Shown: piece by piece, positions 1-64,000 of the stretch | Layout: each line of letters begins with the position of its first letter | Numbering within the stretch: the first letter of the stretch is position 1 | DNA from: Escherichia phage vB_EcoM_DalCa | Length of the DNA stretch: 64,000 bases | Strand: one strand, 5' to 3' | Sequence record: NC_054908.1 | Made by a program: the position numbers and the translations under genes | The notes under the pieces: model-generated | Databases searched by the model: none | What the model saw: only the letters and a program-made list of their open reading frames with translations | Told to the model about the DNA's origin: nothing

Positions 1-1310
1 TAATGGTTAATCTGCTTATTAAATAATGGAATGTACTTTTTAATAATAGCACCTTTAATACCAGAATCTTTGAGCATATCAGTCAAAATTCCTCGGTGGT
101 ATTTTTCCATTACTAAATTAGTTTTTGTCTTAACAATTTTATCAAGTTCTTCTTGAAGCAGTGCTATTTCATCAGCATGGTCAATAAACTCAGAAGATGC
201 TTTTTCTATAGCCGCTTTAACTTTTTTAGCTTTATCTACCGTCGTGATTAGAGATTGCTTTTTATTGCGAATATCATTTGCCAACGACTGCTGGGTTTTA
301 ATATTATCTCGGTATTCATCAACAAGAACTTTTAAATTATCACGGTGTGTTGAAAGCTGTTCAAATGAATGCGTACATTCAGAAACTTTATCTTTAATTT
401 TAGAAACAACTTTATCACCGGAACTTAATTGTGACAAACAGGTTGGACATAATCCACCTTCATGATACATATTAATGACTTTATTATACGAGTCAATTTT
501 TGATTTAATTAAAAATGCTTCTTGACCGATTTTATTAAATGCATCAGTCGGGTCTTCATCTAAAACAATATTAACTAATCTTTCATTAGCTTCTTCTATT
601 TCCGATTTTAGCGTTCTAGCTTCTTTTGCCAAATCATCATACATATTCTGCAGACGAGTAAGGTTGTCACCAGACAATTTTTTCTGGCGTTCAACGTTAT
701 CATTATATATTTTAATTTGTTGGATAATACTATCTTTTTTAACATCAAGCACTTGGTTCTGCGAATTTAATTCACGTATTAGTGCTTTATTAAGCTTATC
801 CATTTCAGCTAATGTTCCTACCTCAAGCAGGTCTTCCACAAGCTTTCTTCGTGCAGGGGTCGACAAACCCATGAAAGGGGTATACCCTGCTGTACCAAGG
901 ACAACAATCTGCTTGAAACTGGCATATGACATTCCGATAAGCTGTTCAAATTCTGCTTGGAAATCTTTACTGCTGGCAGATTCATTAAGACGTGTACCGT
1001 TAACGGTGATTTCGAAAACGTTTGGTTTTTGTCCTCTTTTGATATAGTACTTTTTCTCATCATATTCCATCCACAGTTCAACTAAAAGTTCTTTCTTATT
1101 TGTGCTGTTTATTAATTGACCTTTCTTTACATCACGAAATGGCTTACCAAAAAGCCCAAATGTGATGGCTTCTAGCATAGTAGACTTACCACCGCCATTT
1201 CGTCCAGTAATAAGAGTTTTTTGAACCTTATCTAATTGAATGTCAATAGGATTTCCACCTACTGACATTATATTTTGATACCTAACTCGGTTTAGTTTAA
1301 AATTCTTCAC
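1..1310 (-). CDS. 46: Recombination/repair nuclease ATPase subunit gp46 (Rad50/SbcC-like); N-terminal ~435 codons, 3' end cut by window edge
   Basis: Minus-strand frame open from ~1310 to the window edge by manual translation; Walker A GRNGGGKST near N-terminus; CxxC zinc-hook-like GGLCPTCLS around nt 430-460; apparent GTG start overlapping stop of upstream ORF; sits next to Mre11-like gp47 as in T4. Confidence 0.8.
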   Translation of the reverse strand, partial: MKNFKLNRVRYQNIMSVGGNPIDIQLDKVQKTLITGRNGGGKSTMLEAITFGLFGKPFRDVKKGQLINSTNKKELLVELWMEYDEKKYYIKRGQKPNVFEITVNGTRLNESASSKDFQAEFEQLIGMSYASFKQIVVLGTAGYTPFMGLSTPARRKLVEDLLEVGTLAEMDKLNKALIRELNSQNQVLDVKKDSIIQQIKIYNDNVERQKKLSGDNLTRLQNMYDDLAKEARTLKSEIEEANERLVNIVLDEDPTDAFNKIGQEAFLIKSKIDSYNKVINMYHEGGLCPTCLSQLSSGDKVVSKIKDKVSECTHSFEQLSTHRDNLKVLVDEYRDNIKTQQSLANDIRNKKQSLITTVDKAKKVKAAIEKASSEFIDHADEIALLQEELDKIVKTKTNLVMEKYHRGILTDMLKDSGIKGAIIKKYIPLFNKQINH

Positions 1311-1570
1311 AAAAGATTCCTTTTAATGTATCTTTTAGACCATTCTATCATATCATCATAATCTAAAAAGTATTCATCAAATTCAGCCATGCAAACAACA
1401 CCTTGTGCTGTTTTTGATGTAATATAAATTATTCCAACATATCTAGAATCTTCTTCGGTATAATCAATATTTGCTATGAATTCATCATTAATGTCAAATG
1501 TCGAAAACTTCACAATATGCATCCTTAATACAAGATACAGCCATATCTCGTAATGATTTAGGTGTGTCAT
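1307..1570 (-). CDS. Hypothetical small early protein (46.1-like position)
   Basis: 87-aa ORF between genes 47 and 46, same strand, tight packing. Confidence 0.45.
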   Translation of the reverse strand: MTHLNHYEIWLYLVLRMHIVKFSTFDINDEFIANIDYTEEDSRYVGIIYITSKTAQGVVCMAEFDEYFLDYDDMIEWSKRYIKRNLL

Positions 1571-1757
1571 TATCTAAAATGTTGAAGTTAAAAGATACAG
1601 CCCAGTCAGTGCAGACCGTAACCTTTTTAATACAATTATCTTCAACCTCTAGCGGTTCAAACCAATATTCAATAATTTCTTTATGACCAATATCATCTTT
1701 TACTTCGCATTCAAAATGCTGACTCATCATAACATTTTTAAATTCATCAAAAGTCAT
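1494..1757 (-). CDS. Hypothetical small early protein (46.2-like position)
   Basis: 87-aa ORF abutting stop of gene 47; overlaps the next ORF so true start may be internal. Confidence 0.45.
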   Translation of the reverse strand: MTFDEFKNVMMSQHFECEVKDDIGHKEIIEYWFEPLEVEDNCIKKVTVCTDWAVSFNFNILDNDTPKSLRDMAVSCIKDAYCEVFDI

Positions 1758-2773
1758 TGTGTTGCCTCTACATATAACTGATTTGCATATTGAATAAGTG
1801 CTTCGCGATCAGAATCAGTGATGTCTGGAATTGCATTAATGTATTCTTCCATCAACGTCTGAAGAGGTTGAACTTCAACTTCTTCACTGTCATCTGACTC
1901 GACAGAGTTATCAATCTTTGACACAACTCGTAATGAATGCACAACTTTTTCTAGTTCAGATTCGAACTTCGTTAGATTTTTGTCTACTTCAGTTACTATA
2001 ACACGTACTGATAGATTTGTAAAATCTTTATAGTCAATTTTTCCTTTAAATGGATAATGAATTCTACGATGCCAGGTAGTATTGTTTGGAATAAATTCCA
2101 TTCGTTCTGTTTCTGTATCAAACATCCAGAACCCACGAGGGTCATTCTCGTCACCTGCAGTTAGTGTCCATGGTGTCCCAATATATCTGACGTTTGCAGC
2201 CTCAGAAATAGTATGGAAGTGACCAGACCACACTTCTTTATAAGTCTTAAGGAAATCAGGTTCAAGACCATGAGATTTCATTCCTTTATAAAAATAAAAT
2301 CCATTCAGTTCCCAGTGACCAACACAAAAAGAAGCAGATGAAGTTTTGATGTGTTCAAGAATTTCACCAGTATTTTCTTCACACATCCAAGGAATTAAAT
2401 CAATTAAACATCCGTCAAAATCTACTGTAGTAGGCTTATCATATACTTTAACATTAGGATATTTAGCCAAAAGCTCAGTAGAGGCATTTGGAGTTAAAGT
2501 ATTTTTAAAGTGCATATCATGGTTTCCTACAATAGTATGTAGGGTAATACCAGCATCATCAAGCATTTGAACTATTTCACGAGCAAACTCCATAGTTTTA
2601 TGCGTGATCGCTTTTCGCACATCAAAAATATCGCCGTATTGAATCCAGGTAGTAATTCCATTTTTCTTAGAATATTCTATTGCTTGTTTAATTCCATCCA
2701 ACTGAATGGATTGAACCCACTCATCATCAGCTTTAACGCCTAAATGCCAATCACCTAAATTTAAAATTTTCAT
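1754..2773 (-). CDS. 47: Recombination/repair nuclease gp47 (Mre11/SbcD-like phosphoesterase)
   Basis: 339 aa; N-terminal LGDWHLG phosphoesterase motif, GNHD motif; length and position match T4 gp47. Confidence 0.9.
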   Translation of the reverse strand: MKILNLGDWHLGVKADDEWVQSIQLDGIKQAIEYSKKNGITTWIQYGDIFDVRKAITHKTMEFAREIVQMLDDAGITLHTIVGNHDMHFKNTLTPNASTELLAKYPNVKVYDKPTTVDFDGCLIDLIPWMCEENTGEILEHIKTSSASFCVGHWELNGFYFYKGMKSHGLEPDFLKTYKEVWSGHFHTISEAANVRYIGTPWTLTAGDENDPRGFWMFDTETERMEFIPNNTTWHRRIHYPFKGKIDYKDFTNLSVRVIVTEVDKNLTKFESELEKVVHSLRVVSKIDNSVESDDSEEVEVQPLQTLMEEYINAIPDITDSDREALIQYANQLYVEATQ

Positions 2774-2933
2774 ATATCAAGAACCGTCATTGAAATGCAA
2801 AATAAAATTATTGAAATAAATCCATCTGGAGTGCTAAAGAACCCAATCCAACATGCTCTAGTGAATAGATAAAATGCAAGAAAAAGTATCACATATCCAA
2901 GAAATATCATTATATCAAACTCCGTATAAAGCT

Positions 2934-2951
2934 AAAGGGCCGAAGCCCTTT
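2934..2951 (-). terminator. GC-rich stem-loop (tetraloop) at 3' end of a-gt, putative terminator/RNA-stabilising hairpin
   Basis: AAAGGGC-CGAA-GCCCTTT palindrome overlapping the a-gt stop; U-rich flank. Confidence 0.45.
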
Positions 2952-4152
2952 ATTTTGTAATAATGTCAAACTGTTCTTTAAAACAGAAGCTTGAATCTTG
3001 GTGCTGATACAAAAATTCATATGCTTTTTCTCGCTCACGGTCATAAAGAGCTCGGTCAGATGACAGTTCTTTAATACGTTCAAATGTTGATTCCATATCA
3101 TTTTCATCAAACCAAATGATACCGCTATCATGCGAGGTCAAAGGAGTATTATCAACACGGAATTTTAAATTTTCGCCAGTAGATTTCCAAAATACCGGAA
3201 TTGTTCCACACGCGCCAAGCTCGAGATGAGTATATTCTAAAGAACGTTGTAGATATTTTTTATCCAACTTACTCAACTGATAACCAAAACCGGATTTACT
3301 CATACGTTCAAGCATTTCGCTATTTACATAACGGTCAAGAATTTGCGTTGGCAAATTAGGAGCAATTTTAATTTGGTCTACTTGATGAAGACGATAATAC
3401 TCGTATGGAATTCCTTTTTCTTTAATAGGAATGAACGCTGGAGAACGTTCCAGACCTTCCATAATAGTACTTAGTCCTGCAGGTTTAAGATGTTTTTCAT
3501 GAAAATCAAACATCTGATAAAAACCTTTCCATGTAGTCGTACGACCAATCCAACGGTTGATATTCATGTTAATTTCAGAAACATCTTTCCAGTAGGTTGA
3601 TCGAACCTTCGCAATATCCATCGGAGGCTGAAAGTTATATACTGTCGGTGCTTCTTCAATATCATCAAACAGAGAAACTGTTTCTGGATACCATTCTTTC
3701 ATCAGAACTTTATTAAAATCGCCATTATCAGAATGGCTAAAAATAACATCAGCTCGACGAACAGTTTCTTCTAATCCCAAATTTCGACGCAAAGAAAGAG
3801 AAGAATGGTCATGTTGATAAACTACAACACGAACCGAAGGTTTAATGTTATCAATAATTTTTTTATAGTTATTAATAGTGTCTTCTTCAACTGAAGTAAC
3901 AGGAACTGAATTGATAATTAGAATATCACAATCATTTACCAGCTTAAGTGTTTTATCGTATTCTTTTGCCAATAAAACCGGAATTGAAAATGATTTATAA
4001 TCATGTGCACAGTTACGAGTAAATGATTTATCTTTAGCATAAACCAAAGTTACTTCATGACCATTTTTAATAAACCAATCACGTTGCTCAAGAGAAAATT
4101 TAGTTACACCACAACCTTCAAGACCTCGAGCCATAAAAATACATACTTTCAT
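2950..4152 (-). CDS. a-gt: DNA alpha-glucosyltransferase (glucosylates hydroxymethylcytosine)
   Basis: 400 aa, same length and position (downstream of 47) as T4 a-gt; recognised N-terminus MKVCIFMARGLEGCGVTKF. Confidence 0.85.
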   Translation of the reverse strand: MKVCIFMARGLEGCGVTKFSLEQRDWFIKNGHEVTLVYAKDKSFTRNCAHDYKSFSIPVLLAKEYDKTLKLVNDCDILIINSVPVTSVEEDTINNYKKIIDNIKPSVRVVVYQHDHSSLSLRRNLGLEETVRRADVIFSHSDNGDFNKVLMKEWYPETVSLFDDIEEAPTVYNFQPPMDIAKVRSTYWKDVSEINMNINRWIGRTTTWKGFYQMFDFHEKHLKPAGLSTIMEGLERSPAFIPIKEKGIPYEYYRLHQVDQIKIAPNLPTQILDRYVNSEMLERMSKSGFGYQLSKLDKKYLQRSLEYTHLELGACGTIPVFWKSTGENLKFRVDNTPLTSHDSGIIWFDENDMESTFERIKELSSDRALYDREREKAYEFLYQHQDSSFCFKEQFDIITK

Positions 4153-4176
4153 TTAATATCCTCTTTGTTTTGGTTT

Positions 4177-4201
4177 ATTTTACCAAAATTTTATAAAGCA
4201 A
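4177..4201 (-). promoter_or_regulatory. Candidate MotA-dependent middle promoter for a-gt
   Basis: On minus strand TTGCTTTAT (MotA-box-like) followed after about 11 nt by TAAAAT, about 25 nt upstream of a-gt ATG. Confidence 0.35.
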
Positions 4202-4202
4202 T

Positions 4203-4222
4203 ATAGGAGCCGAAGCTCCTAT
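4203..4222 (-). terminator. Putative intrinsic terminator upstream of a-gt promoter region
   Basis: ATAGGAGC-CGAA-GCTCCTAT hairpin followed on minus by A/T-rich run. Confidence 0.4.
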
Positions 4223-4395
4223 CCACATAATACGCCATACAGAGGCTCATTAGAACTTTTAAATTTTATGCGCTTATATTTTATAGTTCCTTCTGCTTTA
4301 GCTTTATCATGAGACGCTTTAAAGAGTCTCATCATTTCCTCTTTAGAGGAACGAATTTTATTATAATCTATTTCAGAAGTCTGGGTGTTCATCTT

Positions 4396-4602
4396 TCATA
4401 ACTGCCACCATTTTTTGACTTGATAAGAATCAACCCACACTTTCATATTAGGGTCTGCTCTTACAATAGGAGGATTAACTTCTTTAATTGAACTATCATG
4501 GTATTCTTTTTCAGAAATTTTCACACAAAGATGACCATTCAAAGATTCAGTAAATCCTGCATTAATTTTAAGACGCTTGAATTTTACGTGTGTAAGCATC
4601 AA
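4396..4602 (-). CDS. Hypothetical protein
   Basis: 68-aa ORF in a-gt/55 intergenic block. Confidence 0.4.
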   Translation of the reverse strand: MMLTHVKFKRLKINAGFTESLNGHLCVKISEKEYHDSSIKEVNPPIVRADPNMKVWVDSYQVKKWWQL

Positions 4603-4885
4603 TCATATCCTCAATTTGCGATCTAGTAGTCTTCCAAAGAATACTGATGAGTTCATCGTTATATGGCTGTTTTAGAATATCCCGACTTTTCTTGATAGCA
4701 TATTCGTATTGAGCAAAATTATTATTTTCAGCTGCAATCTGAGCGTGCTTATAAAGACGATTCAGTTCGCGTTTGTTTTTAGACAATAACTTATTTGCTT
4801 TTCTTTCTGCTTCAAGACGGTTCTTTTCTTCAATAGAAGAAATAAGCTTTTCCACTTCATCATTAATTTCGGGTTTATCAGTCAT
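4568..4885 (-). CDS. Hypothetical protein, K/E-rich predicted coiled-coil
   Basis: 105-aa ORF, charged heptad-like sequence. Confidence 0.5.
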   Translation of the reverse strand: MTDKPEINDEVEKLISSIEEKNRLEAERKANKLLSKNKRELNRLYKHAQIAAENNNFAQYEYAIKKSRDILKQPYNDELISILWKTTRSQIEDMIDAYTRKIQAS

Positions 4886-4886
4886 A

Positions 4887-5105
4887 TTATTTCTCTAATA
4901 TAAAATAAAAATCATCATCTGTTAAATGATACCTGTAATTTAATTCTACACCATTAGATTTAAAAGCGGTATCATACGGATTTTCTGGATCAATATCAAT
5001 GTCAAGAGCTAAAACTTCCCTGAGATACATTTTAAGTAAATAGGGAATAGCTTCAACTTCAGGTATTTCTTCCAAGAATCCGGAGAGGTTAATCGTTAGC
5101 CTCAT
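4887..5105 (-). CDS. Hypothetical protein
   Basis: 72-aa ORF immediately downstream of gene 55, 1-nt spacing. Confidence 0.45.
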
Positions 5106-5652
5106 ATAAAAAATCCAAACTAGGAGAATCGTCTACAACACTTTTCTTTTCAGCCCCCGGTGTTCTATAGGTTGATTCTTCGTAATGCGTCATTTTATCA
5201 TAGATGTCTTGAATAAAAGTTTCATCTACTAACGCAACCATATCGTCGTCACGGCTGTCATAGACATTGTGAACGAAGTAACTATATTTCTTTGCAACTT
5301 CCTTACGTTCTTTTTTAATACGTTGGACGAATGCATTAAAACAAGCTTGAGTTATATACGCATGTGGGTTTTTATATTTCGTTTCATCAAAATTATGAAG
5401 CCCCTTAATAGAAGCTTCTATACCATCTGCAATCATTTCTTGTTTCCAAGACTGGGTGTATCCTGAAAAGTTGAAACGTTTAGATAAGCCTTCTGCAATA
5501 AGCATAATGGCTAATCCGATAGTATCATTCTGACGAACTACTTTATTTGGGTCTTTATTATTTGCTAATTCTGTTTTCCAATCAATAATAGCTTGTAAAA
5601 GCTCTTTATTGTTTACGTAATTATATTTAGGCTTAGTTTCTGACATTTTCAC
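5089..5652 (-). CDS. 55: Late-transcription sigma factor gp55
   Basis: 187 aa; recognised T4 gp55 N-terminus [25 protein letters not shown]; conserved position. Confidence 0.9.
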
Positions 5653-5724
5653 CTCTTAGCTCAATTCATAGATCTATTATATCATAATATTTGAAGATCT
5701 ATCTTAAAGCATAGAGGATATCAG

Positions 5725-5994
5725 TTATCTAAGTAAACAGTATGCTTGGAACACTTTATCCATCATCTTTTTAAATTCATGAATATCTATATAATGACTA
5801 GTTAGATCAGCATGATATAAAAAGTCTAAAAACTTTTCATGTGTACTAGCATATTCGCTTTCATTTAATTCAGAAACATGGCTTTCCCAATATCCAACAC
5901 CAGTCTTATTTGGGAAAAATGAAATTTTCATGTATTGGTCAACATAGAAAATGCCATAATTTTCAATAGTAATAGAAATATTAATAAATTTCAT
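5725..5994 (-). CDS. Hypothetical protein
   Basis: 89-aa ORF, 55.x region. Confidence 0.45.
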   Translation of the reverse strand: MKFINISITIENYGIFYVDQYMKISFFPNKTGVGYWESHVSELNESEYASTHEKFLDFLYHADLTSHYIDIHEFKKMMDKVFQAYCLLR

Positions 5995-6206
5995 ACATTC
6001 ATCAACTTAGCCGCTTCAAGAGCTGCATCTAGTGAATCAAATTGGTCAACATATTCAATCAATTCGCCGTAATTAGCGTATAACCACCATTGACTGAATT
6101 CATATTCAAGGATAAATCCATTTCCCTCAATTTGAGTTAAACCAATGCCATTTGTATTTACTTCATATCCGGCAAGACGCAAATCGTTAATAAGAGCTTC
6201 GTTCAT
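5991..6206 (-). CDS. Hypothetical protein
   Basis: 71-aa ORF, start/stop overlap with neighbours. Confidence 0.5.
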   Translation of the reverse strand: MNEALINDLRLAGYEVNTNGIGLTQIEGNGFILEYEFSQWWLYANYGELIEYVDQFDSLDAALEAAKLMNV

Positions 6207-6208
6207 AA

Positions 6209-6535
6209 TTATGCCTTAGTAATTTTCAGGTCAGCAAATTTTTTCTTGCGTTGATTTTTCATGCGACGAATAGTTTTATCGGAAATTTCATGCTTTTGAT
6301 AAGCTTTAGATTCTACACCAAAAGCTTTAACATCAAATTCTGACAAGATATATTGAACCAATAATTCACGGACAGTATTGCGTCCAATCTTCTGATCATT
6401 CTGTTTCATCATTTGATGAAGCTCTTTTTCCCATTTATCCAAAATTTGAGGAGTTACAATATCGCCTTTTTCTAACAAAGAAACTACTTTATCATATGCG
6501 TAAGAATTGATGGCGTTTTTAATTTGAATAGTCAT
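6209..6535 (-). CDS. Hypothetical protein
   Basis: 108-aa ORF, basic C-terminus. Confidence 0.5.
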   Translation of the reverse strand: MTIQIKNAINSYAYDKVVSLLEKGDIVTPQILDKWEKELHQMMKQNDQKIGRNTVRELLVQYILSEFDVKAFGVESKAYQKHEISDKTIRRMKNQRKKKFADLKITKA

Positions 6536-6565
6536 ACATTATCCTCAATTGCATTAAAATTTTAT

Positions 6566-6589
6566 TATCCAAAAAGGGCCGAAGCCCTT
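6566..6589 (-). terminator. Intrinsic terminator
   Basis: On minus strand GGGC-UUCG-GCCC hairpin followed by UUUUUGGAUAAUAAAAUUUU. Confidence 0.6.
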
Positions 6590-6788
6590 AGCTAAACCGT
6601 TTGGCACCCTTCCAGCCTTCGTACATCATTGCAACTGATAATGACAAAGCTCCTTCGCATGCTGCATACTTATTATTCCAGAACCAATTTAGAAAAACTT
6701 CATCCTCAATACCATTGTGTTTCATGTTCTGGAAAAATTTGGCGCGTTCTTCAGCAATTCGCTGCGATAATTTAGATTCAGGATTCAT
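6588..6788 (-). CDS. Hypothetical protein
   Basis: 66-aa ORF followed by a strong hairpin plus U-tract. Confidence 0.45.
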   Translation of the reverse strand: MNPESKLSQRIAEERAKFFQNMKHNGIEDEVFLNWFWNNKYAACEGALSLSVAMMYEGWKGAKRFS

Positions 6789-7004
6789 TTAAATTTCCCA
6801 ATTACCATTTTCATCAATAAATTTAATCCAGTCATTTACTGACCACTTGGTCGTATCGCCTTTTGGAGTAACATTTAAAGTATATAGCCCTTGCTTAAAA
6901 AGCATTCGCTTGATATTCATATTTTCCTCAGCTGTAACGATAGCACTCGTTTGATTTGCGCTTAGCAACTCGTTGAGAAATATTGTAATCAAAATCATCG
7001 TCAA
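6789..7004 (-). CDS. Hypothetical protein
   Basis: 71-aa ORF. Confidence 0.45.
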   Translation of the reverse strand: MTMILITIFLNELLSANQTSAIVTAEENMNIKRMLFKQGLYTLNVTPKGDTTKWSVNDWIKFIDENGNWEI

Positions 7005-7221
7005 TGTAAACTGATTTTTTCAACTTTCTTACTTCGCCGCGTAATTGACGATTCAATTCATTCTTAACCTCTGAATCAACACCCCGCATACGTCGCCATT
7101 TATCTGAGCGAAAAATGTTTTCAACCATATCTTTATGACTTACACCATCAGGAGCTTTACGCTTTCCGAAATAGTCATAATCACGTACTTTTAAATCTTT
7201 ACGACGATACGTTTTACCCAT
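6928..7221 (-). CDS. Hypothetical basic protein
   Basis: ORF 6928..7260 trimmed to internal ATG (MGKTYRRK) preceded by AAGGAAA; highly basic. Confidence 0.4.
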   Translation of the reverse strand: MGKTYRRKDLKVRDYDYFGKRKAPDGVSHKDMVENIFRSDKWRRMRGVDSEVKNELNRQLRGEVRKLKKSVYIDDDFDYNISQRVAKRKSNECYRYS

Positions 7222-7396
7222 GGTGTTTAATTTCCTTAGCAACTGAACTAAATGCAACACGATCGCAAATCATGCGTTTATGTAACTTGAGTATAATATA
7301 GCAAACTTCAAAACTATTTACATGAGTAACACGAACAGCATTACCATTAATGAGATAATACTGTCCCTTTTTAATTTCTTTATCAACCACAACCAT
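7214..7396 (-). CDS. Hypothetical protein
   Basis: 60-aa ORF downstream of an early-type promoter. Confidence 0.35.
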   Translation of the reverse strand: MVVVDKEIKKGQYYLINGNAVRVTHVNSFEVCYIILKLHKRMICDRVAFSSVAKEIKHHG

Positions 7397-7426
7397 ATCA
7401 ATTCCTCAAAGGCAATTCATGTGTTA

Positions 7427-7455
7427 ATAATACCACAGTTTGAACTTGTTGTAAA
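7427..7455 (-). promoter_or_regulatory. T4 early-type promoter (sigma70-like, -35 TTTACA / -10 TATTAT, 17-bp spacer) with A/T-rich upstream element
   Basis: Plus strand ATAATA...17 nt...TGTAAACAACTTTGTGAAAATTATTTTA; reverse complement gives -35 GTTTACA and -10. Confidence 0.55.
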
Positions 7456-7529
7456 CAACTTTGTGAAAATTATTTTAGGGAATGATAAGAAGGGAACGAT
7501 AGCTTAGAATGGTAATATACAGAATGTGA

Positions 7530-7552
7530 GAAAGAAGGGCCCAGAGGGCCCG
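7530..7552 (-). terminator. Putative intrinsic terminator downstream of nrdH
   Basis: GGGCCC...GGGCCC palindromic hairpin followed on minus by UUCUUUCUC. Confidence 0.45.
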
Positions 7553-7554
7553 TC

Positions 7555-7878
7555 TTAGTCTTCTATGATATCTCTATCATATCCAAGTGAAATGAGAGTT
7601 TCTTTGAAGTGTTTAATGTTCTTTTGTCTAGAATCATTAATGAAAATGACAGGATACCGAATATTAAGAGATGTGAATCCGGCGCGTTTGGCAAGAGATA
7701 CAATCAGTGGACGATCATACTCAATCTTACCATTATTAGTAAGAACTTTATAGAAAGTAAAAGGAGCATTGAGCTCCTTTAGAAGTTTTGTAACTGATTG
7801 ACATCCAGGACAACGACCTACTTCATCTGGAATTCCATAGACTTCAATCTTATTCTTTAAGTTCGAGTTTTGTTCCAC
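7555..7878 (-). CDS. nrdH: Glutaredoxin-like protein (NrdH-like), probable GTG start
   Basis: CPGC redox motif in a thioredoxin-fold-sized product; ORF 7555..8007 trimmed to a GTG preceded by AAGGAA, because the ATG-initiated ORF would overlap the upstream gene by about 160 nt. Confidence 0.6.
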   Translation of the reverse strand: MEQNSNLKNKIEVYGIPDEVGRCPGCQSVTKLLKELNAPFTFYKVLTNNGKIEYDRPLIVSLAKRAGFTSLNIRYPVIFINDSRQKNIKHFKETLISLGYDRDIIED

Positions 7879-8161
7879 GAGAAATAATTCCTTGGTAAGC
7901 CCAATAAGGAGGATTAACAGAATCCTCACCAGAGTTTTCTTCAGGAAAATAAACCTGGATAACGAAGCCGGATTCATCAAAGGTAAAATAAACCGTAGGC
8001 AGTTCACCTAACAATTCTGCACGAGCATTAATTTCTTCGAGATCTCGTTCACGTCCAGCCCAAAAACTAGGATTTAGACTACATTCGTAAAAATAATAGT
8101 CATTACCGAACATATCAAACCCCTTCCAACTCTCTACTACATACCGCTCAAAACTAATCAT
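7850..8161 (-). CDS. Hypothetical protein
   Basis: 103-aa ORF between nrdG and nrdH. Confidence 0.5.
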   Translation of the reverse strand: MISFERYVVESWKGFDMFGNDYYFYECSLNPSFWAGRERDLEEINARAELLGELPTVYFTFDESGFVIQVYFPEENSGEDSVNPPYWAYQGIISRGTKLELKE

Positions 8162-8163
8162 AA

Positions 8164-8379
8164 TTAAGCCTTTTTATCAAGAACAGCATTCAGCTTGTTA
8201 GTAATTTTATCCAGACGCTCATTGAACTCACTAGAAGATAAGCCCTTTTCTGGAGAAATTAAACTAATCACGAAAAATATAGCAATAAAAGGAATAAGGA
8301 AAATAGCTCCAACTGCCATAAACAGAAAGAATGTTACAGTTGTAAGAAAATCAGCTAAACCTTTACGAAATTTATACAT
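8164..8379 (-). CDS. Hypothetical small membrane protein
   Basis: 71 aa with a long hydrophobic segment (TVTFFLFMAVGAIFLIPFIAIFFVISLI). Confidence 0.5.
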   Translation of the reverse strand: MYKFRKGLADFLTTVTFFLFMAVGAIFLIPFIAIFFVISLISPEKGLSSSEFNERLDKITNKLNAVLDKKA

Positions 8380-8494
8380 ATTTTACCCTTAATTGATTAA
8401 CCAAGCATTGATAAGCACTAAACTATATTGGGAATAAAATTCTGGACCAAAATGAAAAATCATATCATTTATAGTATCCATAATGTAATTCAAT

Positions 8495-8965
8495 TTAATC
8501 ATGTTTCCACACCCCATCGGTATTTGACCAAAGTCGCTGATTATCTGATCCTCGCCACAGCTTTTTAGTCGGAAGATTTTTCTCATACTTCCCATCAATA
8601 ATAACATCAACATATTTAAGCATTTCTAGTTGTTTAATATCTTCAAACTTATATCCTGTCCACAACCAAATGCTTTTATTGGGATAAAGATTTTTAATAG
8701 TTTGAACCACAGAGTGAATCACGTCTCTGTTATCAGGATAAAGAGGGTCACCTCCGGTTATAGTTAATCCTTCTATATAATCATTATTCAAACATTCAAT
8801 TAATTGTTCTAGTGTTTCACCAGTGAATGGAATACCATTTCTAGCATTCCATGTTGATTTATTATAACACCCTTCGCATTTATGCAAACAACCTGTAACG
8901 AAAAGAACGGTCCTGCAGCCAGGACCATTAACAAAATCGCAAGGATAAAATCTATCATAATTCAT
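8495..8965 (-). CDS. nrdG: Anaerobic ribonucleotide reductase activating protein (radical SAM)
   Basis: 156 aa; Cys cluster CLHKCEGCYN typical of glycyl-radical-activating enzymes; directly downstream of nrdD. Confidence 0.9.
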   Translation of the reverse strand: MNYDRFYPCDFVNGPGCRTVLFVTGCLHKCEGCYNKSTWNARNGIPFTGETLEQLIECLNNDYIEGLTITGGDPLYPDNRDVIHSVVQTIKNLYPNKSIWLWTGYKFEDIKQLEMLKYVDVIIDGKYEKNLPTKKLWRGSDNQRLWSNTDGVWKHD

Positions 8966-10779
8966 TGGTGTTTAACCCTATGCATGATTTCTTTATTTTT
9001 GCCGAGATTAAATCCGCGTTCGTTCGGATTTCCCAAATAACCACATGTTCTTCTTATTGTGTTCATCTTTTTAGGATCAGTTTCTCCACAAATAGAACAA
9101 ACAAATCCGTTTTCAGTAGGAGTCATTTCATGGGTACTTCCACATGTAAAACATTTATCTACTGGCATATTAACACCAAAATAATCTAAATGTTGTGCAG
9201 CATAATCCCATACGGCCTCAAGACCCTTTAAGTTATTTTTCATATCAGGAAGTTCAACATAAGAAATGTGGCCGCCTGTCGCAATGAAATGATATGGTGC
9301 TTCGCGAGAAATCTTTTCAAACGGAGTAATATTTTCTTCTACTGAAACATGGAAACTGTTAGTGTACCAACCTTTATCGGTAACATCCTTTACACTTCCA
9401 TATTTTTCGGTATCAAGTTTACAGAAGCGATAACAAAGGTTTTCAGCAGGAGTAGAATACAAACTAAAAGCAAACCCAGTTCTTTCAGTCCACTGTTTAA
9501 GACGAGCATTCATTTTAGTTAAAATTTCCTGTCCAATATCACGACCGACAAGAATATTCAATTCGTGAATACCAATGTATCCTAGAGACACTGAACTTCT
9601 GCCATTTTTAAATAACTCAATTATATCGTCATCAGGTTTAAGACGAACCCCGAATGCACCTTCTTGGTAAAGAATAGGAGCAACAGTCGCTTTAACTCCT
9701 TTTAAGGAACTAATTCTACACATCAAAGCTTCAAAACATAAATCCATTCGCTCATTGAACAATTCAGTAAATTTCTGTTCATTGAACTGTGTTCCAATAT
9801 AAGAATCTAATGCGATACGAGGAAGATTCAGTGTTACAACACCGAGATTATTACGTCCATCAAGAATTTCATTGCCAGTCGAATCTTTCCATACGCTCAA
9901 GAAACTACGACAACCCATTGGAGAAACAGGAATAGATGAGCCGGTGATAGCTTTATTGTTCTTAGCCGAAATGATGTCAGGATACATTCTTTTGCTTGCG
10001 CACTCTAAAGCAAGCTGCTTAATATCATAGTTCGGGTCGTCTTTATAAAGATTAACACCTTCTTCAACGAACATAACAAGTTTAGGAAAAATAGGAGTTA
10101 TCCCATCACGACCGAGACCTTTAATACGATTTTTCAGAATTGCTTTCTGAATCATTCGTTCAGTCCAGTCAGTTCCCGTACCAAATGTAATTGTTACAAA
10201 AGGAGTCTGTCCGTTTGAACTAAAGAGAGTATTTACTTCATATTCATAAGCTTGGAATGCATCGTATACGTCTTTTTCTGTTTTAGATTGAGCATAATTC
10301 AACGCATCAGCGATTTGCCATTTTTCTGCATCTTCAATATGTTTTGCATAGGTGCGTTTAACATAAGGAGAAAGTACTTCATCTACATTCGCAAAAGTCG
10401 TTCCGCCATATTGATGGGAAGCAACCTGTGCAGTAATTTGTGCCATAATTGCAGTAGCAACACCGATTGATTTAGGAGTTTCAATCTGCGCATTACCGAG
10501 CTTAAATCCGTTCTCAAGCATTCCTTTTAAATCTACTAAACAGCAATTAGTAAATGGAAGAGCAGGGGAATAATCAATATCATGGAAATGAATAATTCCG
10601 CTTTCATGCGCTTTCATAATAAAAGACGGGACCATATTTTTGGCAATGTGCTTAGACACAATACCAGCCATAAGGTCCCGTTGAGTTGGAAAAACACGAG
10701 AATCTTTATTAGCATTCTCGTTTAAAAGGTCTTTATTAGTTTTATGAATCAATCCTTCAATTTCTTTTTCAATTGTCAT
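8962..10779 (-). CDS. nrdD: Anaerobic ribonucleoside-triphosphate reductase (class III), uninterrupted
   Basis: 605 aa continuous ORF; C-terminal glycyl-radical motif RRTCGYLG and Zn-ribbon CFTCGS...CSICG. Confidence 0.95.
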   Translation of the reverse strand: MTIEKEIEGLIHKTNKDLLNENANKDSRVFPTQRDLMAGIVSKHIAKNMVPSFIMKAHESGIIHFHDIDYSPALPFTNCCLVDLKGMLENGFKLGNAQIETPKSIGVATAIMAQITAQVASHQYGGTTFANVDEVLSPYVKRTYAKHIEDAEKWQIADALNYAQSKTEKDVYDAFQAYEYEVNTLFSSNGQTPFVTITFGTGTDWTERMIQKAILKNRIKGLGRDGITPIFPKLVMFVEEGVNLYKDDPNYDIKQLALECASKRMYPDIISAKNNKAITGSSIPVSPMGCRSFLSVWKDSTGNEILDGRNNLGVVTLNLPRIALDSYIGTQFNEQKFTELFNERMDLCFEALMCRISSLKGVKATVAPILYQEGAFGVRLKPDDDIIELFKNGRSSVSLGYIGIHELNILVGRDIGQEILTKMNARLKQWTERTGFAFSLYSTPAENLCYRFCKLDTEKYGSVKDVTDKGWYTNSFHVSVEENITPFEKISREAPYHFIATGGHISYVELPDMKNNLKGLEAVWDYAAQHLDYFGVNMPVDKCFTCGSTHEMTPTENGFVCSICGETDPKKMNTIRRTCGYLGNPNERGFNLGKNKEIMHRVKHQ

Positions 10780-11249
10780 TTTAAACTCTTTCTAAGCTGC
10801 TTCTTGAATGAAGCTATTAATTGTGTTTTGGTGTCAGATTCATTATATTCAAATCCTCTTTGAAGCATCTCAGCCATCATTTCCTCTTTTCCTAAACGAG
10901 AAAATTCCTTTGATTTATCTCCAACGAAGTTAGGGTGAATATTATTTTGGGTGTAATCGGATTTTAAATAAGTAAGTAAATTTTCTAACCATTCAAGATA
11001 ATCAACCCCTTGTCCCTTTAAGCCAGAACGATTAAATTTATGCTTCATTTGACCTTCTGCGGCATTGCAGAGATTACAAAGCAATCCACGTACCTTTCCT
11101 GCTTTTGGTCCATTTAATTCATGGTCATGGTCGAGGTGATTAGCTTGAACGTCAGGATTTAGTTCTCGTTGGCAAATTAAGCATTTACCATTTTGTGCAT
11201 CATAAAATTTCTGTTTTTCTTCTTTATATAATTTGCCAGTCAATAACAT
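10776..11249 (-). CDS. 49: Endonuclease VII (Holliday-junction resolvase)
   Basis: 157 aa; recognised T4 endo VII sequence including CLICQRELNPDVQANHLDHDHE ... CNLCN. Confidence 0.9.
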   Translation of the reverse strand: MLLTGKLYKEEKQKFYDAQNGKCLICQRELNPDVQANHLDHDHELNGPKAGKVRGLLCNLCNAAEGQMKHKFNRSGLKGQGVDYLEWLENLLTYLKSDYTQNNIHPNFVGDKSKEFSRLGKEEMMAEMLQRGFEYNESDTKTQLIASFKKQLRKSLK

Positions 11250-11291
11250 AATAAAACCCTTACCTTAAATAGATAAGGGTATTTATTATTT

Positions 11292-11777
11292 TCAAGTATT
11301 GTAAAACATTTGATGCAATCGCTTATATTGCTGAATCATTCGGTCAGAAAAAGAAATTTGAGTTTCAAGCCATTCAATGTATTCTGCGGCAGCTTGCATC
11401 AGGTTACCTTCATAGCCATCGTTATTTTCTTGCGCAGCTAATTTAGCTAATGCGTATGAAATACGTTCACCTTGAAAATCGGCTTTAGGCTTCTGAACAA
11501 CTTGATTAGTTCGCTCTACAACTTCTTCAATTTCGCCATTTTCAACGGATTCAGTATTCCATAAGCACCAATACGTAATTGGCTTATCATAGATATTAAT
11601 AATCTTTCCGTCGGAAAGTTCAATTTCAATAATTCCAGTATCAGGCTCTATATCATCTTCACATTCTTTTGCAAGTTCACGAACTTTAAAGACAGTACCT
11701 GCACTAAGTTCCGGCCAGTAATTACACAGCCCTGTATCAGCACGATTAATTCTAAACCACTTATCTACTGTAATCAT
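11292..11777 (-). CDS. pin: Probable Pin (host Lon protease inhibitor)-like protein
   Basis: ORF 11292..11795 trimmed to second ATG giving 161 aa, the length I recall for T4 Pin; position downstream of 49; identity rests on synteny and size only. Confidence 0.5.
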   Translation of the reverse strand: MITVDKWFRINRADTGLCNYWPELSAGTVFKVRELAKECEDDIEPDTGIIEIELSDGKIINIYDKPITYWCLWNTESVENGEIEEVVERTNQVVQKPKADFQGERISYALAKLAAQENNDGYEGNLMQAAAEYIEWLETQISFSDRMIQQYKRLHQMFYNT

Positions 11778-11817
11778 GTCCCATCTCCATATCAATTAAG
11801 TCATTTATCGTTGGTTC

Positions 11818-11846
11818 ATTATATACTGTTTCTTCATCAGTGTAAA
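11818..11846 (-). promoter_or_regulatory. T4 early-type promoter upstream of pin-like gene
   Basis: Minus strand -35 TTTACA, 17-bp spacer, -10 TATAAT. Confidence 0.5.
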
Positions 11847-11900
11847 CCGGTTCTTCCGGCTCTGGCTCTACAGTTTCCCATCTAGCCGCCCACCAAGGTT

Positions 11901-12221
11901 TTATAGCGTAATCCATTCTCGTACTATCTGAGTTACTACACGTTCACGGGGCTCGACTAGTTCAACAGTCGGAACTGCATAATACCAGTCAGAATGATAA
12001 GAACCTGACCGAGATTCATTTACCGCTACATGTACATTATGTTTTGGACTAAAGTAAACACACTGACGATATTGGCATTTACCATCTTGCACCCAGTCTT
12101 CTATTTCGATAGGTTTAAGATAGTCGGAAAAATCGAAATCATAGTTTTCCGAAAATGCATCATGGTCTTCAATAATTTCGCTCAGAACTGCATCAACATC
12201 TAATTTATTTTCAATAGTCAT
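11901..12221 (-). CDS. Hypothetical protein
   Basis: 106-aa acidic ORF. Confidence 0.5.
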   Translation of the reverse strand: MTIENKLDVDAVLSEIIEDHDAFSENYDFDFSDYLKPIEIEDWVQDGKCQYRQCVYFSPKHNVHVAVNESRSGSYHSDWYYAVPTVELVEPRERVVTQIVREWITL

Positions 12222-12231
12222 TTTTCACCAA

Positions 12232-12441
12232 TTAATTTCGCAATTTATTAAGTTCTTCATCATCAATCCAGGATTCTAGTCCTGATGGCAGGTCACATTC
12301 AATTTCCCAAAGAAGTTCTTCAATTTTCTGAAGACGATCTAGTTCTTCGGCTGGAATAGTAACCATTGACGGAGCTCGTGATACATTAATATCGTAAATC
12401 ATATTTACCCCAGTTTGACCATACAATCGCCGTATTTCCAC
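12232..12441 (-). CDS. Hypothetical protein
   Basis: 69-aa ORF. Confidence 0.45.
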   Translation of the reverse strand: MEIRRLYGQTGVNMIYDINVSRAPSMVTIPAEELDRLQKIEELLWEIECDLPSGLESWIDDEELNKLRN

Positions 12442-12620
12442 TTAGAAATAGACTTTTCACCATTAGAATAATAAACTTCAAGTTTAGCACGATTATTTTT
12501 AATTTGAATAACCTTTGCTGTCATCAAAGTTCCATACCCATAATAAACTGCAACTTCATCACCTACATATACCGCGATTCCGCGGTAATCGTGAATATAG
12601 TCAGTTCCTTCGAGCATCAT
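12405..12620 (-). CDS. Hypothetical protein
   Basis: 71-aa ORF immediately downstream of nrdC. Confidence 0.45.
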   Translation of the reverse strand: MMLEGTDYIHDYRGIAVYVGDEVAVYYGYGTLMTAKVIQIKNNRAKLEVYYSNGEKSISKWKYGDCMVKLG

Positions 12621-12880
12621 TTAAAATATTCTCGCAGTTGGTCAAATCCACCAATATGACTTCCATCAGGAGCAAATACCTGGGGCATTGTCAAGCCGAT
12701 TTGAGTATCACGACCTAGTTTAGTTAGAAGCTCAGCGATTTTCTCATCATCAAAAACACCTTTTTCCGGCATAATGTTGATAAATTCAAACGGCTGTTTC
12801 TTCACGGTCAAAAGACGTTTTGCATTATCACAATACACACATTTATGGATGTTGCTATCATAACCATATACTTTAAACAT
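12617..12880 (-). CDS. nrdC: Glutaredoxin (phage thioredoxin)
   Basis: 87 aa; CVYC active site; recognised T4 NrdC sequence MFKVYGYDSNIHKCVYCDNAKRLL. Confidence 0.85.
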   Translation of the reverse strand: MFKVYGYDSNIHKCVYCDNAKRLLTVKKQPFEFINIMPEKGVFDDEKIAELLTKLGRDTQIGLTMPQVFAPDGSHIGGFDQLREYFK

Positions 12881-12881
12881 A

Positions 12882-13139
12882 TTATTCCTTAATTCCTAGT
12901 ACTTGTTTAAAAGTCTCGTCGTAATCAAGACTTTGGCCCGTTTGTTCTTTATGTTTGTATATAATATCACTTACTTCTGATAGCATATTTTTATATGAAC
13001 GAGTTAAAGCAGATTTAAGCACGCTGTATCTATCAGGAAATTTACCATGTTCATTATAATAAGCTATTGCTAATTCACGGACTGCCTTTTCAGCAGTCTC
13101 CATATATTCTTTACGCTTGGTCATTTTCTTCTCGGTCAA
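12882..13139 (-). CDS. Hypothetical protein
   Basis: 85-aa ORF, 1 nt from nrdC. Confidence 0.5.
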
Positions 13140-13407
13140 ATCGGTGTTTACAATGGCGACATTTATAACGAAGATTATTAGTCTGCCAATGAACTAATTG
13201 TACCTGTTCAGTACCGCATTCAGGACAATTAGGAACGTTTTTAGAAGCCCTTTCGCGACGCTTAACCATAGCCATAATGGCATCCCATGCTGGAGGTTTA
13301 AAATCTAAATCGTCAGTAACTAGCAGTCCTTTATCAAACCCAGCGCATGGAGTCCATTCAGGAAAATCTGAAGCTTCGGCAATATCTTCTAATAAACGCT
13401 TTTTCAT
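13111..13407 (-). CDS. Hypothetical zinc-ribbon protein
   Basis: 98 aa; CPECG...CRHCKH four-Cys ribbon. Confidence 0.5.
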
Positions 13408-14330
13408 TTCAGTACCTCAATAGCATCACGTAAACCATTTGCTTTGGCGGTTAAAGCCTTAAGAACTTTAGTATGCTCTTCAATCTGTTTTTCAACTTCA
13501 ATCAAACGAGCACTGAGATATTCGCGTTCTTCTTTCATAGTATCATTCCCACGATTGGGCTTTGGTGTAGGTTTAAATTCACTAGGGTCCTTTAATTTAA
13601 TAACAAATTTAGTTTCAAACAGTGAAAGACCATAATTCGTATTATCATCAAAGGATTTGACTACATCCATATCAGATAATAACGTACGAAGATTATAAGT
13701 CAAAGAACGAATCGTTTTATTATGTTTATTAGCTTCACACGGTTTCATATATGGAAGATTTTTATATATCTCATTCGGAGCGCAAACGATAATTGACAAT
13801 TCAAATTGTCCATTCTGGGACGATGGAATGAATTTAGCCGTAACCCAGTCTTTTACATTCACATTAATAGTACGGTTATCACCATGACAAAACAGTCTAC
13901 GAGAATGCTTAAAAAGCATATTCACGTTATTATTGAATTCGTGTGAAAATTCACTAGCAAATTTTTCTTTACTATTTTTAGAAAACCATTCTTCTAAATA
14001 AGTTCTTTTCACGTCATTAATAATATTAAATGTAACAACATTAGCATTTGATACATTAGTCTCAATGTAGCTTGGATACATAAATTTTTTAACATTATTA
14101 ACAGCTATCACAGAAGATAGTAATCGGGAACGTTTAAACCATTCAAGCAAATTGCCTAACGAATGAGAATACGCATTTTGTGTATCTTTACAAATATGGT
14201 TTTCCCATCCAATATAGTCTAAAAAATCACGAAGAATATTATTGATTACTGCTCTGTGTCCTATCTGATAATTACGATGTTTAGTAATAAGACTGTCAAA
14301 ATAATCAATATAATGTTTACGAGTTTTCAT
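13404..14330 (-). CDS. Hypothetical protein with C-terminal coiled-coil (paralog family member)
   Basis: 308 aa; C-terminal ~40 aa heptad-like E/K-rich segment after a Pro-containing linker. Confidence 0.55.
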   Translation of the reverse strand: MKTRKHYIDYFDSLITKHRNYQIGHRAVINNILRDFLDYIGWENHICKDTQNAYSHSLGNLLEWFKRSRLLSSVIAVNNVKKFMYPSYIETNVSNANVVTFNIINDVKRTYLEEWFSKNSKEKFASEFSHEFNNNVNMLFKHSRRLFCHGDNRTINVNVKDWVTAKFIPSSQNGQFELSIIVCAPNEIYKNLPYMKPCEANKHNKTIRSLTYNLRTLLSDMDVVKSFDDNTNYGLSLFETKFVIKLKDPSEFKPTPKPNRGNDTMKEEREYLSARLIEVEKQIEEHTKVLKALTAKANGLRDAIEVLK

Positions 14331-14382
14331 GTTCTTCTCACTTGGTTAATGATTTATACTCCGAGCCATCCTTGGCTTTAAA

Positions 14383-15381
14383 TTACTTAATTAACTGTAA
14401 AGCTTGTTCAAGACGATCCAGGCGATTAACAGATTCTTCCCAAATCCTTTTAGCCTGCTCATATTCTTTCTGCGCTTTATTAGAAATTTCTAGAACTTCT
14501 TTATAAGCTTTTTCTAATGCAATAACTTCTGGACGAATTTCTACCGGTTCAGGTGAATCATCAAGATTATCCATTAGTTCCTCAAGGGTAGTTTCTTCTT
14601 TAGGAGTATTCACAATTTCATCACATTTTTGTTGGTAAATTTCTTTATCAGTAGGTGAATAAGCACATTTCACTTCACGAAGGCTAATTATGAGTTTATA
14701 TCCTTCCCAACCGCATATATTTTTAAAAGGATATGTATGAATATTTTCTACTGTTTCCATACAAAGTAATGCGGTCTCTAACTGACGAGTTATATCACTA
14801 GCAATTGAGAAAAATTTATTAATATTCTTTTGGTTAGCGTTTGGTGTAAAAAATCCATAATTCACAAAAATAGCTACTTTATTTTCATCAAGCTCATATT
14901 CTTTTACGATAATCATATCAGAAGCCAAAGGATGAATTTGACGATAATCGCCATAACATAATTTAGAAGCTGATTTTAGAATTTGTCCTTTGAAAAGTCT
15001 GAAATTACTAATCCAACGACGAGTAAAAATATTCTCAGGGGCTTCTTTATTAAGATGATAAGAATTAACATCACCGAACCAATTATATCCTACTACATCT
15101 TTGGTTCGTTTAATTTCTTTCCCAAAATTACCAAGAATATCCCGATTAACCAAATATGAAAGAAGACGAGATCCTTTAAAGGTTTTCTTAATGGCATCTT
15201 TATTTGTACGACTAGAAATTTCATGAACTTCATGAATAAATTTGCCGGAAGAAACAATACTTGCATCAATATTATTGAGCCATTGATTGATAATAGAAAG
15301 AACACTATTTTGGCCAAACAGCGGTATAACTTTATCATCAATAACGCTATTGAATGATTTGATATATTCGTTACGAGTCAT
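14383..15381 (-). CDS. Hypothetical protein with C-terminal coiled-coil (paralog family member)
   Basis: ORF 14383..15411 trimmed to ATG (MTRNEYI) preceded by GAGGAG; the longer ORF would overlap an early-type promoter. Confidence 0.55.
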   Translation of the reverse strand: MTRNEYIKSFNSVIDDKVIPLFGQNSVLSIINQWLNNIDASIVSSGKFIHEVHEISSRTNKDAIKKTFKGSRLLSYLVNRDILGNFGKEIKRTKDVVGYNWFGDVNSYHLNKEAPENIFTRRWISNFRLFKGQILKSASKLCYGDYRQIHPLASDMIIVKEYELDENKVAIFVNYGFFTPNANQKNINKFFSIASDITRQLETALLCMETVENIHTYPFKNICGWEGYKLIISLREVKCAYSPTDKEIYQQKCDEIVNTPKEETTLEELMDNLDDSPEPVEIRPEVIALEKAYKEVLEISNKAQKEYEQAKRIWEESVNRLDRLEQALQLIK

Positions 15382-15409
15382 ATTAATCTCCTCAGTAGAA
15401 AGTAAGAAC

Positions 15410-15438
15410 ATTATACCACATCCTTGTGGCGAAGTAAA
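15410..15438 (-). promoter_or_regulatory. T4 early-type promoter upstream of 14383..15381
   Basis: Minus strand -35 GTTTACT, 17-bp spacer, TGG-TATAAT extended -10. Confidence 0.5.
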
Positions 15439-16458
15439 CTAGTTCAGTGCATTTAGTGCGTTGTTCAGTTTAGAACGTTGCTTCGTGAGATTTTTGACTT
15501 TTTCTTGAGCTTTTTCTAGCATCTTTTCAGCTTCTAGCACTTCATTGGTCGCTTTAACGAGTTCATCATCTACTGCCTTGATAGACTTCTCAATCGCATC
15601 CGCGTGCCATTTTTCAACAGGTTTAAGACTCGGATTTTCAATAGGAAGAAAATTCACTTTATTGAATTTCCATGCATCTTTATTGCCTGAACTATACATC
15701 CAAAATTTAGGATCGTTTGATGAGTAATTAGATAAATTTAAGTTATCTTGCACTTCTTGCTTTTTCTCTTGCGGGACTTCATCCTTTCTCAAAAAATCGT
15801 ATTTAAATGAAACGATCATATCAAGTTCATATGTTGTTGTATGTTCCCAATTTCGCTCAAAACGAGGTAAAATCTTAGAATGAACAGCGGCAACAACATC
15901 CATATACTTAAATGCTTCTGTCAACTGCGATTTAAGGCATTCGCAAATTGAAAGAGAATTTTTTGTATTAGGTTTAAAGCTAATTCGTGCAGTTCTATTA
16001 TTTTCTTTTAATGGTCTTACTTCCATCTGAAGAGTATAACCATCAAATTTCAGGTTCTTTAAGTTAATGTCAGAACCTTTTAATCGACTAGCCGTCGACA
16101 AAATTTGCTTTAATTGTTTACGGAATAGAGCAATAAATCTCCATTCAAGACGATAATGATTTGGATTAAAAAATCCTGTTGATAAATCAACCTTACTCTG
16201 ACCAACGCCTTGAACAAATAGAGGATTTTTATAATCAATAGTTTTACAGAAATCGGTGAGCTGCTCACGAGCAGTCATTTGTGTAATATATCCCGCTTTA
16301 CTAAAATGACGTAACCATTCACTGCTATTCATATACTTAAAGTGAATATCACGATTAACTTTATCAGGGTCTAAATTATTTTCACACAAAAATGTCATAA
16401 CATCACGAGTATAGCTGGCATTACGAACCATATCTTCAATTTGAGAACGAGTTTTCAT
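15439..16458 (-). CDS. Hypothetical protein with C-terminal coiled-coil (paralog family member)
   Basis: 339 aa; C-terminal coiled-coil-like tail. Confidence 0.55.
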   Translation of the reverse strand: MKTRSQIEDMVRNASYTRDVMTFLCENNLDPDKVNRDIHFKYMNSSEWLRHFSKAGYITQMTAREQLTDFCKTIDYKNPLFVQGVGQSKVDLSTGFFNPNHYRLEWRFIALFRKQLKQILSTASRLKGSDINLKNLKFDGYTLQMEVRPLKENNRTARISFKPNTKNSLSICECLKSQLTEAFKYMDVVAAVHSKILPRFERNWEHTTTYELDMIVSFKYDFLRKDEVPQEKKQEVQDNLNLSNYSSNDPKFWMYSSGNKDAWKFNKVNFLPIENPSLKPVEKWHADAIEKSIKAVDDELVKATNEVLEAEKMLEKAQEKVKNLTKQRSKLNNALNALN

Positions 16459-16466
16459 AGTGTTCC

Positions 16467-17375
16467 TTAAGATTTAAGTAAATCAACAATTTTAATTAAC
16501 TTTTCACGCTCAGATTTAGCTTTACTACTCAATCCAGATAGTCTGAAAATTTCATCGTCATATTGTTGAATAGAAATATTCAGCTCTTCAATTTGCTTAT
16601 TAAAATAATCAATTTGTTCAGAATGTTTTTCATTACTACAAACTGGTACAGGTTTTGTAGGTAATTTAGTTGAACTGGATTCATCCGGGCGATAAATTAA
16701 AATACAACTTGAACCAATAGGACATTTTACACCAGACGAATATTCTAATGTTCCAGATTCTTTTAAAACTTCAAAAGCTAAACAGAGATGATGCCCCATA
16801 TTGACATAATCTGTAGAGTGAGCTCTGATATAATAATCATCGCCGCGAATACTAAATTTAAAGCATTTAAGGTCTTCTGTATTATTGGTCTTAAAAATCA
16901 TTTGTTTATCTAGACCTTTAGCTAATCGAGCGCCTAATGCTAATAATCGTCGTTGATTTTCCCACAAATCCGCAATCATTTGATCGAATGATAATTTCGG
17001 CATTAGTCGACCATAAAGGTCGTATCCTTTATTATAATTGCGAAGGATTTCACTCGCATTAATACGAGACAATGCTCCAATTTTATTAAGGGCTTTCATA
17101 ATGCGATTAGATAAACCCATTCCAGACCCGTTTGTTCGCTGTAAATGTTTTTCTAATCCAAATCCAATATCAACTTTAAACTTATCTAAAATTTCTGCAT
17201 GAACATCTCTGTCAATAACATTCAAATCCAAAGTTGGGTTAAATCTATGAAAAAATTTATCTGGCTCTCCACGACGAAGTACAGTCCATTCATTCAATTT
17301 TTTATTAACTAAAGATTTAATTACTGCATTGACATTATTAATTACTACTGACATATTTTCCTCACTCAATTTCAA
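16467..17375 (-). CDS. Hypothetical protein with C-terminal coiled-coil (paralog family member)
   Basis: 302 aa; C-terminal coiled-coil-like tail. Confidence 0.55.
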   Translation of the reverse strand: MKLSEENMSVVINNVNAVIKSLVNKKLNEWTVLRRGEPDKFFHRFNPTLDLNVIDRDVHAEILDKFKVDIGFGLEKHLQRTNGSGMGLSNRIMKALNKIGALSRINASEILRNYNKGYDLYGRLMPKLSFDQMIADLWENQRRLLALGARLAKGLDKQMIFKTNNTEDLKCFKFSIRGDDYYIRAHSTDYVNMGHHLCLAFEVLKESGTLEYSSGVKCPIGSSCILIYRPDESSSTKLPTKPVPVCSNEKHSEQIDYFNKQIEELNISIQQYDDEIFRLSGLSSKAKSEREKLIKIVDLLKS

Positions 17376-17769
17376 TTTTACTAAATACGCAGAATATGAT
17401 GGAAAAAACTATATAAGCACCGCATACAGATTGAACTAATACCATTCCAAAGAACCAAACAATATTATCAAACAATGTCTGTTTTACGTCGAAAGGACGT
17501 AAACTTACAGTAATATTATCACCTTTTTCTATTGAAGAATACATCTCTGGTGAAATATATTCGCTAAATCTATAACCATCATTCAGCTCATATACAGCAA
17601 TAAACGATAAACTAGACCCCTTTCCTTGTGTTCCTGTAAAGGTATTAACTACAGTAACATCATAATCTTTATAATGCATATAATCATTAATTGCGTAATA
17701 ACCATATGCAATTACTATACATAAACAACATATCAATAAATTCAATCTTTTAATTATCAACTGTTTCAT
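17362..17769 (-). CDS. Hypothetical membrane protein
   Basis: 135 aa; N-terminal and C-terminal hydrophobic helices. Confidence 0.5.
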   Translation of the reverse strand: MKQLIIKRLNLLICCLCIVIAYGYYAINDYMHYKDYDVTVVNTFTGTQGKGSSLSFIAVYELNDGYRFSEYISPEMYSSIEKGDNITVSLRPFDVKQTLFDNIVWFFGMVLVQSVCGAYIVFSIIFCVFSKIEIE

Positions 17770-17824
17770 AATAATCTCAATTAAAAGGGCTTAGAACCAT
17801 TATACCATCCTTGGTATAAAGCGG

Positions 17825-18352
17825 TTATGCGAGTACCGTCTTTAACCGTTCTTCAAACTTCCGAAGAGTATTTTGGCGTTCAGCTCTTTGCTTTTTGTAA
17901 GTTTCAATACGCTCTGAAATGAGAGTGTATCGTTCATTTACTGATTCTTTCATAAAATCAGGAATTTCACGAGAAGCTTTAATCTCATCAAATTTATCAA
18001 TAACAGCTTGCTCTTCAGCAATTAAGTTATCATACATCAAAATATCTTTCTTGATGAACTCAATATCTTCTTGAGTTACACGAGATAACTTAGATGCTTT
18101 ATCCTTTTTGTACTGTTCGTTAGTATCACGAGACCAATGTAATGTACGATTTTTATTCGTATTTTTGTAAATTTCTACAATACCAATCTCATCAATAATA
18201 ACGATCCAATTCCAACGGGATTTGTAAATTTGTCCTCCATCAACCGCGATTTCACCACCGATTGAGACATCATTAAAGAACTTGCTTTGAGCTTCAGATT
18301 TAAATTTACCATCATTGTAGTTTACTAAGTTGAAAATATCTTTAGCATTCAT
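17825..18352 (-). CDS. Hypothetical protein with C-terminal coiled-coil
   Basis: ORF 17825..18412 trimmed to ATG (MNAKDIF) preceded by GGAGG; the upstream 20 codons lie in a conserved promoter module. Confidence 0.5.
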   Translation of the reverse strand: MNAKDIFNLVNYNDGKFKSEAQSKFFNDVSIGGEIAVDGGQIYKSRWNWIVIIDEIGIVEIYKNTNKNRTLHWSRDTNEQYKKDKASKLSRVTQEDIEFIKKDILMYDNLIAEEQAVIDKFDEIKASREIPDFMKESVNERYTLISERIETYKKQRAERQNTLRKFEERLKTVLA

Positions 18353-18380
18353 TTTCTGTTCCTCCGTAGTTGATAGTTGT

Positions 18381-18409
18381 ATAGTATCACAGAGGAACAG
18401 TCTTGTAAA
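18381..18409 (-). promoter_or_regulatory. T4 early-type promoter module upstream of 17825..18352
   Basis: Conserved module TGATAGTTGTATAGTATCAC...TGTAAACAAC on plus; minus -35 GTTTACA, 17-bp spacer, -10 TACTAT. Confidence 0.5.
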
Positions 18410-18412
18410 CAA

Positions 18413-18727
18413 CTAAAAGAAACTTCTTTCACAATTTTTTCCACTAAACCATGCGCTCACTGCTTTCTTAGTCTCAGGAGCAGTGTTATCCATAAACCAT
18501 TCAAAGGCAGCCTTTTTATGATTCTGGAGGGCTTCTCGGGCTTTAATCTGCTCACGGTCTATTAACACTAACATATGAGCCTTTCTTGTCACCAAGGGCT
18601 TCTTATGATTTTTTGAATACTCCCAATCATTTGTCCATCGCATCGTTGTTGCGAACTGAAATACTGCTTCTTTAATTTTAGTTTCGTAAATTTCACGAGC
18701 CTTTGAGTATAACATCATTACCTCCAT
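18413..18727 (-). CDS. Hypothetical protein
   Basis: 104-aa ORF. Confidence 0.5.
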   Translation of the reverse strand: MEVMMLYSKAREIYETKIKEAVFQFATTMRWTNDWEYSKNHKKPLVTRKAHMLVLIDREQIKAREALQNHKKAAFEWFMDNTAPETKKAVSAWFSGKNCERSFF

Positions 18728-18815
18728 TTACCAGTTTAATTCTAGTCATTTTTTGATGGCAGTCCATATAATCTATTTCTGAACTGCCTTTTTATCTTAG
18801 AAGGCCTCTTATGAA

Positions 18816-19796
18816 TTATTTCAGAAGAGTAACCTCAGCGATTTCTTCCCAACCGTTTTTGTCGGTCATAATAAAGTCAGCAAGATAAAGTGCAGTACGC
18901 AGTGAAACATTGCGTAAACGATTAACATTAACTTTCATCCATGATAATGCTTTATAAGTTTCTTCATCAGAAAGACCGCGTTTTTGCATCATGTCAGTTG
19001 AAAGAATAACATCTTCAACCCTGACCATAATTTCTTCATTAGTGTGAACACCCAAATCCAAATAAACTGAGCGGGAAACTAATGCTTGTAAATGTGGAGC
19101 AAGTTTAGTACCACGGTCTAATTCGCGGTCAATGTCAACGTTTGTGATAAAAACAATCGTTCCTTTAAATTCAAACTCACGCTCAATGCCTTTTTCTTCT
19201 AAGTAAGAAGATGCGGTGCTCCAGCAGACTTTACGGGTCTCTCCGGTGTCCAGAGCAGCTTTCAGAAGATTAAGAATGTCCATATCAGAGAAAACATCCA
19301 CATCATCAATCAAAAGGACAGAATTCTCTTCACGATTATTCCAAAGCTGTTCATAAAGACCGATACCAGAGATTTTACCATTAATGCTTTTATATTCGAT
19401 GTATCCAATATCATTTGCTTTATTTAAAGCTTTATCTAAAGAATACGTTTTACCAATACCTGCTGCTCCAGAGATAATTAATGAACGAATGTTTCCGTTA
19501 ATAATACCATTCGTCATCATTCCCATAACATTAAATCTTTTATTAATGCGGGTTTTCATATCTTCATACGATTCTTTAACTTCTTCAACTTTTACACCAT
19601 CATATGAAATGTCTGATTTGTAAACCCAAACACCGCGACGCTTACCGTCAATTTCAACAAAAACTTTACCATCTCCTTGTGCATCTACCGGAGCATTATC
19701 TGGGAACCATTCACCTAAGAGCTCAAAAGTTCCAGAGATTTCTTTACCGAAGTAGATACCCTTATTGATAGTTACAGTTTTCATTTTATTCTCCAA
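18816..19796 (-). CDS. Predicted P-loop NTPase (AAA-like)
   Basis: 326 aa; Walker A GAAGIGKT and Walker B-like VLLIDDVD; early-type promoter upstream. Confidence 0.6.
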   Translation of the reverse strand: MENKMKTVTINKGIYFGKEISGTFELLGEWFPDNAPVDAQGDGKVFVEIDGKRRGVWVYKSDISYDGVKVEEVKESYEDMKTRINKRFNVMGMMTNGIINGNIRSLIISGAAGIGKTYSLDKALNKANDIGYIEYKSINGKISGIGLYEQLWNNREENSVLLIDDVDVFSDMDILNLLKAALDTGETRKVCWSTASSYLEEKGIEREFEFKGTIVFITNVDIDRELDRGTKLAPHLQALVSRSVYLDLGVHTNEEIMVRVEDVILSTDMMQKRGLSDEETYKALSWMKVNVNRLRNVSLRTALYLADFIMTDKNGWEEIAEVTLLK

Positions 19797-19820
19797 TTTT
19801 ACATTTGTTTTGATAGGGTA

Positions 19821-19849
19821 ATAATATCACACTACTACCCTGCTGTAAA
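19821..19849 (-). promoter_or_regulatory. T4 early-type promoter module upstream of P-loop NTPase gene
   Basis: TTGATAGGGTAATAATATCAC...TGTAAACAATTTATTTTA on plus; 17-bp spacing. Confidence 0.5.
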
Positions 19850-19853
19850 CAAT

Positions 19854-20117
19854 TTATTTTAATGTTTGCCAAATTTTTACTGCTTCACGACGAGATACTT
19901 CTACAGCTCCAAGTTCTACAGCTTTTTGGCGTCGCCGAGCGTGTAAGTCATAATGTTTAATGCGTTTATCTTGAAACCAAGAACGTTTCATTCCTATTGC
20001 TTCTGCCATTTCGTGAAGCTCTTCAATATCTCCATCAGTGAACATATGACAATTTTTAGTTGGATGACCGCGAAGTTTCCATCCATGATTCATTAAAACA
20101 TCTACGTAAACTGTCAT
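19854..20117 (-). CDS. Hypothetical protein
   Basis: 87-aa ORF, His/Arg-rich. Confidence 0.5.
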   Translation of the reverse strand: MTVYVDVLMNHGWKLRGHPTKNCHMFTDGDIEELHEMAEAIGMKRSWFQDKRIKHYDLHARRRQKAVELGAVEVSRREAVKIWQTLK

Positions 20118-20299
20118 TGATTCTTCTCCAAATAAGTTTCGATAATTTTCTGGGCGAGATAAACCGCGTTATCTTCAGTTGCGTCTTCCAAGAAACTTTC
20201 AAAACACTCTGAAATTTCTTCTGTATCAATCAACTTTTTTACTTCAATTGGTGTAATTTTCATTTTGTTTTCCGTTTAAGTGTTTGTTTTGATAGTTGT

Positions 20300-20328
20300 A
20301 TAGTACCATAAAGCTTTATGCTTGTAAA
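20300..20328 (-). promoter_or_regulatory. T4 early-type promoter module
   Basis: TTGATAGTTGTATAGTACC...TGTAAACAGTTTTGTGAAAAATTTTT on plus; 17-bp spacing. Confidence 0.5.
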
Positions 20329-20345
20329 CAGTTTTGTGAAAAATT

Positions 20346-20376
20346 TTTGAAATAAAAAGGGAGCCCGAAGGCTCCC
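20346..20376 (-). terminator. Intrinsic terminator downstream of nucleotidyltransferase-like gene
   Basis: On minus strand GGGAGCC-UUCG-GGCUCCC followed by UUUUUAUUUC. Confidence 0.65.
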
Positions 20377-20378
20377 TA

Positions 20379-21392
20379 TCATTTATAATAACTTCGGTGG
20401 TTTTCAAGATAGACCTTCTCAAGGAAGTCATCCCAGAAACTCATGTCTACTGTTTTAGGCATACCGTTCTTAGAAGCTTCAATAGATGCTGCTTCTACTT
20501 GATCGACCACATCTTCCAAAAACTCTTGAACCGTTTTAAATGGATGTTTACCCAACTTCACGTCGAGAATAAATGGAGCATCTTGGAGTGGATAAACCAA
20601 GTCACCAGTTTTGTAAATTTCCAATAGTTGGAGTCCACCACGGCAAGCATGACTCAGAGCTTTCCAGTCAATACCTTCATTGGCTTCGGCCTTACGAGCA
20701 CGTTCACCATATTCAGCATCTAATTTGTTCAGTGACTGCTTAAGCTCAATAAGAGAAAGCGTTGTCTGATATTTACGACCCAACACAGTGTAGAACGTTT
20801 GTGGGCCTGTTTTCTCATGATTATGGAACACCCATTCACAGAATTCGTTTTCTGGAAGACGATGCTTAATATCTTCAACTTTAGTGCGACGCTGCTTAAT
20901 AGAACCATCTTCTTGGTAATCAATCCACTGCTCAGGGATTTGATTAACTACTTTCAATACATCACGTAATGCAGCCAAACGAGAACCCTTGACACCGTAT
21001 TTAGAAGCTTGCTTGCGGACATATCCTAAATAGGATTTCATGTTAGTCGTATAAAAACGAGAACGGTTGTCTTGAATAAACTTCCACACATCAGGCAAAT
21101 CAGATTTAACCACTAGTTCAGGTGGAGTGTGAAGCATATCCAATGCTACAGTTTCACCATCTGCTGCTAATTTAAAGAAATATTTAAGACTGTATAGTTC
21201 ATGGTCAATATCATCTTTAGTGTTTTTAGATGATGTGTTGTTAGTGTTTTTACTCATGTGCTCTTTGACATTTCCGATAAGAATATCACGAGCAGGAGGA
21301 ACAAAAATTTCTTTAAAATCTACATCAGATTCTGGGGTAGAAGTTCCATAAAGATGACTACCAAAATAGCTTTTCATTACTGTTTTCATCAT
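20379..21392 (-). CDS. Predicted nucleotidyltransferase-fold protein (Pol-beta superfamily-like)
   Basis: 337 aa; N-terminal GSHLYGTSTPESDVDF matches the GS...D.D nucleotidyltransferase signature; strong terminator hairpin downstream. Confidence 0.55.
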   Translation of the reverse strand: MMKTVMKSYFGSHLYGTSTPESDVDFKEIFVPPARDILIGNVKEHMSKNTNNTSSKNTKDDIDHELYSLKYFFKLAADGETVALDMLHTPPELVVKSDLPDVWKFIQDNRSRFYTTNMKSYLGYVRKQASKYGVKGSRLAALRDVLKVVNQIPEQWIDYQEDGSIKQRRTKVEDIKHRLPENEFCEWVFHNHEKTGPQTFYTVLGRKYQTTLSLIELKQSLNKLDAEYGERARKAEANEGIDWKALSHACRGGLQLLEIYKTGDLVYPLQDAPFILDVKLGKHPFKTVQEFLEDVVDQVEAASIEASKNGMPKTVDMSFWDDFLEKVYLENHRSYYK

Positions 21393-21856
21393 TCAGCCTT
21401 ATATTCAATAACAGGACATACTTTAGCTTTACGAGCTTTTAAAAATTCAACGATAATCGATTTCTTGGGTTGAATAGGAGGTAAACCTTTATACGCCCTA
21501 TCAATATTTTCTATGTGTAAAGCATAATCCTTTTTCCATTTATAATCTTTATATTTTTCATGCAAATGTGCAGGAATAACAAATGAACCGATAATAAGTA
21601 AAACAACCAAAAGTGCAAGTATAAATGCCGATGGAAGAAGAGTCCATAAACTACCGAAAATAAGCCAACGTTGTAAGCTTTCTGCACAAATAATTGTTAG
21701 CCCTACGAGTATAGCACATCCAAAAATAGAAACGAAAAATGTAGGAATGGCAATAGACCAAAAATATGCGCATAGTGTCTTAGGTCGTTGCCATTCATCG
21801 TTAAACAATTTGAATAATTTATAGTGCCAAGAGTTTTCATTAATAACCATAATCAT
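21389..21856 (-). CDS. Hypothetical polytopic membrane protein
   Basis: 155 aa; three or more hydrophobic helices. Confidence 0.5.
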   Translation of the reverse strand: MIMVINENSWHYKLFKLFNDEWQRPKTLCAYFWSIAIPTFFVSIFGCAILVGLTIICAESLQRWLIFGSLWTLLPSAFILALLVVLLIIGSFVIPAHLHEKYKDYKWKKDYALHIENIDRAYKGLPPIQPKKSIIVEFLKARKAKVCPVIEYKAE

Positions 21857-21858
21857 AA

Positions 21859-22380
21859 TTATCCTTTCATTGAAGGCGTAACGGTTGTTAAATACTTAAT
21901 CATAGCTTCAGCTTCTGATTTTGATAATGAAATTTCTCCATTGTTTTGACGAATAGAAATAAAATCCGGATGACGGTCACCACCAGCTTTTAAAACACAC
22001 ATATAAGTATCAGTTTCACCTTCAATATTTGAAATGATTGAAGCAGTTCCACATGAATGCGGTTTTTGATAAATCAATGCAGCTTTTCTTCCGCCATTTG
22101 ACTGCTCATAGGCTTTTAATACATCAAGCAAATCAGTTCTTTTATCAATAGCTAAAATGTTATTTTCATCTTCAATGTTAAATCCTTCGGATACTTCATA
22201 AAGTGTTACCCATAAATCACCAATGTCAATAACAGCATTTACTTTTCCACGGCTTTCAAGAGTATGACAAATTTTCTTGATTTCGTCATAACTCATTTTA
22301 ATAATATCATCTCCTTGACTAAGGAAGATGTCATTTTTAAATTCAACACGAATTAAACCGCTTCCACTTGAAATAAACAT
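21859..22380 (-). CDS. Hypothetical protein (paralog of 22387..22932)
   Basis: 173 aa; shares FNIEDE and a C-terminal motif with its neighbour. Confidence 0.5.
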   Translation of the reverse strand: MFISSGSGLIRVEFKNDIFLSQGDDIIKMSYDEIKKICHTLESRGKVNAVIDIGDLWVTLYEVSEGFNIEDENNILAIDKRTDLLDVLKAYEQSNGGRKAALIYQKPHSCGTASIISNIEGETDTYMCVLKAGGDRHPDFISIRQNNGEISLSKSEAEAMIKYLTTVTPSMKG

Positions 22381-22386
22381 ATTTCC

Positions 22387-22932
22387 TCACTTTGAAATCA
22401 TAGTTGGAATGACAGAATCAAGATAAGTCTTTAGCGCAATAGCTTCGTCTTTGGTAAATGTGACAATATGTGCTCGAAAATCATCAATTTGACGAATAGT
22501 TAAGACATCTCCATCTTCATAACATTTTGATACGTTTAAAACAGTTTCATCATTCTGATTGCAAGCGTTAGTAATAATAGCATTGCAATTTTTAAACCAT
22601 TTTAAACTATGTTTTCTTTCATTAGAATAATAAAAATATTTAATCTTATCTATAAAACTATCCCAATGGATAACTGATAAGCATATTGACTCGCTTTCAA
22701 TATTAAATCCTGGGCATGAAGAATAAAAATGAATTTTATGCTCATCATTAATGCTTACAATTTTATCAGTATAAGGATTTTCAATTTTGGTTAAATGAAT
22801 GATTTCACTAGGCGTAAAATACAGCATATCGTCTTCTTGTGTCAAACGATACATATTATTTACTTTTTCTATAGCCAATTCACCAAAAAGTGAACTAACT
22901 TCTAATACTAATCGTTTCGCCTCGCTCATCAT
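22387..22932 (-). CDS. Hypothetical protein (paralog of 21859..22380)
   Basis: 181 aa; FNIESE and C-terminal ...LKTYLDSVIPTMISK similar to the neighbour. Confidence 0.5.
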   Translation of the reverse strand: MMSEAKRLVLEVSSLFGELAIEKVNNMYRLTQEDDMLYFTPSEIIHLTKIENPYTDKIVSINDEHKIHFYSSCPGFNIESESICLSVIHWDSFIDKIKYFYYSNERKHSLKWFKNCNAIITNACNQNDETVLNVSKCYEDGDVLTIRQIDDFRAHIVTFTKDEAIALKTYLDSVIPTMISK

Positions 22933-23064
22933 TACATACTCCTCTGAATCATATCAATAATGTTGTTCACCAGATTATAAGTAAACATTGGGTAATTATA
23001 TTGAATCACCACATACACAACAAACAAAACTTTCATTCTCTTCTCCTTGGCAGTTGACAAGATT

Positions 23065-23093
23065 ACTATATCATAACCTTGCCAACTTGTAAA
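23065..23093 (-). promoter_or_regulatory. Candidate T4 early-type promoter upstream of 22387..22932
   Basis: Minus -35 TTTACA, 17-bp spacer, -10 TATAGT. Confidence 0.4.
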
Positions 23094-23259
23094 CCATTAA
23101 ATGACGTTTTCGATAAAATTCTGAAGCTTTGTATGAGCATCAACCATGATTTTCATTTCTTCTTTAGCGAAAGCTGTACCTCTTTCCCGAGAAGAATACT
23201 CATAATCAGAAACTGCATTAGCATATTCTTCAATTAGCTTCATTAAAAACATCTGCTTT

Positions 23260-23454
23260 TCAGTTTTCATTATTCCACCTAATCATTTCAAGATATTGAA
23301 CTAACTTAGCTTTAGATTTATCCAAATCCTTTTTAGCTGATTCTATACCATCGTATGAATATCCTTCACAATGCTCAACTGCTAATTGGTATGAATCTAT
23401 TTCAATATCACGTGCTAATTTAATGATTTTTTCAAACTGTTCGCGTGTTAGCAT
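23260..23454 (-). CDS. Hypothetical protein
   Basis: 64-aa ORF. Confidence 0.4.
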   Translation of the reverse strand: MLTREQFEKIIKLARDIEIDSYQLAVEHCEGYSYDGIESAKKDLDKSKAKLVQYLEMIRWNNEN

Positions 23455-23456
23455 AA

Positions 23457-23696
23457 TTAAACTCTAGTATTATGATCGATAATTTCATCAAGAAACATAT
23501 CTAACGCTTCTAAAGCATTATCAACTTTAGCTTCAAGTTCATCAATGCCTTTATTTGCAATGCCTGACGAAAACCAAGCAAAGTCACTAAGTTCCTCGTC
23601 TGCTTTACGAATTAAAGCTACCAATTCTTTAATCTTATCCGCTTGTTCGATACTAATCATTATTCCACCACATATGAAAGAGAGAATATTGCACAC
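23457..23696 (-). CDS. Hypothetical protein
   Basis: 79-aa ORF. Confidence 0.45.
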
Positions 23697-23848
23697 GCCA
23701 TGTGAGTTGCAACTTCATCACACATATTATAACGTTTCTTAAGAAGTTCTACAAGTTCTTCACTAGTAACTTCATCCATGTTGACGAAAAAATCACCATT
23801 AATGATGACGTAGATATTTCCTTCATGATTAAGTGCTTCAATTTTCAT
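23660..23848 (-). CDS. Hypothetical protein
   Basis: ORF 23660..23893 trimmed to ATG ([10 protein letters not shown]) preceded by GAGGAG; upstream codons overlap a promoter module. Confidence 0.4.
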
Positions 23849-23876
23849 GATGTTCTCCTCTTTATCCGATGGTTGT

Positions 23877-23905
23877 ATAGTACCACAGCTCAAACGGAAA
23901 GTAAA
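23877..23905 (-). promoter_or_regulatory. T4 early-type promoter module upstream of 23660..23848
   Basis: GGTTGTATAGTACCAC...AGTAAAC on plus; 17-bp spacing. Confidence 0.5.
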
Positions 23906-23910
23906 CCGGT

Positions 23911-23939
23911 AAAATGAAAAAAGTCTCCCGAAGGAGACT
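23911..23939 (-). terminator. Intrinsic terminator downstream of 23944..24330
   Basis: On minus strand AGUCUCC-UUCG-GGAGACU followed by UUUUUUCAUUUU. Confidence 0.65.
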
Positions 23940-23943
23940 AATG

Positions 23944-24330
23944 TTATTCGAGGGAAAGAAGATACTTACTTTGGTAAAACATTCCAGTAATATCATCTAT
24001 CGTGCTTTGGATGGCTGGAGGCATTTCTTTATAAATGCTGTTAGATTGGTCTAGTATACGATCAATCATTTTAATTGTGTCGGTAGGAAGTTTACTGGCA
24101 TCTGGAATTGAAGGCGTGTATTTTCTACCAGAATACCCCAAATATTGCTCACCAAATTTATCAATCAAATCTGGTAACTCAGAGAAAATAAAATCGTATG
24201 CTTTGTGTCTAGCATAACTTTTAGTTTCAAAATGTGCAGAATGAAAATAAGCTTGTGCAGCCATTAATAAACCTAAGTATTCATCTGCCTTTGAAGGTTT
24301 TCCACTTTGTGAAAAGTCGCTGAATTTCAT
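23944..24330 (-). CDS. Hypothetical protein
   Basis: 128-aa ORF followed by hairpin plus U-tract. Confidence 0.5.
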
Positions 24331-24620
24331 TCAGTCTCCAATTTAATGTTCATAATTCTAGCGTATGATTGTGCCATCTCCGCGCCTCGTTCTATACATT
24401 CAAAATCAGAAGAGCACGGGTCATTTTTATAGGTCGTTCTCATAAAACTATAGAATTGTTCAGACGATTCTACGCTTTTATTTTCAAAAAGCATATAAAC
24501 GTGCCTAATACCAGATTCCATAAATTTATCAAAATGAGGATCGACATTCGCTTCAATCGATGGAGATAAAACAAATGACAATCCTAGCATGGCAAATAGT
24601 GCCGTTGCTTTTAAGGCCAT
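24327..24620 (-). CDS. rI: Lysis-inhibition regulator rI (secreted antiholin-binding protein)
   Basis: 97 aa with N-terminal signal peptide MALKATALFAMLGLSFVLSPSIEA; length and position next to tk match T4 rI. Confidence 0.75.
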   Translation of the reverse strand: MALKATALFAMLGLSFVLSPSIEANVDPHFDKFMESGIRHVYMLFENKSVESSEQFYSFMRTTYKNDPCSSDFECIERGAEMAQSYARIMNIKLETE

Positions 24621-24888
24621 AAAGGCCTCCTATCATTTTTGTCCTGTATTTACTTTATGCCGATGCACGGCCTTAACTTTATCAAGGTATTTTTTCAAAA
24701 TTTCGCAATCTAGTATAGTCTGCCGGAGATTGGTTGAGTGATACTTCTCGACGCAAAGCTGAAATAACATTTCCAACTTCCCTACGAATTTCATCTAATT
24801 GAAGCACAGTAAGATTGCGAAGTTGCTTTTCAGTTAATTGTAGCATATATACCCCTTTAGTTAGATAAACCTATTTATAACTTTTGCA

Positions 24889-25470
24889 CTAACCGAGCTT
24901 TTTAGTTAATTCGTTCCAGTGTTTTCTACACAAAGAAACATAAATTTCATCACCAATACAGATTTGATTACCTTCTTTAACTGGTGTTCCATCTTCCATT
25001 AATCGAGCTGTCATAATAGCTTTTTTACCACAATGACAAACTGCCTTTAGTTCAATAAGTTTATCTGCAATCGCCAAAAGTTCTTTAGAACCTTCAAATA
25101 ATTTTCCAGCGAAATCAGTCCTTAGCCCATAAGCCATAACAGGAACATTATATGTATCAACAATTCGACTTAATTGATGCACCTGTTCAGTTTTTAAAAA
25201 CTGAGCTTCATCTACAAATACACAATGAATATCTTTTTGTGCTTCAGCCCATTTATAGAACTCAAAAATATCCATATCATCCGTAATAATATTCGCTTCC
25301 TGCTTAATTCCAATGCGAGAAACGACTTCACAGACAGAATCGCGAGTATCAATAGCAGGCTTAAGAACTAATACACCCATTCCGCGTTCTTTATAATTAT
25401 GTGCAGCAGTCAAAAGAGAAGCAGATTTTCCAGCATTCATTGCTGCGTAAGTAAAAATTAAACTCGCCAT
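24889..25470 (-). CDS. tk: Thymidine kinase
   Basis: 193 aa; P-loop AAMNAGKS; C-terminal Zn-binding Cys pairs; recognised T4 tk. Confidence 0.9.
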   Translation of the reverse strand: MASLIFTYAAMNAGKSASLLTAAHNYKERGMGVLVLKPAIDTRDSVCEVVSRIGIKQEANIITDDMDIFEFYKWAEAQKDIHCVFVDEAQFLKTEQVHQLSRIVDTYNVPVMAYGLRTDFAGKLFEGSKELLAIADKLIELKAVCHCGKKAIMTARLMEDGTPVKEGNQICIGDEIYVSLCRKHWNELTKKLG

Positions 25471-25479
25471 ATCACCTTC

Positions 25480-25665
25480 TTAAAGCATATTCACATAAGC
25501 TATTAATTCGTTTTCTTTCTTATCAAACCGATCAGCAAATTCTTCTTGCTGTTCGGGAGATAGCGGGCCGTATTCATCATAAAAGGTGTTTGCTTCTGTA
25601 TGCTCATCTAGAAGTTCATGGATAAGCTCAAACAATTTATCTTTTTGTTCTTTACTCAGACTCAT
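25480..25665 (-). CDS. Hypothetical acidic protein
   Basis: 61-aa ORF. Confidence 0.45.
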   Translation of the reverse strand: MSLSKEQKDKLFELIHELLDEHTEANTFYDEYGPLSPEQQEEFADRFDKKENELIAYVNML

Positions 25666-25831
25666 ATATTAATTTCCAGGAGTTTTAAAATAATTCGCTT
25701 TTGCTTAAATATTTCCATAGTTAAATGACCAGTATCTTTTTGACCGATTCCAATGGCAAAACCTTTATTGACAGCGAGTTCAATTAAATTATCAATCTCA
25801 CGTAACACTTCATACTGTAACTCAAAACTAT

Positions 25832-26044
25832 TCATTTCGGTTTACCTTCTTTAACGAAATCTGGATAAGGATAAAATCCCGAATAAAATCCTTCACCTTT
25901 ATGATTGATGCATCCTTTATTAGAACAATAGCACCAATAATCGAAATCACAAGCCATTTCATCGTTGCATAAAGCAAAAACAACTGGCCATTTACACTTT
26001 TCACAATGGGCATTTTTAAGAATACTAGTTTGGCTCATAACCAT
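25832..26044 (-). CDS. Hypothetical Cys-rich small protein
   Basis: 70 aa with about 10 Cys (CEKCKW, CNDEMAC, CYC, GC). Confidence 0.45.
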   Translation of the reverse strand: MVMSQTSILKNAHCEKCKWPVVFALCNDEMACDFDYWCYCSNKGCINHKGEGFYSGFYPYPDFVKEGKPK

Positions 26045-26262
26045 GTAACCTTTAAGCAGTATTCTTCTACATGCTGTTTACGACCTTTCTTATCAATAAA
26101 GGTATATTCAACGAATGTTCCAATGTAGTCTTTATCTACATCATGCGGACTATTAATTGGACATTTAGTACGGCAAATGCGTTCCCATTGACGAATAATT
26201 ACTGCCTTATTCTTTGGGTCATATGGATGTGGATAATGTATATTCATAATAACGGTTCCCAA
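26035..26262 (-). CDS. Hypothetical protein
   Basis: 75-aa ORF. Confidence 0.45.
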   Translation of the reverse strand: MGTVIMNIHYPHPYDPKNKAVIIRQWERICRTKCPINSPHDVDKDYIGTFVEYTFIDKKGRKQHVEEYCLKVTWL

Positions 26263-26711
26263 TCAACAATCACAATTTCTAATTTAGAGGAATATGTATC
26301 TAAAATCCCCTCAATAATATCCCAGTTCCCTTTACCTATGCCTGCACCAATCCTAGGCATATAGATTGTAGGTTTAATCAGTTTATTTTCACCAAACTCA
26401 TTTAATTCTAACATACAATTCATTAAAGCGGAATACTCAAAATTTGGCCCTGGTTGAAATTGAGTATAAAGGTTGAAGCAATACGCTTTATGAGTCCTAA
26501 AGTATTTTTCATAGACTGAGTAAGAACCGAGTTTAGTTACATCACCCCATTCAGTCTGTAATTTATCAGCTTCCAAAATTTTAGGGAAAGCTTTGGTTAA
26601 TTGACCCGCTACGCCTGAACCCATAGTATGAAAACAATTGCATCCATGCGCAATATTTTTACCTTCAGCGAAAAGGGCGACAATATCGCCCTTGATATAT
26701 TTTACAATCAT
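26244..26711 (-). CDS. Predicted macro-domain (ADP-ribose-binding/processing) protein
   Basis: 155 aa; motifs resembling macro domain (NAHGCNCFHTMGSGVAGQL and IGAGIGKG Gly-rich loop). Confidence 0.55.
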   Translation of the reverse strand: MIVKYIKGDIVALFAEGKNIAHGCNCFHTMGSGVAGQLTKAFPKILEADKLQTEWGDVTKLGSYSVYEKYFRTHKAYCFNLYTQFQPGPNFEYSALMNCMLELNEFGENKLIKPTIYMPRIGAGIGKGNWDIIEGILDTYSSKLEIVIVDWEPLL

Positions 26712-27049
26712 CTAGTACTCAATCCTCGATTATAAGAATCTACTAAACGGTCAACCATTGAATGACAAGCGGCTTTATCTTTCTCCTCCGCAACTGAACA
26801 TTCTAAGGTATTCCACTTTTTAGCATATCGTTTTAACAATGTATCATTTTTGTATCTGCTTGATTTATCTCTTTCTCCGTCTTTATATGCATATATTAAT
26901 TTCTGCGCAAATTCAGCTTGGCATGCTTTATTTTTCCCGCAATAATCCGCTGCAGTACGGTTTACATACTCTCTAATTTCAGTATATGATGTATCTGCTA
27001 ACACAGAAAATGAAATTAATCCTATACATAAAACCAAAATTTTAGTCAT
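26708..27049 (-). CDS. Hypothetical secreted protein
   Basis: 113 aa; N-terminal signal peptide MTKILVLCIGLISFSVLA; four Cys in mature part. Confidence 0.5.
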   Translation of the reverse strand: MTKILVLCIGLISFSVLADTSYTEIREYVNRTAADYCGKNKACQAEFAQKLIYAYKDGERDKSSRYKNDTLLKRYAKKWNTLECSVAEEKDKAACHSMVDRLVDSYNRGLSTR

Positions 27050-27587
27050 TTACTATTTCCAAAAGTTTATTATTTTTAAGGTAATTAGCCTTTTCTAGGA
27101 CTTCAGAAGCATATTTAGAACCTGCTTTAACATTCCATCCCGAATTATAAGATGATATTGCTTTTCTTATATCACCCTTATGTATATTTAACCAATAAGA
27201 AAGTTCAATGTACGCCCAGGAAGCTGAATTGGACCGTTTATTCAACATTCTTTTTATTTCAGCATCGGTCATATTATAACCAAGTTCCTTGACTCTCGCT
27301 CGCATAGTAGGCAAATAATTTTGGAACATTCCATAGGCATGATGCTTTGGTTTAGATTTTAAATTAACTCCGGCAGAGCTTTCTTGCCACAAAATAGCAG
27401 CCATTATATGACCCAATCCGCTCTTATGGATGTTTTTGTGTGTTTTATATTTTCCATCCTTAGAAAATTGTTCCCCGAATTGATACGCGTAACGCATGTT
27501 ATCGAGTTGGACATTACTGAAAGTATGCTCGGAGCTATGTGCCATCATTGAAATGGCCAATAGACCAGCGAGTAGTGCTTTTCTCAT
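27042..27587 (-). CDS. Predicted secreted lytic-transglycosylase/lysozyme-like protein
   Basis: 181 aa; signal peptide MRKALLAGLLAISMMAHS; ...AAILWQESS... motif reminiscent of SLT-domain catalytic region. Confidence 0.55.
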   Translation of the reverse strand: MRKALLAGLLAISMMAHSSEHTFSNVQLDNMRYAYQFGEQFSKDGKYKTHKNIHKSGLGHIMAAILWQESSAGVNLKSKPKHHAYGMFQNYLPTMRARVKELGYNMTDAEIKRMLNKRSNSASWAYIELSYWLNIHKGDIRKAISSYNSGWNVKAGSKYASEVLEKANYLKNNKLLEIVND

Positions 27588-27594
27588 GCTTACC

Positions 27595-28056
27595 TCATTG
27601 AGTTTTAATTACTGCTTTAGAAGCCTTTCCTGGTAAACGACGACTGTTGATAATTGCCATCCTACATTGAAGTGACGGGTCTTTGAACTTCGCGTTAGGT
27701 TTACAAACTGTAAATCCAAGCCAAAGATTTCCATCTGTGATTTCTAAACGTCCAGGACGATATTCAACCCCATCAATAAAATCCTCGTCAATGTCAGGAC
27801 GCGGAGGCATACTCAGGAATTCATTAACTTCTAAAACATGGTCTTTTATTTTATGGAATAATTCAAAAACATATGTCTCATCAATCTCCCGTTGAATTGC
27901 ACGATCAAGAAGATGTTGAGAATATTTTAGATGAAACGATGAGACTCCTGCTGCTTTTGATGCCTCACGAATCTCATTGTTAATTTGACGAAACTCCGAC
28001 TCAAAGTGACGACGAAGCTTATTTCGACGGATAAAAACTTCTGTATTGATAGTCAT
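27595..28056 (-). CDS. regB: Sequence-specific endoribonuclease RegB
   Basis: 153 aa, the length of T4 RegB; position between vs-region and denV; early-type promoter directly upstream. Confidence 0.75.
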   Translation of the reverse strand: MTINTEVFIRRNKLRRHFESEFRQINNEIREASKAAGVSSFHLKYSQHLLDRAIQREIDETYVFELFHKIKDHVLEVNEFLSMPPRPDIDEDFIDGVEYRPGRLEITDGNLWLGFTVCKPNAKFKDPSLQCRMAIINSRRLPGKASKAVIKTQ

Positions 28057-28073
28057 GTTATTCTCCTCTTAAC

Positions 28074-28102
28074 TGATAGAAAAATTATACCACAGTCAAG
28101 AG
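28074..28102 (-). promoter_or_regulatory. T4 early-type promoter upstream of regB
   Basis: Minus -35 GTTTACT, 17-bp spacer, TGG-TATAAT. Confidence 0.55.
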
Positions 28103-28115
28103 GAAAAGTAAACAG

Positions 28116-28436
28116 TTATTCTTTAAATCTAATCAATTTATTCATAGACTTTGAAACTTCTGCACGAACCTCATGTAGATTTTTGAGCTGTTCAAGACGC
28201 TGCTCATAGTAAGCAATTTCATCTTCTTCGAGACAGTCCTGTGAATCTTCTTTAAGATAACGTGCATAGTCCTGGAAAGCGTTACGAACTACTTCCTGGA
28301 AGTCATCAAGACTTTGAATTTTCTTAGGAGCAACAGATACACGACGAGGGGCAGTATAATACTCATAACCAAACCCTGCGCTTAATTGAGCCATTAGTAT
28401 TTTTCCTCTAGTTGGAACACAGCACGACAAGCCCAC
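28116..28436 (-). CDS. Hypothetical protein
   Basis: 106-aa ORF. Confidence 0.45.
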
Positions 28437-28660
28437 ATACTGGCTTCTTTGAGTTTCATTTTAGCAATAGTTAACTGATCGAGGCTTTCGGCGTAATTCT
28501 TCGCGAGTTCATCATCTTCACAGCTATCAAATGCTTCCCAGAATTCATCATATAAAGCATCAAAGATAAGCCCTAAACGAACTTCAGCATCTTTGATAGC
28601 ATTCACTTTACTGATTTTATCGTCAGTATGTGGTTTATAACCTTTAATGTCTTCAATCAT
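28394..28660 (-). CDS. Hypothetical acidic protein
   Basis: 88-aa ORF. Confidence 0.45.
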
Positions 28661-28874
28661 ATTTTACTTCCTCACCTGTTCCCAAATCATATTCAACTAA
28701 ACGAATAGGTTCATGAATGCCATATCCTTGAACAGAAATTTCTGTCGTAGGATAAATTCCATTAATATCACCCATGTTCCATGCTTCGTTAAATTGCTGT
28801 TCGCCTGAATTACTAAACCACTCGGCGAAAGCATTTAGCACATCTTCAGAACCTTCAATAATTATCTTTGCCAT
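28653..28874 (-). CDS. Hypothetical protein
   Basis: 73-aa ORF. Confidence 0.45.
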   Translation of the reverse strand: MAKIIIEGSEDVLNAFAEWFSNSGEQQFNEAWNMGDINGIYPTTEISVQGYGIHEPIRLVEYDLGTGEEVKYD

Positions 28875-29236
28875 TACAAACTCTCGGTGAAGGTACGAGC
28901 GATAACGTCGCGCTGCTGTTCCGGAGTCAGAGAGTTAAAGCGAACTGCATAACCGGATACACGGATGGTCAGCTGCGGATATTTTTCCGGATGCTTAACT
29001 GCATCTTCCAGAGTTTCACGACGCAGAACGTTAACGTTCAGGTGTTGACCACCTTCAATTTTAACTGTAGGCTGTTGCTCAATTTCAATTTCACGGGCAT
29101 GCAAACCATAGAAAATTTCTGGGTCTACAAAAGAGTCCTCTTTAAAGGTTTTAGAGACAATAATTCGTGCTTGAATACCATCTTCAAAATAAATAGTACC
29201 TTTATGTGTGCCTTCAAGAATTTGATATGCTTTCAT
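28874..29236 (-). CDS. Autonomous glycyl-radical cofactor-like protein (GrcA/YfiD-like)
   Basis: 120 aa; C-terminal RVSGYAVRF glycyl-radical fingerprint; T4 is known to encode a YfiD homolog. Confidence 0.7.
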
Positions 29237-29242
29237 ATAACC

Positions 29243-29623
29243 TCAATTAGAAAATAAATTTATCCAAGATTGTTCTTTAATTAAAAATGGCTCAGAATCA
29301 TATGCCATTAAACTCTGTGTGATTAGTCCTTTAAAAGGCCCATCAATAAATTCCATGGTAAAATATGGAATTTTATTCATTAGCCGTGCATTAGGAGCCG
29401 TGCACAAAACTCTGCATCCTTTGAATACGCCTTTTTGTAATTTGTATTGCTTGGGATAAAATTCGCTCAAAATGTTATTTTTTGCCAAAATTTCAAAATG
29501 ATTCACCAATTTATTTTTAATAGTTTTTGGCGAAAAATAAAGATATTCGAAAAGCTGAGTGTCTGTCATCATTGCATTCCGATTACGAAAAACTGTGGAC
29601 GAGTAATACCACCAATGCAACAT
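29243..29623 (-). CDS. Hypothetical protein
   Basis: 126-aa ORF. Confidence 0.45.
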   Translation of the reverse strand: MLHWWYYSSTVFRNRNAMMTDTQLFEYLYFSPKTIKNKLVNHFEILAKNNILSEFYPKQYKLQKGVFKGCRVLCTAPNARLMNKIPYFTMEFIDGPFKGLITQSLMAYDSEPFLIKEQSWINLFSN

Positions 29624-30108
29624 TTAATATTACAGCAGCAGTGTACAGTGTCAATATGGACACTATAAATCTTATCCATATCAGGAGATTTGACAGGCTC
29701 ATCAATTATATACAAAATTCGCGAAAGCGATAAACCTCTGAACTTGCTTCCTTTATTACCAATAAAACTGCGCACAGAATCAGTAAATAAACGAAAACGT
29801 ATATCATCATTAGAATAACGCGAAAATTCCTTTTTAATATTATCTGCGGAAATTTTAGCGTAAGCTGAAGTATTAGAAAGAACAATAACTGTTCCACCGT
29901 CATACAACCAATTAGCGGCAAAATTAGTTACTGCAGTTGATTTACCAGATTGACGCCCACCATCTAGTCGAAGTGTACAATACTGTTTAAGTAAGTCTTC
30001 AAATGGCGGGATATATTCGTTTTTACAAATTTCTTCTACTCTAGCATCAGAATGGTGTGTAAAAGCATTCATCAGGGATAGATAAGGACCAGTTAAAAAT
30101 GTTCTCAT
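29569..30108 (-). CDS. Hypothetical P-loop protein with Cys-rich C-terminus
   Basis: ORF 29569..30156 trimmed to ATG (MRTFLTG); Walker A-like GGRQSGKST; C-terminal HCCCNIKCC; 3' end overlaps next ORF by ~55 nt. Confidence 0.45.
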   Translation of the reverse strand: MRTFLTGPYLSLMNAFTHHSDARVEEICKNEYIPPFEDLLKQYCTLRLDGGRQSGKSTAVTNFAANWLYDGGTVIVLSNTSAYAKISADNIKKEFSRYSNDDIRFRLFTDSVRSFIGNKGSKFRGLSLSRILYIIDEPVKSPDMDKIYSVHIDTVHCCCNIKCCIGGITRPQFFVIGMQ

Positions 30109-30253
30109 TTTGTTCTCTCTAGGTTTGGGCCATTCCATGGCGCATGAATTGTCCATTTCTGTATTTACCCATTACCGCACTTGGGCTCGACCTTATTACA
30201 GGTTGGCGGGAATCCCTCACAGAATCATGAGGTCCAGGTTATTCCCATGTTAT

Positions 30254-30670
30254 TTAAATGTAAATATTTTTGCCGTAATACTTATACCAGTGTGGCTTCA
30301 TTAAAATTTTTTCATCGAGTCGTTGTTGACTCAACTTAATAGCTGATTTGCATGGATTATAATCATTTTTCCATTCTACTGGAATATCGCTGATGTCAGG
30401 AACTTCAGTATCTTTTATACTGAACCCGCGTTTTAAGCATTCCGTTATAATGTCCGATTGACGCTTTCGCAAAAATTCTAACTTATCGTAAAAGAAAGTA
30501 ACATGACCAGAACCTAAAATAAATTTAGAAGATATTTTAAAATCTTTAACGCGCTTACCGTTTGCCACATGCTTACGAACTATACCAAAAACACGCGGCA
30601 ATTCACGGTATTCTGCGATTAAATGTTGATCAGCAAGTTCAGATACTAAAGTCAAATTAATACGAGTCAT
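30254..30670 (-). CDS. denV: Endonuclease V (pyrimidine-dimer DNA glycosylase/AP lyase)
   Basis: 138 aa; recognised T4 endo V sequence [17 protein letters not shown]... Confidence 0.9.
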
Positions 30671-30695
30671 TTTATCCCTCCAAGTAACTGTGAAT

Positions 30696-30724
30696 ATACT
30701 ATCACAATTCTAGGAGAAAGTAAA
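30696..30724 (-). promoter_or_regulatory. T4 early-type promoter upstream of denV
   Basis: Minus -35 GTTTACT, 17-bp spacer, -10 TAGTAT; lies between e and denV. Confidence 0.5.
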
Positions 30725-30729
30725 CAACT

Positions 30730-31260
<531 letters not shown>

Positions 31261-31716
31261 TTAAAAGAGGCTGTTCATTATTCGGTAAAGTGAAGGACCC
31301 ATCACATATTGCCACTGAGTACGAGGAATAAGAGCAAAAGCATCCATCTCTGGAATCATAACGCCATCTTTATTTTCAAAATAAGACTCGCAATGGCAAT
31401 TTCTAAACATCTCATGCTCTACTGGAATCGTATAATAAAATAACTGTAAGTCTTTATTACTAGAATATTTAAATACACCTAAGTCTTCTAGAAGGTCTGG
31501 ATTATAATCGATAAAACCAGTCTCTTCTGAGCATTCTCTTTTTGCAGCTTCCAGTGCATTCAAATCAGAACTTTCTACGCGGCCCTTTGGAATATCCCAG
31601 CGATGTGCCATCATTCCAGGCTTACGAGAACCAGTAACCCGACCCATAAATAAATCTTTATCTTCTGTCATAAAGATAATACCAGCTGATAGTGTTTTCA
31701 TTTTAATTTCCTGCAT
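31261..31716 (-). CDS. nudE: Nudix hydrolase
   Basis: 151 aa; Nudix box GRVESSDLNALEAAKRECSEETGF; position immediately after e as T4 e.1. Confidence 0.75.
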   Translation of the reverse strand: MQEIKMKTLSAGIIFMTEDKDLFMGRVTGSRKPGMMAHRWDIPKGRVESSDLNALEAAKRECSEETGFIDYNPDLLEDLGVFKYSSNKDLQLFYYTIPVEHEMFRNCHCESYFENKDGVMIPEMDAFALIPRTQWQYVMGPSLYRIMNSLF

Positions 31717-32186
31717 TCAGTGATAAAGTTATTTAAATTTTGAGTATATTTCTTTTCATCAAAAATCTTTTGTTGTCTGCGTAAACGCCATGGCATTTCA
31801 ATGAACATACGCCATATTCCTGATAATACTGCTGCTGTAAAAATATTAACAAGTATAGTTAAAAGAACCCAATCTCCTATTCTGTCCATTGGATTTTTTA
31901 TAAAAAAGTAAAATACGAACGATGATATAGGAAGACTAATGATATACCACAGAAGAACCTTCTTATCTGTGAACCAATCAGCATTCGTTAACTTAGCGCG
32001 ACCGTTTTGAATACATACGAACTTATCATCTGTTACAGTAAATGGCTTAGCTGCTTGATATCCCATTCTAAACTCCCTAATCAACAAATTTTTCATATCT
32101 TCGGAACAACCATTCCAGTCAACTCTATCAACTGAAATGCCATCATCCCCATCATCTAAATCATACCAGCGAGTTTTTAAAATCAT
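31698..32186 (-). CDS. Hypothetical membrane protein (paralog group with next two ORFs)
   Basis: 162 aa; central hydrophobic helices; C-terminal ...FITECRKLK. Confidence 0.5.
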   Translation of the reverse strand: MILKTRWYDLDDGDDGISVDRVDWNGCSEDMKNLLIREFRMGYQAAKPFTVTDDKFVCIQNGRAKLTNADWFTDKKVLLWYIISLPISSFVFYFFIKNPMDRIGDWVLLTILVNIFTAAVLSGIWRMFIEMPWRLRRQQKIFDEKKYTQNLNNFITECRKLK

Positions 32187-32545
32187 TTAATTTTCCTACA
32201 ATCACTCACAAACTCTTCCATTGATTCTTTTTCAATATAAGACATATAGCTATTATATTCCTTTAATTGTATTTTGTAATCCTTTTTTCTTTGCCAATTT
32301 ATTTTAAAATTATCATAATGAAAATATAACATGGTACCAAAGAATGAAAATAATGAAATCGCTATAGTAAAACGAAGTTCACTCCAAACCTCTGTTATAA
32401 TTACTGTGCCGTCGATATTTAAAATAAAACAGTCAATTAACAATCCAATAAGACTACCCGCAAGAGCTGTAAATACTGATACAGCAAGAATTAATAGTGC
32501 CTCAGGAAACGAATATTTGACTTTATTTAGTTTTGGCTTTTGCAT
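32183..32545 (-). CDS. Hypothetical membrane protein (paralog group)
   Basis: 120 aa; two TM helices; C-terminal ...FVSDCRKIK. Confidence 0.5.
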   Translation of the reverse strand: MQKPKLNKVKYSFPEALLILAVSVFTALAGSLIGLLIDCFILNIDGTVIITEVWSELRFTIAISLFSFFGTMLYFHYDNFKINWQRKKDYKIQLKEYNSYMSYIEKESMEEFVSDCRKIK

Positions 32546-32940
32546 CGTGATTCCTTAACAAATTTCATAATTTCATCAAATTCATACATATCTAGCTTAA
32601 GCTGGTGTTCCTTTTTAATCTTTTTACACTGAGCTTTCCAATCACGTACACGTTTACGATAATGTCTTCCTTGATACCAGTATCCTACCCAATTTACGGG
32701 TACTAATAAAAGTGGAACTATTAATGGAAGAATTAGCATTAACACAAGTATTTCGCCAGAATCAATATCAGTCATAACATCTAAAACACCTCCAATAATC
32801 AATAGAATTACAAATGATATGAGTATAACAGGACCTATTAACACATCAGTAGAAATTATCTGACGCTTTGGTTCATACTTCACAGGTTTACTTGGAAGGT
32901 ATAGTGATGGTTTTGACATATTCTCTACATTCCTTAACAA
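32527..32940 (-). CDS. Hypothetical membrane protein (paralog group)
   Basis: 137 aa; two TM helices; C-terminal ...FVKESRCKSQN. Confidence 0.5.
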   Translation of the reverse strand: MLRNVENMSKPSLYLPSKPVKYEPKRQIISTDVLIGPVILISFVILLIIGGVLDVMTDIDSGEILVLMLILPLIVPLLLVPVNWVGYWYQGRHYRKRVRDWKAQCKKIKKEHQLKLDMYEFDEIMKFVKESRCKSQN

Positions 32941-33502
32941 ATTTTTCTAGTAATAAATCACTTTCAAAATTGGGATTTTCTACAAATTTATCAAAAAGAT
33001 CATCAACAATAGTTAAGATATTCTTTTTACTAAGAATACGTTTATTTTCATGCTTCGTTTCAGAATCAACTATAAGAGTAAAGAAATATTTCTTGCCCTG
33101 AAATTTTACAGTAGTATCAATATAAAATAAATTTGACTTTTGTAAATTACGTTTAAACCATGCGTCACTTAAACTATAAACACCGAGATAATCAAAATCG
33201 TCGTTTAAATAACAAACCGTCCATTCAGGAGAAATGAAATCAGTAAATTCAACATCAAAATCACACGTCAATGAATGAATTGATTCAATACTGTTAATGA
33301 GTATTCCAGGACGTATTAAAGACTTTTTACCTCTAGAAAATCTTCCGGAAAGGCTTTCATCAGTTTCATATGAAGACCCCCAATAGTAATTACGTCCTTC
33401 TGCCATGCGTTTAAGAGCATTTAGTAATTGGTCTGGAACATCAACCTGTCTTTGGAACTCTTCAAACATTGAATTGAAATCACTTTGCATTTTCATTTTC
33501 AT
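32888..33502 (-). CDS. Hypothetical protein
   Basis: 204-aa ORF. Confidence 0.5.
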   Translation of the reverse strand: MKMKMQSDFNSMFEEFQRQVDVPDQLLNALKRMAEGRNYYWGSSYETDESLSGRFSRGKKSLIRPGILINSIESIHSLTCDFDVEFTDFISPEWTVCYLNDDFDYLGVYSLSDAWFKRNLQKSNLFYIDTTVKFQGKKYFFTLIVDSETKHENKRILSKKNILTIVDDLFDKFVENPNFESDLLLEKFVKECREYVKTITIPSK

Positions 33503-33520
33503 TCCTATTTACTCCAAGTA

Positions 33521-33540
33521 TAAGGGGCCGAAGCCCCTTA
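33521..33540 (-). terminator. Putative terminator hairpin downstream of 33544..34137
   Basis: TAAGGGGC-CGAA-GCCCCTTA palindrome; weak U-tract. Confidence 0.4.
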
Positions 33541-33543
33541 TCA

Positions 33544-34137
33544 TTATTTCAGAGAATTAATGTATTCCTGAACATCGGCAGAGGTAGTTTCAACCCCAGA
33601 AATATTACCGTTAAAGGTTTCAACTCGAGCAAGGGTATCTTCAATATCAACCTTAGTCAGTGCTGCAATTTCAACTACATCATCAGCAGTACTAATTCCA
33701 AGGGCATTTGCTGCACGAGTTTCACGGATATATTCCAATTTAACCGCAAGTTCTTGACGAGCATCATCTAACTCAACTACTTTCTTGGCGATTTCAATTC
33801 GCATTTCAGCATAACCGTCAGCCTTAGTAGTCAACTGCTCAGCTGTTCGACGATATAGTAAACCGAGTTTAGCATGCATTGTTACATCTTGGCCTTCGGA
33901 AAGAAGTTTACGAATTTCACGCTCTTTTGATTCGGCCTGTCGATTCTTTTCGATAACAAGTTCACGAATACGTTTTTCTTCGTTAATAGATTTAACAGAA
34001 GCAGTTTTTAGATCTTTAATTTTATCAAGTAGTTTTGCTGCTGCAGCAGTATACTGTTCTTCGACAGATAGATTTTTAGCCATAGCAGAACCAAGTTTAG
34101 TGCGAATAAACTCAACAATTTTCTTCAGTGTGTTCAT
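33544..34137 (-). CDS. Hypothetical coiled-coil protein (PspA/IM30-like architecture?)
   Basis: 197 aa, almost entirely predicted alpha-helical coiled-coil with E/K/R-rich heptads. Confidence 0.5.
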
Positions 34138-34208
34138 AGTATTTCCTTAGGTTAATTGAGATTTAAAATCCGTAGGAGTATAATACTCTATCGTCAAATT
34201 ATAGGCTC

Positions 34209-34237
34209 ATAATATCTCAATCATGAGCCTGCGTAAA
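34209..34237 (-). promoter_or_regulatory. Candidate T4 early-type promoter upstream of 33544..34137
   Basis: Minus -35 GTTTACG, 17-bp spacer, -10 TATTAT. Confidence 0.4.
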
Positions 34238-34238
34238 C

Positions 34239-34502
34239 TTATTTCATATTATTGAAATATTCTTCTGCGATTTCGTCGTTATCATGGTAAACTTTAGAAG
34301 ACAGTTTAACATAACCTTCTGCTGTGAACATATTAATCACAACTTTTACAGTATACCACTGACCGTCTTCATTACCCATTACTGCGTAAGTTTCAAACAT
34401 CGGATGATCAGGACCGATAACTTTAATATCATTCACTGTACGACCGAAATCTTCTGAAACGCATTTCATAAAGAAGTTGAACAGTTCGCCGTAATTATCC
34501 AT
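34239..34502 (-). CDS. Hypothetical protein
   Basis: ORF 34239..34622 trimmed to ATG (MDNYGELF) preceded by GGAG; upstream 40 codons lie in a conserved promoter module. Confidence 0.45.
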   Translation of the reverse strand: MDNYGELFNFFMKCVSEDFGRTVNDIKVIGPDHPMFETYAVMGNEDGQWYTVKVVINMFTAEGYVKLSSKVYHDNDEIAEEYFNNMK

Positions 34503-34535
34503 TTCATTCTCCAAGTTGTTTTCTGTATCAGTAGT

Positions 34536-34564
34536 TGATAGTTGTATAGTACCATGGAAGAACA
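34536..34564 (-). promoter_or_regulatory. T4 early-type promoter module upstream of 34239..34502
   Basis: TTGATAGTTGTATAGTACC...TGTAAACAGTTTTGTGAAAAAATTTTTAGGG on plus. Confidence 0.5.
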
Positions 34565-34731
34565 GAGATGTAAACAGTTTTGTGAAAAAATTTTTAGGGA
34601 ATTCTAGGGCAGGGATGGGCAATTAAAGGATAGGATAATATATTATAAAGGGTATAAACTAAATGATGCCTAGAGAGGTCCAGAAAGGCCTAGATACCAA
34701 AAAGCCCTATCATTTAGATAGGGATTTAAAA

Positions 34732-35295
34732 TTATTTACCTAGTTTACTTATTATAGCTTCTGCAGCAGCTTTTAGCTTAGATGCAGTGTTAATACGATT
34801 TTTAATTTCAGTATACGCATCGCCAAGAACATCAAGGCTATCAGAATAAACACTTACACTATTGCGTTCGCTATTTGAAATAGAACCTTTAGTTTTGCGG
34901 TCAAAATCGGTGTACACGTCTTGAAGATCGCGGGCTGCCTTCTTTGCATCATCCAATGCATCAAGAGCTTTATTCAAAGCATTAACGTATTTTTTAGTGT
35001 CGAACATATTCTTAGAAATTTTAACAGGTGCGCGTTCAGGAGTAGCTAACACAGATTTAGGAACCTGAGCGCCAGATGCCAATTTCTTAGAAATTTTGAA
35101 AAATGCTTTATTGAATTTATTTTCTTGACTCATTGTAAAAGAACTATTATCGATGTTGTACATTTCAATAGCTTTAGCTTTCCACTTAAGAAAATCGCCG
35201 CGGTCTTTTGGGTCCAATTGGAAGAATACTTTAGTAAGATCTGCTTCAGATGGTAATTTTGCTGCTTCGGTTAAAAATTCGGCATAGGTTTTCAT
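34732..35295 (-). CDS. Internal-protein-like capsid-targeted protein (IP family candidate)
   Basis: 187 aa; N-terminus MKTYAEFLTEA resembles the T4 internal-protein capsid-targeting sequence (MKTYQEFIAE) ending in an L-x-E prohead-protease-type site. Confidence 0.55.
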   Translation of the reverse strand: MKTYAEFLTEAAKLPSEADLTKVFFQLDPKDRGDFLKWKAKAIEMYNIDNSSFTMSQENKFNKAFFKISKKLASGAQVPKSVLATPERAPVKISKNMFDTKKYVNALNKALDALDDAKKAARDLQDVYTDFDRKTKGSISNSERNSVSVYSDSLDVLGDAYTEIKNRINTASKLKAAAEAIISKLGK

Positions 35296-35384
35296 TTAAA
35301 ATCCTTGAAATAATTTATCGGTTGGTTATTAATTATTTATTACTTTGTTACTATCCGTAACAGCGTTATCCGAGTGATTCAAAC

Positions 35385-35413
35385 TAAAAAGCCCCAACCT
35401 TTCGGTCGGGGCT
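35385..35413 (-). terminator. Intrinsic terminator (repeat copy 1) downstream of IP-like gene 35421..35894
   Basis: On minus strand AGCCCCGACC-GAAA-GGUUGGGGCU followed by UUUUU; identical to copy at 35942-35970. Confidence 0.6.
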
Positions 35414-35420
35414 AAGAATG

Positions 35421-35894
35421 TCATTTGATTTGTTTAGCAGACCAAATGCGGTCTTTAATAATTTTTTGGATGTCTTCAACATACTCAAGAGAGTGAACAT
35501 GTGGATTATCTTTGAAACTATAAGCACGGGCTAACTTTTGGCCTTCGGTTTTGATTACTAAAAGCTCTTTAAGGATAGCTTCATATTTAGCGATAATTCC
35601 TTTAACGATATTTTTTTCTTGTGCCGCTTTAGGATCTGCTTTAGGAGCAGGTTTACCCGAAGCCTTTGCAAAAGCAGCGCCAGTAGCAACTAAACTTTTC
35701 CAGGCCATACTAACTGCATTTCCCGTAAATCCTTCCGCTTTCATGTCGCGTGCAAACTGGAATCGCGATTCATCAGAAGCATCTTTATAGGAATATTTAC
35801 CCGCGGCAATGGCAGCTTTTGCAACAGCTTGAATTTCGGTGCTAGATGCTTCATTTAACACCGCTTCATTTAAAAATTGAGTATATGATTTCAT
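35421..35894 (-). CDS. Internal-protein-like capsid-targeted protein (IP family candidate)
   Basis: ORF 35421..36071 trimmed to ATG (MKSYTQFLNEA) preceded by AGGAAA; CTS-like N-terminus; TATAAATA late-promoter motif upstream; terminator hairpin downstream. Confidence 0.55.
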   Translation of the reverse strand: MKSYTQFLNEAVLNEASSTEIQAVAKAAIAAGKYSYKDASDESRFQFARDMKAEGFTGNAVSMAWKSLVATGAAFAKASGKPAPKADPKAAQEKNIVKGIIAKYEAILKELLVIKTEGQKLARAYSFKDNPHVHSLEYVEDIQKIIKDRIWSAKQIK

Positions 35895-35932
35895 CTTATT
35901 TCCTGTTTTAATTTGTAGATTTAATATACTAA

Positions 35933-35940
35933 TATTTATA
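35933..35940 (-). promoter_or_regulatory. T4-type late promoter motif upstream of internal-protein-like gene 35421..35894
   Basis: Plus strand TATTTATA (TATAAATA on minus) about 40 nt upstream of the MKSYTQF start. Confidence 0.5.
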
Positions 35941-35941
35941 C

Positions 35942-35970
35942 CAAAAAGCCCCAACCTTTCGGTCGGGGCT
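35942..35970 (-). terminator. Intrinsic terminator (repeat copy 2) at 3' end of tRNA/small-RNA transcription unit
   Basis: Same 29-nt hairpin plus U5 as copy 1. Confidence 0.6.
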
Positions 35971-36277
35971 AAGCCTTGCGGCAACCTTGTCGGGGTTCCA
36001 CCTGCTAAGGCAAGTGTTTGTACGAAACGCCGGGATTCGAACCCGGTTATTAAGTAGTTGACGCTACTCAATATTTTTAAAAGGCCATATCTCGACCATA
36101 TCCGAACGTTCCGTCAAAAACGCTACTCGGCTTACGGCAAAGATATTTCCTCGAATCGATAATTCGGTGCGCCGTTTCTGCTGTGATAGTAAAGAGCCAG
36201 AACACAGTAAAACTGTGGGAGGAAACTATACTCCAGGGAACATCAGTCCGACGACTTACCGGTAGCGACCCGGTTTC
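35971..36277 (-). ncRNA. Candidate small stable RNA(s), analogous to T4 RNA C/RNA D (species 1 and 2), including a tRNA-like T-arm
   Basis: About 300 nt with no ORF of 60 aa or more between the tRNA-region ORF and a strong terminator; perfect T-arm-like hairpin CCGGG-TTCGAAT-CCCGG near 36030-36046 without a full cloverleaf; exact RNA ends not determinable by eye. Confidence 0.3.
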
Positions 36278-36628
36278 TTAATATTCTTTTAAAGAATCAA
36301 TATATTCACGGCGTTTACGCCACAAATCAATTGCTTCATACGCGGATTCAGCATTTCGAATTAGCCTGCATTTATGTAAAGACTTATGATTTTGATATTG
36401 TGTAGATAACGGAATTGTATCTAAAAGGTCTTTACGATCAAAATATTCGTAACCATCTAAACCAAATGAACGATTTTTGAGAAATTGCCAATGACCATAT
36501 TCGTTTTCGACATAAACATAATCTGCATGCTGATAAAGCAAATTAATTACACGTTCAGAAATAACAGTATCATTATGATTAAAATAGAATGTTAAATCAT
36601 GAACTACTAAATAAACATTACCTTTCAT
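36278..36628 (-). CDS. Hypothetical protein within tRNA region
   Basis: 116-aa ORF immediately downstream of tRNA-Arg. Confidence 0.5.
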   Translation of the reverse strand: MKGNVYLVVHDLTFYFNHNDTVISERVINLLYQHADYVYVENEYGHWQFLKNRSFGLDGYEYFDRKDLLDTIPLSTQYQNHKSLHKCRLIRNAESAYEAIDLWRKRREYIDSLKEY

Positions 36629-36646
36629 ATTTTCCTCACTTATAAT

Positions 36647-36722
36647 TGGTCGAGGCAGTAGGGATCGAACCTACGACCTAGGACTTAGAAGGTCCTTGCT
36701 CTTCCTTCTGAGCTATGCCCCG
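36647..36722 (-). tRNA. tRNA-Arg (anticodon UCU), CCA encoded
   Basis: Manual fold of reverse complement: 7-bp acceptor stem, anticodon arm AGGAC-CUUCUAA-GUCCU, T-arm GTAGG-TTCGATC-CCTAC; 76 nt. Confidence 0.8.
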
Positions 36723-36726
36723 TAAT

Positions 36727-36802
36727 TGGGGTGACCGATGGGAGTCGAACCCATGACTACGAGAATCACAATCTCGAGTTCTACCAACTGAACTACGGCC
36801 AC
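36727..36802 (-). tRNA. tRNA-His (anticodon GUG), CCA encoded
   Basis: Manual fold: D-stem GTTC/GAAC, anticodon arm CGAGA-UUGUGAU-UCUCG, T-arm ATGGG-TTCGACT-CCCAT, discriminator C; not part of the 8-tRNA T4 set. Confidence 0.75.
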
Positions 36803-36916
36803 ATTAATACCTACTCCAACAATCAAGATGTCTTCACACGAAATTAAGAGAAGAGTGATCAGTTCAACCCCTATAATCGCGTCAAGTAGATATTAATGTG
36901 ACAGTTGTCACAAATT

Positions 36917-36991
36917 TGGCGGACGTGATAGGATTCGAACCTATAACCAATCGCTTAACAGGCGATCGCTCTGCCATTGAGCTACACATCC
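36917..36991 (-). tRNA. tRNA-Asn (anticodon GUU), CCA encoded
   Basis: Manual fold: anticodon arm ATCGC-CUGUUAA-GCGAT, T-arm with GGTTCGAATCC; not part of the T4 set. Confidence 0.75.
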
Positions 36992-36995
36992 AAAT

Positions 36996-37082
36996 TGGTG
37001 GGGAGTGGTGGAGTCGAACCACCCGAGTCGCAATGACAATGGATTTACAGTCCACACCGCTACCTCTACGGGATAACTCCCC
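36996..37082 (-). tRNA. tRNA-Tyr (anticodon GUA), class II long variable arm, CCA encoded
   Basis: Manual fold: acceptor GGGGAGT/ACTCCCC, anticodon loop CUGUAAA, long variable arm, T-arm GGTGG-TTCGACT-CCACC; 87 nt; not part of the T4 set. Confidence 0.7.
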
Positions 37083-37091
37083 AAATTAATT

Positions 37092-37166
37092 TGGTGGCCC
37101 TGGGTGGAATTGAACCACCATCTGGCGATTATGAGTCGCTTGCTTGAACCTTCCAGCTACAGGGCC
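37092..37166 (-). tRNA. tRNA with anticodon CAU (Met or lysidine-modified Ile), CCA encoded
   Basis: Manual fold: acceptor GGCCCTG/CAGGGCC, anticodon loop CUCAUAA, T-arm GGTGG-TTCAATT-CCACC; cannot separate Met from Ile(LAU) by eye. Confidence 0.65.
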
Positions 37167-37167
37167 T

Positions 37168-37243
37168 TGGTGCTGATTGACGGAATCGAACCGCCGACCT
37201 TCTCATTACAAGTGAGTTGCTCTACCTACTGAGCTAAATCAGC
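37168..37243 (-). tRNA. tRNA-Thr (anticodon UGU), CCA encoded
   Basis: Manual fold: acceptor GCTGATT/AATCAGC, anticodon loop CUUGUAA, T-loop TTCGATT. Confidence 0.75.
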
Positions 37244-37248
37244 AAAAC

Positions 37249-37338
37249 TGGCGGAGGCGATAGGATTTGAACCTATGAGTCGCCGGAGCGACTGCCGGTT
37301 TTCAAGACCGGTGCATTAAACCACTCTGCCACGCCTCC
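37249..37338 (-). tRNA. tRNA-Ser (anticodon UGA), class II, CCA encoded
   Basis: Manual fold: acceptor GGAGGCG/CGCCTCC, anticodon arm CCGGT-CUUGAAA-ACCGG, long variable arm; 90 nt. Confidence 0.8.
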
Positions 37339-37340
37339 AG

Positions 37341-37414
37341 TCTCCGTGGCAGGATTTGAACCTACGACATTCTACTCCCAAAGCAGACGCTCTACCAAAC
37401 TGAGCTACACGGAG
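37341..37414 (-). tRNA. tRNA-Pro (anticodon UGG), CCA not encoded
   Basis: Manual fold: acceptor CTCCGTG/CACGGAG, anticodon loop UUUGGGA, T-loop TTCAAAT; 3' end abuts tRNA-Ser 5' end, consistent with the T4-type Pro-Ser dimeric precursor. Confidence 0.75.
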
Positions 37415-37424
37415 TAAATTAAAT

Positions 37425-37498
<74 letters not shown>

Positions 37499-37503
37499 AA
37501 ATT

Positions 37504-37590
37504 TGGTGCGAGAAGTGGGACTCGAACCCACAAGGAAATCATTCCGCAGCATTTTAAGTGCTGTGCCTTTACCAATTTGGCCATTCTCGC
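37504..37590 (-). tRNA. tRNA-Leu (anticodon UAA), class II, CCA encoded
   Basis: Manual fold: acceptor GCGAGAA/TTCTCGC, anticodon arm CAGCA-CUUAAAA-UGCUG, long variable arm; 87 nt. Confidence 0.8.
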
Positions 37591-37591
37591 G

Positions 37592-37664
37592 CTGGGAATA
37601 AAGGACTCGAACCTTTGCATCCTGGAATCAAAATCCAGTGCCTTACCAACTTGGCTAATTCCCA
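37592..37664 (-). tRNA. tRNA-Gln (anticodon UUG), CCA not encoded
   Basis: Manual fold: acceptor TGGGAAT/ATTCCCA (U1-A72), anticodon arm CTGGA-UUUUGAU-TCCAG, T-arm AAAGG-TTCGAGT-CCTTT; 3' end abuts tRNA-Leu as in the T4 Gln-Leu dimeric precursor. Confidence 0.75.
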
Positions 37665-37761
37665 ATTATTAACAAAGGCTCTTAAGCAAGAACCCTTGAT
37701 GATAGAGGGTATTAATCAGTGCGATATGAGTTAATAATAACAAATAATTCTTAAAGCATAT

Positions 37762-38049
37762 TTACCATTTATAATAATACATATTTACGATGCATTCAAG
37801 ACCCAAAGGATTCTTGAAAATATCATATTCAAGAGGACCTTTTTCTGTTTCAATAAAGAAATCAAAATTTACTGTATTAAATTTACGTTCTTCCTTCACT
37901 AATTTAACTTGAGAAGATGAACGGTCAATGTAAACCTTTTCAACTTCAAAACATGTTAAAATGCCATAATCATCAATCAAAGCTTTAGCCGCGTCTTGAT
38001 CATATTTATATCCATTTTCAATGGATGATACTTTCGCATAAAGAATCAT
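37762..38049 (-). CDS. Hypothetical protein
   Basis: 95-aa ORF upstream of the tRNA cluster. Confidence 0.5.
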   Translation of the reverse strand: MILYAKVSSIENGYKYDQDAAKALIDDYGILTCFEVEKVYIDRSSSQVKLVKEERKFNTVNFDFFIETEKGPLEYDIFKNPLGLECIVNMYYYKW

Positions 38050-38051
38050 TA

Positions 38052-38450
38052 TCAGCCTTCATCAACAATAGTGTGAGTATTAGCATTTACGATTTGCCAC
38101 CAATCAAAGCGATTAGAATCCATCGGTTTGTTTTCATTTTCTTTGATAATGTCACGGAGTTCATCTTCAGAGAATGCTTTAGCAATTAAATCGGTATACC
38201 CACCACGGGGATAATAATTATCACCTGCAAACAAAAGGAAATTTACCTTCCCGGAAGCAACATATGCTTCCTTAGGATACTTGTTTCCTGCGTGGTCAAC
38301 CACTTCAATATAACGGTAAGGAATATCGGTTCTTTCAACCCATTGCCATGCCGCCGCAGGGGAATCGAAAGCATCTACACCTAAACGATTATCTTCATCT
38401 TTAGACGGATTATTTTCGTAATCCGCATATACATAATATTCAACGTTCAT
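38052..38450 (-). CDS. Hypothetical acidic protein
   Basis: 132-aa ORF. Confidence 0.5.
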   Translation of the reverse strand: MNVEYYVYADYENNPSKDEDNRLGVDAFDSPAAAWQWVERTDIPYRYIEVVDHAGNKYPKEAYVASGKVNFLLFAGDNYYPRGGYTDLIAKAFSEDELRDIIKENENKPMDSNRFDWWQIVNANTHTIVDEG

Positions 38451-38635
38451 TATTCACCTTTAGAAATTTTATCCATAACAATAGCAATTAAACCAATTAA
38501 AAATGCTACTACAAGTGAAAAAACATTTTCTGCCGTAGTCAATAATCCGCATATAAATCCAACAAACATTGAAAAACTGAAAGCGGAAGCAGAAATTGCA
38601 ATAGCAACATTTCGAATTAATTCACAACGTTTCAT
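38450..38635 (-). CDS. Hypothetical small membrane protein
   Basis: 61 aa, two hydrophobic helices; early-type promoter upstream. Confidence 0.45.
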   Translation of the reverse strand: MKRCELIRNVAIAISASAFSFSMFVGFICGLLTTAENVFSLVVAFLIGLIAIVMDKISKGE

Positions 38636-38663
38636 TTTATTCTCCTCAGTAGTAGATAGGGTA

Positions 38664-38692
38664 ATAGTATCACTACCCTATCTAAAAGTAAA
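38664..38692 (-). promoter_or_regulatory. T4 early-type promoter module upstream of 38450..38635
   Basis: GATAGGGTAATAGTATCAC...AGTAAAC on plus; 17-bp spacing. Confidence 0.5.
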
Positions 38693-38693
38693 C

Positions 38694-38939
38694 TTATTTT
38701 TTACGAAAAATTGATTTATTTTCTGCTGCCCATTTTTCAATAACTGCAGCAGGACCAGTAACAACAATTTTATCACCGTAATCTTCTGCGGCGAGTTGAC
38801 CGAAATTATCTAATGCATCACGAAGAACTCCATGAGGCATTTCACCCATTTTATCTTTCTTGCCAGTGTAAATAAACTCAACTTTTACATCAGCAGTTTC
38901 AGCAATAAATTCTTGGTAAGTTTTCATTTTGATTTCCAT
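38694..38939 (-). CDS. Internal-protein-like capsid-targeted protein (IP family candidate)
   Basis: 81-aa ORF; from its fifth codon reads MKTYQEFIAETA, matching the T4 IP capsid-targeting sequence; true start may be that internal ATG. Confidence 0.55.
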   Translation of the reverse strand: MEIKMKTYQEFIAETADVKVEFIYTGKKDKMGEMPHGVLRDALDNFGQLAAEDYGDKIVVTGPAAVIEKWAAENKSIFRKK

Positions 38940-38961
38940 TTGGTTTTGTTTTGATAGGGTA

Positions 38962-38990
38962 ATAGTATCACAACTAAAACCCTATGTAAA
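38962..38990 (-). promoter_or_regulatory. T4 early-type promoter module upstream of IP-like gene 38694..38939
   Basis: TTGATAGGGTAATAGTATCAC...TGTAAACAACTTTGTGAAATTATTTTA on plus. Confidence 0.55.
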
Positions 38991-39003
38991 CAACTTTGTG
39001 AAA

Positions 39004-39261
39004 TTATTTTAAATCTTCTAATCGTTTCTTCATCTTAGAACCATTTTTAGCAATTTCTCCTGCATCGGAGCATAATGCTAAAAGTGCTTTAACTTTAGTT
39101 TGGTCTCCTTTAAAAGATGAAGGATCGACCGCAGCAGCAAGTTCTTTAATACGAGAGAAAAGACGCTCAGCTTCAGCTAAAGCCATTCCAAGCTTTACTT
39201 CCATACCGTGGGAAGATTCAGTGATAGTAGTTTTTGTAGCAAACTCTTTGAAAGTTTTCAT
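39004..39261 (-). CDS. Internal-protein-like capsid-targeted protein (IP family candidate)
   Basis: 85 aa; N-terminus MKTFKEFATKTTITE resembles CTS with L/I-x-E site. Confidence 0.5.
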   Translation of the reverse strand: MKTFKEFATKTTITESSHGMEVKLGMALAEAERLFSRIKELAAAVDPSSFKGDQTKVKALLALCSDAGEIAKNGSKMKKRLEDLK

Positions 39262-39291
39262 TTTTATTTTCCTAATTAATTTTGATGAGGT

Positions 39292-39320
39292 AATAGTATC
39301 ACTACCTCATCAGTATGTAA
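39292..39320 (-). promoter_or_regulatory. T4 early-type promoter module upstream of IP-like gene 39004..39261
   Basis: Near-identical copy of the module at 38962-38990. Confidence 0.55.
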
Positions 39321-39334
39321 ACAACTTTGTGAAA

Positions 39335-40019
<685 letters not shown>

Positions 40020-40020
<1 letters not shown>

Positions 40021-40745
40021 TATAGTACCTTTAGTGTATTTTTAATTTTAGAAAAAAGTTCTTCAAGAGAACCATCGTTTGTAATTACTAAATCGCCATC
40101 ACGAATTGGCAATCCAGCTTCTGTAATATGTGTATCATTGGATTTTTGACCAGGACGAACTACATGAATTACTGTAGCACCCATCGCCCTAGCCGCATCC
40201 ATTTCATGATCTTGGCGGGTATCAGGAACGATATAATAATCATAACCTGAGTTAAATTTATCAAGATAATCTAAAGCAAATAATTTTACCCAGTACATGC
40301 GGTCGAAGTTATTAACAATCAAATCCGTACCTAGGGCTTGCATCAGACGACGGACTGACCATTGATCTTCAATATTATTTATAACGTCAATAATCTTGTT
40401 AAATGCTACGGAATTAACTGATTCTTGTCCTTCGTCATCAAAAACAAACACACCTTTAATTGGGCTTTTACCATTAAGATAGCAAAATGCTTGTTCCATA
40501 ATCGTGATTACTTCTGATTTAGTCAGATTTAAATTAGTCTCACGATCATAGTCAATTCCTTCAAACTCTTTACGAGTTAAGCAAGGATAGTCAGTGTTTG
40601 CTGCAAATACTCCCCATGCATAAGCCAATGCATCCTTAATAGGACCAGCAAGTTGGTATTTAACTGCAGAATAATTGCTCATGATAAAATCAGCAGTAGT
40701 ATCTTTTCCACTACGCTTTACACCGCTTAAAAAGATTAGTTTCAT
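40020..40745 (-). CDS. 1: Deoxynucleoside monophosphate kinase gp1
   Basis: ORF 40020..40784 trimmed to ATG giving 241 aa (MKLIFLSGVKRSGKDTTADF, P-loop) preceded by GAGGAG; matches T4 gp1. Confidence 0.9.
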
Positions 40746-40794
40746 GTGTTTCTCCTCAAATTTAATTAAGATTATAACACACAAAACTGAAGCA

Positions 40795-41325
40795 TTAAAC
40801 TTCCGCTATAATTTTTCCATCTTTTTCTACTTGAAAATACGTATAAGGAATCGTTGCTGTACATACTAAAGCCGGGTCTGAATCTTCTGTGTAGCTAAAT
40901 TCTACTTCAGATAGGTCAGAAACCCAAGGCTTATAAAAATTTATTGACATCACGATTTCAGTTTTGCTATTATCTAAAATGTAAAGCGTAATGTATTCAG
41001 GACCTGTTTTTTGGGCAGTATTTTCACCTGTAAGATAGTTGCTAGTTCCTAGCATCCATTCATACATTCCTATCCATGACTTAAGTTCTTCATCAACTAT
41101 AAATCTCACGATGAGTGGATCGTACTCAAATGTAGCACCTGGACGTTGTGCTCGGCCCAGTCCAAACGGCCCAGTCACGGTATCGGTAACAGGTATCCTA
41201 ATTCCAGGAATAGGAACTGACTGAGCATTTAAAGTAAAAGCAGATGTAGTATTACTATGTGGTATTGATACTACAAAGTTAGTTGTATTTGCTTGGTTAA
41301 AAATTTGTTGCAGTGCTTGCGACAT
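40795..41325 (-). CDS. 3: Tail completion/sheath stabilizer protein gp3
   Basis: ORF 40795..41406 trimmed to ATG (MSQALQQIF) preceded by GAGGAA giving 176 aa; position between genes 1 and 2. Confidence 0.75.
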   Translation of the reverse strand: MSQALQQIFNQANTTNFVVSIPHSNTTSAFTLNAQSVPIPGIRIPVTDTVTGPFGLGRAQRPGATFEYDPLIVRFIVDEELKSWIGMYEWMLGTSNYLTGENTAQKTGPEYITLYILDNSKTEIVMSINFYKPWVSDLSEVEFSYTEDSDPALVCTATIPYTYFQVEKDGKIIAEV

Positions 41326-41431
41326 ATATTCCTCATAATGCTTTATAACTGTTGGTGGTATAATGGGTCTAAGTCCCTTCCATTCAATTCCATTTAGAAC
41401 AAACAACAGAAAAGAATGGAAGATAATAGAA

Positions 41432-42256
41432 TTAGATATTTGACCAGACTTTGTTTGCAGAGAAACGTTTTCCTTTTGAAACGAACTGCTGAAGTGGCAT
41501 TAACACAACGTTCGCCCAGTCTTTCGGGGCGATTTCAACAAGGCTACCCATAATATTACCAGGTATATATGCCTTAATCATTTGGTCTGCACCCCTAAAT
41601 CCTTTCACTTGACTCCAATCAATTTTTAATTTCGTTTTATTAGTAATAGTAGGTGTATTTGCATATTGCTTTAAAAGCTCTTCTAGAAACTGTTGACGAG
41701 CTTTAGGTGGAATATAGTGCAAGTTTAATCCATACATTAAATTATGCTTACCTAAACCAAGGTAAATTATTAAAGGAAATTTATCCCAGTAAGGAAGAGT
41801 TTCCTTGTGTTTAGCATCATAAGCAAAAGCATATATTCGTCCCGGCTGCGGGCGAACAACTTTATGTCCTTTTACTTGCTTAATAGTTTCAGCAAACCAC
41901 TTTCTGGTTTTATTATTAATTGCTGCGCCTTCATTACGAATTTTATCACGCAATGTTTGTCTGAATGAATTTATCATAAGCAGTTGTCTTTCTTGCTTAT
42001 TGAGTTTATTCATTGGTTTTGATTCAAGCTTTTGAATCTTTTCAGCCGTTTTAATTCCTGAAGCATATTTTGACATTGCTGAAGTAAACGTAGAGTATTT
42101 GATTCCTCTTTCTTCAGCAAATTGCTTTCCTGTCATTCCTTTTGCTTTGGCCTTTTTATATTCAAGACCTATTTGAATCCATTTCTTTTCGTTTAATGAT
42201 TGCTTAACCTTTGGAACTTGGGGAGTGCTTTCATTAATTATTTGAAAAATAGCCAT
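41432..42256 (-). CDS. 2: DNA end-protector protein gp2
   Basis: 274 aa; length and position match T4 gp2. Confidence 0.85.
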
Positions 42257-42708
42257 TATGCCCCCTTAAAGCCAAGAGCTCGTAATCCATCTTCTGTTAA
42301 AATTCTAAATTTTATTCCACGCTTTTCAGCTAAAGATTGTGCTGCTTTCCATTTGTCGGTATTAACAGAATATGTATAAATTTCATTCATAAATCTTTTC
42401 TTCGCTGCTGTTGTTAGATGTGCTGGTTTAACTGGTGGTTGTGTTTCTTTTTTAGGTTTTATTTCAATAAAAAATTCTTGTCCAGAAGAATCTTTCATCC
42501 AAATATCCATGAAGTATCTACGTTTTTTCCCTTCTGCATTACAAAAATAAGGAATTACTGCTGTTTCACTACCCCATGCAATAATTTCTGGATTTTTATC
42601 TAACCATTCAAAAAAGAATTTTTCCCAATTTGATCTATACGTAATTTTTTTAGGGTCACCTCTATACTTTGATATATTTTTAGGAACCCATTTTCCAGAA
42701 TATGCCAT
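42256..42708 (-). CDS. 4: Head completion protein gp4
   Basis: 150 aa; length and position match T4 gp4; TATAAATA late motif upstream. Confidence 0.85.
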
Positions 42709-42719
42709 TGGATTCTCCT

Positions 42720-42727
42720 TATAAATA
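42720..42727 (+). promoter_or_regulatory. T4-type late promoter (TATAAATA) for gene 53 operon
   Basis: Exact TATAAATA about 28 nt upstream of gene 53 ATG, followed by GGAGG RBS. Confidence 0.7.
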
Positions 42728-42734
42728 GATAATA

Positions 42735-42742
42735 TATTTATA
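42735..42742 (-). promoter_or_regulatory. T4-type late promoter (TATAAATA) for gene 4-2 transcription, divergent from the gene 53 promoter
   Basis: Plus strand reads TATTTATA, i.e. TATAAATA on minus, about 27 nt upstream of gene 4 ATG. Confidence 0.6.
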
Positions 42743-42755
42743 AACAGGAGGGCCC

Positions 42756-43346
42756 ATGCTCTTTACATTTTTTGATCCGATTGAATATGCGGCCAAAACG
42801 GTGAATAAAAACGCGCCGACTATTCCTATGACAGATATTTTTAGAAACTATAAAGACTATTTTAAACGCGCTCTTGCGGGATACCGCTTACGTACTTATT
42901 ATATCAAAGGTTCACCACGCCCGGAAGAATTAGCAAATACTATATATGGAAATCCACAGTTGTATTGGGTTTTATTGATGTGTAATGATAATTATGACCC
43001 GTATTATGGATGGATTACTTCACAAGAAGCAGCTTATCAAGCATCTATACAAAAATACAAAAATGTAGGTGGAGACCAAATAGTATATCATGTGAATGAG
43101 AACGGCGAAAAATTTTATAATTTAATATCATACGATGATAATCCATATGTTTGGTATGACAAAGGCGATAAAGCTAGAAAATATCCTCAATATGAAGGAG
43201 CACTTGCTGCTGTTAATACGTATGAAGATGCTGTTCTTGAAAATGAAAAACTTCGTCAAATAAAAATAATAGCAAAATCAGACATCAATTCATTTATGAA
43301 CGACCTTATACGTATAATGGAGAAATCTTATGGAAATGATAAGTAA
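42756..43346 (+). CDS. 53: Baseplate wedge protein gp53
   Basis: 196 aa; first plus-strand late gene, TATAAATA motif about 28 nt upstream; T4 synteny. Confidence 0.85.
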   Translation: MLFTFFDPIEYAAKTVNKNAPTIPMTDIFRNYKDYFKRALAGYRLRTYYIKGSPRPEELANTIYGNPQLYWVLLMCNDNYDPYYGWITSQEAAYQASIQKYKNVGGDQIVYHVNENGEKFYNLISYDDNPYVWYDKGDKARKYPQYEGALAAVNTYEDAVLENEKLRQIKIIAKSDINSFMNDLIRIMEKSYGNDK

Positions 43347-45057
43347 TAACCTTAATTGGTTTGTTGGTGTTGTTGAAGATAGAATGGACCCATTAAAATT
43401 AGGTCGTGTTCGTGTTCGTGTGGTTGGTCTGCATCCACCTCAAAGAGCACAAGGCGATGTAATGGGTATTCCAACTGAAAAATTACCATGGATGTCAGTT
43501 ATTCAACCTATAACTTCTGCAGCAATGTCTGGAATTGGAGGTTCTGTTACTGGACCGGTAGAAGGAACTAGAGTTTATGGTCATTTTTTAGACAAATGGA
43601 AAACTAACGGAATTGTCCTTGGCACGTATGGTGGAATAGTTCGCGAAAAACCGAATAGACTTGAAGGATTTTCTGACCCAACTGGGCAATATCCTAGACG
43701 TTTAGGAAATGATACTAATGTATTAAACCAAGGCGGAGAAGTAGGATATGATTCGTCTTCTAATATTATCCAAGATAGCAATCTAGACACTGCGATAAAT
43801 CCTGATGATAGACCGCTATCAGAGATTCCAACTGATGATAATCCAAATATGTCAATGGCTGAAATGCTTCGCCGTGATGAAGGATTAAGACTAAAAGTCT
43901 ATTGGGATACAGAAGGATATCCGACAATTGGTATTGGTCATCTTATCATAAAGCAGCCAGTTCGTGATATGGCTCAAATTAATAAAGTTTTATCGAAACA
44001 AGTTGGTCGTGAAATTACTGGAAACCCAGGTTCTATTACAATGGAAGAAGCGACGACTTTATTTGAACGTGATTTGGCTGATATGCAAAGGGATATTAAA
44101 TCACATTCTAAAGTAGGACCAGTCTGGCAAGCTGTCAACCGTTCTCGTCAAATGGCATTAGAAAATATGGCGTTTCAGATGGGTGTTGGCGGTGTAGCTA
44201 AATTTAACACAATGTTAACTGCTATGTTAGCAGGAGATTGGGAAAAAGCATATAAAGCCGGTCGTGATTCATTGTGGTATCAACAAACAAAAGGCCGTGC
44301 ATCCCGTGTTACCATGATTATTCTTACAGGTAATTTGGAATCATATGGTGTTGAAGTGAAAACCCCAGCTAGGTCTCTATCAGCAATGGCTGCTACTGTA
44401 GCTAAATCTTCTGACCCGGCTGACCCTCCTATTCCAAATGACTCGAGAATTTTATTCAAAGAACCAGTTTCTTCATATAAAGGCGAATATCCTTATGTGC
44501 ATACAATGGAAACTGAAAGCGGACATATCCAAGAATTTGATGATACCCCTGGGCAAGAACGATACAGATTAGTTCATCCGACTGGAACTTATGAAGAAGT
44601 ATCACCGTCAGGAAGAAGAACAAGAAAAACTGTCGATAATTTGTATGATATAACCAACGCTGATGGTAATTTTTTGGTAGCCGGTGATAAAAAGACTAAC
44701 GTCGGTGGATCAGAAATTTATTACAACATGGATAATCGTCTTCACCAAATAGATGGAAGCAATACAATATTTGTACGTGGCGATGAAACTAAGACGGTTG
44801 AAGGTAATGGAACTATCCTAGTTAAAGGTAATGTTACTATTGTAGTTGAAGGTAATGCTGACATCACAGTTAAAGGAGATGCTACCACTTTAGTTGAAGG
44901 TAATCAAACTAATACAGTAAATGGAAATCTTTCTTGGAAAGTTGCTGGGACAGTTGATTGGGACGTTGGCGGTGATTGGACAGAAAAAATGGCATCTATG
45001 AGTTCTATTTCATCCGGTCAATACACAATTGATGGATCGAGGATTGACATTGGCTAA
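43330..45057 (+). CDS. 5: Baseplate hub/tail-associated lysozyme gp5
   Basis: 575 aa; central T4-lysozyme-like domain (MAEMLRRDEGLRLKVYWDTEGYPTIGIGHL) and C-terminal VxGxxxxx beta-helix repeats. Confidence 0.95.
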   Translation: MEMISNNLNWFVGVVEDRMDPLKLGRVRVRVVGLHPPQRAQGDVMGIPTEKLPWMSVIQPITSAAMSGIGGSVTGPVEGTRVYGHFLDKWKTNGIVLGTYGGIVREKPNRLEGFSDPTGQYPRRLGNDTNVLNQGGEVGYDSSSNIIQDSNLDTAINPDDRPLSEIPTDDNPNMSMAEMLRRDEGLRLKVYWDTEGYPTIGIGHLIIKQPVRDMAQINKVLSKQVGREITGNPGSITMEEATTLFERDLADMQRDIKSHSKVGPVWQAVNRSRQMALENMAFQMGVGGVAKFNTMLTAMLAGDWEKAYKAGRDSLWYQQTKGRASRVTMIILTGNLESYGVEVKTPARSLSAMAATVAKSSDPADPPIPNDSRILFKEPVSSYKGEYPYVHTMETESGHIQEFDDTPGQERYRLVHPTGTYEEVSPSGRRTRKTVDNLYDITNADGNFLVAGDKKTNVGGSEIYYNMDNRLHQIDGSNTIFVRGDETKTVEGNGTILVKGNVTIVVEGNADITVKGDATTLVEGNQTNTVNGNLSWKVAGTVDWDVGGDWTEKMASMSSISSGQYTIDGSRIDIG

Positions 45058-45067
45058 TATACTTCCA

Positions 45068-45586
45068 ATGAGCACTGATTTAGGAGAATCCATGGAAGGT
45101 TCTTCTATCGACGTCACCTTTACCGCTCAATTAGAAACAGGTGAAACGTTAGTATCTATAAATATAACTAGTTACGAAGAAACTCCTGGGGTTTTAGTAG
45201 AAGAAAATCGCTTATATGGAACATATGAATCTGTGTTTGGATTTGGAAATGACGCGTTGAAATATCGTTTAGGCGATGAATTTAAAACTGCTGCTTCATG
45301 GGAAGAACTTCCTACTGATTCTGATACTCAGTTGTATTTGTGGAAAGCTCCTCAAAATCTCCAGAAGACATTCACTTACGAAGTAACATTAATATATGAC
45401 TACCAAGAACAAAGTGAATCTGGAGGTTCTGGCAGTAATTCTAGGTCATCTTCTGATACTACTGAACCGACTGATCCTCCTGCTCCAGTAAGAAAAACTC
45501 TAGTTAAAAATTACACAAAAACTATAGTTGGAAATTGGAGTCGTTGGGCTAATAAATTAAGAAGCTATGTATATGAGAGGTCATAA
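45068..45586 (+). CDS. Hypothetical protein gp5.1-like
   Basis: ORF 45029..45586 trimmed to first ATG downstream of gp5 stop; acidic, Ser-rich; position as T4 5.1. Confidence 0.5.
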
Positions 45587-45880
45587 ATGTCAGGATTGAG
45601 TTATGATAAGTGTGTTACTGCTGGCCATGAAGCGTGGCCTCCAACAGTTGTGAATGCTACGCAAAGTAAAGTATTCACTGGAGGAATTGCTGTTCTCGTA
45701 GCAGGCGATCCAATTACAGAACATACAGAAATTAAAAAGCCATATGAAACACATGGCGGAGTGACACAACCTAGAACTTCTAAGGTATATGTCACTGGAA
45801 AGAAAGCTGTTCAAATGGCTGATCCAATATCATGCGGTGATACTGTGGCTCAGGCATCATCTAAAGTATTCATTAAATAG
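45587..45880 (+). CDS. 5.4: PAAR-repeat spike-tip protein gp5.4
   Basis: 97 aa; size and position match T4 gp5.4; Gly/Cys-containing PAAR-like segments. Confidence 0.8.
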
Positions 45881-45888
45881 GATTTAAA

Positions 45889-47871
45889 ATGGCAAATACC
45901 CCTGTAAATTATCAATTAACAAGAACAGCAAATGCTATTCCCGAGATATTCGTCGGTGGTACGTTTGCTGAAATAAAACAAAACCTCATTGAATGGCTTA
46001 ATGGCCAAAATGAATTTTTGGATTATGATTTTGAAGGCTCAAGATTAAACGTTCTGTGTGACCTTTTGGCTTATAATACGCTGTACATTCAGCAGTTTGG
46101 TAATGCTGCTGTATATGAAAGCTTTATGCGTACTGCTAACTTACGAAGCTCAGTTGTTCAAGCTGCACAAGATAACGGATATTTACCTACTTCAAAATCC
46201 GCTGCGCAAACCGAAATTATGTTAACATGCACCGACGCATTGAATAGGAATTACATTACAATTCCTCGCGGAACTCGCTTTTTAGCATATGCAAAAGATA
46301 CTTCTGTTAATCCATATAACTTCGTTTCTACCGAAGACGTTATTGCTATTCGTGATAAAAATAACCAATATTTTCCACGTTTAAAATTGGCCCAGGGACG
46401 TATAGTAAGAACTGAAATCATTTATGATAAATTAACACCTATTATCATTTATGACAAAAATATAGATAGAAACCAGGTTAAATTATACGTTGATGGAGCA
46501 GAATGGATTAACTGGACAAGAAAGTCAATGGTTCATGCTGGTTCTACATCGACAATTTACTACATGCGTGAAACTATTGATGGAAATACTGAATTCTATT
46601 TTGGTGAAGGTGAAATTTCTGTTAATGCTTCTGAAGGAGCTTTGACCGCTAATTATATCGGAGGTCTTAAACCTACTCAGAACTCTACGATTGTTATTGA
46701 GTACATCAGTACTAATGGTGCTGACGCGAACGGAGCAGTCGGATTTTCATACGCAGATACATTAACAAATATAACTGTCATCAATATTAATGAAAATCCA
46801 AACGATGACCCAGATTTTGTTGGGGCAGATGGCGGCGGTGATCCAGAAGATATTGAGCGTATCCGCGAATTGGGTACTATTAAACGCGAAACCCAGCAAC
46901 GCTGCGTAACTGCGACTGACTATGATACATTCGTTTCAGAGAGATTTGGTTCTATTATTCAAGCAGTTCAGACTTTCACTGATTCTACTAAACCTGGTTA
47001 TGCATTTATTGCTGCTAAACCTAAATCAGGTCTGTATTTAACTACTGTACAGCGTGAAGATATTAAAAATTATCTCAAAGACTATAATTTAGCTCCTATT
47101 ACGCCATCAATTATTTCTCCTAATTATCTTTTTATTAAGACTAATTTAAAAGTCACATATGCTTTAAATAAGCTGCAAGAATCCGAACAGTGGCTCGAAG
47201 GTCAAATAATTGATAAAATTGATCGTTATTATACCGAAGACGTAGAAATTTTTAATTCATCTTTCGCTAAATCTAAGATGTTGACATATGTAGATGATGC
47301 AGATCATTCTATCATTGGCTCATCAGCGACAATTCAAATTGTTCGTGAAGTACAAAACTTCTATAAAACGCCTGAAGCAGGTATTAAATACAATAATCAA
47401 ATAAAAGATCGTTCTATGGAATCTAATACGTTTTCATTTAATTCTGGACGAAAGGTTGTAAATCCTGATACTGGTTTAGAAGAAGATGTATTATATGACG
47501 TTCGCATAGTATCAACAGACCGAGATTCTAAAGGAATTGGTAAAGTTATTATTGGTCCATTTGCTTCTGGCGATGTTACAGAAAATGAAAACATTCAGCC
47601 GTATACGGGCAACGATTTTAACAAATTAGCAAATTCTGATGGACGCGACAAATACTATGTTATCGGTGAAATAAATTATCCAGCTGACATGATTTATTGG
47701 AATATCGCTAAAATTAATTTAACATCTGAAAAATTTGAAGTTCAGACTATTGAATTATATTCTGACCCAACCGATGATGTTATCTTTACTCGCGATGGTT
47801 CACTGATTGTATTTGAAAATGACTTACGTCCACAATACTTAACTATCGATTTGGAGCCTATATCACAATGA
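45889..47871 (+). CDS. 6: Baseplate wedge protein gp6
   Basis: 660 aa; T4 synteny and length. Confidence 0.9.
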   Translation: MANTPVNYQLTRTANAIPEIFVGGTFAEIKQNLIEWLNGQNEFLDYDFEGSRLNVLCDLLAYNTLYIQQFGNAAVYESFMRTANLRSSVVQAAQDNGYLPTSKSAAQTEIMLTCTDALNRNYITIPRGTRFLAYAKDTSVNPYNFVSTEDVIAIRDKNNQYFPRLKLAQGRIVRTEIIYDKLTPIIIYDKNIDRNQVKLYVDGAEWINWTRKSMVHAGSTSTIYYMRETIDGNTEFYFGEGEISVNASEGALTANYIGGLKPTQNSTIVIEYISTNGADANGAVGFSYADTLTNITVININENPNDDPDFVGADGGGDPEDIERIRELGTIKRETQQRCVTATDYDTFVSERFGSIIQAVQTFTDSTKPGYAFIAAKPKSGLYLTTVQREDIKNYLKDYNLAPITPSIISPNYLFIKTNLKVTYALNKLQESEQWLEGQIIDKIDRYYTEDVEIFNSSFAKSKMLTYVDDADHSIIGSSATIQIVREVQNFYKTPEAGIKYNNQIKDRSMESNTFSFNSGRKVVNPDTGLEEDVLYDVRIVSTDRDSKGIGKVIIGPFASGDVTENENIQPYTGNDFNKLANSDGRDKYYVIGEINYPADMIYWNIAKINLTSEKFEVQTIELYSDPTDDVIFTRDGSLIVFENDLRPQYLTIDLEPISQ

Positions 47872-50800
47872 CAGTAAAAGCACCTTCAGTCACTAGTCTC
47901 AGAATTTCCAAGTTATCCGCAAATCAGGTGCAAGTACGCTGGGATGACGTTGGTGCTAATTTCTACTATTTTGTAGAAATCGCTGAGACAAAAACAGACT
48001 CGGGGGAAAATCTCCCGAGCGATCAATATCGTTGGATTAACTTAGGATATACTGCAAATAACAGCTTCTTTTTTGATAATGCTAATCCATTGACATCGTA
48101 TATTATTAGAGTAGCTACAGCTGCGCAGGATTTTGAGCAGTCTGATTGGATTTATACCGAAGAGTTTGAAACTTTTGCTACAAACGCTTATACATTTCAA
48201 AACATGATTGAAATGCAATTAGCCAATAAATTCATTCAGGAAAAATTTACTCTTAATAATTCTGATTATGTTAATTTTAATAATGACACAATAATGGCTG
48301 CGTTGATGAATGAATCATTTCAGTTCAGCCCATCGTATGCTGATGTCTCATCAATTAGTAATTTTATTATTGGTGAAAACGAGTATCATGAAATACAAGG
48401 TTCTATTCAGCAAGTATGTAAGGATATTAACCGAGTTTATTTGATGGAATCAGAAGGGATTCTATATCTTTTTGAGCGTTATCAACCCGTAGTTAAAGTA
48501 TCAAATGATAAAGGACAAACTTGGAAAGCTGTAAAGCTCTTCAATGATCGTGTAGGATATCCTTTATCTAAGACTGTATATTACCAATCTGCGAGCACAA
48601 CATACGTTCTAGGATACGACAAGATTTTCTATGGCCGCAAATCTACTGATGTTAGATGGTCAGCTGATGATGTCAGATTTAGTTCGCAGGATATAACATT
48701 CGCTAAACTTGGTGATCAACTTCATTTAGGATTTGATGTTGAAATCTTTGGTACTTATGCTACATTACCTGCAAATGTGTATCGTATAGCTGAAGCTATT
48801 ACTTGCACCGATGATTACATTTACGTTGTCGCCAGAGACAAAGTTAGATACATAAAAACGAGTAATGCACCTATAGATTCTGATCCATTATCTCCAACAT
48901 ATTCGGAAAGACTTTTTGAACCTGATACAATGACTATAACCGGAAATCCTAAAGCAGTATGCTATAAAATGGATTCTATCGGTGATAAAGTTTTTGCTCT
49001 TATTATTGGTGAAGTTGAAACATTAAATGCTAATCCTAGAACGTCAAAAATAATTGATTCTACTGATAAAGGAATATATGTTTTAAATCATGACACAAAA
49101 ACGTGGAAAAGAGTTTTTGGCAACACTGAAGAAGAAAGAAGACGTATTCAACCTGGGTATGCGAATATGTCAACTGATGGTAAATTAGTTTCTCTATCTT
49201 CGAGTAATTTTAAATTTTTAAATGATAACGTTGTTAATGACCCTGAAACTGTAGCAAAATATCAGTTAATCGGTGCCGTTAAATATGAATTTCCTCGTGA
49301 ATGGTTAGCTGATAAGCATTATCATATGATGGCATTTATAGCAGATGAAAAGTCTGATTGGGAAACTTTTACGCCTCAGCCAATGAAATACTACGCAGAA
49401 CCGTTCTTTAATTGGTCTAAAAAATCTAACACACGCTGTTGGATAAACAACTCTAATAGAGCTGTAGTAGTTTATGCTGATTTAAAATACACTAAAGTTA
49501 TAGAAAATATTCCGGAAACATCACCAGATAGATTAGTTCATGAATACTGGGATGATGGTGATTGTACGATAGTAATGCCAAATGTTAAATTCACGGGATT
49601 TAAAAAATATGCGTCTGGGATGCTTTTTTATAAATCTTCTGGTGAAATAATTTCTTATTATGATTTTAACTATCGTGTGAGAGATACAGTAGAAATTATT
49701 TGGAAGCCGACTGGAGTATTTTTAAAAGCATTTTTACAAAACCAAGAGCATGAGACTCCTTGGTCGCCAGAAGAAGAGCATGGATTAGCTGACCCTGATT
49801 TAAGACCATTAATTGGCACAATGATGCCTGATTCTTATTTGTTGCAGGATTCGAATTTTGAGGCATTTTGTGAAGCATATATTCAATATCTTTCTGACGG
49901 ATACGGAACTCAGTATAATAATTTACGAAATTTAATTCGTAATCAGTATCCACGAGAAGAGCATGCGTGGGAATATTTGTGGTCAGAGATATATAAAAGA
50001 AACATTTATTTAAATGCTGACAAACGTGATGCTGTTGCAAGATTTTTTGAATCACGTAGTTATGATTTTTATTCTACTAAAGGAATTGAAGCATCATACA
50101 AGTTTCTTTTTAAAGTTCTTTATAATGAAGAAGTTGAAATTGAAATTGAATCTGGGGCCGGTACTGAATATGACATAATCGTTCAATCTGATTCTTTGAC
50201 TGAAGATTTAGTAGGACAAACGATTTATACGGCAACAGGAAGATGTAATGTTACTTATATAGAAAGAAGTTATTCTAATGGTAAATTGCAATGGACCGTA
50301 ACTATTCATAATCTTTTGGGAAGATTAATTGCTGGTCAAGAAGTTAAAGCAGAAAGACTCCCTAGTTTTGAAGGCGAAATTATTCGTGGAGTTAAAGGAA
50401 AGGATTTGCTTCAAAACAATATAGACTATATTAATAGAAGTAGATCATACTATGTAATGAAAATTAAATCCAATTTACCTTCTTCCCGCTGGAAATCTGA
50501 CGTTATTCGTTTTGTTCATCCAGTAGGATTTGGATTTATAGCAATTACCCTTTTAACGATGTTTATTAATGTTGGTTTAACTCTTAAACACACAGAGACA
50601 ATAATTAATAAATATAAAAACTATAAATGGGATTCTGGATTGCCTACTGAATATGCTGATAGAGTAGCTAAATTAACTCCAACCGGTGAAATTGAGCATG
50701 ATTCAGTAACAGGCGAAGCAATTTATGAGCCTGGCCCAATGGCTGGTGTAGAATATCCTCTTCCTGATGACTATAATGCTGAAAATAATAATTCAATATT

Positions 50801-50966
50801 TCAAGGTCAATTGCCGTCTGAACGACGTAAATTAATGAGTCCCCTATTTGATGCTTCTGGAACAACATTTGCGCAATTTAGGGATTTAGTTAATAAACGT
50901 CTAAAAGATAATATAGGAAATCCAAGAGACCCTGAAAATCCAACACAGGTTAAAATAGATGAATGA
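47868..50966 (+). CDS. 7: Baseplate wedge initiator gp7
   Basis: 1032 aa; T4 synteny and length. Confidence 0.9.
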   Translation: MTVKAPSVTSLRISKLSANQVQVRWDDVGANFYYFVEIAETKTDSGENLPSDQYRWINLGYTANNSFFFDNANPLTSYIIRVATAAQDFEQSDWIYTEEFETFATNAYTFQNMIEMQLANKFIQEKFTLNNSDYVNFNNDTIMAALMNESFQFSPSYADVSSISNFIIGENEYHEIQGSIQQVCKDINRVYLMESEGILYLFERYQPVVKVSNDKGQTWKAVKLFNDRVGYPLSKTVYYQSASTTYVLGYDKIFYGRKSTDVRWSADDVRFSSQDITFAKLGDQLHLGFDVEIFGTYATLPANVYRIAEAITCTDDYIYVVARDKVRYIKTSNAPIDSDPLSPTYSERLFEPDTMTITGNPKAVCYKMDSIGDKVFALIIGEVETLNANPRTSKIIDSTDKGIYVLNHDTKTWKRVFGNTEEERRRIQPGYANMSTDGKLVSLSSSNFKFLNDNVVNDPETVAKYQLIGAVKYEFPREWLADKHYHMMAFIADEKSDWETFTPQPMKYYAEPFFNWSKKSNTRCWINNSNRAVVVYADLKYTKVIENIPETSPDRLVHEYWDDGDCTIVMPNVKFTGFKKYASGMLFYKSSGEIISYYDFNYRVRDTVEIIWKPTGVFLKAFLQNQEHETPWSPEEEHGLADPDLRPLIGTMMPDSYLLQDSNFEAFCEAYIQYLSDGYGTQYNNLRNLIRNQYPREEHAWEYLWSEIYKRNIYLNADKRDAVARFFESRSYDFYSTKGIEASYKFLFKVLYNEEVEIEIESGAGTEYDIIVQSDSLTEDLVGQTIYTATGRCNVTYIERSYSNGKLQWTVTIHNLLGRLIAGQEVKAERLPSFEGEIIRGVKGKDLLQNNIDYINRSRSYYVMKIKSNLPSSRWKSDVIRFVHPVGFGFIAITLLTMFINVGLTLKHTETIINKYKNYKWDSGLPTEYADRVAKLTPTGEIEHDSVTGEAIYEPGPMAGVEYPLPDDYNAENNNSIFQGQLPSERRKLMSPLFDASGTTFAQFRDLVNKRLKDNIGNPRDPENPTQVKIDE

Positions 50967-51963
50967 TTCAAGTGTTATCTATCGTGCGATAGTTACTTCA
51001 AAATTTAGAACAGAAAAAATGTTGAATTTTTATAATTCAATTGGAAGTGGTCCGGATAAAAACACTATCTTTATCACATTTGGAAGATCAGAACCGTGGT
51101 CATCAAATGAAAATGAGGTGGGCTTTGCCCCACCTTATCCAACCGATTCTGTATTAGGCGTAACTGACATGTGGACGCATATGATGGGAACAGTAAAGGT
51201 TCTTCCATCAATGCTTGACGCAGTTATTCCTCGTCGAGATTGGGGAGATACTAGATATCCGGATCCATACACATTTAGAATTAACGATATTGTAGTGTGT
51301 AACTCAGCTCCTTACAACGCTACTGAATCAGGCGCAGGCTGGTTAGTATATCGTTGTTTAGATGTTCCTGATACTGGAATGTGTTCAATTGCATCTTTAA
51401 CTGATAAGGATGAATGCCTTAAATTAGGCGGAAAATGGACTCCTTCTGTTAGGTCAATGACTCCTCCTGAAGGTCGAGGAGATGCGGAAGGAACAATCGA
51501 ACCTGGAGACGGATATGTTTGGGAATATCTTTTTGAGATTCCGCCCGATGTATCTATAAATAGATGCACAAATGAATATATCGTAGTTCCTTGGCCTGAG
51601 GAATTAAAAGAAGATCCAACTAGATGGGGGTATGAAGATAATCTCACTTGGCAGCAAGATGATTTTGGATTAATTTACCGGGTTAAGGCAAATACTATCC
51701 GTTTTAAAGCATATTTAGATTCAGTTTATTTTCCTGATGCTGCATTGCCAGGAAATAAAGGATTTAGACAAATATCAATAATCACGAATCCTCTTGAAGC
51801 TAAAGCTCATCCAAATGACCCAAACGTTAAAGCTGAAAAGGATTATTATGACCCAGAAGATTTAATGAGGCATTCGGGCGAAATGATTTATATGGAAAAT
51901 AGGCCACCTATTATCATGGCAATGGATCAGACAGAAGAAATCAATATTCTGTTTACATTTTAA
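50959..51963 (+). CDS. 8: Baseplate wedge protein gp8
   Basis: 334 aa; T4 synteny and length; plus-strand terminator hairpin follows. Confidence 0.9.
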   Translation: MNDSSVIYRAIVTSKFRTEKMLNFYNSIGSGPDKNTIFITFGRSEPWSSNENEVGFAPPYPTDSVLGVTDMWTHMMGTVKVLPSMLDAVIPRRDWGDTRYPDPYTFRINDIVVCNSAPYNATESGAGWLVYRCLDVPDTGMCSIASLTDKDECLKLGGKWTPSVRSMTPPEGRGDAEGTIEPGDGYVWEYLFEIPPDVSINRCTNEYIVVPWPEELKEDPTRWGYEDNLTWQQDDFGLIYRVKANTIRFKAYLDSVYFPDAALPGNKGFRQISIITNPLEAKAHPNDPNVKAEKDYYDPEDLMRHSGEMIYMENRPPIIMAMDQTEEINILFTF

Positions 51964-51968
51964 ATTAA

Positions 51969-51995
51969 GGGAGCCCATGGGCTCCCTTTTTCTTT
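51969..51995 (+). terminator. Intrinsic terminator downstream of gene 8
   Basis: GGGAGCC-CAUG-GGCUCCC hairpin followed by UUUUUCUUU on plus strand. Confidence 0.65.
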
Positions 51996-52002
51996 ATAAA
52001 TA
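51995..52002 (+). promoter_or_regulatory. T4-type late promoter (TATAAATA) for gene 9
   Basis: Exact TATAAATA about 25 nt upstream of gene 9 ATG, just after the gp8 terminator hairpin. Confidence 0.7.
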
Positions 52003-52026
52003 CTATAAACTCATAAGGAAACCGCT

Positions 52027-52893
52027 ATGTTCATTCAAGAACCAAAGAAATTGATTGATACCGGCGAAATTGGTAACGCTTCTACTGGTGATATCTTATT
52101 CGACGGTGGTAATAAAATTAATAGTGATTTTAACGCAATTTATAATGCGTTTGGCGATCAGCGTAAAATGGCAGTAGCAAATGGCACTGGAGCAGATGGT
52201 CAAATTATCCATGCTACTGGGTATTATCAAAAACACTCTATTACAGAGTACGCAACTCCAGTGAAAGTTGGCACTAGACATGATATTGATACCTCTACTG
52301 TAGGTGTTAAAGTTATTATTGAAAGAGGCGAACTCGGCGATTGTGTTGAATTCATTAACTCTAATGGATCAATATCAGTTACTAATCCTTTAACGATTCA
52401 AGCTATTGATTCAATTAAAGGTGTTTCAGGTAATTTAGTAGTAACTAGCCCATATAGTAAAGTAACTTTACGCTGTATTTCATCTGATAATTCTACATCG
52501 GTTTGGAATTATTCTATTGAAAGTATGTTTGGACAAAAGGAATCACCAGCTGAAGGTACATGGAATATTTCTACATCCGGATCAGTTGATATTCCACTAT
52601 TTCATCGCACTGAATACAATATGGCTAAATTGCTAGTTACGTGCCAATCAGTAGATGGAAGAAAAATTAAAACAGCAGAAATAAATATTCTTGTGGATAC
52701 TGTTAATTCAGAAGTTATTTCTTCTGAGTATGCTGTCATGAGAGTTGGAAATGAAACAGAAGAAGACGAGATTGCTAATATTGCATTTAGTATTAAAACC
52801 AACTATGTAACGGCGACTATAAGTTCTTCTACCGTTGGCATGAGAGCAGCAGTTAAAGTTATCGCTACGCAGAAAATCGGGGTGGCTCAATAA
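52027..52893 (+). CDS. 9: Baseplate wedge protein gp9 (long tail fiber socket)
   Basis: 288 aa; TATAAATA motif about 25 nt upstream; T4 synteny. Confidence 0.9.
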   Translation: MFIQEPKKLIDTGEIGNASTGDILFDGGNKINSDFNAIYNAFGDQRKMAVANGTGADGQIIHATGYYQKHSITEYATPVKVGTRHDIDTSTVGVKVIIERGELGDCVEFINSNGSISVTNPLTIQAIDSIKGVSGNLVVTSPYSKVTLRCISSDNSTSVWNYSIESMFGQKESPAEGTWNISTSGSVDIPLFHRTEYNMAKLLVTCQSVDGRKIKTAEINILVDTVNSEVISSEYAVMRVGNETEEDEIANIAFSIKTNYVTATISSSTVGMRAAVKVIATQKIGVAQ

Positions 52894-54698
52894 TGAAACA
52901 AAATATTAATATCGGTAATGTTGTTGATGATGGTACCGGTGACTACCTGCGTAAAGGTGGTATAAAAATAAATGAAAACTTTGATGAACTTTATTATGAA
53001 CTTGGCGATGGAGATGTTCCATATTCAGCCGGTGCCTGGAAAACTTATAATGCTTCATCCGGTCAAACATTAAAAGCTAAGTGGGGAAAATCATACGCTA
53101 TTAATACCTCTTCTGGAAGAGTAACTTTACAACTTCCTAAAGGAACTGTTAATGATTATAATAAAGTAATTAGAGCTAGGGATGTATTTGCAACATGGAA
53201 CATTAATCCAGTTACTTTAGTAGCTGCTTCTGGGGATACAATTAAAGGGTCGTCATCGTCAGTTGAAATTAATATTCAATTTAGTGATTTAGAGCTCGTT
53301 TATTGCGCTCCAGGACGTTGGGAGTATGTCAAAAACAAACAAATTGATAAAATTATTAGTTCAGATATTAGTAATGTAGCTCGCAAAGAATTTTTAGTAG
53401 AAGTTCAAGGACAAACTGACTTTTTAGATGTTTTCCGCGGAACTAGCTATAATGTTAATAACATCCGAGTAAAACACCGTGGTAATGAATTATATTACGG
53501 CGATGTATTTAGTGAAAACAGTGACTTTGGCTCTCCTGGGGAAAATGAAGGAGAATTGATTCCTCTTGATGGATTTAATATTAGATTAAGACAGCCTTGT
53601 AATATTGGTGACACTGTTCAAATTGAAACATTTATGGATGGTATATCACAATGGAGAAGTTCATATACAAGACGCCAAATAAAAGTATTAGATTCAAAAT
53701 TAACGTCAAAAACTTCTTTAGAAGGAAGTATTTACGTTACTGATTTATCAACAATGAAATCAATTCCATTCTCTGCATTTGGATTAATTCCTGGAGAACC
53801 TATTAATCCTAATTCTCTTGAAGTTCGTTTTAATGGAATTTTACAACAACAAGCTGGAACAGCAGGATATCCTCTGTTTTTGTGTGAAGGTGCTAACTCA
53901 GATACGCAAGCAGGATGTATATCTCTTGGTGGTGAATGGAAAGAATCGAACACAGATTATTCTATAGAATATGAAGATGGAAAACCTGTCAGTCTTTTAT
54001 TTGATAGAAAATTTGAATCAGGTGATATAATCGTTATAACATGGTTTAATAATGATTTAGGAACTCTTTTAGAAAAAGATGACATTATTGAATTAACTGA
54101 TGACCGTTATGTTAGTAAAGGATCATCTACTGAAGTTACTGGGGATGTAGCCTTAACAGATTTTGATAAAATCGGTTGGCCAAATGTTGAAAAAGTTGAT
54201 TCTTATACTAGAACGTATAATTCAATATCATCTATTTTCGACAGCATTTATCCTGTTGGTTCAATTTATGAAAATGCTATAAACCCAAATAATCCGGTGA
54301 CTTATATGGGATTTGGTTCATGGAAATTATTTGGTAAAGGACAAGTTTTAGTAGGATGGAATGATGATGTTACGGATCCAAACTTTGCTTTAAACAATAA
54401 TGATTTAGATTCTAGCGGAAATCCTTCACATACTGCCGGTGGAACAGTTGGTACAACATCAGTAACGCTTGAAAACGCAAATCTTCCTGCGACTAAAACT
54501 GATGAAAGAGTTTTAATTGAAGACGAAAATGGATCAGTTATTATTGGAGGATGTCAATATGACCCAGACGAAACTGGTCCTATATATACAAAATATCGTG
54601 AAGACTACGCAACAACAAACTCTTCACATACTCCTCCTACTAATATTAGTAATATTCAACCGTCTATTACTGTATACCGTTGGATAAGGATTGCATAA
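52893..54698 (+). CDS. 10: Baseplate wedge protein gp10
   Basis: 601 aa; T4 synteny and length. Confidence 0.9.
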
Positions 54699-55357
54699 TG
54701 AGTTTACTTAATAATAAAGCGGGAGTTATTTCCCGCTTAGCAGATTTTCTTGGTTTTAGAACTAAGAAAAATGATATTTCGGTTATGAATAATCAGCCAG
54801 TAGGCGCTGTAACAATTTCACAAATATCAAAAGGTTTTTATGATTCAAATGTAGAATCTGCTATCAATGACGTTAGAAATATGGCAGAGCAACCGGTTGG
54901 AGCTGTATTAGTTAATATAAGCGGCGTATCTCCTACTGGCGTGCAACAGACCGACTATTGGTCATTTGAAGGAACTGTTACTGATACTTCAGTCAAATCA
55001 GGTGACCCAGTTATTGTTAACATGTTTGGTATTCCAGTTAAAGCTACTAATGGAATGACTTCAATTGAATTTACTAGTGCCGTTAGAATAGCTCTACAGG
55101 AAATGGTTGTAAAATTTATTGCAATTGATTCATTTGAAGACCATCCTACCATAGGAAATAAAATACAAGTTAAGTATTTAGATAACCAAGAACATATCTT
55201 AGAACAATACTCTGATAAAGGAATTACTTTCAAACAGGAAATAATTTCTCCTTCTAAACCTGGGTATGGAACTTGGCAATTATTAGGTGCGCAAACTGTT
55301 ACGCTAGATAGTCACACACAACCTACAGTATTTTATTATTTTGAGAGAGTAGCATGA
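54698..55357 (+). CDS. 11: Baseplate wedge protein gp11 (short tail fiber attachment)
   Basis: ORF 54680..55357 trimmed to ATG overlapping gp10 stop (TAATG) giving 219 aa as in T4. Confidence 0.8.
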
Positions 55358-56904
55358 GTAACAATACATATCAGCACGTATCAAATGAATCAAAATATGT
55401 TAAATTCGATCCTACTGGATCGAATTTTCCTGGCACTGTTACGACAGTACAGTCTGCATTATCAAAAATAAGTAATATCGGCGTAAATGGTATTCCTGAT
55501 GCAACTATGGAAGTTAAAGGAATAGCAATGATTGCGTCAGAACAAGAGGTTTTAGATGGAACTAATAATTCTAAAATCGTTACACCAGCTACATTAGCAA
55601 CAAGATTATTGTATCCAAATGCTACTGAAACTAAATATGGTTTAACGCGTTATTCAACAAATGAAGAAACATTAAAAGGCTCAGATAATAATTCATCAAT
55701 AACACCACAAAAACTGAAATACCACACTGACGATGTGTTCAAAAATAGATATTCGTCTGAGTCATCAAACGGGGTTATTAAAATATCATCTACACCTGCA
55801 GCTTTGGCTGGAGTTGATGATACTACTGCGATGACTCCGCTAAAAACCCAAAAACTTGCAATAAAATTAATTTCGCAAATAGCTCCTTCAGAAGACACTG
55901 CAACAGAATCGGTGAGAGGAGTAGTTCAATTATCTACTGTTGCACAAATTCGTCAAGGAACTCTCCGCGAAGGATATGCAATTTCCCCGTATACCTTTAT
56001 GAATTCTGTTGCAACACATGAATATAAGGGTGTTATACGCCTAGGAACGCAGACTGAAATTAATAATAATTTGGGTGGTGTTGCAGTAACAGGTGAAACA
56101 CTAAATGGTCGAGGAGCTACCGGTTCTATGCGTGGAGTAGTTAAATTAACGACGCAAGCCGGTATTGCCCCTGAAGGTGATAGCTCTGGAGCATTAGCAT
56201 GGAACGCAGATGTAATTAATACTCGTGGTGGACAAACTATTAATGGTTCTTTAAATTTAGACCATCTTACAGCAAATGGAATTTGGTCACGCGGTGGAAT
56301 GTGGAAAAATGGCGATCAACCTGTTGCCACTGAAAGATATGCGTCCGAACGAGTTCCGGTTGGAACTATTATGATGTTTGCGGGTGATTCAGCACCTCCA
56401 GGTTGGATTATGTGTCATGGTGGAACCGTGTCAGGTGACCAATTTCCTGATTATAGAAACGTAGTTGGAACAAGATTTGGTGGCGATTGGAATAATCCTG
56501 GCGTTCCTGATATGCGAGGTCTTTTCGTCAGAGGAGCCGGCACAGGCGGTCATATTTTAAATCAACGAGGACAAGATGGTTATGGAAAGGATAGACTTGG
56601 CGTAGGATGTGACGGAATGCATGTTGGTGGTGTTCAAGCACAACAAATGTCATACCATAAACACGCCGGTGGTTGGGGGGAATATAACAGAAGTGAAGGC
56701 CCATTTGGCGCGTCTGTTTATCAAGGATATCTTGGAACTAGAAAATATTCCGACTGGGATAATGCTTCATACTTCACTAATGATGGATTTGAATTAGGCG
56801 GACCGAGAGATGCCCTTGGTACACTTAATCGTGAAGGATTAATTGGTTATGAAACTAGACCATGGAATATATCATTAAACTATATTATTAAAGTTCATTA
56901 CTAA
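55354..56904 (+). CDS. 12: Short tail fiber protein gp12
   Basis: 516 aa; T4 synteny; repetitive Gly/Thr-rich fibrous sequence. Confidence 0.9.
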
Positions 56905-58419
<1,515 letters not shown>

Positions 58420-58423
58420 CATG

Positions 58424-58448
58424 GGGCCGCAAGGCCCCAAAGGATTTT
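58424..58448 (+). terminator. Stem-loop downstream of wac (weak terminator or RNA-stability hairpin)
   Basis: GGGGCC-GCAA-GGCCCC immediately after the wac stop; U-tract is separated by AAAGGA. Confidence 0.4.
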
Positions 58449-58450
58449 AA

Positions 58451-60152
<1,702 letters not shown>

Positions 60153-60193
60153 TAAATATTATAAACTAATTAAAGCCCAGATTAGGAGAAATC

Positions 60194-63334
<3,141 letters not shown>

Positions 63335-63362
63335 TATTAAAGCATATTAAAGAGGATTAAAA

Positions 63363-64000
63363 ATGACTTTATTATCTCCGGGCATTGAGCTCAAAGAAAC
63401 TACGGTTCAAAGCACCGTGGTTAATAACTCTACTGGTACAGCAGCTTTGGCCGGTAAATTCCAGTGGGGTCCTGCTTTTCAGATTAAACAGGTTACAAAC
63501 GAAGTAGATTTAGTTAATACTTTTGGTCAACCAACCGCTGAAACTGCTGACTATTTTATGTCTGCGATGAATTTCTTGCAGTACGGAAATGACTTACGAG
63601 TAGTTCGTGCTGTTGATAGAGATACCGCTAAAAACTCATCGCCAATTGCTGGTAATATTGAATACACAATTTCTACCCCAGGTAGTAACTATGCGGTTGG
63701 AGATAAAATCACGGTCAAATATGTTTCAGATGATATTGAAACTGAAGGTAAAATTACTGAAGTAGACGCAGATGGAAAAATTAAGAAAATTAATATTCCT
63801 ACTGCAAAAATTATCGCTAAAGCAAAAGAAGTCGGTGAATACCCGGAATTAGGTTCTAACTGGACTGCGGAAATTTCTTCATCTTCCTCTGGTTTAGCTG
63901 CAGTAATAACTCTTGGAAAAATTATTACTGATTCTGGTATTTTATTAGCTGAAATTGAAAATGCTGAAGCTGCTATGACAGCGGTTGACTTTCAAGCAAA
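63363..64000 (+). CDS. 18: Tail sheath protein gp18, N-terminal part (3' end beyond window)
   Basis: ATG at 63363 preceded by AGAGGA and a TATAAATA late motif; reads MTLLSPGIELKETTVQSTVVNNSTGT...; open to window end. Confidence 0.9.
   Translation, partial: MTLLSPGIELKETTVQSTVVNNSTGTAALAGKFQWGPAFQIKQVTNEVDLVNTFGQPTAETADYFMSAMNFLQYGNDLRVVRAVDRDTAKNSSPIAGNIEYTISTPGSNYAVGDKITVKYVSDDIETEGKITEVDADGKIKKINIPTAKIIAKAKEVGEYPELGSNWTAEISSSSSGLAAVITLGKIITDSGILLAEIENAEAAMTAVDFQA

Follow-up and report, generated by a model that had tools for sequence, protein, structure and literature searches.

The open reading frame at 26244..26711 on the minus strand is tk.4 of a T4-like phage of the genus Tequatrovirus, and its 155-aa product is a stand-alone macrodomain that belongs with TARG1, DarG, SCO6735, and Poa1p in the ALC1-like class. 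The domain and the role against DarTG2 of exactly this protein are already known from the literature, and what we add here is the classification of Tk.4 as a Gln-type, and not a DarG-type, macrodomain. Judging from its residue pattern and from the behavior of characterized relatives, Tk.4 (also named AdfM) very likely counters DarTG2 by removing ADP-ribose from thymidine in DNA, through a lysine-independent route resembling that of SCO6735.

Identity of the gene, its neighborhood, and its published role

All 155 residues of the product are shared with T4 Tk.4 (AAD42667.1), and the gene is flanked by vs and tk.3 in the same way as in T4 (AF158101); by identity and synteny, it is the orthologue of T4 tk.4. 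The reading frame starts with an ATG at 26711, runs on the minus strand to 26244, and comprises 155 codons followed by a TGA stop, encoding a single macrodomain without any other domain. The coordinates and the length given in a preliminary description of this DNA were correct, and the strand, which it had not given, is the minus strand. At the nucleotide level, at least 15 phage records carry exactly this tk.4 sequence (100% identity), and 106 reach at least 99%. Matching phage records number 648, nearly all of them from T4-like phages that infect Escherichia, Shigella, Yersinia, and Salmonella. Depositors have variously labeled the gene as "macro domain protein," "Poa1p-like family protein," "ADP-ribose binding module protein," "phosphatase," or "hypothetical protein." For the window, i.e., the whole 64,000-nt stretch of DNA that was analyzed, the best 20-kb match was phage U115 (98.4%), and the stretch from tk to tk.3 (the tk.1-tk.2 region) differs from T4, showing that the window belongs to a close relative of T4 and not to T4 itself.

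The divergent stretch forms a small variable island beside the conserved tk.3-tk.4-vs block. Positions 25471-26033, between tk and tk.3, do not align to T4, and three small minus-strand ORFs (25480-25665, 25662-25835, and 25832-26044) replace T4 tk.1/tk.2. Their products are 61 aa (55% identical to T4 Tk.2), 57 aa, and 70 aa long, the last being a Cys-rich protein that matches the Pfam "Phage zinc binding domain" (PF23895) and has no counterpart at this location in T4. Elsewhere in the window, the rI.1 homologue (24633-24846, minus strand) is apparently split by a frameshift relative to the 70-aa RI.1 of T4, with the ORF at 24682-24846 (54 aa) corresponding to the first 52 residues of RI.1 at 98% and the last 22 residues lying in another frame, in the ORF at 24633-24794; this split could be either a real pseudogene or a sequencing error. 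The window also carries 11 tRNA genes (36647-37664, minus strand), namely, those for Arg, His, Asn, Tyr, Met(CAT), Thr, Ser, Pro, Gly, Leu, and Gln, with tRNA-Tyr scoring barely over the Rfam threshold (30.3 versus 29 bits). T4 carries 8 tRNAs and is not known to have those for His, Asn, and Tyr, so the tRNA set of the window phage would be an enlarged one.

The gene order along the minus strand is regB (Pfam REGB_T4), vs.1 (SLT), vs, tk.4, tk.3, several small ORFs, and tk. The gene thus sits between vs and tk.3, with tk beyond the small ORFs, in the tk/vs accessory block to which the preliminary description had assigned it. The product of tk.3 is 100% identical to T4 Tk.3 and matches Pfam DUF7202. 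Coordinates and sequence revealed an ATGA overlap at each end of tk.4, one joining the vs stop to the tk.4 start (26708..26711, minus strand) and the other joining the tk.4 stop to the tk.3 start (26244..26247, minus strand), making tk.4 part of a densely packed minus-strand unit. The vs/tk.4 overlap suggests co-transcription and possibly translational coupling of the two genes. Upstream of regB, a consensus scan gave a sigma-70-like promoter match (28084..28112, minus strand; TTTACT-17-TATAAT with an upstream TG), the top-scoring match on the tk.4 strand in a region where such matches are as numerous as in shuffled sequence. This candidate promoter could drive transcription of the regB-vs.1-vs-tk.4 unit. 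A terminator-like hairpin at 26673-26693 was dismissed, as it lies on the opposite strand and within tk.4, and terminator-like structures in the region are as frequent as expected from shuffled sequences. The neighboring vs gene (valyl-tRNA synthetase modifier, 26708-27049, minus strand) encodes 113 aa versus 115 in T4, the two-residue difference falling in an N-terminal hydrophobic signal-like segment (...FSVLADTS... versus ...FSASASADTS... in T4), and its product gave no Pfam match.

The presence of an A1pp (macro) domain in tk.4 orthologues was described by Nolan et al. in 2006 (PMC1524935). In a HIDEN-SEQ preprint of November 2025, which awaits peer review, tk.4 was the sole significant gene of a T4 transposon library on a DarTG2 host; a clean deletion of tk.4 sensitized T4 to DarTG2, and the gene was renamed adfM, for anti-DarT factor macrodomain (bioRxiv 10.1101/2025.11.20.689424). 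The requirement of tk.4 for DarTG2 resistance has therefore been shown genetically for T4, and the preprint authors went only so far as to say that an enzymatic clearance of ADP-ribose from DNA "seems likely." In the study of AdfN, DarTG2 resistance persisted in T4 lacking adfN, in T4 lacking both adfA and adfN, and in T2 lacking adfN, and the authors suggested a further anti-DarTG2 factor (PMC11825919). By its published role, which was established for this exact protein, tk.4 permits T-even phages to replicate in hosts that ADP-ribosylate thymidine in DNA, and its product pairs with AdfN, which deals with the guanine modification made by DarTG1. The first function proposed in the preliminary description, i.e., reversal of an ADP-ribosylation-based host defense, agrees with the T4 screen and deletion.

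Fold and class of the Tk.4 macrodomain

The preliminary description had called the product macro-domain-like and had set a Pfam search beforehand as the check. This search matched Pfam Macro (PF01661) at 27.7 bits, over the gathering cut-off of 22 bits, across profile positions 2-113 of 118, and both fold prediction and fold search agreed with the assignment. Tk.4 also matched PHROG 335 (E value of 1.3e-65), which bears the label "phosphatase." When a single Tk.4 sequence was compared with the PDB, BT1257 came first at 1.3e-9, followed by yeast Poa1p, SCO6735, DarG, and TARG1, and a 27-sequence profile of the Tk.4 family lifted the same macrodomain matches to values of 3.5e-16 through 9e-10. 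An AlphaFold2 model computed from the 27-sequence alignment reached a mean pLDDT of 94.5 and a pTM of 0.90. Foldseek searches of the PDB with this model placed TARG1, Poa1p, BT1257, and DarG at the top, with SCO6735 (5E3B) absent among the 50 best matches. The predicted structure and the fold search agree on the three-layer alpha/beta/alpha arrangement of the macro fold, and the nearest structural neighbors are all ALC1-like, clearly ahead of the MacroD, viral, and PARG types. Tk.4 is a macrodomain, and the Pfam, PHROG, and PDB matches, the fold model, and the complete identity to the T4 protein rule out a chance motif or a non-coding ORF.

Membership in the DarG family, as implied by the structural comparison of the preprint, was ruled out by score, by the missing catalytic lysine, and by the missing C-terminal domain and darT partner. 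Tk.4 scored 30.3 bits against NCBIfam DarG (NF048014), below the equivalog cut-off of 250, and only 36 bits against the PADLOC DarG model, versus 133 bits for PhiKZ gp104. DarG (PDB 5M31/5M3E, 5M3I, and 7OMU) has a catalytic Lys80 (T. aquaticus numbering) where Tk.4 has Gln84. It also has a C-terminal domain that binds DarT, and a darT gene next to it, whereas Tk.4 is a macrodomain only, and a tblastn search with a DarT2 query found no darT over the 64-kb window.

A functional parallel is PhiKZ gp104, a chimallivirus macrodomain. Like Tk.4, it is a phage-encoded, stand-alone macrodomain countering DarTG2, and it removes DarT2-made ADP-ribose from DNA in vitro (Cell Rep 2026, PMC13309987). Unlike Tk.4, it belongs to another, DarG-like lineage and carries Lys78; its match to M. 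tuberculosis DarG in the PDB reaches 91 bits. The two proteins are not orthologous, given their 17% identity, their Lys-type and Gln-type active sites, and the PADLOC DarG scores cited above. The name AdfM was nevertheless given independently to both (PMC13309987; bioRxiv 10.1101/2025.11.20.689424), and annotation pipelines may come to conflate them. Against DarTG2, phages have thus drawn on no fewer than two macrodomain lineages. Other members of the ALC1-like class also depart from Tk.4 at key positions. Human TARG1/OARD1 has a Lys84/Asp125 dyad, for which the equivalents in Tk.4 are Q84 and G126. Yeast Poa1p, a known ADP-ribose-1''-phosphate phosphatase, contains a large insertion and has a Ser in place of Q84; its H-x-C-N-C motif with the catalytic His (H23) recurs in Tk.4 as H22-G-C-N-C.

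Active-site residues and relatives of Tk.4

Tk.4 and its homologues were aligned with DarG, TARG1, PhiKZ gp104, BT1257, SCO6735, and Poa1p using MAFFT, and the alignment was checked by hand. The SCO6735 sequence was obtained through a BT1257 query, and the TARG1 sequence was verified to be identical to PDB 2LGR. Residues were counted over 117 full-length protein-database homologues and over 80 relatives from bacterial genome assemblies. The HGCNC motif (H22-G23-C24-N25-C26, codons at 26634..26648, minus strand) contains N25, which aligns with the active-site Asn of DarG (N22), PhiKZ AdfM (N23), and SCO6735 (N27) and is kept in 116 of the 117 homologues, and H22, which aligns with SCO6735 H24 and Poa1p H23 and is a His in 112 of them. 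The first glycine loop of the ADP-ribose cleft follows (G31-S32-G33, codons at 26613..26621, minus strand), with G33 present in all 117 homologues and position 32 being Ala, Ser, or Gly across the family; S32 of Tk.4 takes the position of a lysine found in SCO6735 (K34) and in DarG.

The residue that sets Tk.4 apart from DarG lies in the N80-L81-Y82-T83-Q84 segment (codons at 26460..26474, minus strand). Q84 stands where DarG (K80), TARG1 (K84), and PhiKZ AdfM (K78) have their catalytic lysine in the alignment, and a Gln occupies the same site in SCO6735 (the essential Gln85) and BT1257. This Gln was found in 117/117 protein-database homologues and in 80/80 bacterial-assembly relatives, the latter having been collected with scan patterns that did not include the Q84 residue. 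The loop that follows, from Q84 to Y93, has 8 residues in Tk.4 and in 83 of the 117 homologues. Finally, the phosphate-binding loop (P119-R-I-G-A-G-I-G-K-G-N-W130, codons at 26322..26357, minus strand) reads P-[RK]-I-G-[AC]-G-[IL]-A-G-G-x-W across the family, which fits the PRIGCGLAGGxW of SCO6735/BT1257 and not the PPLGxGNGGLxW of DarG. Its G122 and G124 are invariant and are equivalent to SCO6735 G126 and G128. Of the two motifs quoted in the preliminary description, IGAGIGKG stands exactly as given, at residues 121-128, whereas the other had been written one residue short and reads NIAHGCNCFHTMGSGVAGQL at residues 19-38. Based on the conserved glycine loops and Asn, Tk.4 is predicted to bind ADP-ribose.

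The comparison with SCO6735 of Streptomyces coelicolor is especially informative for the catalytic route. SCO6735 is a stand-alone macrodomain without a DarT partner. In vitro, it clears the ADP-ribose that DarT has put on thymidine more rapidly than DarG or TARG1 do, cleaving this linkage on DNA without a catalytic lysine, and it can rescue cells from DarT (PMC9411070). Its Q85A and Q85E mutants are inactive, N27S nearly abolishes activity, and G128E reduces it; the authors proposed a role for the Gln in placing the distal ribose, with a water molecule held by the backbone initiating the reaction (PMC9411070). The counterparts of SCO6735 H24, N27, Q85, G126, and G128 are all kept in Tk.4, and the Gln and Asn pair (Q84 and N25) is invariant or nearly so in the family. 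The resemblance has its limits. The DNA-positioning lysines K34 and K89 of SCO6735 are missing from Tk.4, which has S32 at the first site and no basic residue at the second. The mobile loop, which in the SCO6735/BT1257 subclass comprises 13-14 residues and is about 5 residues longer than in TARG1 and DarG, has only 8 in Tk.4, as in TARG1 and DarG. Tk.4 is 21% identical to SCO6735 (PDB 5E3B) and 29% identical to Bacteroides BT1257 (PDB 2FG1/2AFC), and it has its own HGCNC and N-x-Y-T-Q signature, unlike either protein. Because of the missing K34/K89, the short loop, and the 21-29% identity, Tk.4 was not filed in the SCO6735/BT1257 subclass; we filed it as an ALC1-class, Gln-type macrodomain that would work like SCO6735, going by the residues and by analogy.

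The family extends beyond close relatives of T4. Two homologues with 35-38% identity, deposited within bacterial MAG bins, turned out not to be bacterial, since their contigs carry Rnl1, Dda, PNKP, dCMP deaminase, and a T4 spanin and are those of T4-like phages. The neighborhood of the homologue differs from that of tk.4 in both. In one of them (L003, 41-2397), it is preceded by a DUF4326 gene, an Rnl1-type RNA ligase gene, and an unannotated gene of 131 aa, and a Dda-like helicase gene follows. In the other (L004, 6001-8941), an SLT gene is the second gene after the homologue and a polynucleotide kinase-phosphatase gene the third. An apparent tk.4-vs-vs.1-like synteny in the latter contig was dismissed, as the ORF between the macro gene and the SLT gene has no detectable similarity to Vs. 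True bacterial relatives, with 31-48% identity and mostly 150-170 aa, were found on contigs ranging from hundreds of kilobases up to several megabases in length and include Ruegeria, Roseovarius, Shimia, Pelagimonas, Hyphomicrobiaceae, Nitrospirales, and Desulfobacula. A tblastn search with P. aeruginosa DarT2 detected none within 3 kb of the 80 bacterial relatives, although distant DarT-like genes could escape such a single-sequence query. Clustering of ORFs around the high-GC bacterial relatives was noisy and gave only lineage synteny in Rhodobacterales, such as a membrane protein about 72 bp downstream.

The Tk.4 family thus looks like an "orphan" eraser in phages and bacteria. A wider reading, which we hold only tentatively, is that Tk.4 is the founding phage member of a separate and widespread orphan macrodomain family, recognizable by HGCNC ... 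N-x-Y-T-Q ... P-x-I-G-x-G-[IL]-[AG]-G-G-x-W, that is present in T4-like phages and, as stand-alone genes, in many assemblies of free-living bacteria. This family would remove thymidine-linked ADP-ribose independently of lysine, and its origin would be separate from those of DarG and PhiKZ AdfM. If this reading holds, Tk.4 might also act on Asp/Glu-linked ADP-ribose on protein or on uracil-linked ADP-ribose on RNA, like SCO6735 and TARG1, and the T4 eraser would be broader than a mere anti-DarT2 factor.

Proposed mechanism and alternatives

Infection of a DarTG2 host frees the DarT2 toxin, which ADP-ribosylates thymidine in single-stranded DNA and thereby blocks phage replication. In the mechanism that we propose, tk.4 is probably an early gene that is co-transcribed with regB, vs.1, and vs. 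The two glycine loops of Tk.4 (G31-S-G33 and G122-A-G-I-G126) would then hold the ADP-ribose, while N25 and Q84 would position the distal ribose, allowing hydrolysis of the ribose-thymine bond. The outcome would be the restoration of replicable DNA and the release of free ADP-ribose. Given the invariant Gln at position 84 in place of a catalytic Lys, a lysine-independent, water-mediated route as in SCO6735 appears most likely. Against such a hydrolase count the absence of the catalytic Lys, of K34/K89, and of the long loop, the low identity to SCO6735 and BT1257, and an acidic pI. Tk.4 is mildly acidic, with a predicted pI of 5.9, versus 9.7 for the basic SCO6735, but this argues little against activity on DNA, because PhiKZ AdfM acts on DNA at a pI of 5.05. 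With the predicted activity, Tk.4 would offer a compact and well-conserved model of how ADP-ribose can be taken off DNA without a catalytic lysine.

The absence of the DarG/TARG1 catalytic lysine could also be taken to mean that Tk.4 neutralizes DarT2 mainly without catalysis, by binding the toxin or shielding the modified DNA, with the macro fold serving as a binding module. Such behavior has precedents: SCO6735 also inhibits DarT by direct interaction, and in vitro this inhibition persists in SCO6735, DarG, and TARG1 variants that have lost catalysis (PMC9411070), so that hydrolysis may not be the sole mode of action of Tk.4. Two other phage anti-DarT factors have likewise been proposed to bind DarT, with bacterial two-hybrid support for AdfB and only as a hypothesis for AdfA (PMC10760071). 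We nonetheless consider a purely binding role improbable for Tk.4. Apart from the two lysines, the catalytic residues of SCO6735 are strictly conserved over about 200 phage and bacterial homologues, as expected of an enzyme rather than of a toxin-specific binding surface. Moreover, the 155-aa Tk.4 contains nothing like the C-terminal DarT-binding domain of DarG, and the single-sequence tblastn search placed no DarT2 within 3 kb of the bacterial-assembly relatives.

If Tk.4 is an enzyme, as we favor, its main substrate could be a small molecule such as ADP-ribose-1''-phosphate or O-acetyl-ADP-ribose, perhaps in connection with phage RNA repair. The "phosphatase" label of PHROG 335 points this way, as do the presence of Poa1p among the nearest structures and the H-x-C-N-C motif common to both proteins. 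So does the gene order in the distant T4-like contigs, where one homologue lies one gene downstream of an Rnl1-type ligase and five upstream of a polynucleotide kinase-phosphatase, and the second lies three genes upstream of a polynucleotide kinase-phosphatase. Iyer and colleagues likewise favor soluble ADP-ribose derivatives as substrates for many phage macrodomains (PMC9503650). However, gene order is fluid in the early regions of T4-like phages, and Poa1p has a Ser where the Tk.4 family has an invariant Gln, the residue also found in the DNA hydrolase SCO6735. T4 Pnkp/Rnl1 repair is not known to yield ADP-ribose-1''-phosphate. The "phosphatase" label stems from the old A1pp domain name and not from an assay (PMC1524935). 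Since sensitivity to DarTG2 is the only phenotype on record, a small-molecule substrate seems quite unlikely, and we retain thymidine-linked ADP-ribose in DNA as the preferred one.

The other function guessed in the preliminary description, i.e., that Tk.4 undoes or adjusts the ADP-ribosylation (or RNAylation) that T4 Alt, ModA, and ModB carry out on host proteins, would give the three ADP-ribosyltransferases of T4 a natural eraser partner but found no support and is highly improbable, as these enzymes make arginine-linked ADP-ribose, outside the documented range of the ALC1-like class, and the closest relatives SCO6735, TARG1, and DarG act on thymidine- or Asp/Glu-linked ADP-ribose. Elsewhere in the window, the ORF at 31261-31716 (minus strand), which occupies the T4 e.1/nudE.1 site beside the lysozyme gene, encodes a Nudix hydrolase (Pfam NUDIX, 49.9 bits). 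NudE.1 reportedly hydrolyzes ADP-ribose, and a recent preprint is said to tie it to NAD-capped RNA. Speculatively, this Nudix hydrolase could dispose of the ADP-ribose that Tk.4 would release.

Follow-up and report, generated by a model that had tools for sequence, protein, structure and literature searches.

Among the early genes of T4-like phages, vs raises the question of whether its product, a "valyl-tRNA synthetase modifier" according to T4 annotation, works in the cytoplasm as this label implies or is exported together with the product of the adjacent gene vs.1. The label is among the oldest T4 host-takeover annotations and has been spread by PHROG-based pipelines to more than a thousand phage genomes, those of Acinetobacter and Proteus phages included; all 13 vs copies that we examined directly follow the gene for a predicted periplasmic murein-cutting enzyme. 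Here the question is addressed in a 64,000-nucleotide stretch of Escherichia phage vB_EcoM_DalCa (NC_054908.1), referred to throughout as the window. The source phage is T4-like (Tequatrovirus), its DNA being 99.5% identical to that of Tequatrovirus genomes. A preliminary description of the window had placed two adjacent ORFs at 26708-27587, and both were found there, on the minus strand, opposite a plus strand with only short ORFs (≤55 aa). By homology these are the already named T4 genes vs.1 (T4p112; UniProt P13311) and vs (T4p111; UniProt P13310), of which the present pair are orthologs, and no new genes are involved. The genes are known and their interest is modest, amounting to one testable reinterpretation; the surprise is limited to vs, a long-labelled cytoplasmic tRNA synthetase modifier that looks exported. 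The locus comprises the following features:

28084..28112, minus strand: promoter-like site upstream of regB (TTTACT, 17 nt, TG-TATAAT); consensus match only
27595..28056, minus strand: regB (endoribonuclease), upstream neighbour; Pfam REGB_T4, E 1.4e-68
27042..27587, minus strand: vs.1 CDS (181 aa), product predicted to be the precursor of a putative periplasmic lytic transglycosylase; 180/181 residues identical to T4 Vs.1; phrog_600, E 5.6e-69
27042..27049, minus strand: vs.1 stop and vs start overlapping by 8 nt (AAATGACTAA), read from the sequence
26708..27049, minus strand: vs CDS (113 aa); 111/115 identical to T4 Vs; phrog_1256, E 7.5e-40
26244..26711, minus strand: tk.4 / adfM (macro-domain protein), downstream neighbour; Pfam Macro; 4-nt overlap of its start with the vs stop

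The order regB-vs.1-vs-tk.4 matches that of T4, the 8-nt vs.1/vs overlap included, and constitutes an early operon on the minus strand. The site at 28084..28112 is likely its early promoter, having the top score in our scan (10/12 matches plus an extended -10). Promoter-like matches showed no excess over shuffled sequence (14 observed against 15.2 expected). Because vs has no clear Shine-Dalgarno sequence and overlaps vs.1 by 8 nt, translational coupling is likely, and Vs would be translated straight after Vs.1 via the overlapping stop and start codons. T4 tk.4 has been identified as the anti-DarTG2 factor AdfM (bioRxiv 10.1101/2025.11.20.689424). Neither Petrov 2010 nor the UFV-AREG1 genome paper makes a statement on vs.1 or vs. 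The account that we consider probable is that vs.1 and vs form an early pair, specifying an exported, predicted GH23 lytic transglycosylase and an exported Vs held by disulfides.

Export was assessed from the N-termini of the two proteins, whose predicted signal peptides were assigned by an n/h/c heuristic:

27534..27587, minus strand: Vs.1 signal peptide, residues 1-18 (MRKALLAGLLAISMMAHS then SEH), cleavage predicted
26996..27049, minus strand: Vs signal peptide, residues 1-18 (MTKILVLCIGLISFSVLA then DTS), cleavage predicted

Both N-termini open with a basic n-region, continue with 12-14 uncharged hydrophobic residues and end in a small-x-small site. The calls were made with our own n/h/c-region rule rather than SignalP, requiring a basic n-region, an uncharged hydrophobic h-region of ∼8–17 residues and a small residue at each of positions -3 and -1. 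This rule passes only six of the window's 167 ATG-initiated ORFs (≥50 aa), with vs.1, vs and rI among the six; rI, whose cleavable signal peptide has been demonstrated experimentally (PMC8385771), provided a positive control. The rule also passes 80 of 83 database relatives, the remaining three being fragments or N-terminally truncated or aberrant sequences. The signal peptides previously noted on both ORFs are thus borne out, within the limits of a heuristic, and on these features and their conservation both Vs.1 and Vs look Sec-exported. The twin-arginine motif of Tat export is absent from both N-termini.

These segments diverge faster than the mature parts yet retain their physical character, identity to the window protein being lower over residues 1-18 than over the remainder (44% vs 66% for Vs; 38% vs 59% for Vs.1). 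Every distant relative of Vs.1 retains a signal-like segment, among them those from phages of Felixounavirus, Ackermannviridae, Krischvirus and Bragavirus and from Aeromonas and Acinetobacter phages. All four differences between DalCa and T4 Vs lie within the signal segment, which is two residues shorter here (SVLA for SASASA), and the mature part is identical; the two Vs.1 proteins differ by a single residue (A72 here, G in T4).

The case for Vs.1 as an enzyme rests on its domain, its signature residues and its predicted fold, located as follows:

27126..27407, minus strand: SLT (GH23, family-1 lytic transglycosylase) domain, Vs.1 residues 61-154; Pfam SLT
27381..27383, minus strand: Glu69 codon (GAA), predicted catalytic acid in W-Q-E-S-S; read from sequence

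An SLT-like motif had been proposed for the second ORF, and the Pfam SLT search (PF01464) confirmed it, with residues 61-154 scoring 23.4 bits against a gathering cut-off of 21.3 (E 4.8e-5) and all 23 aligned relatives matching as well (E ≤0.01; best 1.3e-7). The family-1 signatures of Blackburn and Clarke reportedly consist of G-L/M-M/F-Q and A/S-Y-N-x-G plus a distal Tyr, and the corresponding positions were found in Vs.1 as G86/F88/Q89, Y147/N148/G150 and Y159. Across the 23 aligned sequences, down to 41% identity, E69, G86, F88, Q89, Y147, N148, G150 and Y159 are invariant and S70 nearly so; the signature residues (E-S, G-x-x-Q, Y-N-x-G and the distal Tyr) are still visible in relatives that are ∼30% identical. 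In the structure model (pLDDT 87), Vs.1 is predicted to adopt a lysozyme-like GH23 fold with E69 at the C-terminal end of helix 59-70. Vs.1 is, by these predictions, an SLT/GH23 family-1 lytic transglycosylase. Such enzymes use a single catalytic acid and cleave the MurNAc-GlcNAc bond non-hydrolytically, so that the products end in 1,6-anhydro-MurNAc. That vs.1 resembles SLT was published in 2006 (PMC1524935), and a published assay of murein cleavage by Vs.1 was not found in our literature search. The distinction drawn earlier from endolysin e and the gp5 lysozyme domain also holds, since Vs.1 belongs to GH23 and those two to GH24 (PF00959), as given in the Tequatrovirus genome paper (PMC10236363).

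It could be argued that Vs.1 has kept the fold and lost the activity, acting as a murein-binding protein only. The Pfam score is indeed marginal (23.4 vs 21.3), and a profile search of the PDB by sequence gave no significant match to any solved structure, so that no solved lytic transglycosylase was reached. The (near-)invariance of the signature positions described above nevertheless points to selection on catalysis, and we regard an inactive Vs.1 as very improbable.

In the mechanism that we propose, the Vs.1 precursor would carry a Sec signal peptide, be cut after approximately residue 18 and reach the periplasm as a basic, single-domain enzyme of 18.8 kDa, where Glu69 would serve as the catalytic acid in cutting host murein. 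Its most likely task would be to trim or turn over the sacculus to a limited extent while infection proceeds, rather than to lyse the cell, because it is present before lysis and dispensable in the laboratory; envelope remodelling, as the preliminary description put it, is a reasonable generic guess for its role.

The same description offered lysis inhibition as a further possibility, which found no support in the T4 data: vs and vs.1 belong to the early RNA class and their products to the middle protein class, both proteins having been detected in T4 infection, and both genes are non-essential. A related and more specific idea is that Vs.1 contributes as an auxiliary factor to lysis or to its inhibition, for example as an enzyme held inactive by a signal-arrest-release (SAR) anchor until the holin depolarises the inner membrane. 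Nolan et al. 2006 guessed "some role in cell lysis" for vs.1, rI, the gene for the antiholin, is situated 2.4 kb downstream, and the hydrophobic stretch of Vs.1 (ALLAGLLAISMMA) is rich in Ala, Gly and Ser, a SAR-like composition. SAR segments, however, are uncleaved, weakly hydrophobic transmembrane segments of ∼18–22 residues with no signal peptidase site. The h-region of Vs.1 spans only ∼13 residues, with a small-x-small site (A-H-S/S) behind it, as is typical of a cleaved signal peptide, and its relatives have h-regions of 12–17 residues with A-x-A-type sites, so that Vs.1 does not fall in the SAR endolysin class. Timing and genetics also argue against a lysis role, in that the RNA is early and the protein middle class rather than late, and transposon data show vs.1 to be non-essential in T4, whereas no insertions are tolerated in the holin gene t. 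T4 e mutants fail to lyse, which means that Vs.1 is unable to replace the endolysin. T4 RI itself was once thought to have a SAR domain and was later shown to be cleaved (PMC8385771). Overall, a part for Vs.1 in lysis or its inhibition appears improbable.

Vs is the more unusual member of the pair, and its family membership is clear from phrog_1256, 97% identity to T4 Vs and precomputed PF26829 matches for all six database homologs. Its principal features are:

26711..26995, minus strand: mature Vs, 95 aa, ∼11 kDa, predicted four-helix; AF2 model and alignment
26939-26941, minus strand: Vs C37, invariant Cys
26921-26923, minus strand: Vs C43, invariant Cys
26798-26800, minus strand: Vs C84, invariant Cys
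26765-26767, minus strand: Vs C95, invariant Cys

Vs has Cys at positions 8, 37, 43, 84 and 95, the last four of which do not vary in 14 sequences reaching down to 26% identity, with a spacing of CX5-6C plus CX9-10C. The AF2 model, built from seven sequences, has four helices with the Cys pairs flanking two hairpin loops, at low confidence (pLDDT 62). Searching Foldseek with this low-confidence model returned chance helical matches only, with none below E 0.86; given both limits, no conclusion on the fold is drawn and any pairing of the disulfides is putative. On our proposal Vs would be exported via its Sec signal peptide and fold into an 11-kDa helical protein with two disulfides; the four Cys could alternatively bind metal. 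A PDB sequence search with Vs gave no match below E 0.5, and NCBIfam and PADLOC gave none for either Vs.1 or Vs. An HMM search of 1.84 billion representatives with a Vs profile returned seven matches, all of them phage Vs and none cellular, in a search that overlooked a diverged Vs branch later recovered through synteny. The protein is basic (pI ∼9), with an estimated mature mass of ∼11.0 kDa (10.93 kDa for residues 20-113, to which D19 adds ∼0.1) and a precursor mass of 12.95 kDa. The earlier characterization of this ORF as a "Cys-containing periplasmic protein" accordingly stands as regards its cysteines, four of them invariant, while the periplasmic location is predicted only and is at odds with the ValRS-modifier annotation.

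That annotation implies a cytoplasmic role, with which a periplasmic Vs conflicts, and the predicted export makes binding or modification of valyl-tRNA synthetase (ValRS) topologically problematic. The alternative is that Vs is the cytoplasmic tau polypeptide that binds host ValRS, with an N-terminus that is unused or exports part of the pool, and that its position next to vs.1 reflects ordinary packing; this is possible, but we lean against it. In vivo phenotypes tie vs to valS, and an exclusively periplasmic Vs would explain neither these phenotypes nor the binding of tau to ValRS. The label is standing in both the T4 annotation and PHROGs, and binding of the tau peptide to the cytoplasmic host enzyme goes back to Muller and Marchin 1975/1977, as relayed in PMC8076793. 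A basic Vs is also compatible with tRNA or synthetase contact, and the operon in which vs lies is functionally mixed (RegB nuclease, AdfM macro domain, thymidine kinase).

Recent T4 genetics bear on the same alternative. Deletion of vs impairs plaques specifically on minimal glucose medium, the first clear growth phenotype for this gene, and in transposon data from minimal medium vs was the most strongly depleted gene of the screen (log2FC -2.19), a defect that fits a role in translation or amino-acid supply. The value for vs.1 was -0.87, and its phenotype may be simple polarity on vs; insertions in either gene yielded ∼10-fold fewer reads than those in neighbouring genes, and we count this parallel, with the drop of both in minimal medium, towards the linkage of the pair.

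Several properties of Vs are nonetheless difficult to reconcile with a cytoplasmic protein. No full-length family member, down to 26% identity, lacks the signal-like N-terminus, which remains hydrophobic while its sequence and length drift freely, indels being confined to this segment. Both Karamvirus copies sampled have a lipobox (ALSGC) in place of the signal-peptide segment, a feature useful only to an exported protein. The Cys spacing looks unlike that of zinc knuckles, which is typically CX2C or CX4C. A leaderless Vs made from an internal start was considered and rejected, as the leader's only GTG and TTG codons in frame are not preceded by a ribosome-binding site and Met does not recur before residue 98. 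Tau has a reported size of ∼10 kDa, closer to processed Vs than to the precursor, and signal peptides are processed on the periplasmic side of the inner membrane. Full-length T4 Vs with an N-terminal His tag formed inclusion bodies (PMC8076793), which we count in favour of export. Our literature search for primary evidence linking the vs ORF to the genetic vs locus yielded secondary mentions only.

The data favour export of Vs. A broader proposal, which we put forward tentatively and with the odds against it, is that Vs is an envelope protein, exported and held by disulfide bonds (in Karamvirus, a lipoprotein), and not, or not only, a ValRS modifier, coupled with Vs.1 in a periplasmic cassette of the Straboviridae that includes phrog_4957 in many genera, with Vs regulating, inhibiting or targeting Vs.1. 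The ValRS label would on that proposal reflect either an ORF assignment based on map position and size or the processed 11-kDa Vs meeting ValRS after cell breakage. Were Vs indeed to act in the envelope, a textbook annotation would be due for revision, and there would be a function for the conserved early "periplasmic cassette" that T4-like phages carry.

Support for such a cassette comes from linkage. In all 13 vs.1-vs loci examined, which cover nine named genera and two phages without a genus assignment, vs starts between -8 and +7 nt from the vs.1 stop. In 6 of the 13 a third ORF with a signal peptide (phrog_4957) directly follows vs, which also speaks for export of Vs; phrog_4957 was absent from the 64-kb window by tblastn. 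This conserved adjacency suggests a partnership, in which Vs might bind, restrain or target Vs.1 in the envelope, an interaction that we think possible yet doubtful. T4-like genomes are broadly syntenic and their early genes are tightly packed, vs and tk.4 overlapping as well, which makes adjacency weak evidence of partnership. Moreover, ∼40% of vs.1-bearing phage records are without vs, so Vs is dispensable for Vs.1, and in Ackermannviridae (Cba120), Felixounavirus (KhF3), Aeromonas phiAS4 and RB43 the ORF after vs.1 is not Vs-like.

Compared with known systems, Vs.1 falls with the family-1 (GH23, SLT-domain) enzymes, among them Slt70, MltC and MltE of E. coli and Slt, MltF and MltD of P. aeruginosa. 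It is only 13–19% identical to the structures of this family and, as a small one-domain protein, lacks superhelical, LysM and lipoprotein modules. It comes from a phage gene expressed early in infection, and its activity is a predicted one. The small, specialized lytic transglycosylases of secretion and conjugation systems (EtgA, VirB1, IpgF, P19 type) differ in that no partner such as EscI is evident for Vs.1, and we know of no trans-envelope machine that requires it. The vs.1-vs arrangement resembles periplasmic muramidase-inhibitor pairs (T4 gp5 lysozyme/Spackle, T6SS Tse3/Tsi3 and Tge/Tgi, Ivy/MltB) in layout only; Vs showed no sequence or fold similarity to the known inhibitors Spackle, Ivy, PliC/MliC, PliG and Tsi/Tgi, the fold comparison being weak given the low-confidence model. 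The T4 antiholin RI, encoded by an early gene of the same region (24327-24620), is a small protein that reaches the periplasm by means of a cleavable Sec signal peptide (PMC8385771), as is predicted for Vs and Vs.1. RI is not homologous to either Vs or Vs.1, and it binds the holin. To our knowledge, neither Vs nor Vs.1 has a link to the holin. With cleavage at the predicted sites, the mature N-termini would give the semi-tryptic peptides DTSYTEIR for Vs and SEHTFSNVQLDNMR or SSEHTFSNVQLDNMR for Vs.1.

The preliminary description had placed two ORFs at 26708-27587; both were present on the minus strand with exact coordinates, and vs.1 and vs are known genes already.

27042-27587, minus strand: vs.1, 181-aa ORF
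26708-27049, minus strand: vs, 113-aa ORF
26244-26711, minus strand: tk.4 ortholog, the next gene downstream of vs, with a macro domain (Pfam Macro, E 2.9e-6)

Judged by sequence similarity, the window is a Tequatrovirus, and the 1.9 kb surrounding vs.1-vs had 99.5% identity to Yersinia phage PYps5T and 95-99% identity to ∼490 T4-like genomes. Vs.1 and Vs were identical to their T4 counterparts at 180/181 and 111/115 residues, respectively; the T4 reference names the genes "hypothetical protein" and "valyl tRNA synthetase modifier", and its gene order is regB-vs.1-vs-tk.4. The pair was flanked by regB (Pfam REGB_T4, E 1e-68) and tk.4, with the top promoter-like site of the area on the minus strand immediately upstream of regB. 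The plus strand opposite the pair held only short ORFs without support, and its promoter and terminator matches did not exceed shuffled-sequence level. In T4, vs.1 and vs RNA is early, and the proteins were detected in the middle class (PMC9697503 supplement).

The SLT-like motif claimed for Vs.1 held up: the protein scored 23.4 bits against Pfam SLT, just above the cut-off of 21.3, and 23/23 aligned relatives matched the same family. In this alignment of 23 sequences E69, G86, F88, Q89, Y147, N148, G150 and Y159 were invariant and S70 nearly so, residues that make up the family-1 lytic transglycosylase signatures. The AlphaFold model had a pLDDT of 87. A single acid was conserved in the alignment, and no Asp following it was, a pattern that would point to the mechanism of a transglycosylase and not to that of a lysozyme. 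The SLT link is not new: similarity of vs.1 to SLT was reported for six T4-like phages by Nolan et al. 2006, who cited earlier PSI-BLAST matches (PMC1524935). Direct search found Vs.1 in 2012 phage records; in Ackermannviridae, Felixounavirus, Aeromonas phages and RB43 there are vs.1 genes with no vs, and each of them encodes a signal peptide. The vs.1 ORF of phage myPSH1140 was left unannotated in the public record (278-826 in its locus, L014).

Signal peptides were called by an explicit n/h/c-region rule of our own and then checked by conservation, with the following positive control.

24327-24620, minus strand: rI antiholin ortholog, phrog_1246 "lysis inhibition" (E 4.9e-35)

The cleavable signal peptide of rI has been demonstrated by experiment (PMC8385771). 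The claim of signal peptides on both ORFs was borne out: the rule was passed by 6/167 window ORFs with an ATG start and 50 aa or more (rI included) and by 80/83 database relatives, the three failures being fragments or sequences with a truncated or aberrant N-terminus. Both N-termini are textbook signal peptides, MRKALLAGLLAISMMAHS/SEH in Vs.1 and MTKILVLCIGLISFSVLA/DTS in Vs (predicted cleavage at the slash). Residues 1-18 were less conserved than the remainder in Vs (44% versus 66%) and Vs.1 (38% versus 59%), and the indels of both families sit in this segment. All 4/4 differences between Vs here and T4 Vs fell within the predicted c-region, leaving the mature parts identical. Elsewhere, a 61-aa ORF at 38450-38635 on the minus strand (phrog_1692, function unknown) also passed the rule (MKRCELIRNVAIAISASAFS/FSM), and a 135-aa ORF at 17362-17769 on the minus strand (phrog_2547, function unknown) has a strongly hydrophobic N-terminus, MKQLIIKRLNLLICCLCIVIAYG; its product may be membrane-anchored or secreted.

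Vs was found in 794 phage records by direct search, and a profile search run exhaustively against 1.84 billion proteins returned phage Vs only. Synteny uncovered a diverged second branch, only 26-30% identical yet still matching phrog_1256 with E-values between 1e-28 and 1e-34. Its genes immediately follow vs.1 in Gelderlandvirus, Jiaodavirus, Karamvirus, Krischvirus, Bragavirus and Acinetobacter phages, and it contributes ∼385 further records. Ten positions were invariant across both branches (M1, C37, C43, G58, L71, C84, C95, Y106, G109 and L110), four of them Cys, and every full-length copy had a signal-like N-terminus. In 13/13 loci the distance between the vs.1 stop and the vs start was -8 to +7 nt. 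In two Karamvirus copies (L012 2349-2675 and L014 826-1152) a lipobox, MKKLFVLL..ALSGC/KMD, replaces the A-x-A site, and these are therefore predicted lipoproteins. The public S16 record starts its "valyl tRNA synthetase modifier" at an ATC (2358 in L010); the real ATG at 2349 overlaps vs.1 as TAATG. In Klebsiella phage vB_KpnM_GF the vs ORF (L011 2346-2666) was left unannotated in the public record. In 6/13 loci the gene after vs is phrog_4957 (function unknown; 133-146 aa), again with a signal peptide, which makes three predicted exported proteins in a row in these Gelderlandvirus, Jiaodavirus, Karamvirus, Acinetobacter and Bragavirus phages.

L010 2666-3067, L011 ∼2660-3060, L012 2672-3091: phrog_4957 ORFs after vs
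L013 2588-3013, L014 ∼1149-1568, L016 1200-1640: phrog_4957 ORFs after vs

In most copies the mature protein begins with WEKLPGYP and two Cys are conserved; phrog_4957 is absent from the window and from T4.

Described beforehand as a Cys-containing periplasmic protein, Vs does have the Cys and an export-like N-terminus; what had been missed is that it is T4 vs, labelled a ValRS modifier (PHROGs "valyl tRNA synthetase modifier", E 7.5e-40). Predicted Sec export contradicts this label, because ValRS is cytoplasmic. The ValRS-binding peptide tau has a reported size of ∼10 kDa, nearer to processed Vs (∼11.0 kDa, computed) than to the precursor here (12.95 kDa), which suggests that the ORF may have been assigned correctly and that tau may be cleaved Vs; the conflict over topology would thereby grow, not shrink. 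There are also old in vivo phenotypes that connect vs with valS, an argument for some contact between Vs and ValRS in the living cell. The rival reading, in which Vs really does modify ValRS in the cytoplasm, therefore retains some probability, though we think it less likely than not. The label itself traces to tau, a peptide binding the ValRS of the host (work of Muller and Marchin, cited by PMC8076793).

We consider it likely that a predicted exported, cleaved Vs.1 transglycosylase is made together with an exported, disulfide-stapled Vs. Vs.1 would be exported by Sec and then cleaved, yielding a small soluble periplasmic lytic transglycosylase, active from early or middle infection, that would trim host murein, the lysis enzyme being another protein; Vs would be made in step, exported too, and fold into a disulfide-stapled helical protein of ∼11 kDa. 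That Vs binds, restrains or targets Vs.1 is a far more tentative idea. The likeness of the pair to Spackle and gp5 or to T6SS effector-immunity pairs is in layout only, and sequence and fold searches matched Vs to no known inhibitor family. The observation in the preliminary description was confirmed and its interpretation partly supported; the one point that deserves a bench test is that Vs, invariably coupled to Vs.1, appears to be exported.

In a 2025 transposon screen of T4 (bioRxiv 10.1101/2025.11.20.689424), vs.1 and vs were both non-essential, with mean insertion reads in liquid LB of 22.6 and 26.6, against 179 for regB, 290 for tk.4 and 652 for vs.3. Of all genes, vs showed the strongest depletion in M9-glucose (log2FC -2.19, adjusted p ∼0), and vs.1 was mildly depleted (log2FC -0.87, p 0.0055, adjusted 0.155); plating on M9-glucose is poor when vs is cleanly deleted. 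The common cost is compatible either with a common function or with polarity of vs.1 insertions on translationally coupled vs. Insertions in regB were M9-enriched in the same screen (log2FC +1.17, p 0.049, n.s. after correction; Extended Data Table 6, sheet S8), which, with the downstream pair depleted (LB versus M9-glucose), hints that RegB processing affects its expression. According to PMC8076793, full-length T4 Vs with an N-terminal His tag is insoluble in E. coli, as expected from a blocked signal peptide and unpaired cysteines; we regard this as weak evidence.

Among the neighbours, T4 tk.4 has been renamed adfM and identified as an anti-DarTG2 factor (bioRxiv 10.1101/2025.11.20.689424); many genome records still call it "phosphatase". 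A terminator-like hairpin, AAGGGCGACAATATCGCCCTT, with a T-rich tail lies antisense to the tk.4 5' end just past the vs stop (26673-26693, plus strand), and is probably due to chance, since 3 such matches were observed in the region versus 2.3 expected. At 28116-28436 on the minus strand, the mechanical ORF list gave a 106-aa ORF with a GTG start; its phrog_2037 match covers residues 36-106 only and T4 vs.3 has 92 aa, so the real start is probably the ATG at 28394, which overlaps vs.4 (28394-28660) by a single base, the final one of its stop codon.

Follow-up and report, generated by a model that had tools for sequence, protein, structure and literature searches.

What does a lytic phage gain from a gene for a glycyl-radical protein of bacterial type, and where did it obtain it? 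The question is raised by a small gene in the 64,000-nt stretch of Escherichia phage vB_EcoM_DalCa analyzed here (record NC_054908.1; henceforth, the window). An initial annotation had placed at 28874–29236 a gene for an autonomous glycyl-radical cofactor resembling GrcA/YfiD, without naming a strand. An open reading frame with exactly these limits is present on the minus strand; in the ORF list it comprises 120 codons, from an ATG at 29236–29234 to a TAA at 28876–28874. We designate it vs.6, as in phage T4. The gene and its immediate surroundings are the following:

28874..29236, minus strand: vs.6 / Y06I-type gene, GrcA-like, 120 aa (ORF list, Pfam, PHROG, T4 identity)
29241..29244, minus strand: Shine–Dalgarno sequence GAGG, 4 nt 5' of the vs.6 ATG (sequence reading)
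28653..28874, minus strand: vs.5 homologue, 73 aa, directly downstream of vs.6 (PHROG 1986)
29243..29623, minus strand: vs.7 homologue, directly upstream of vs.6 (PHROG 2049)

The neighbors of vs.6 match PHROGs 1986, 2049 and 1488, and the gene order in the window (regB, vs.3, vs.4, vs.5, vs.6, vs.7, vs.8, denV) is identical to that of T4 (NC_000866). Within this series, vs.8–vs.7–vs.6–vs.5 form a tightly packed block in which the signals of adjacent genes overlap: the vs.7 stop TGA (29243–29245) overlaps the Shine–Dalgarno sequence of vs.6, and the vs.6 stop shares one base with the vs.5 start (TAATG). The mechanical ORF of vs.7 measures 126 aa; because the PHROG 2049 profile begins only at residue 18, the true start of vs.7 is probably an ATG near 29572, overlapping the vs.8 stop as in T4. 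When 28000–30800 was scanned for other signals, sigma-70-like promoter sites (11 found, 10.3 expected) and terminator-like sites (2 found, 1.8 expected) occurred at chance frequency, and a regular-expression search for MotA-box-like middle promoters on the minus strand of 28600–30800 returned none. An antisense ORF at 28868–29257 (plus strand, TTG start, 129 aa) was rejected as an unsupported shadow of vs.6.

The vs.8 homologue (29569–30156) showed a weak P-loop/AAA match (Pfam AAA_14, E 0.0024, under the cutoff) and matched part of a terminase large-subunit PHROG weakly (E 2.4e-6). Possibly, an uncharacterized NTPase is thus encoded next to vs.6–vs.7.

The assignment of vs.6 had hinged on a C-terminal motif read as a glycyl-radical fingerprint, and this reading was borne out by both profile and structure alignments.

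28937..28963, minus strand: glycyl-radical fingerprint RVSGYAVRF, residues 92–100 (ORF list, structure alignments)

Gly_radical (PF01228) is the sole Pfam domain in the 120-aa product, matched over residues 60–101 with E 2.5e-18 and 67 bits against a cutoff of 22.2. Residues 22–120 align with residues 28–127 of E. coli GrcA (PDB 6OWR, E 9e-42), and residues 58–120 with residues 697–759 of pyruvate formate-lyase, PFL (1CM5 and 1H16, E 5e-26), the match to the C-terminal radical domain of PflB and TdcE including RVSGYAVRF. Since residues 58–120 align in this way, Gly95 (codon GGT, 28952–28954) corresponds to the PFL radical site Gly734, and it also falls on Gly102 of GrcA, so that the glycine stands in the full conserved context of the radical domain. 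The initial annotation would have been refuted by a Gly lying elsewhere, which is not what the alignments show. The C-terminal 60 residues are identical to those of E. coli GrcA, while identity across the whole 100-residue alignment is 74%.

Which member of the glycyl-radical group this is can be read from the family profiles. The best NCBIfam family was TIGR04365 (spare_glycyl, autonomous glycyl radical cofactor GrcA; E 1.2e-45). Its equivalog cutoff was missed (154.9 vs 170 bits) and the profile was matched from position 25, a shortfall due to divergence in the N-terminal half (first ~20 residues). PHROG 1209 was matched at full length (residues 1–120 on profile positions 1–121, E 5.7e-63). 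Of TIGR01255 (Pyruvate formate-lyase / TdcE), only profile positions 680–744 of 744 were matched, at 89 bits against a cutoff of 994. Because nothing beyond these last ~65 positions is present, the vs.6 product is not a formate-lyase: PflB has ~760 residues with the catalytic Cys418/Cys419, and vs.6 lacks that remainder of the enzyme. The product is best called a member of the T4 vs.6/Y06I family that works like GrcA, and the gene is better named a phage GrcA-like paralogue than grcA. A single-sequence AlphaFold2 model was unusable (mean pLDDT 34.8, pTM 0.29).

The T4 homologue that the initial annotation mentioned does exist. It is vs.6 (Y06I, NP_049730), located at 63557–63919 of NC_000866 between vs.5 and vs.7 and annotated there as "autonomous glycyl radical cofactor GrcA". 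Upon alignment, the two proteins agree in length (120 aa) and at 118 of 120 residues, and the genes have the same neighbors and both possess the host-identical 3' tract described below; T4 differs in having P in place of Q54 and H in place of R73, the latter being R in E. coli GrcA as well. Hence the observation behind the annotation is confirmed and its interpretation supported, the gene itself being already known: what the window offers is the re-identification of a characterized T4 gene.

Like the phage protein, E. coli GrcA (YfiD) is a small glycyl-radical domain that stands alone; the two proteins have their C-terminal 60 aa in common and their genes 169 nt, and homology extends over phage residues 22–120. 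The phage protein is 7 aa shorter, however, and its N-terminal 59 aa are far more diverged than the C-terminal 60. The genomic settings differ as well, since E. coli grcA sits between ung and eamB whereas the phage gene lies between vs.7 and vs.5 in a lytic-phage block of early type; the ung–grcA context marks the bacterial orthologue, not the function.

Genes of this kind are widespread. At the DNA level, Escherichia phages Pinarejo and REP3 have the same gene (100% identity), and that of T2 is 99.2% identical. We found 1505 matching phage records, T5-like phages included, 861 of which cover at least 80% of the gene, and further copies come from IMG/VR, some of Karam-, Krisch-, Slopek- and Pseudoteven-type and others on 345–357-kb phage contigs. 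Conservation of vs.6 in 6/6 T4-like genomes was reported by Nolan et al. 2006 (PMC1524935). In the 5' half of the gene, the comparison of the window with RB69 gave a dN/dS of ~0.1 (0.043/0.42), implying that vs.6 is under purifying selection.

The names attached to these copies vary. PHROG 1209 is labeled "unknown function" although the T4 protein has been characterized biochemically, and in GenBank phage records the gene appears as hypothetical or under the names "pyruvate formate-lyase", "2-ketobutyrate formate-lyase" and "acetyltransferase-related". The formate-lyase labels on phage copies are over-annotations, and the labels of PHROG 1209 and of many GenBank records constitute an annotation problem that deserves correction.

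When vs.6 was compared with E. coli grcA at the nucleotide level, the gene resolved into three parts:

29059..29236, minus strand: phage-type 5' half, codons 1–59, GC 0.33, GC3 0.20 (alignment, composition)
28890..29058, minus strand: host-identical tract, 169 nt, gene nt 179–347, codons 60–116 (alignment, megablast, GC profile)
28874..28889, minus strand: phage-type 3' end, last 16 nt of the gene (alignment)

Over its 169 consecutive nucleotides, the tract shows 100% identity to the chromosomal grcA of E. coli. It encodes the whole glycyl-radical domain; within the codon-aligned core, the exact run measures 167 nt. The final 16 nt of the gene contain five differences from E. coli grcA, all synonymous, and the bases at gene nt 348 and 354 are the same in Klebsiella Jiaodavirus phages. 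Composition follows the same division, with a GC3 of 0.20 in the 5' half vs 0.47 in the 3' half, and a GC of ~0.5 in the tract against 0.35 in the window. The 3' 185 nt match grcA at 97.3% in 5426/5426 complete E. coli genomes (megablast match 28870–29058), and the 5' half found no match in the same 5426 genomes. Upon megablast of all 64 kb, the tract was the only E. coli chromosomal match; the other E. coli match in the window was a tRNA-like stretch, to plasmid records.

The 5' half retains ~50% DNA identity to E. coli grcA, and the N-terminal half of GrcA is still recognizable in it, as in a 13-residue phage segment set against EARCIVAKAGFAED. Because the upstream protein is still homologous to GrcA, the gene is not a fusion of host DNA to an unrelated sequence but a diverged phage homologue in which host DNA has taken the place of the 3' part. 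Thus, a lytic phage that degrades host DNA still holds a 169-nt perfect host segment, in frame within its own diverged homologue. No description of the host-identical tract was found in the literature searched, whose reach did not extend to Wagner et al. 2001 and Miller et al. 2003.

From whom, in which direction and how long ago was this segment acquired? Among the grcA genes of 81 host species (that of K. pneumoniae not among them), that of E. coli matches the phage core best (178/183 nt), followed by that of a sister Escherichia species (176/183) and those of Citrobacter (165–167/183). This ranking of the hosts identifies E. coli itself as the donor and the transfer as recent. For comparison, E. 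coli and Salmonella are separated by 29/183 nt in the corresponding stretch of grcA (dS ~1.0), and E. coli and a sister Escherichia species by 2/183. Between E. coli and Salmonella, dS in the two halves of grcA is 0.81 and 1.02; such similar values fit vertical descent of the gene in the host, so the direction was from host to phage. The 3' half of E. coli grcA showed no anomalous position relative to its 5' half, as might be expected had E. coli received it from a phage. In the phages the two halves behave very differently: the dS of the window vs RB69 falls from 0.42 in the 5' half to 0.024 in the tract, where one synonymous difference was observed against 13.5 expected (P ~2e-5).

We extended the comparison to 16 Tequatrovirus/Mosigvirus copies, among them those of T4, T2, RB69 and the window as well as copies from phages that had been isolated on Shigella or Yersinia. 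Within the tract, each copy carries 0–4 scattered differences from the E. coli allele, the window and one other copy (L096) having none. The tract shows no genus-specific substitution in the 16 copies, whereas the flanks do have genus-specific differences. On this sequence evidence, our results point to a recent and probably repeated gene conversion from host to phage in Tequatrovirus and Mosigvirus. The pattern fits a conversion that took place after the two genera split, either repeatedly from the host or through one capture followed by spread from phage to phage.

The boundaries of the tract bear on the choice between these two courses. The left boundary is the same in 16/16 coliphage copies, and the right boundary shows at least five patterns. 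The right limit of host identity lies at nt 356 in T4, 353 in RB69, 350 in T2 and 347 in the window, so that the T4 tract extends 9 nt further than that of the window. The bases past the right limit partly match the Klebsiella Jiaodavirus copies, which suggests that they may represent older phage states. It is conceivable, and we advance it tentatively, that the radical-domain half is kept identical to the current host grcA by recurrent conversion during infection, the Klebsiella-phage residues being traces of older episodes. If so, vs.6 would be a "host-tracking" auxiliary gene: the host chromosome, and not ordinary selection, would keep renewing its interface with PflA and PflB. Alternatively, E. 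coli grcA DNA could have been captured just once, in recent times, and have spread across Tequatrovirus and Mosigvirus by phage–phage recombination, which would require neither recurrent conversion nor selection for a match to the host; we regard this course as possible, if somewhat doubtful. T-even phages recombine avidly, the identical tract would itself be a recombination hot-spot between the genera, and all the coliphage copies have the left boundary in common. However, the multiplicity of right boundaries, in which old phage allele states, as found in Jiaodavirus, have been kept to varying extents, tells against a single capture, though not decisively; so does the fact that the copies differ from each other solely where one or another departs, at scattered positions, from the E. 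coli allele.

Irrespective of the number of events, the tract offers, in the T-even model, a clean and datable case of host DNA recombining into the interior of a phage gene, of modest value but testable with marked host alleles. There is a possible parallel in cyanophage psbA, a phage metabolic gene that reportedly swaps segments with the host copy, giving rise to mosaic genes; gene, host and phage group are all different, and the likeness is an analogy only. In one coliphage, Escherichia phage vB_VIPECOOM01 (L171), a 6-nt GAAATT repeat is expanded just upstream of the tract (equivalent to ~29060–29095), adding one Glu-Ile and giving a 122-aa variant.

The PHROG 1209 copies of Jiaodavirus, Slopekvirus, Karamvirus, Krischvirus, Pseudotevenvirus, Tequintavirus and jumbo phages have the same architecture and the same invariant core, but differ in lacking the recent E. 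coli tract, which was seen in no phage lineage examined besides Tequatrovirus/Mosigvirus. Set against the 81 host grcA genes, the cores of these other lineages reach only 75–88% DNA identity, with exact runs of at most 38 nt. Within this set of host genes, to which K. pneumoniae grcA did not belong, the figures lend no support to host tracking in phages of Klebsiella, Enterobacter and Citrobacter (best core identity 88%, runs of at most 38 nt). The radical domain of Jiaodavirus and Slopekvirus copies (L084, L178, L089) contains ETLLDAVEH, a sequence of Klebsiella/Enterobacter type, and in the one copy measured, that of Jiaodavirus 5N (L084), GC3 is 0.62 in the 3' half vs 0.20 in the 5' half, although its core, too, has at most 88% DNA identity to any host core in the set. 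Klebsiella-type residues together with a GC-rich 3' half may reflect an older host conversion. Some IMG/VR contigs classed as viral carry a Yersinia-like, host-type grcA (L119) or full or partial pflB (L160–L170); rather than phage genes, they probably represent prophage flanks or host DNA that was binned as viral.

As for the function, we consider it very probable that vs.6 is the orthologue of T4 vs.6/Y06I and acts as a PFL spare part of the GrcA/YfiD type, with a radical segment recently overwritten by host grcA. That such proteins rescue damaged PFL had been proposed for the window gene at the outset, and the proposal agrees with published biochemistry: Andorfer et al. 2021 (PMC8683613), who cite Wagner et al. 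2001, name YfiD and T4 Y06I as the sole two experimentally validated spare parts, both being converted to the radical form by PFL-AE and both forming a complex with O2-cleaved PFL whose activity is thereby restored in vitro. Transfer of the radical from G102 of GrcA to C419 of PflB has been described (PMC12338860). As the vs.6 protein of the window is nearly identical to Y06I and, in the radical domain, fully identical to GrcA, we infer that the same biochemistry applies to it.

A plausible sequence of events would then be as follows. The 14-kDa vs.6 protein would be made after infection from the vs.8–vs.7–vs.6–vs.5 block, and host PflA, a radical SAM enzyme, would abstract a hydrogen from its Gly95. 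Where PflB had been cleaved by O2 at Gly734, the radical-bearing vs.6 protein would dock in the place of the lost C-terminal radical domain and pass the radical to Cys419, allowing pyruvate to be converted again to acetyl-CoA and formate. T4-type phages shut off host gene expression, which is presumably why the phage brings a spare part of its own. The benefit might be twofold: fermentative ATP and acetyl-CoA would be sustained under microaerobic conditions, and a supply of formate could be maintained as reductant for the phage NrdD. Formate is known to serve as the reductant of class III ribonucleotide reductase (PMC4493059).

In evolutionary terms, vs.6 is an old full-length phage homologue of grcA whose radical-domain segment, in the Tequatrovirus and Mosigvirus phages that infect E. 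coli, was recently overwritten by host grcA through homologous or homeologous recombination, probably on more than one occasion. The vs.6 product is therefore identical to the host protein in just the part that, by analogy with GrcA, PflA and PflB have to recognize.

The annotation had further grouped vs.6 with nrdD and nrdG in a glycyl-radical "toolkit" for anaerobic growth. Both genes are indeed present in the window, nrdD encoding its other glycyl-radical enzyme:

8962..10779, minus strand: nrdD, class III ribonucleotide reductase, 605 aa (Pfam NRDD E 1.2e-171, Gly_radical E 1.3e-25)
8495..8965, minus strand: nrdG, radical-SAM activase of NrdD, 156 aa (Fer4_12 E 1.4e-48, Radical_SAM, CX3CX2C motif)

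The co-occurrence of the three genes therefore stands, but it is co-occurrence that ties vs.6 to nrdD/nrdG, with no similarity of its product to NrdD. Like T4, this phage possesses both a PFL spare part and NrdD/NrdG, a combination that fits replication in a gut where oxygen fluctuates.

Could vs.6 instead be a spare glycyl-radical domain for the phage's own O2-cleaved NrdD, activated by NrdG and not destined for PFL? The presence of nrdD and nrdG in the same window invites the idea; moreover, Nolan et al. 2006 (PMC1524935) suggested, on the grounds of the Pfam domain in common, a role in phage nucleotide metabolism, and spare parts for other glycyl-radical enzymes have been speculated upon (PMC8683613). 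Nevertheless, BLASTP between vs.6 and the window NrdD gave no significant similarity: the best alignment had E 2.6 and fell outside the radical loop. Over 60 aa, the radical domain agrees 100% with that of host GrcA, and it closely matches PflB 697–759; the gene lies 18 kb from nrdDG, and the Y06I biochemistry is reported with PFL and PFL-AE (PMC8683613). We consequently rejected the idea on sequence grounds and deem it very unlikely; given a PFL-type domain that bears no similarity to NrdD, the link between vs.6 and NrdD would be at most metabolic, running from PFL to formate.

Equally far-fetched, in our estimate, is a role as decoy or modulator, in which a mimic of GrcA/PflB would titrate PflA or occupy PFL so as to redirect the flux of pyruvate or dampen a host stress response. 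Perfect mimicry of the host radical domain, while the N-terminal half diverges, would suit a competitor; yet that half is still GrcA-homologous along its length and under purifying selection, and the biochemistry cited describes PFL activity restored, not inhibited (PMC8683613). One might also regard vs.6 as a functionless remnant of acquired host DNA, half of the gene being just that and the PHROGs family being labeled as of unknown function. We give this view practically no credence: the reading frame is intact and has its own Shine–Dalgarno sequence, the gene is kept across T4-like, T5-like and jumbo phages, dN/dS in the non-host half is ~0.1, and the T4 protein is reported to be biochemically active (PMC8683613). 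Conservation and the signature of selection have effectively refuted it already. The PFL spare part thus remains our reading of vs.6.

A few other features of the window were recorded. The nrdD gene is one uninterrupted 605-aa ORF, and no group I intron was detected by Rfam anywhere in the window; T4 nrdD (sunY) carries an intron. Past the vs block, denV (30254–30670) is followed after a gap of 59 nt by the lysozyme gene e (30730–31224), and the internal-protein genes ipII and ipIII, which lie between denV and e in T4, are absent from the window. The Rfam scan of the window returned tRNAs only. Eleven tRNA genes occupy 36647–37664 on the minus strand (Arg, His, Asn, Tyr, Met(cat), Thr, Ser, Pro, Gly, Leu, Gln), exceeding the eight of T4. 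E. coli plasmid records contain a tRNA-Tyr with 89.5% identity to the tRNA-Tyr stretch of the window, and 219 of the matching places lie on plasmids.

Follow-up and report, generated by a model that had tools for sequence, protein, structure and literature searches.

T4 genes e.2, e.3 and e.4 are early open reading frames (ORFs) that have been annotated for decades and are uncharacterised; they are listed as 'conserved hypothetical, predicted membrane protein', and databases hold them as three unrelated families with no record of a common motif. Among described systems, T4 Imm (83 aa) is likewise small, early, non-essential and located in the inner membrane with two hydrophobic helices, but has neither the long basic tail on the cytoplasmic side nor the F-I-K-E-C-R motif of e.2-e.4. 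T4 Sp (spackle) has a signal peptide and a periplasmic soluble domain, whereas e.2-e.4 have two transmembrane (TM) helices and a cytoplasmic tail. Class II holins (S21-type) match in size range, predicted topology, charged cytoplasmic C-terminus and position near the endolysin gene, but share no homology with e.2-e.4, whose orthologues are early rather than late and neutral in knockdown. Promoter-early stem-loops, short intergenic cassettes of T4-type genomes, are said to be involved in recombination. Those intergenic cassettes resemble the locus described here in having short boundary repeats with precise gain and loss of accessory genes; here, however, the repeat lies in coding sequence (C-terminal codons, Shine-Dalgarno site and start) and, unlike that of the promoter/stem-loop cassettes, is also constrained as a peptide.

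The window, the whole 64-kb stretch of DNA analysed, is that of a Tequatrovirus (T4-like phage) and is 99.9% identical to vB_EcoM_G2540-3 DNA. The three consecutive ORFs singled out in a preliminary description are present on the minus strand and, by PHROG matches and synteny, are the orthologues of T4 e.2, e.3 and e.4. Their products match phrog_2203 (e.2, E = 3.3e-78, aa 1-160), phrog_2330 (e.3, E = 2.2e-58, aa 1-118) and phrog_2604 (e.4, E = 1.4e-70, aa 1-130), and their homologues, which carry precomputed Pfam assignments PF26896 and PF26873 in databases, are 69-99% identical. e.2 proteins of 99-100% identity were found in many Tequatroviruses, and e.3 homologues in T-even phages only. Identity to the T4/T2-type proteins is 81-88%, and gene order, strand, overlaps and the lengths of e.3 (120 aa) and e.4 (130 aa) are as in T4; e.2 is intact here (162 aa), whereas in the T4 reference a -1/+1 pair of frameshifts disrupts it and the annotated product has 102 aa. 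The T4 order e.5-e.4-e.3-e.2-nudE-e is kept, and comparison of the window ORFs with the T4 and U115 annotations places e.6-e.5-e.4-e.3-e.2-nudE-e on one strand. The three genes, previously described as downstream of lysozyme gene e, lie transcriptionally upstream of both nudE and e.

Organisation and predicted membrane topology of the block

The 5' boundary of the block is marked by a stem-loop capped by a C(UUCG)G tetraloop (33520..33541, minus strand) between e.6 and e.5, whose stem differs in sequence yet still pairs in Mosigvirus and Dhakavirus. All genes that follow are on the minus strand and overlap. The first is e.5 (32888..33502; phrog_2607, E = 9e-110), encoding a soluble protein of 202-204 aa with no TM segment; this adjoining, non-membrane fourth gene carries the same tail as the other three and was overlooked in the preliminary description. 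It overlaps e.4 by 32 nt. The third of the ORFs described earlier, 32527..32940, is real, but its start at 32940 is a TTG without a ribosome-binding site; the ATG at 32919 is preceded by AAGGAA and yields 130 aa, the length annotated for T4 e.4, and e.4 is therefore placed at 32527..32919 (ORF call, start context, PHROG). The start/stop overlaps previously described for the three ORFs are real: e.4 overlaps e.3 (32183..32545, 120 aa) by 19 nt, and e.3 shares an ATGA with e.2 (31698..32186, 162 aa). The last gene, nudE (e.1; 31261..31701), encodes a Nudix hydrolase (Pfam NUDIX, E = 4e-13). Judged from start contexts and the annotation of phage U115, it probably starts at 31701, with AGGAAA upstream, and not at 31716, in which case e.2 and nudE also have an ATGA in common. 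Because the genes overlap, we infer that e.5-e.4-e.3-e.2-nudE forms a translationally coupled block. A promoter scan gave counts no higher than background.

The hydrophobic helices reported in the preliminary description were recovered as two stretches per protein, with Kyte-Doolittle 19-residue means of 1.96-3.04, and topology prediction makes each product a two-helix membrane protein with N-in/C-in orientation. In e.2 (ORF call, PHROG and hydropathy), a soluble N-terminal domain (aa 1-76) is followed by TM1 (aa 77-96; 31899-31958) and TM2 (aa 106-129; 31800-31871), with a short loop between them, and then by a predicted basic cytoplasmic tail of 33 aa ending in NFITECRKLK. In the e.3 product (ORF call, PHROG, hydropathy and segment charges), the N-terminus is basic, an acidic loop separates TM1 (aa 16-42; 32420-32500) from TM2 (aa 58-77; 32315-32374), and the predicted cytoplasmic tail ends in EFVSDCRKIK. 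The e.4 product, also with a basic N-terminus, has TM1 (aa 26-46; 32782-32844) and TM2 (aa 57-81; 32677-32751) linked by an acidic loop and, by prediction, a long basic cytoplasmic helix followed by a final helix ending in KFVKESRCKSQN. The orientation is predicted from charge, since the loops are acidic or neutral (-3 in e.3, -4 in e.4, 0 in e.2) and the flanks basic (+4 to +11). All three are thus predicted to be small inner-membrane helical hairpins whose two ends lie in the cytoplasm, TM2 continuing into a basic cytoplasmic helix and then a short C-terminal helix. An AlphaFold2 model of e.4 (pLDDT 69) has helices at residues 24-49, 54-108 and 111-128; that of e.2, of low confidence (pLDDT 49.9) and lacking the N-domain, has helices at 70-96 and 103-161. 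Foldseek searches with the e.4 model returned only its own orthologues from BFVD and no match below E = 4.8 from the PDB, and sequence searches of the PDB with e.2, e.5 and e.6 gave no match. Sequence entropy was 0.06-0.26 bits in the cytoplasmic parts, against 0.42-0.93 bits across TM1-loop-TM2 in e.3 and e.4 and 0.21-0.42 bits in e.2; in e.4, a hypervariable TM1-loop-TM2 part contrasts with almost invariant cytoplasmic parts.

A C-terminal motif doubling as a ribosome-binding site

The resemblance among the C-terminal tails, already remarked on in the preliminary description, is real and far beyond chance. The pattern F[IV]x[EDG]CR has only three matches in the six-frame translation of the 64-kb window, each of them 3-11 residues before the stop codon of e.2, e.3 or e.5, and the e.4 variant FVKESR(C) is the sole additional match to a looser pattern in the same six frames. 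e.2, e.3, e.4 and the soluble e.5 (tail motif EKFVKECREYVK) share a C-terminal module with the consensus L-E-x-F-[IV]-K-E-C-R-K. Each T4-like genome sampled has one e.5-like soluble protein and two to five small membrane proteins bearing this module, and e.5-like proteins retain the motif in the other genera examined. Across 37 T4-like loci the strict motif was found near the C-terminus of 129 of 657 coding-strand ORFs upstream of nudE, compared with 4 of 706 downstream ORFs and 1 of 673 ORFs on the opposite strand.

The motif codons, located by motif search on the minus strand, also provide, as either AAG GAA or AGG AAA, the Shine-Dalgarno site for the gene that follows and overlaps. In the e.5 tail, FVKECR (TTT GTT AAG GAA TGT AGA; 32924..32941) supplies AAGGAA for the e.4 ATG at 32919, and in the e.4 tail, FVKESR (TTT GTT AAG GAA TCA CGA; 32545..32562) supplies AAGGAA for the ATG of e.3 at 32545; these two tails have the 13 nt TTTGTTAAGGAAT in common. 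The e.3 tail codons FVSDCRK (TTT GTG AGT GAT TGT AGG AAA; 32192..32212) contain the AGGAAA for the e.2 start at 32186, and the e.2 tail codons FITECRK (TTT ATC ACT GAA TGC AGG AAA; 31707..31727) that for the nudE start at 31701, so that TGY AGG AAA forms a direct repeat between the e.3 and e.2 tails.

Selection nevertheless acts on the peptide, since all six Arg codons are used across T4-like genera. Among 120 non-redundant instances, the motif Arg is encoded by AGA (36), AGG (20), CGT (33), CGA (11), CGC (10) and CGG (1), and the Cys by TGT (64) and TGC (56); W or Y may replace F, and I, V or M may replace C. This codon table led us to reject a purely nucleotide-level origin of the motif.

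Probable common ancestry, and gain and loss of cassettes

The preliminary description had taken e.2, e.3 and e.4 for a tandemly duplicated membrane-protein family. Small membrane proteins with a common cytoplasmic tail they are; direct pairwise similarity, however, is confined to the tail (e.2-e.3) or absent. By BLASTP, e.2 and e.3 align over their final 14 aa alone (E = 0.005), and e.4 matches neither; the e.2/e.3 tail score was attained by 3 of 3000 shuffles (z = 5.2). Each tblastn query matched one place per genome, and PHROGs assigns the proteins to three separate families. A HMMER profile of e.3 had seven matches among 1.84 billion proteins, five of them relatives or fragments of e.3 and the other two chance or chimeric sequences; e.2 and e.4 were unmatched, and the search gave no functional lead. 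With diverse profiles, hhalign joined e.2 to e.3 (94.9%, E = 4.7e-8) and e.3 to e.4 (89.6%, E = 1.9e-6, 26 C-terminal columns), the significant alignments spanning 21-26 C-terminal columns only; narrow profiles (Tequatrovirus only, Neff about 1.2) were uninformative. e.2 and e.4 showed no direct similarity by BLASTP, shuffle test or hhalign (3.9%), and outside the tail no pair showed direct pairwise or single-profile similarity by BLASTP, hhalign or the e.3 profile.

Whole-protein links among the three arise solely through intermediate sequences in iterated searches. When 2593 ORFs from T4-like loci are searched with jackhmmer, the three families merge, with TM1, TM2 and tail collinear (TM1-TM1, TM2-TM2, tail-tail). 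The first cross-family HMMER matches are borderline, at 16-18 bits and near the best decoy for the e.2 profile (16.5 bits); intermediates score 20-30 bits with two family profiles, the floor set by a reversed database being 0-16.5 bits. One seeming e.2-e.4 homologue, P0096 (38% identity over 78% of e.4), was set aside as a chimera: an in-frame deletion has fused aa 1-31 of e.4 to aa 88-162 of e.2, and the protein is not evidence of homology. The common tail is by itself no proof of whole-gene duplication, because the soluble e.5 carries the same tail, which could be a module acquired separately. Paralogy is thus partly supported by these comparisons, and the hairpin-plus-tail units of e.2, e.3 and e.4 probably arose by tandem duplication of a single ancestral unit and then diverged past pairwise recognition everywhere but in the tail.

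The repeated junctions are also recombination sites, at which, in two genera, whole genes have been deleted or inserted precisely with the downstream start left intact. Deletion of e.2 in ZN18, PST, PP01 and others occurred by crossover within the common TGCAGGAAA, placing the crossover of the e.2-less phages inside the TGY AGG AAA repeat, and Dhakavirus genomes differ in whether they have an e.4-like gene between AARGAGGTTCRWA/ATG junctions. ZN18, besides lacking e.2, has a broken e.5; together with the frameshifted e.2 of T4, this indicates that the block decays freely.

Candidate functions and significance

The T4 orthologues belong to the early RNA class and their proteins have been detected (PMC9697503 supplementary files 4 and 6), e.4 as an early protein (PMC9697503 supplement), and CRISPRi-ART knockdown scored them 'Not Fit' (PMC11879866 supplementary file 15). 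They are dispensable in the laboratory, and the block is presumably accessory, not essential. Searches of Pfam, NCBIfam and PADLOC returned sub-threshold noise only, with no match of e.2-e.6 to PADLOC defence models at E = 1 or below and no report of PF26873 or PF26896 from the local Pfam copy. The name 'sulfurtransferase', which NCBI gives to some e.3 and e.4 clusters, is supported by no model and was treated as a propagated misnomer. Literature searches by gene name gave only noise, and these genes go unmentioned in Nolan et al. 2006.

Superinfection exclusion and interference with membrane defences were among the roles first proposed, and comparison with Imm and Sp showed no relation to either: hhalign gave 0.6-2.3% for Imm and 2.1% or less for Sp, and HMMER 7.8 bits or less (Z = 1) for Imm. 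It is nonetheless conceivable, if unlikely, that the three proteins are independent exclusion or anti-defence effectors analogous to Imm, each acting alone, the tail being a stability, insertion or turnover tag. In favour of this, they are early-expressed, accessory, small inner-membrane proteins whose TM/periplasmic part is hypervariable (alternative alleles, indels) beside fixed cytoplasmic parts and whose copy number differs among genera; but the lack of likeness to Imm or Sp and of any PADLOC or NCBIfam match weighs against it, and tight translational overlap with a constant e.5-like partner suggests joint action.

We think it improbable that the tail similarity is a mere by-product of overlapping translation signals, the proteins being unrelated and the peptide functionless. 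Purine-rich Shine-Dalgarno sites and AU-rich enhancers in frame would yield tails rich in K, E, R and G, and every junction in the window does have K-E or R-K codons as its Shine-Dalgarno site, 5-8 nt before the ATG. A Shine-Dalgarno site covers about 5 nt, however, and leaves the invariant aromatic residue, I/V, Cys and Arg unexplained; the use of all six Arg and both Cys codons and the replacement of F by W or Y argue for the peptide, motif positions 3-4 are highly variable in DNA, and in the e.5 family the motif is kept even 6-15 codons before the stop. The e.5-like protein of JS10 counts on both sides: its motif, FIKECREY, is encoded with AAA GAA TGC CGT and, lying 25 nt 5' of the next start, is not a Shine-Dalgarno site there, in support of selection on the peptide, whereas its K-E codons, AAA GAA and not AAG GAA, favour the by-product reading.

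A role in lysis timing, also proposed in the preliminary description, is made less likely by the fact that the T4 orthologues are expressed early, and holin- or antiholin-like proteins left as remnants or accessories of a lysis cassette beside endolysin gene e are very improbable: their class-II-holin-like build (small, two TM helices, predicted N-in/C-in, highly charged cytoplasmic C-terminus) and an endolysin gene two genes away must be set against early transcripts and an early e.4 protein, knockdown without fitness effect, no match to a holin family in Pfam or PHROGs, soluble members of the motif family, and T4 lysis already explained by t, rI, rIII, e and the spanins.

The explanation that we narrowly consider probable as a whole is that e.2-e.4 are membrane hairpins of common ancestry, that they share a dual-use tail module whose codons form cassette junctions, and that the tail serves in docking. 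The tail helix would be a common cytoplasmic docking element through which the co-translated proteins may bind each other, with e.5 tethered to the membrane hairpins, or bind one common partner, while the fast-evolving TM and periplasmic part would adapt, early in infection, to envelope or competitor targets that vary. The docking element and this adaptation are more tentative than the rest, a possibility to which we give limited credence; the whole basis for a docked complex is co-translation, the common motif and the conservation pattern. The motif finding by itself reveals no function.

On a broader and rather doubtful reading, the L-E-x-F-I-K-E-C-R-K helix would be a hitherto undescribed docking motif that defines a T4-like early superfamily, in which one soluble e.5-like protein and a variable set of hairpin membrane proteins would form an inner-membrane complex. 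The hypervariable TM and periplasmic parts would then be engaged in an arms race, in superinfection exclusion or counter-defence, and genes could be swapped as plug-and-play cassettes with coupling kept, because the motif codons are both ribosome-binding and recombination site.

In the literature searched we found no description of a motif linking e.2-e.5 and other small T4-like proteins, of its codons also forming the following gene's ribosome-binding site, or of repeated junctions that explain precise gene loss and gain. The motif provides a concrete handle on a block of T4 'dark matter', namely one motif and one candidate complex, and the block is a small, clear case of dual-coding constraint combined with cassette-like genome plasticity.

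Gene order and overlaps around e.2-e.4

All genes from denV to e.6 in the window lie on the minus strand and in the order of T4: denV (30254-30670), e (lysozyme, 30730-31224), nudE (31261-31701/31716), e.2 (31698-32186), e.3 (32183-32545), e.4 (32527-32919), e.5 (32888-33502), and e.6 (33544-34137). The three small ORFs e.2, e.3, and e.4 are thus transcriptionally upstream of nudE and e, not downstream of lysozyme as the preliminary description placed them. Their existence is confirmed by ORF calls and full-length PHROG profile matches (phrog_2203, phrog_2330, and phrog_2604, respectively; E = 1e-58 to 1e-78), and the surrounding 4 kb shares 99.9% identity with Escherichia phage vB_EcoM_G2540-3, with matches in >600 T-even phage genomes. 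At 30254-31224, denV directly adjoins e; ipII and ipIII, which lie between them in T4, are absent here.

The start/stop overlaps claimed for the three ORFs are present, and the overlapping block reaches further in both directions (e.5/e.4 by 32 nt; e.2/nudE via ATGA). For e.4, the ATG at 32919 is preceded by AAGGAA and gives 130 aa, the same length as in T4; the alternative TTG at 32940 lacks a ribosome-binding site. The start of nudE is ambiguous: the ATG at 31716 (151 aa), chosen in the T4 annotation, is without a Shine-Dalgarno site, whereas that at 31701 (146 aa), chosen in phage U115, has AGGAAA at the usual spacing and an ATGA overlap with the e.2 stop. Transcript-stabilising and terminator hairpins have long been known in T4 mRNAs, and a stem-loop with a C(UUCG)G tetraloop (AAGGGGCUUCGGCCCCUU; 33520-33541, minus strand), located between e.6 and e.5 immediately 5' of the e.5 ribosome-binding site, is probably one or the other. 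Hairpins at the same place in Mosigvirus (GGAGGACUCCGGUCCUCC) and Dhakavirus (GGGAGACUUCGGUCUCCC) have stems that differ yet pair.

The shared C-terminal motif and the relationship of the three proteins

Six-frame translation of the 64 kb yields only three matches to F[IV]x[EDG]CR, namely the C-termini of e.2, e.3, and a fourth gene, e.5, which encodes a non-membrane protein; e.4 ends in the variant FVKESRC. The tail similarity noted earlier is therefore not a chance resemblance. Motif-bearing ORFs number 2-6 per locus within 6 kb upstream of nudE in 37/37 T4-like loci, typically one e.5-like soluble protein (180-320 aa) and 2-5 small membrane proteins. A strict form ([FWY][IVLM]xxC[RK], <=16 residues from the C-terminus) was found in 129/657 coding-strand ORFs upstream of nudE, 4/706 ORFs at and downstream of nudE, and 1/673 on the opposite strand.

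The consensus of 122 distinct instances is [LIF]-E-x-F-I-K-E-C-R-K, with hydrophobic residues at i, i+3, i+4, and i+7 on a single helix face and a Cys replaceable by I, V, or M. Codons vary for both Cys (TGT 64, TGC 56) and Arg (AGA 36, AGG 20, CGT 33, CGA 11, CGC 10, CGG 1), and W or Y stands in place of F in some instances; this variety shows, at the level of sequence, that selection acts on the peptide. In the window, the K-E (AAG GAA) or R-K (AGG AAA) codons of the motif double as Shine-Dalgarno site for the gene that follows and overlaps. In phage JS10, where the e.5-like motif has the codons AAA GAA TGC CGT and lies 25 nt 5' of the next start, a separate AAAGAGG is the Shine-Dalgarno site. 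The tail is thus a dual-coding element: it is conserved as a peptide, and its codons also serve the predicted coupled translation of the next gene.

Direct similarity among e.2, e.3, and e.4, previously described as paralogous, is weak or absent beyond the tail. BLASTP matched e.2 to e.3 over the last 14 residues only (E = 0.005), and tblastn with each query found one place per phage genome and no second copy even at E <= 10. A search of 1.84 billion proteins with an e.3 profile gave seven matches, none of them e.2 or e.4 (five e.3 relatives or fragments and two chance or chimeric sequences). In segment-preserving shuffles, the C-terminal half of e.2 reached z = 3.9 with e.3, the e.2/e.3 tails reached z = 5.2, and e.3/e.4 and e.2/e.4 stayed at z ~1. 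Diversity was sampled from 41 nudE-centred loci from viral contigs plus annotated Mosigvirus, Dhakavirus, and Kanagawavirus loci. With disjoint, diverse family alignments as input, hhalign paired e.2 with e.3 (probability 94.9%, E = 4.7e-8, 21 C-terminal columns) and e.3 with e.4 (89.6%, E = 1.9e-6, 26 C-terminal columns) and found nothing direct between e.2 and e.4 (3.9%); T4 Imm, also a two-TM protein and an earlier suggestion for comparison, reached <=2.3% with each. These profile alignments demonstrate homology for the C-terminal 20-26 residues.

In jackhmmer searches of 2593 ORFs of the sampled loci, the three families merge after 3-4 rounds in collinear alignments (TM1-TM1, TM2-TM2, tail-tail), and the e.5 family does not merge with them. 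The first cross-family matches score only 16-18 bits, against a reversed-database noise floor of 16.5 bits (e.2 profile), 9.7 bits (e.3), and no match (e.4). Among the small two-TM proteins, several intermediates score 20-30 bits with two family profiles. The hairpin-plus-tail unit as a whole is likely to descend from one ancestor, and several features fit this: the e.3 and e.4 N-termini are alike (MQKPKL..KVKY vs MSKPSLYLPSKPVKY), the e.5/e.4 junction resembles the e.4/e.3 junction in DNA sequence, short e.2 relatives without the N-terminal domain exist, and phages vB_EcoM-UFV05 and UFV11 carry a natural in-frame e.4(1-31)::e.2(88-162) fusion (P0096; H138). The fusion removes e.3 wholly, with its joint at a shared SFV within TM1, and its product has 106 aa, two TM, and the e.2 tail.

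Gene loss, decay, and neighbouring genes

e.2 is missing from ZN18, PST, PP01, and other Tequatrovirus phages. The resulting junction (e.3 ...GAGTTTGTGATTGAT|TGCAGGAAATTAAAATGAAAACA... nudE) corresponds to a crossover within TGCAGGAAA, common to the e.3 and e.2 tails, and leaves e.3 directly coupled to nudE. Among Dhakavirus loci, an e.4-like gene is present in L011 and absent in L014 and JS10, precisely between two AARGAGGTTCRWA|ATG junctions. In these two genera the repeated junctions thus behave as cassette boundaries.

In Yersinia phage ZN18, e.5 is split in two, into ORFs of 145 and 92 aa (L010, 4684-5299), which indicates independent decay of the block. The T4 reference e.2 (NC_000866, locus L001, 5470-5961, corresponding to window 31698-32186) is not merely shorter: an A-run has lost 1 nt (A6 to A5), and 78 nt downstream of it a compensating 1 nt is inserted. 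Between these two changes, 26 codons that include TM2 are out of frame and contain two stops, after which the original frame returns through FITECRKLK. An e.2 protein product is reported in T4 proteomics despite the frameshift (PMC9697503).

Two further features are seen in related genera. The first is a second tandem family, with 3-5 members side by side, each a small soluble protein of 65-101 aa ending W-[VF]-S-S-S-x-x-C plus stop; it lies just after e.3 in Mosigvirus SHSML-52-1 (L003, 2857-3651), Dhakavirus JS10 (L004, 2851-3639 and 3871-4095), and many of L011-L043; the window's e.5-nudE block shows no copy. The second is a protein of 228 aa, very highly conserved and ending ...KKITNEIRVNAQVYLEFPMEGW, whose gene lies directly upstream of the e.2 orthologue in Dhakavirus, Kanagawavirus, and other genera (L005, 2722-3408; L006, 2243-2929; most of L011-L043). 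It is absent from the e.5-nudE block both in the window and in those Tequatrovirus loci that were examined.

Topology, conservation, and possible role

Hydropathy gives two hydrophobic helices in each of e.2, e.3, and e.4. Charges in e.3/e.4 are +4/+5 at the N-terminus, -3/-4 in the loop, and +6/+11 in the TM2-adjacent tail; e.2 has a neutral loop and a basic tail. By the positive-inside rule this distribution predicts an N-in/C-in topology, in agreement with the hydrophobic helices and cytoplasmic tail originally proposed. The e.4 model (pLDDT 69) has helices H24-49, H54-108 (TM2 with a cytoplasmic extension of ~27 residues), and a terminal H111-128 bearing the motif; the poor e.2 model (pLDDT 49.9) shows TM helices and a helical tail only. 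Across Tequatrovirus, the N-terminus and tail, both cytoplasmic, hardly vary (entropy 0.06-0.26 bits), and TM1-loop-TM2 of e.3/e.4 varies (0.42-0.93 bits) and includes alternative alleles and indels, the contrast being weaker in e.2 (0.21-0.42 bits). This pattern suggests a conserved cytoplasmic partner and relaxed or diversifying selection on the membrane/periplasmic part.

No informative match was found in Pfam, NCBIfam, PADLOC, PDB sequences, or Foldseek. The NCBI names "sulfurtransferase" (some e.3 and e.4) and "DNA primase" (one e.3) have no NCBIfam/Pfam model behind them (e.3 records P0002, P0006, and P0022; e.4 records P0107, P0120, P0140, P0141, and P0160). According to PMC9697503 (supplementary files 4 and 6), the RNAs of the T4 orthologues are all early-class and every protein was detected; PMC11879866 (supplementary files 8 and 15) lists their function as "Unknown" and, as to dispensability, scores their CRISPRi-ART knockdown "Not Fit".

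As a working model, the products are accessory early inner-membrane proteins. In the model preferred, though only tentatively, the tail helix would be a common docking element through which the co-translated products of e.5, e.4, e.3, and e.2 bind one another or a single shared partner. Alternatively, the proteins may be independent effectors of Imm-like exclusion or of counter-defence. A holin-type role, as in the lysis-timing suggestion made earlier, is disfavoured by the early expression of the T4 orthologues and the lack of homology.

The genes e.2, e.3, and e.4 are real and were already annotated. To call them a paralogous family is partly right, in that they share the C-terminal module and probably have a common origin; the functions first suggested for them find no support. 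No description of the motif superfamily, the dual coding, or the cassette indels was found in the papers searched, and these are modest additions to what is known rather than a new kind of system.

What the first reader, a model, noticed from the sequence alone, without database searches (positions are those of the whole stretch)
33544..34137. Long coiled-coil protein with PspA/IM30-like architecture
The 197-aa product is almost entirely heptad-rich helix with charged repeats, an architecture seen in membrane-stress proteins such as PspA; a phage copy could modulate envelope stress or lysis timing. This is an architectural impression only.
Basis: inference. Interest (0 to 1): 0.35.

Follow-up and report, generated by a model that had tools for sequence, protein, structure and literature searches.

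The report
Phage T4 e.6: a PspA-like protein
This gene is the T4 "e.6" gene of unknown function, and it turns out to be a very diverged, shortened phage copy of the bacterial membrane-repair protein PspA/Vipp1, probably made early in infection to keep the host's inner membrane sealed and energised; what it actually does has not been tested.

Summary
The ORF is real: minus strand, 33544-34137, 197 aa. It is 98% identical to phage T4 gene e.6 ("conserved hypothetical") and sits in a Tequatrovirus window.

- **Direct hit:** the protein alone gets no Pfam or PDB hit.
- **Profile vs solved structures:** a diverse family profile hits Vipp1/PspA collinearly from residue 1 (E 1e-4).
- **Profile-profile vs PspA/Vipp1:** probability 90%, P 1e-6; reversed and shuffled controls score at most 24 against 47.
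- **Fold:** AlphaFold models (pLDDT 75 and 83) show an amphipathic α0, a long α1/α2-3 hairpin and short α4/α5. Foldseek's top 8-10 PDB hits are all Vipp1.
- **Relatives:** full-length homologues in Ackermannviridae (25% identity; profile-profile 99.7%) pass Pfam's own PspA_IM30 cut-off, and some are already named PspA/IM30.

A 2022 paper already proposed phrog_1203, this protein's PHROG, as PspA with an anti-abortive-infection role, without naming T4 e.6. In T4 the gene has early RNA and middle-phase protein, and two genome-wide screens found it dispensable.

The most likely role is a phage-supplied membrane and proton-motive-force stabiliser. That is inferred, not shown. There is no link to lysis genes. 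This is a new member of a known kind, of moderate interest.

The parts
33544..34137 (-). e.6 coding sequence (197 aa), a compact PspA/IM30-like (ESCRT-III superfamily) protein
   Evidence: ORF; 98% identical to T4 e.6; phrog_1203 at E 1.6e-87; homology to PspA/Vipp1
34072..34134 (-). codons 2-22: N-terminal amphipathic helix alpha0 ([21 protein letters not shown]), the putative membrane anchor
   Evidence: Helix in both AlphaFold models. Hydrophobic moment 0.45 against 0.42-0.49 for E. coli PspA and 0.57-0.61 for Vipp1; net charge +4; shuffle p=0.06. Aligns to PspA/Vipp1 alpha0 from residue 1
33898..34065 (-). codons 25-80: helix alpha1, first arm of the hairpin
   Evidence: pLDDT 80-98; heptad periodicity p=0.004
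33703..33882 (-). codons 86-145: helix alpha2/3, second arm of the hairpin. The hairpin tip ([15 protein letters not shown]) is the most conserved stretch of the family
   Evidence: pLDDT 88-95; conservation; hairpin superposes on Vipp1 6zvs_A with TM 0.72, rmsd 2.9 A over 123 columns
33616..33687 (-). codons 151-174: short alpha4 region carrying the ARVETF motif, which aligns to the PspA ARFESF / Vipp1 SAFERM motif
   Evidence: hhalign local and global alignments; lower pLDDT of 49-85
33550..33582 (-). codons 186-196: C-terminal helix ([10 protein letters not shown]), aligned to the end of PspA/Vipp1 alpha5 (IsEQLAQLKA / VEDELAALKA)
   Evidence: Global hhalign; Y192, S195, L196 and K197 are nearly invariant in the close family
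34144..34148 (-). ribosome-binding site AAGGA
   Evidence: Read from the sequence
34209..34237 (-). weak sigma-70-like promoter match (TTTACG-17-TATTAT) just upstream of e.6; it overlaps an 8-bp hairpin that follows the upstream gene
   Evidence: Consensus scan, 9 of 12 matches, no more sites than expected by chance in the region; sequence
34239..34502 (-). upstream small gene (87 aa, annotated g134c in fPS-90; the same length as T4 e.8), probably co-transcribed with e.6
   Evidence: Annotation of the 100% identical fPS-90 stretch; ORF. Orthology to T4 e.8 was not tested
34543..34575 (-). predicted T4-type early promoter (TTTACA-17-TG-TACTAT) that would drive the upstream gene and e.6
   Evidence: Annotated as an early promoter in fPS-90; consensus scan; consistent with 'early RNA' for T4 e.6
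33520..33541 (-). GC-rich UUCG-tetraloop hairpin right after the e.6 stop codon, annotated as a terminator in fPS-90; there is no U-run on the coding strand

Best explanation
The gene is the T4 e.6 orthologue and encodes a compact, highly diverged member of the PspA/IM30(Vipp1) family of the ESCRT-III superfamily. Shown or predicted here: (a) it is homologous to PspA/Vipp1 over its whole length; (b) the predicted fold has a cationic amphipathic helix alpha0, a long alpha1/alpha2-3 hairpin, a shortened alpha4 and a C-terminal alpha5-like helix; (c) in T4 it is transcribed early, the protein accumulates in the middle period, and it is dispensable in laboratory conditions. Inferred: like PspA and Vipp1, it binds the cytoplasmic face of the inner membrane through alpha0 and the hairpin. 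It then polymerises, hairpin to hairpin, with the C-terminal helix packing on a neighbour's conserved hairpin tip, into a coat that seals leaky membrane and preserves the proton-motive force. Established T4 biology says T4 shuts off host transcription and degrades host DNA, so an infected cell cannot induce its own sigma-54/PspF-dependent psp operon. The phage therefore brings a regulator-free effector. Keeping the membrane energised would prevent premature holin triggering or abortive death. The damage could come from injection or superinfection, or from host abortive-infection systems that depolarise the membrane (Rex-like systems).
For: Identity: 98% to T4 e.6; phrog_1203. Homology to PspA/IM30: family profile A2 against PDB hits Vipp1 at E 9.9e-5, 1-146 to 1-147, and 8 of the top 9 hits are Vipp1/PspA. 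hhalign A2 against PspA/Vipp1 gives probability 90.5%, P 1.3e-6, score 46.8 over 168 columns from residue 1. It is still 78% (score 40.1) after removing the Pfam-positive members. Reversed and shuffled controls score at most 23.7. The global alignment also pairs the C-terminal motifs. Relatives P0066 and P0065 score 39.0 and 35.1 bits on PF04012, above the cut-off of 33.9. About 30 Ackermannviridae clusters carry PF04012, some named PspA/IM30. Those proteins are clear homologues of this one: BLASTP E 1e-13, 25% identity over 194 aa; profile-profile 99.7%, E 3e-26; found by the e.6 profile at E 1e-20 in 1.84 billion proteins. Fold: AlphaFold pLDDT 83; the Foldseek PDB top 10 are all Vipp1, best E 1.9e-4, then CdvB2. 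In BFVD, after the protein's own family come a PspA/IM30 protein of Acinetobacter phage ME3 and a giant-virus Snf7. alpha0 is amphipathic with charge +4. Expression: early RNA and middle protein in T4 (PMC9697503). The membrane/PMF and anti-Abi idea was proposed independently for phrog_1203 in a Kuttervirus (PMC9409062).
Against: The protein alone has no Pfam, NCBIfam or PDB hit. The profile of close T4-like relatives alone is not significant against PspA (score 23.1, no better than shuffles). The exhaustive HMM search reached no cellular PspA. The direct signal therefore depends on family diversity and on a transitive step. Helical, charge-rich proteins give biased scores, and the Foldseek TM-scores are only 0.4-0.5 with large rmsd (PspA-family chains adopt different open forms). 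alpha4/alpha5 is about 20-25 residues shorter than in PspA and is modelled with low confidence. No membrane binding, oligomerisation or phenotype is known. e.6 knock-down gave no fitness defect (CRISPRi-ART). All 43 insertion sites were tolerated in HIDEN-SEQ, with no significant depletion in the condition seen. No PspB, PspC or PspF-like partner and no conserved neighbour was found.
Confidence: 0.55

Rival explanations
1. Decoy or regulator: e.6 keeps the PspA hairpin as a binding surface and works by titrating a host partner of PspA rather than by coating membrane. The partner could be the activator PspF, the sensors PspB/PspC, or a defence component that uses PspA as an anchor, such as the CBASS cyclase that Cap2 conjugates to PspA. 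The result would be to blunt or hijack a host response.
For: It is homologous to PspA. In E. coli, PspA is also a negative regulator of PspF (established knowledge). A CBASS cyclase is conjugated specifically to PspA and released on infection (PMC11153139). Early expression fits a host-takeover factor.
Against: It is only about 13% identical to host E. coli PspA and scores better against cyanobacterial Vipp1 than against E. coli PspA (E 1e-4 against 1.3), so it is not a mimic of the host protein's surface. T4 shuts off host transcription anyway, which makes PspF control of little use. The most conserved parts (alpha0, hairpin tip, C-terminal helix) are the ones used for membrane binding and self-assembly in this family.
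Confidence: 0.12
2. Active membrane remodelling for the phage's own purposes: an ESCRT-III-like polymer that bends or pinches the inner membrane. Possible uses are resealing the DNA-entry site, building membrane-attached replication or prohead-assembly sites, or shedding vesicles. This differs from passive stabilisation.
For: [quoted passage not shown] In Kuttervirus the gene lies among replication genes (ligase, gp59-like loader, primase/helicase) next to a predicted membrane protein. It is expressed early.
Against: No Vps4-like or other partner was found. There is no conserved neighbour between phage families. The gene is dispensable with no measurable fitness cost, which would be surprising for a step in replication or assembly. 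No such membrane structures are known to require e.6.
Confidence: 0.13
3. It is not a PspA relative at all: a generic helical coiled-coil protein whose similarity is compositional. Its job would be unrelated, for example a scaffold, a spanin-like protein, or the 'host specificity protein' named in many GenBank and UniRef records.
For: No direct Pfam hit; many weak hits to unrelated coiled-coil families; a weak PHROG hit to an Rz-like spanin at E 0.24; the close-family profile alone is not significant against PspA.
Against: The alignments are collinear from residue 1 to the C-terminal motif. Reversed, column-shuffled and heptad-block-shuffled controls stay at or below 23.7 against 46.8. Homologues pass Pfam's curated threshold. 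Foldseek ranks only Vipp1 at the top. T4 spanins are encoded elsewhere (established knowledge). No evidence supports the 'host specificity' label.
Confidence: 0.05

Closest known systems
Kuttervirus/Ackermannviridae PspA-like proteins (phrog_1203), e.g. Salmonella phage SeF3a Gp_125, Vi01, vB_SentM_sal1 QMV34086 'PspA/IM30 family protein'
   Same: Same PHROG (PMC9409062). Same length (~202 aa) and full-length homology: 25% identity, E 1e-13; profile-profile 99.7%. Same helix layout and the same C-terminal Y-L-x-S-L motif.
   Different: The Ackermannviridae proteins are close enough to cellular PspA to pass Pfam PF04012, whereas the T4-like clade is not. The genomic context differs: replication genes in one, the e-to-tRNA hyperplastic region in the other.
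Escherichia coli PspA (phage shock protein A, PF04012)
   Same: alpha0 amphipathic helix, alpha1/alpha2-3 hairpin, the ARxExF motif of alpha4 and the xLxxLK end of alpha5 all align in order. The predicted role is peripheral inner-membrane binding and PMF maintenance.
   Different: About 13% identity. It is 197 aa against 222 aa, with two deletions (13 + 8 residues) in alpha4/alpha5. There are no pspBCDE/pspF partners. It is expressed from a phage early promoter rather than sigma-54/PspF. It is not a recent capture of the host gene.
Cyanobacterial/plastid Vipp1 (IM30), e.g. Synechocystis sll0617 (7o3w, 8qfv), Nostoc Vipp1 (6zvr)
   Same: These are the best sequence-profile and fold matches. The hairpin superposes at 2.9 A over 123 columns.
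   Different: e.6 lacks the Vipp1-specific C-terminal extension (alpha6). Nucleotide binding was not assessed. The biology differs: thylakoid maintenance.
Archaeal/eukaryotic ESCRT-III (CdvB2, Snf7/CHMP)
   Same: Same superfamily fold. These are the next Foldseek hits after Vipp1 (CdvB2 in PDB, a giant-virus Snf7 in BFVD).
   Different: There is no MIM motif or Vps4 partner, and the sequence signal is much weaker. e.6 has the N-terminal alpha0 typical of the bacterial branch.

Membership tests
T4 e.6 orthologous group / phrog_1203 | Full-length sequence match to T4 e.6 and to the PHROG profile | tested here: met
   98% identity over 197/197 aa; phrog_1203 at E 1.6e-87, 1-197 to 1-199 of 200; syntenic position between e.5 and the tRNA cluster
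PspA/IM30 family (Pfam PF04012) | This protein scores at or above Pfam's gathering threshold (33.9 bits) | tested here: not met
   No PF04012 hit even at E<=10 for this protein or the 30 closest relatives
PspA/IM30 family (Pfam PF04012) | Unambiguous full-length homologues pass the gathering threshold (transitive membership) | tested here: met
   P0066 at 39.0 bits and P0065 at 35.1 bits, model positions 2-143; about 30 clusters with precomputed PF04012; link to this protein by BLASTP E 1e-13, hhalign 99.7% and HMM E 1e-20
PspA/IM30 family (Pfam PF04012) | Profile-level similarity to bona fide PspA/Vipp1, collinear and above controls | tested here: met
   Profile against PDB: Vipp1 at E 9.9e-5, 1-146 to 1-147. 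hhalign: probability 90.5%, P 1.3e-6, against controls scoring at most 23.7. Caveat: the PspA template alignment was shallow (Neff 2.1), and the close-family profile alone was not significant
ESCRT-III superfamily | Fold: long alpha1/alpha2-3 helical hairpin followed by shorter alpha4 and alpha5; an N-terminal alpha0 in the bacterial branch | tested here: met
   AlphaFold models with pLDDT 75 and 83 give helices 2-22, 25-80, 86-145, 151-160/165-174 and 186-196. The Foldseek top hits are Vipp1, then CdvB2. This is a prediction only, and alpha4/alpha5 is of low confidence
PspA/IM30 family | Amphipathic N-terminal helix able to bind membrane | tested here: inconclusive
   Hydrophobic moment 0.45, similar to PspA; net charge +4; family median 0.41. 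However, shuffle p is only 0.06 and binding itself was not testable
PspA/IM30 family / ESCRT-III | Homo-oligomerisation into rings, rods or carpets on membranes; protection of the PMF | not testable with these tools
   Needs biochemistry or cryo-EM. Only a single-chain prediction was available
Proteobacterial Psp system (pspF-pspABCDE) | Operon partners PspB/PspC and the regulator PspF, with sigma-54 control | tested here: not met
   Neighbours have no Pfam hits. The flanks are e.5 and a small early gene with sigma-70/T4 early-type promoter matches. It is a stand-alone effector, not a Psp system
Rz-like spanin (phrog_1267) | Significant match to the spanin profile; paired i-/o-spanin genes | tested here: not met
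   E 0.24 with no stretch passing; no embedded or adjacent lipoprotein ORF

The most novel reading that the evidence does not exclude
T-even and Vi1-like phages carry their own minimal ESCRT-III-type membrane-repair polymer as a counter-defence. It would be expressed early, precisely because the phage has silenced the host's psp response. It would neutralise host abortive-infection effectors that kill by depolarising or perforating the inner membrane (Rex-like channels, transmembrane effectors of CBASS, retron or Thoeris-type systems, gasdermin-like pores). It would also stabilise the long lysis-inhibited state. If so, e.6 would be conditionally essential only on hosts that carry such systems, which would explain its dispensability in laboratory strains.
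Probability: 0.2. Interest if true: 0.8.

Novelty: new member of a known kind. Interest (0 to 1): 0.42.

Why it matters
T4 is the reference lytic phage, yet recent genome-wide studies still list e.6 as 'unknown function'. Placing it in the PspA/Vipp1/ESCRT-III superfamily gives a concrete, testable role to a gene conserved in more than 500 sequenced T4-like and Vi1-like phages. That role is membrane and proton-motive-force protection supplied by the virus itself. It would extend ESCRT-III-type membrane maintenance to bacterial viruses. It also suggests a general counter-measure against the many defence systems that act by membrane depolarisation. The novelty is limited. The PHROG this protein belongs to was already proposed to be PspA, with an anti-abortive-infection hypothesis, in 2022 (PMC9409062), and database records already name the Ackermannviridae relatives PspA/IM30.

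Tried and rejected
- **Direct searches with the single protein.** Pfam, PADLOC, NCBIfam and PDB phmmer gave nothing useful.
- **Exhaustive profile search.** The close-family profile against 1.84 billion representatives found only 45 e.6-like proteins and no cellular PspA.
- **Last homologue search.** The Ackermannviridae sub-alignment reached just one cellular-type PF04012 protein, at E 5.5.
- **Diverse PspA set.** The genome scan returned only Enterobacterales (78-99% identity). The hhalign template is therefore shallow: Enterobacterales plus one Vipp1 sequence copied from a PDB alignment.
- **Conserved partner gene.** T4-like e.5 and the Kuttervirus downstream membrane protein are unrelated. 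No neighbour has a Pfam domain.
- **Lysis-cassette reading.** Rejected: expression is early, six genes and a hairpin lie between e.6 and e, and the context differs in Kuttervirus.
- **Spanin and 'host specificity protein' labels.** Rejected (no supporting evidence anywhere).
- **Literature.** Searches for 'e.6' as a word were mostly noise. Searches for phage-encoded PspA or ESCRT-III in reviews found nothing. Only the last search turned up the 2022 Kuttervirus paper.
- **HIDEN-SEQ conditional screens.** Not read in full. Only the essentiality line and one condition line were seen for e.6.

Full report
**What is there.**
The window is a T4-type phage (Tequatrovirus). The 1.1-kb stretch around the finding is 100% identical to Yersinia phage fPS-90 and many Escherichia and Shigella phages, and it matches 532 phage records. 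The finding is an ATG-to-TAA ORF on the minus strand at 33544-34137, encoding 197 aa. It has an AAGGA ribosome-binding site. It is 98% identical (194/197) to phage T4 gene e.6, NP_049742, 'conserved hypothetical protein'.

The local gene order on the minus strand starts with the tRNA cluster. Next come two internal-protein-like ORFs, then a small gene of the same length as T4 e.8, then e.6, e.5, e.4, e.3 and e.2. Last come nudE, e (lysozyme) and denV.

In the identical fPS-90 annotation, an early promoter is predicted upstream of the small gene at window 34543-34575. A hairpin 'terminator' lies directly after the e.6 stop at window 33512-33548.

**Check of the observation.**
- AlphaFold models give helices 2-22, 25-80, 86-145, 151-160, 165-174 and 186-196.
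- 34% of residues are charged.
- A 3.5-residue hydrophobic periodicity is significant in helix 25-80 (p=0.004) and over 25-145 (p=0.011), but weaker in 86-145.
- The gene is real. It is conserved widely, and the T4 protein is seen by mass spectrometry.

**What it is.**
Taken alone, the protein has no Pfam, PADLOC, NCBIfam or PDB sequence match. It matches only phrog_1203, 'unknown function'.

The family is compact. An exhaustive profile search of 1.84 billion representative proteins found 45 members, all about 195-209 aa and all matched end to end. I built an alignment of 38 diverse members, down to 18% identity (A2). Four independent lines then converge on PspA/IM30 (Vipp1).

1. **Profile against PDB sequences.** Synechocystis Vipp1 scores E 9.9e-5, aligned 1-146 to 1-147. 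Eight of the top nine hits are Vipp1/PspA. With only close relatives, the same hits were present and collinear but not significant.
2. **Profile-profile comparison.** Against an alignment of enterobacterial PspA plus Vipp1, hhalign gives probability 90.5%, P 1.3e-6 and score 46.8 over 168 columns starting at residue 1 of both.
   - Controls scored far lower: reversed template 18.9, reversed query 19.2, 30 column shuffles at most 18.6, and 30 heptad-block shuffles at most 23.7.
   - Removing the four Pfam-positive members still gives score 40.1 (P 1.8e-5).
   - The close T4-like subfamily alone gives 23.1, which is not significant.
   - A global alignment also pairs ARVETF with the PspA ARFESF motif. 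It pairs the C-terminal [10 protein letters not shown] with the end of PspA alpha5 (IsEQLAQLKA), and needs two deletions of 13 and 8 residues.
3. **Fold.** The models have pLDDT 75 and 83. Foldseek against the PDB returns Vipp1 for the top 8 and top 10 hits respectively (best E 1.9e-4, probability 1.00), followed by the archaeal ESCRT-III protein CdvB2. The hairpin superposes on 6zvs_A with TM 0.72 and 2.9 A rmsd. Against viral models, the hits after the protein's own family are 'PspA/IM30 family protein' of Acinetobacter phage ME3 and a giant-virus Snf7.
4. **Transitivity.** Five of the 38 family members hit Pfam PF04012. Two are above Pfam's gathering threshold of 33.9 bits: P0066 at 39.0 and P0065 at 35.1.
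   - These are Ackermannviridae proteins (Kuttervirus and Klebsiella phages).
   - About 30 such clusters carry PF04012, and some are named 'PspA/IM30 family protein' or 'PspA protein'.
   - They are unambiguous homologues of the window protein: BLASTP 25% identity over 194 aa, E 1e-13, and profile-profile 99.7%, E 3e-26, full length.

I therefore regard homology to PspA/IM30 as established, at about 0.9. The caveat is that this clade itself fails Pfam's threshold.

**Anatomy.**
- alpha0 (residues 2-22) is amphipathic. Its hydrophobic moment is 0.45, against 0.42-0.49 for E. coli PspA and 0.57-0.61 for Vipp1. It is cationic, with net charge +4.
- The hairpin tip ([15 protein letters not shown]) and the C-terminal Y-x-x-S-L-K are the most conserved parts of the close family.
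- In Vipp1/PspA polymers, alpha5 packs on a neighbour's hairpin tip (established knowledge from the 2021 structures, listed). The conservation pattern is therefore what self-assembly would predict. This is inference.
- Compared with PspA, the protein is about 25 residues shorter in alpha4/alpha5. It has no Vipp1-type alpha6.

**Context and published data.**
- There are no PspB, PspC or PspF-like partners. Neighbours have no Pfam domains.
- In Kuttervirus the gene lies among replication genes, next to an unrelated membrane protein. No conserved module and no lysis-cassette link exists.
- T4 e.6 has early RNA and middle-phase protein (PMC9697503 supplement).
- It is 'Not Fit' in CRISPRi-ART, where it is still listed as 'unknown function, phrog_1203' (PMC11879866).
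- It is non-essential in HIDEN-SEQ, with 43 of 43 sites hit (bioRxiv 10.1101/2025.11.20.689424).

**Mechanism.**
The best-supported reading is a stand-alone, regulator-free PspA-type effector made by the phage early in infection. It would bind the inner membrane and polymerise to limit proton leak.

The rationale rests on established T4 biology. T4 shuts off host transcription, so the cell cannot induce psp. T4 also depends on an energised membrane to avoid premature holin triggering and to sustain lysis inhibition.

Rivals are a decoy for PspA partners (including the CBASS cyclase-PspA conjugation described in PMC11153139), active membrane remodelling, and a non-homologous coiled coil. I rate these at 0.12, 0.13 and 0.05.

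**Prior art and novelty.**
Gendre et al. 2022 (PMC9409062) had already reported, from HHpred against pdb70, that Kuttervirus SeF3a Gp_125 (phrog_1203) is homologous to PspA. They proposed the annotation 'phage_shock_protein_A' for phrog_1203. They hypothesised an anti-abortive-infection role through PMF protection. They did not mention T4 or e.6.

Reviews of bacterial ESCRT-III do not mention phage copies. The kind is therefore known. What is added here is the explicit, controlled placement of the T4 e.6 clade in it, its end-to-end collinearity with PspA, and its integration with T4 expression and dispensability data.

**Verdict.**
The function is inferred. This is a new member of a known kind, of moderate interest.

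Noticed in passing
window 31698-33502 (-): The four genes downstream of e.6 (e.5, e.4, e.3, e.2-like) end in a shared C-terminal motif: ...EKFVKECREYVKT, ...MKFVKESRCKSQN, ...EEFVSDCRKIK, ...NNFITECRKLK. e.2 to e.4 have obvious hydrophobic transmembrane stretches and overlapping reading frames. They may be paralogous small membrane proteins, or the motif may be a repeated junction sequence.
   Followed up: no
window 34732-35295 (-) and 35421-35894 (-): Two ORFs between the e.8-like gene and the tRNA cluster share only their first 11 residues (MKTYAEFLTEA / MKSYTQFLNEA). From memory, this resembles the capsid-targeting sequence of T4 internal proteins (IPI-III). They are probably variable internal-protein genes in the hyperplastic e-tRNA region. 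T4 itself has e.7, e.8 and rnaC/D here.
   Followed up: partly
window 36647-37664 (-): A cluster of 11 tRNA genes (Arg, His, Asn, Tyr, Met, Thr, Ser, Pro, Gly, Leu, Gln). T4 has 8, and T4 and fPS-90 have the segB homing endonuclease inside the cluster. Here tRNA-His, Asn and Tyr are extra, and no segB ORF is seen.
   Followed up: partly
window 33520-33541: A perfect GC-rich hairpin with a UUCG tetraloop (AAGGGGC-UUCG-GCCCCUU) lies between e.6 and e.5. It is annotated as a terminator in fPS-90 but has no U-run on the coding strand. It looks more like an RNA-stabilising or processing hairpin than an intrinsic terminator.
   Followed up: no
database records for e.6 homologues: Many GenBank and UniRef records label e.6 homologues 'host specificity protein', and one BFVD entry 'tail completion protein'. 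Nothing found here supports these labels. They look like propagated mis-annotations.
   Followed up: partly
L084 (phage RB43) 4001-4486: RB43 'e.6' is annotated as a 97-aa CDS (4193-4486), but the tblastn match to the family extends from 4001 (query residues 42-200). Either the start is mis-called or the gene is truncated or frameshifted in RB43.
   Followed up: no
window 30254-31224 (-): denV lies directly next to e (lysozyme). The ipII and ipIII genes that separate them in T4 are absent here.
   Followed up: no
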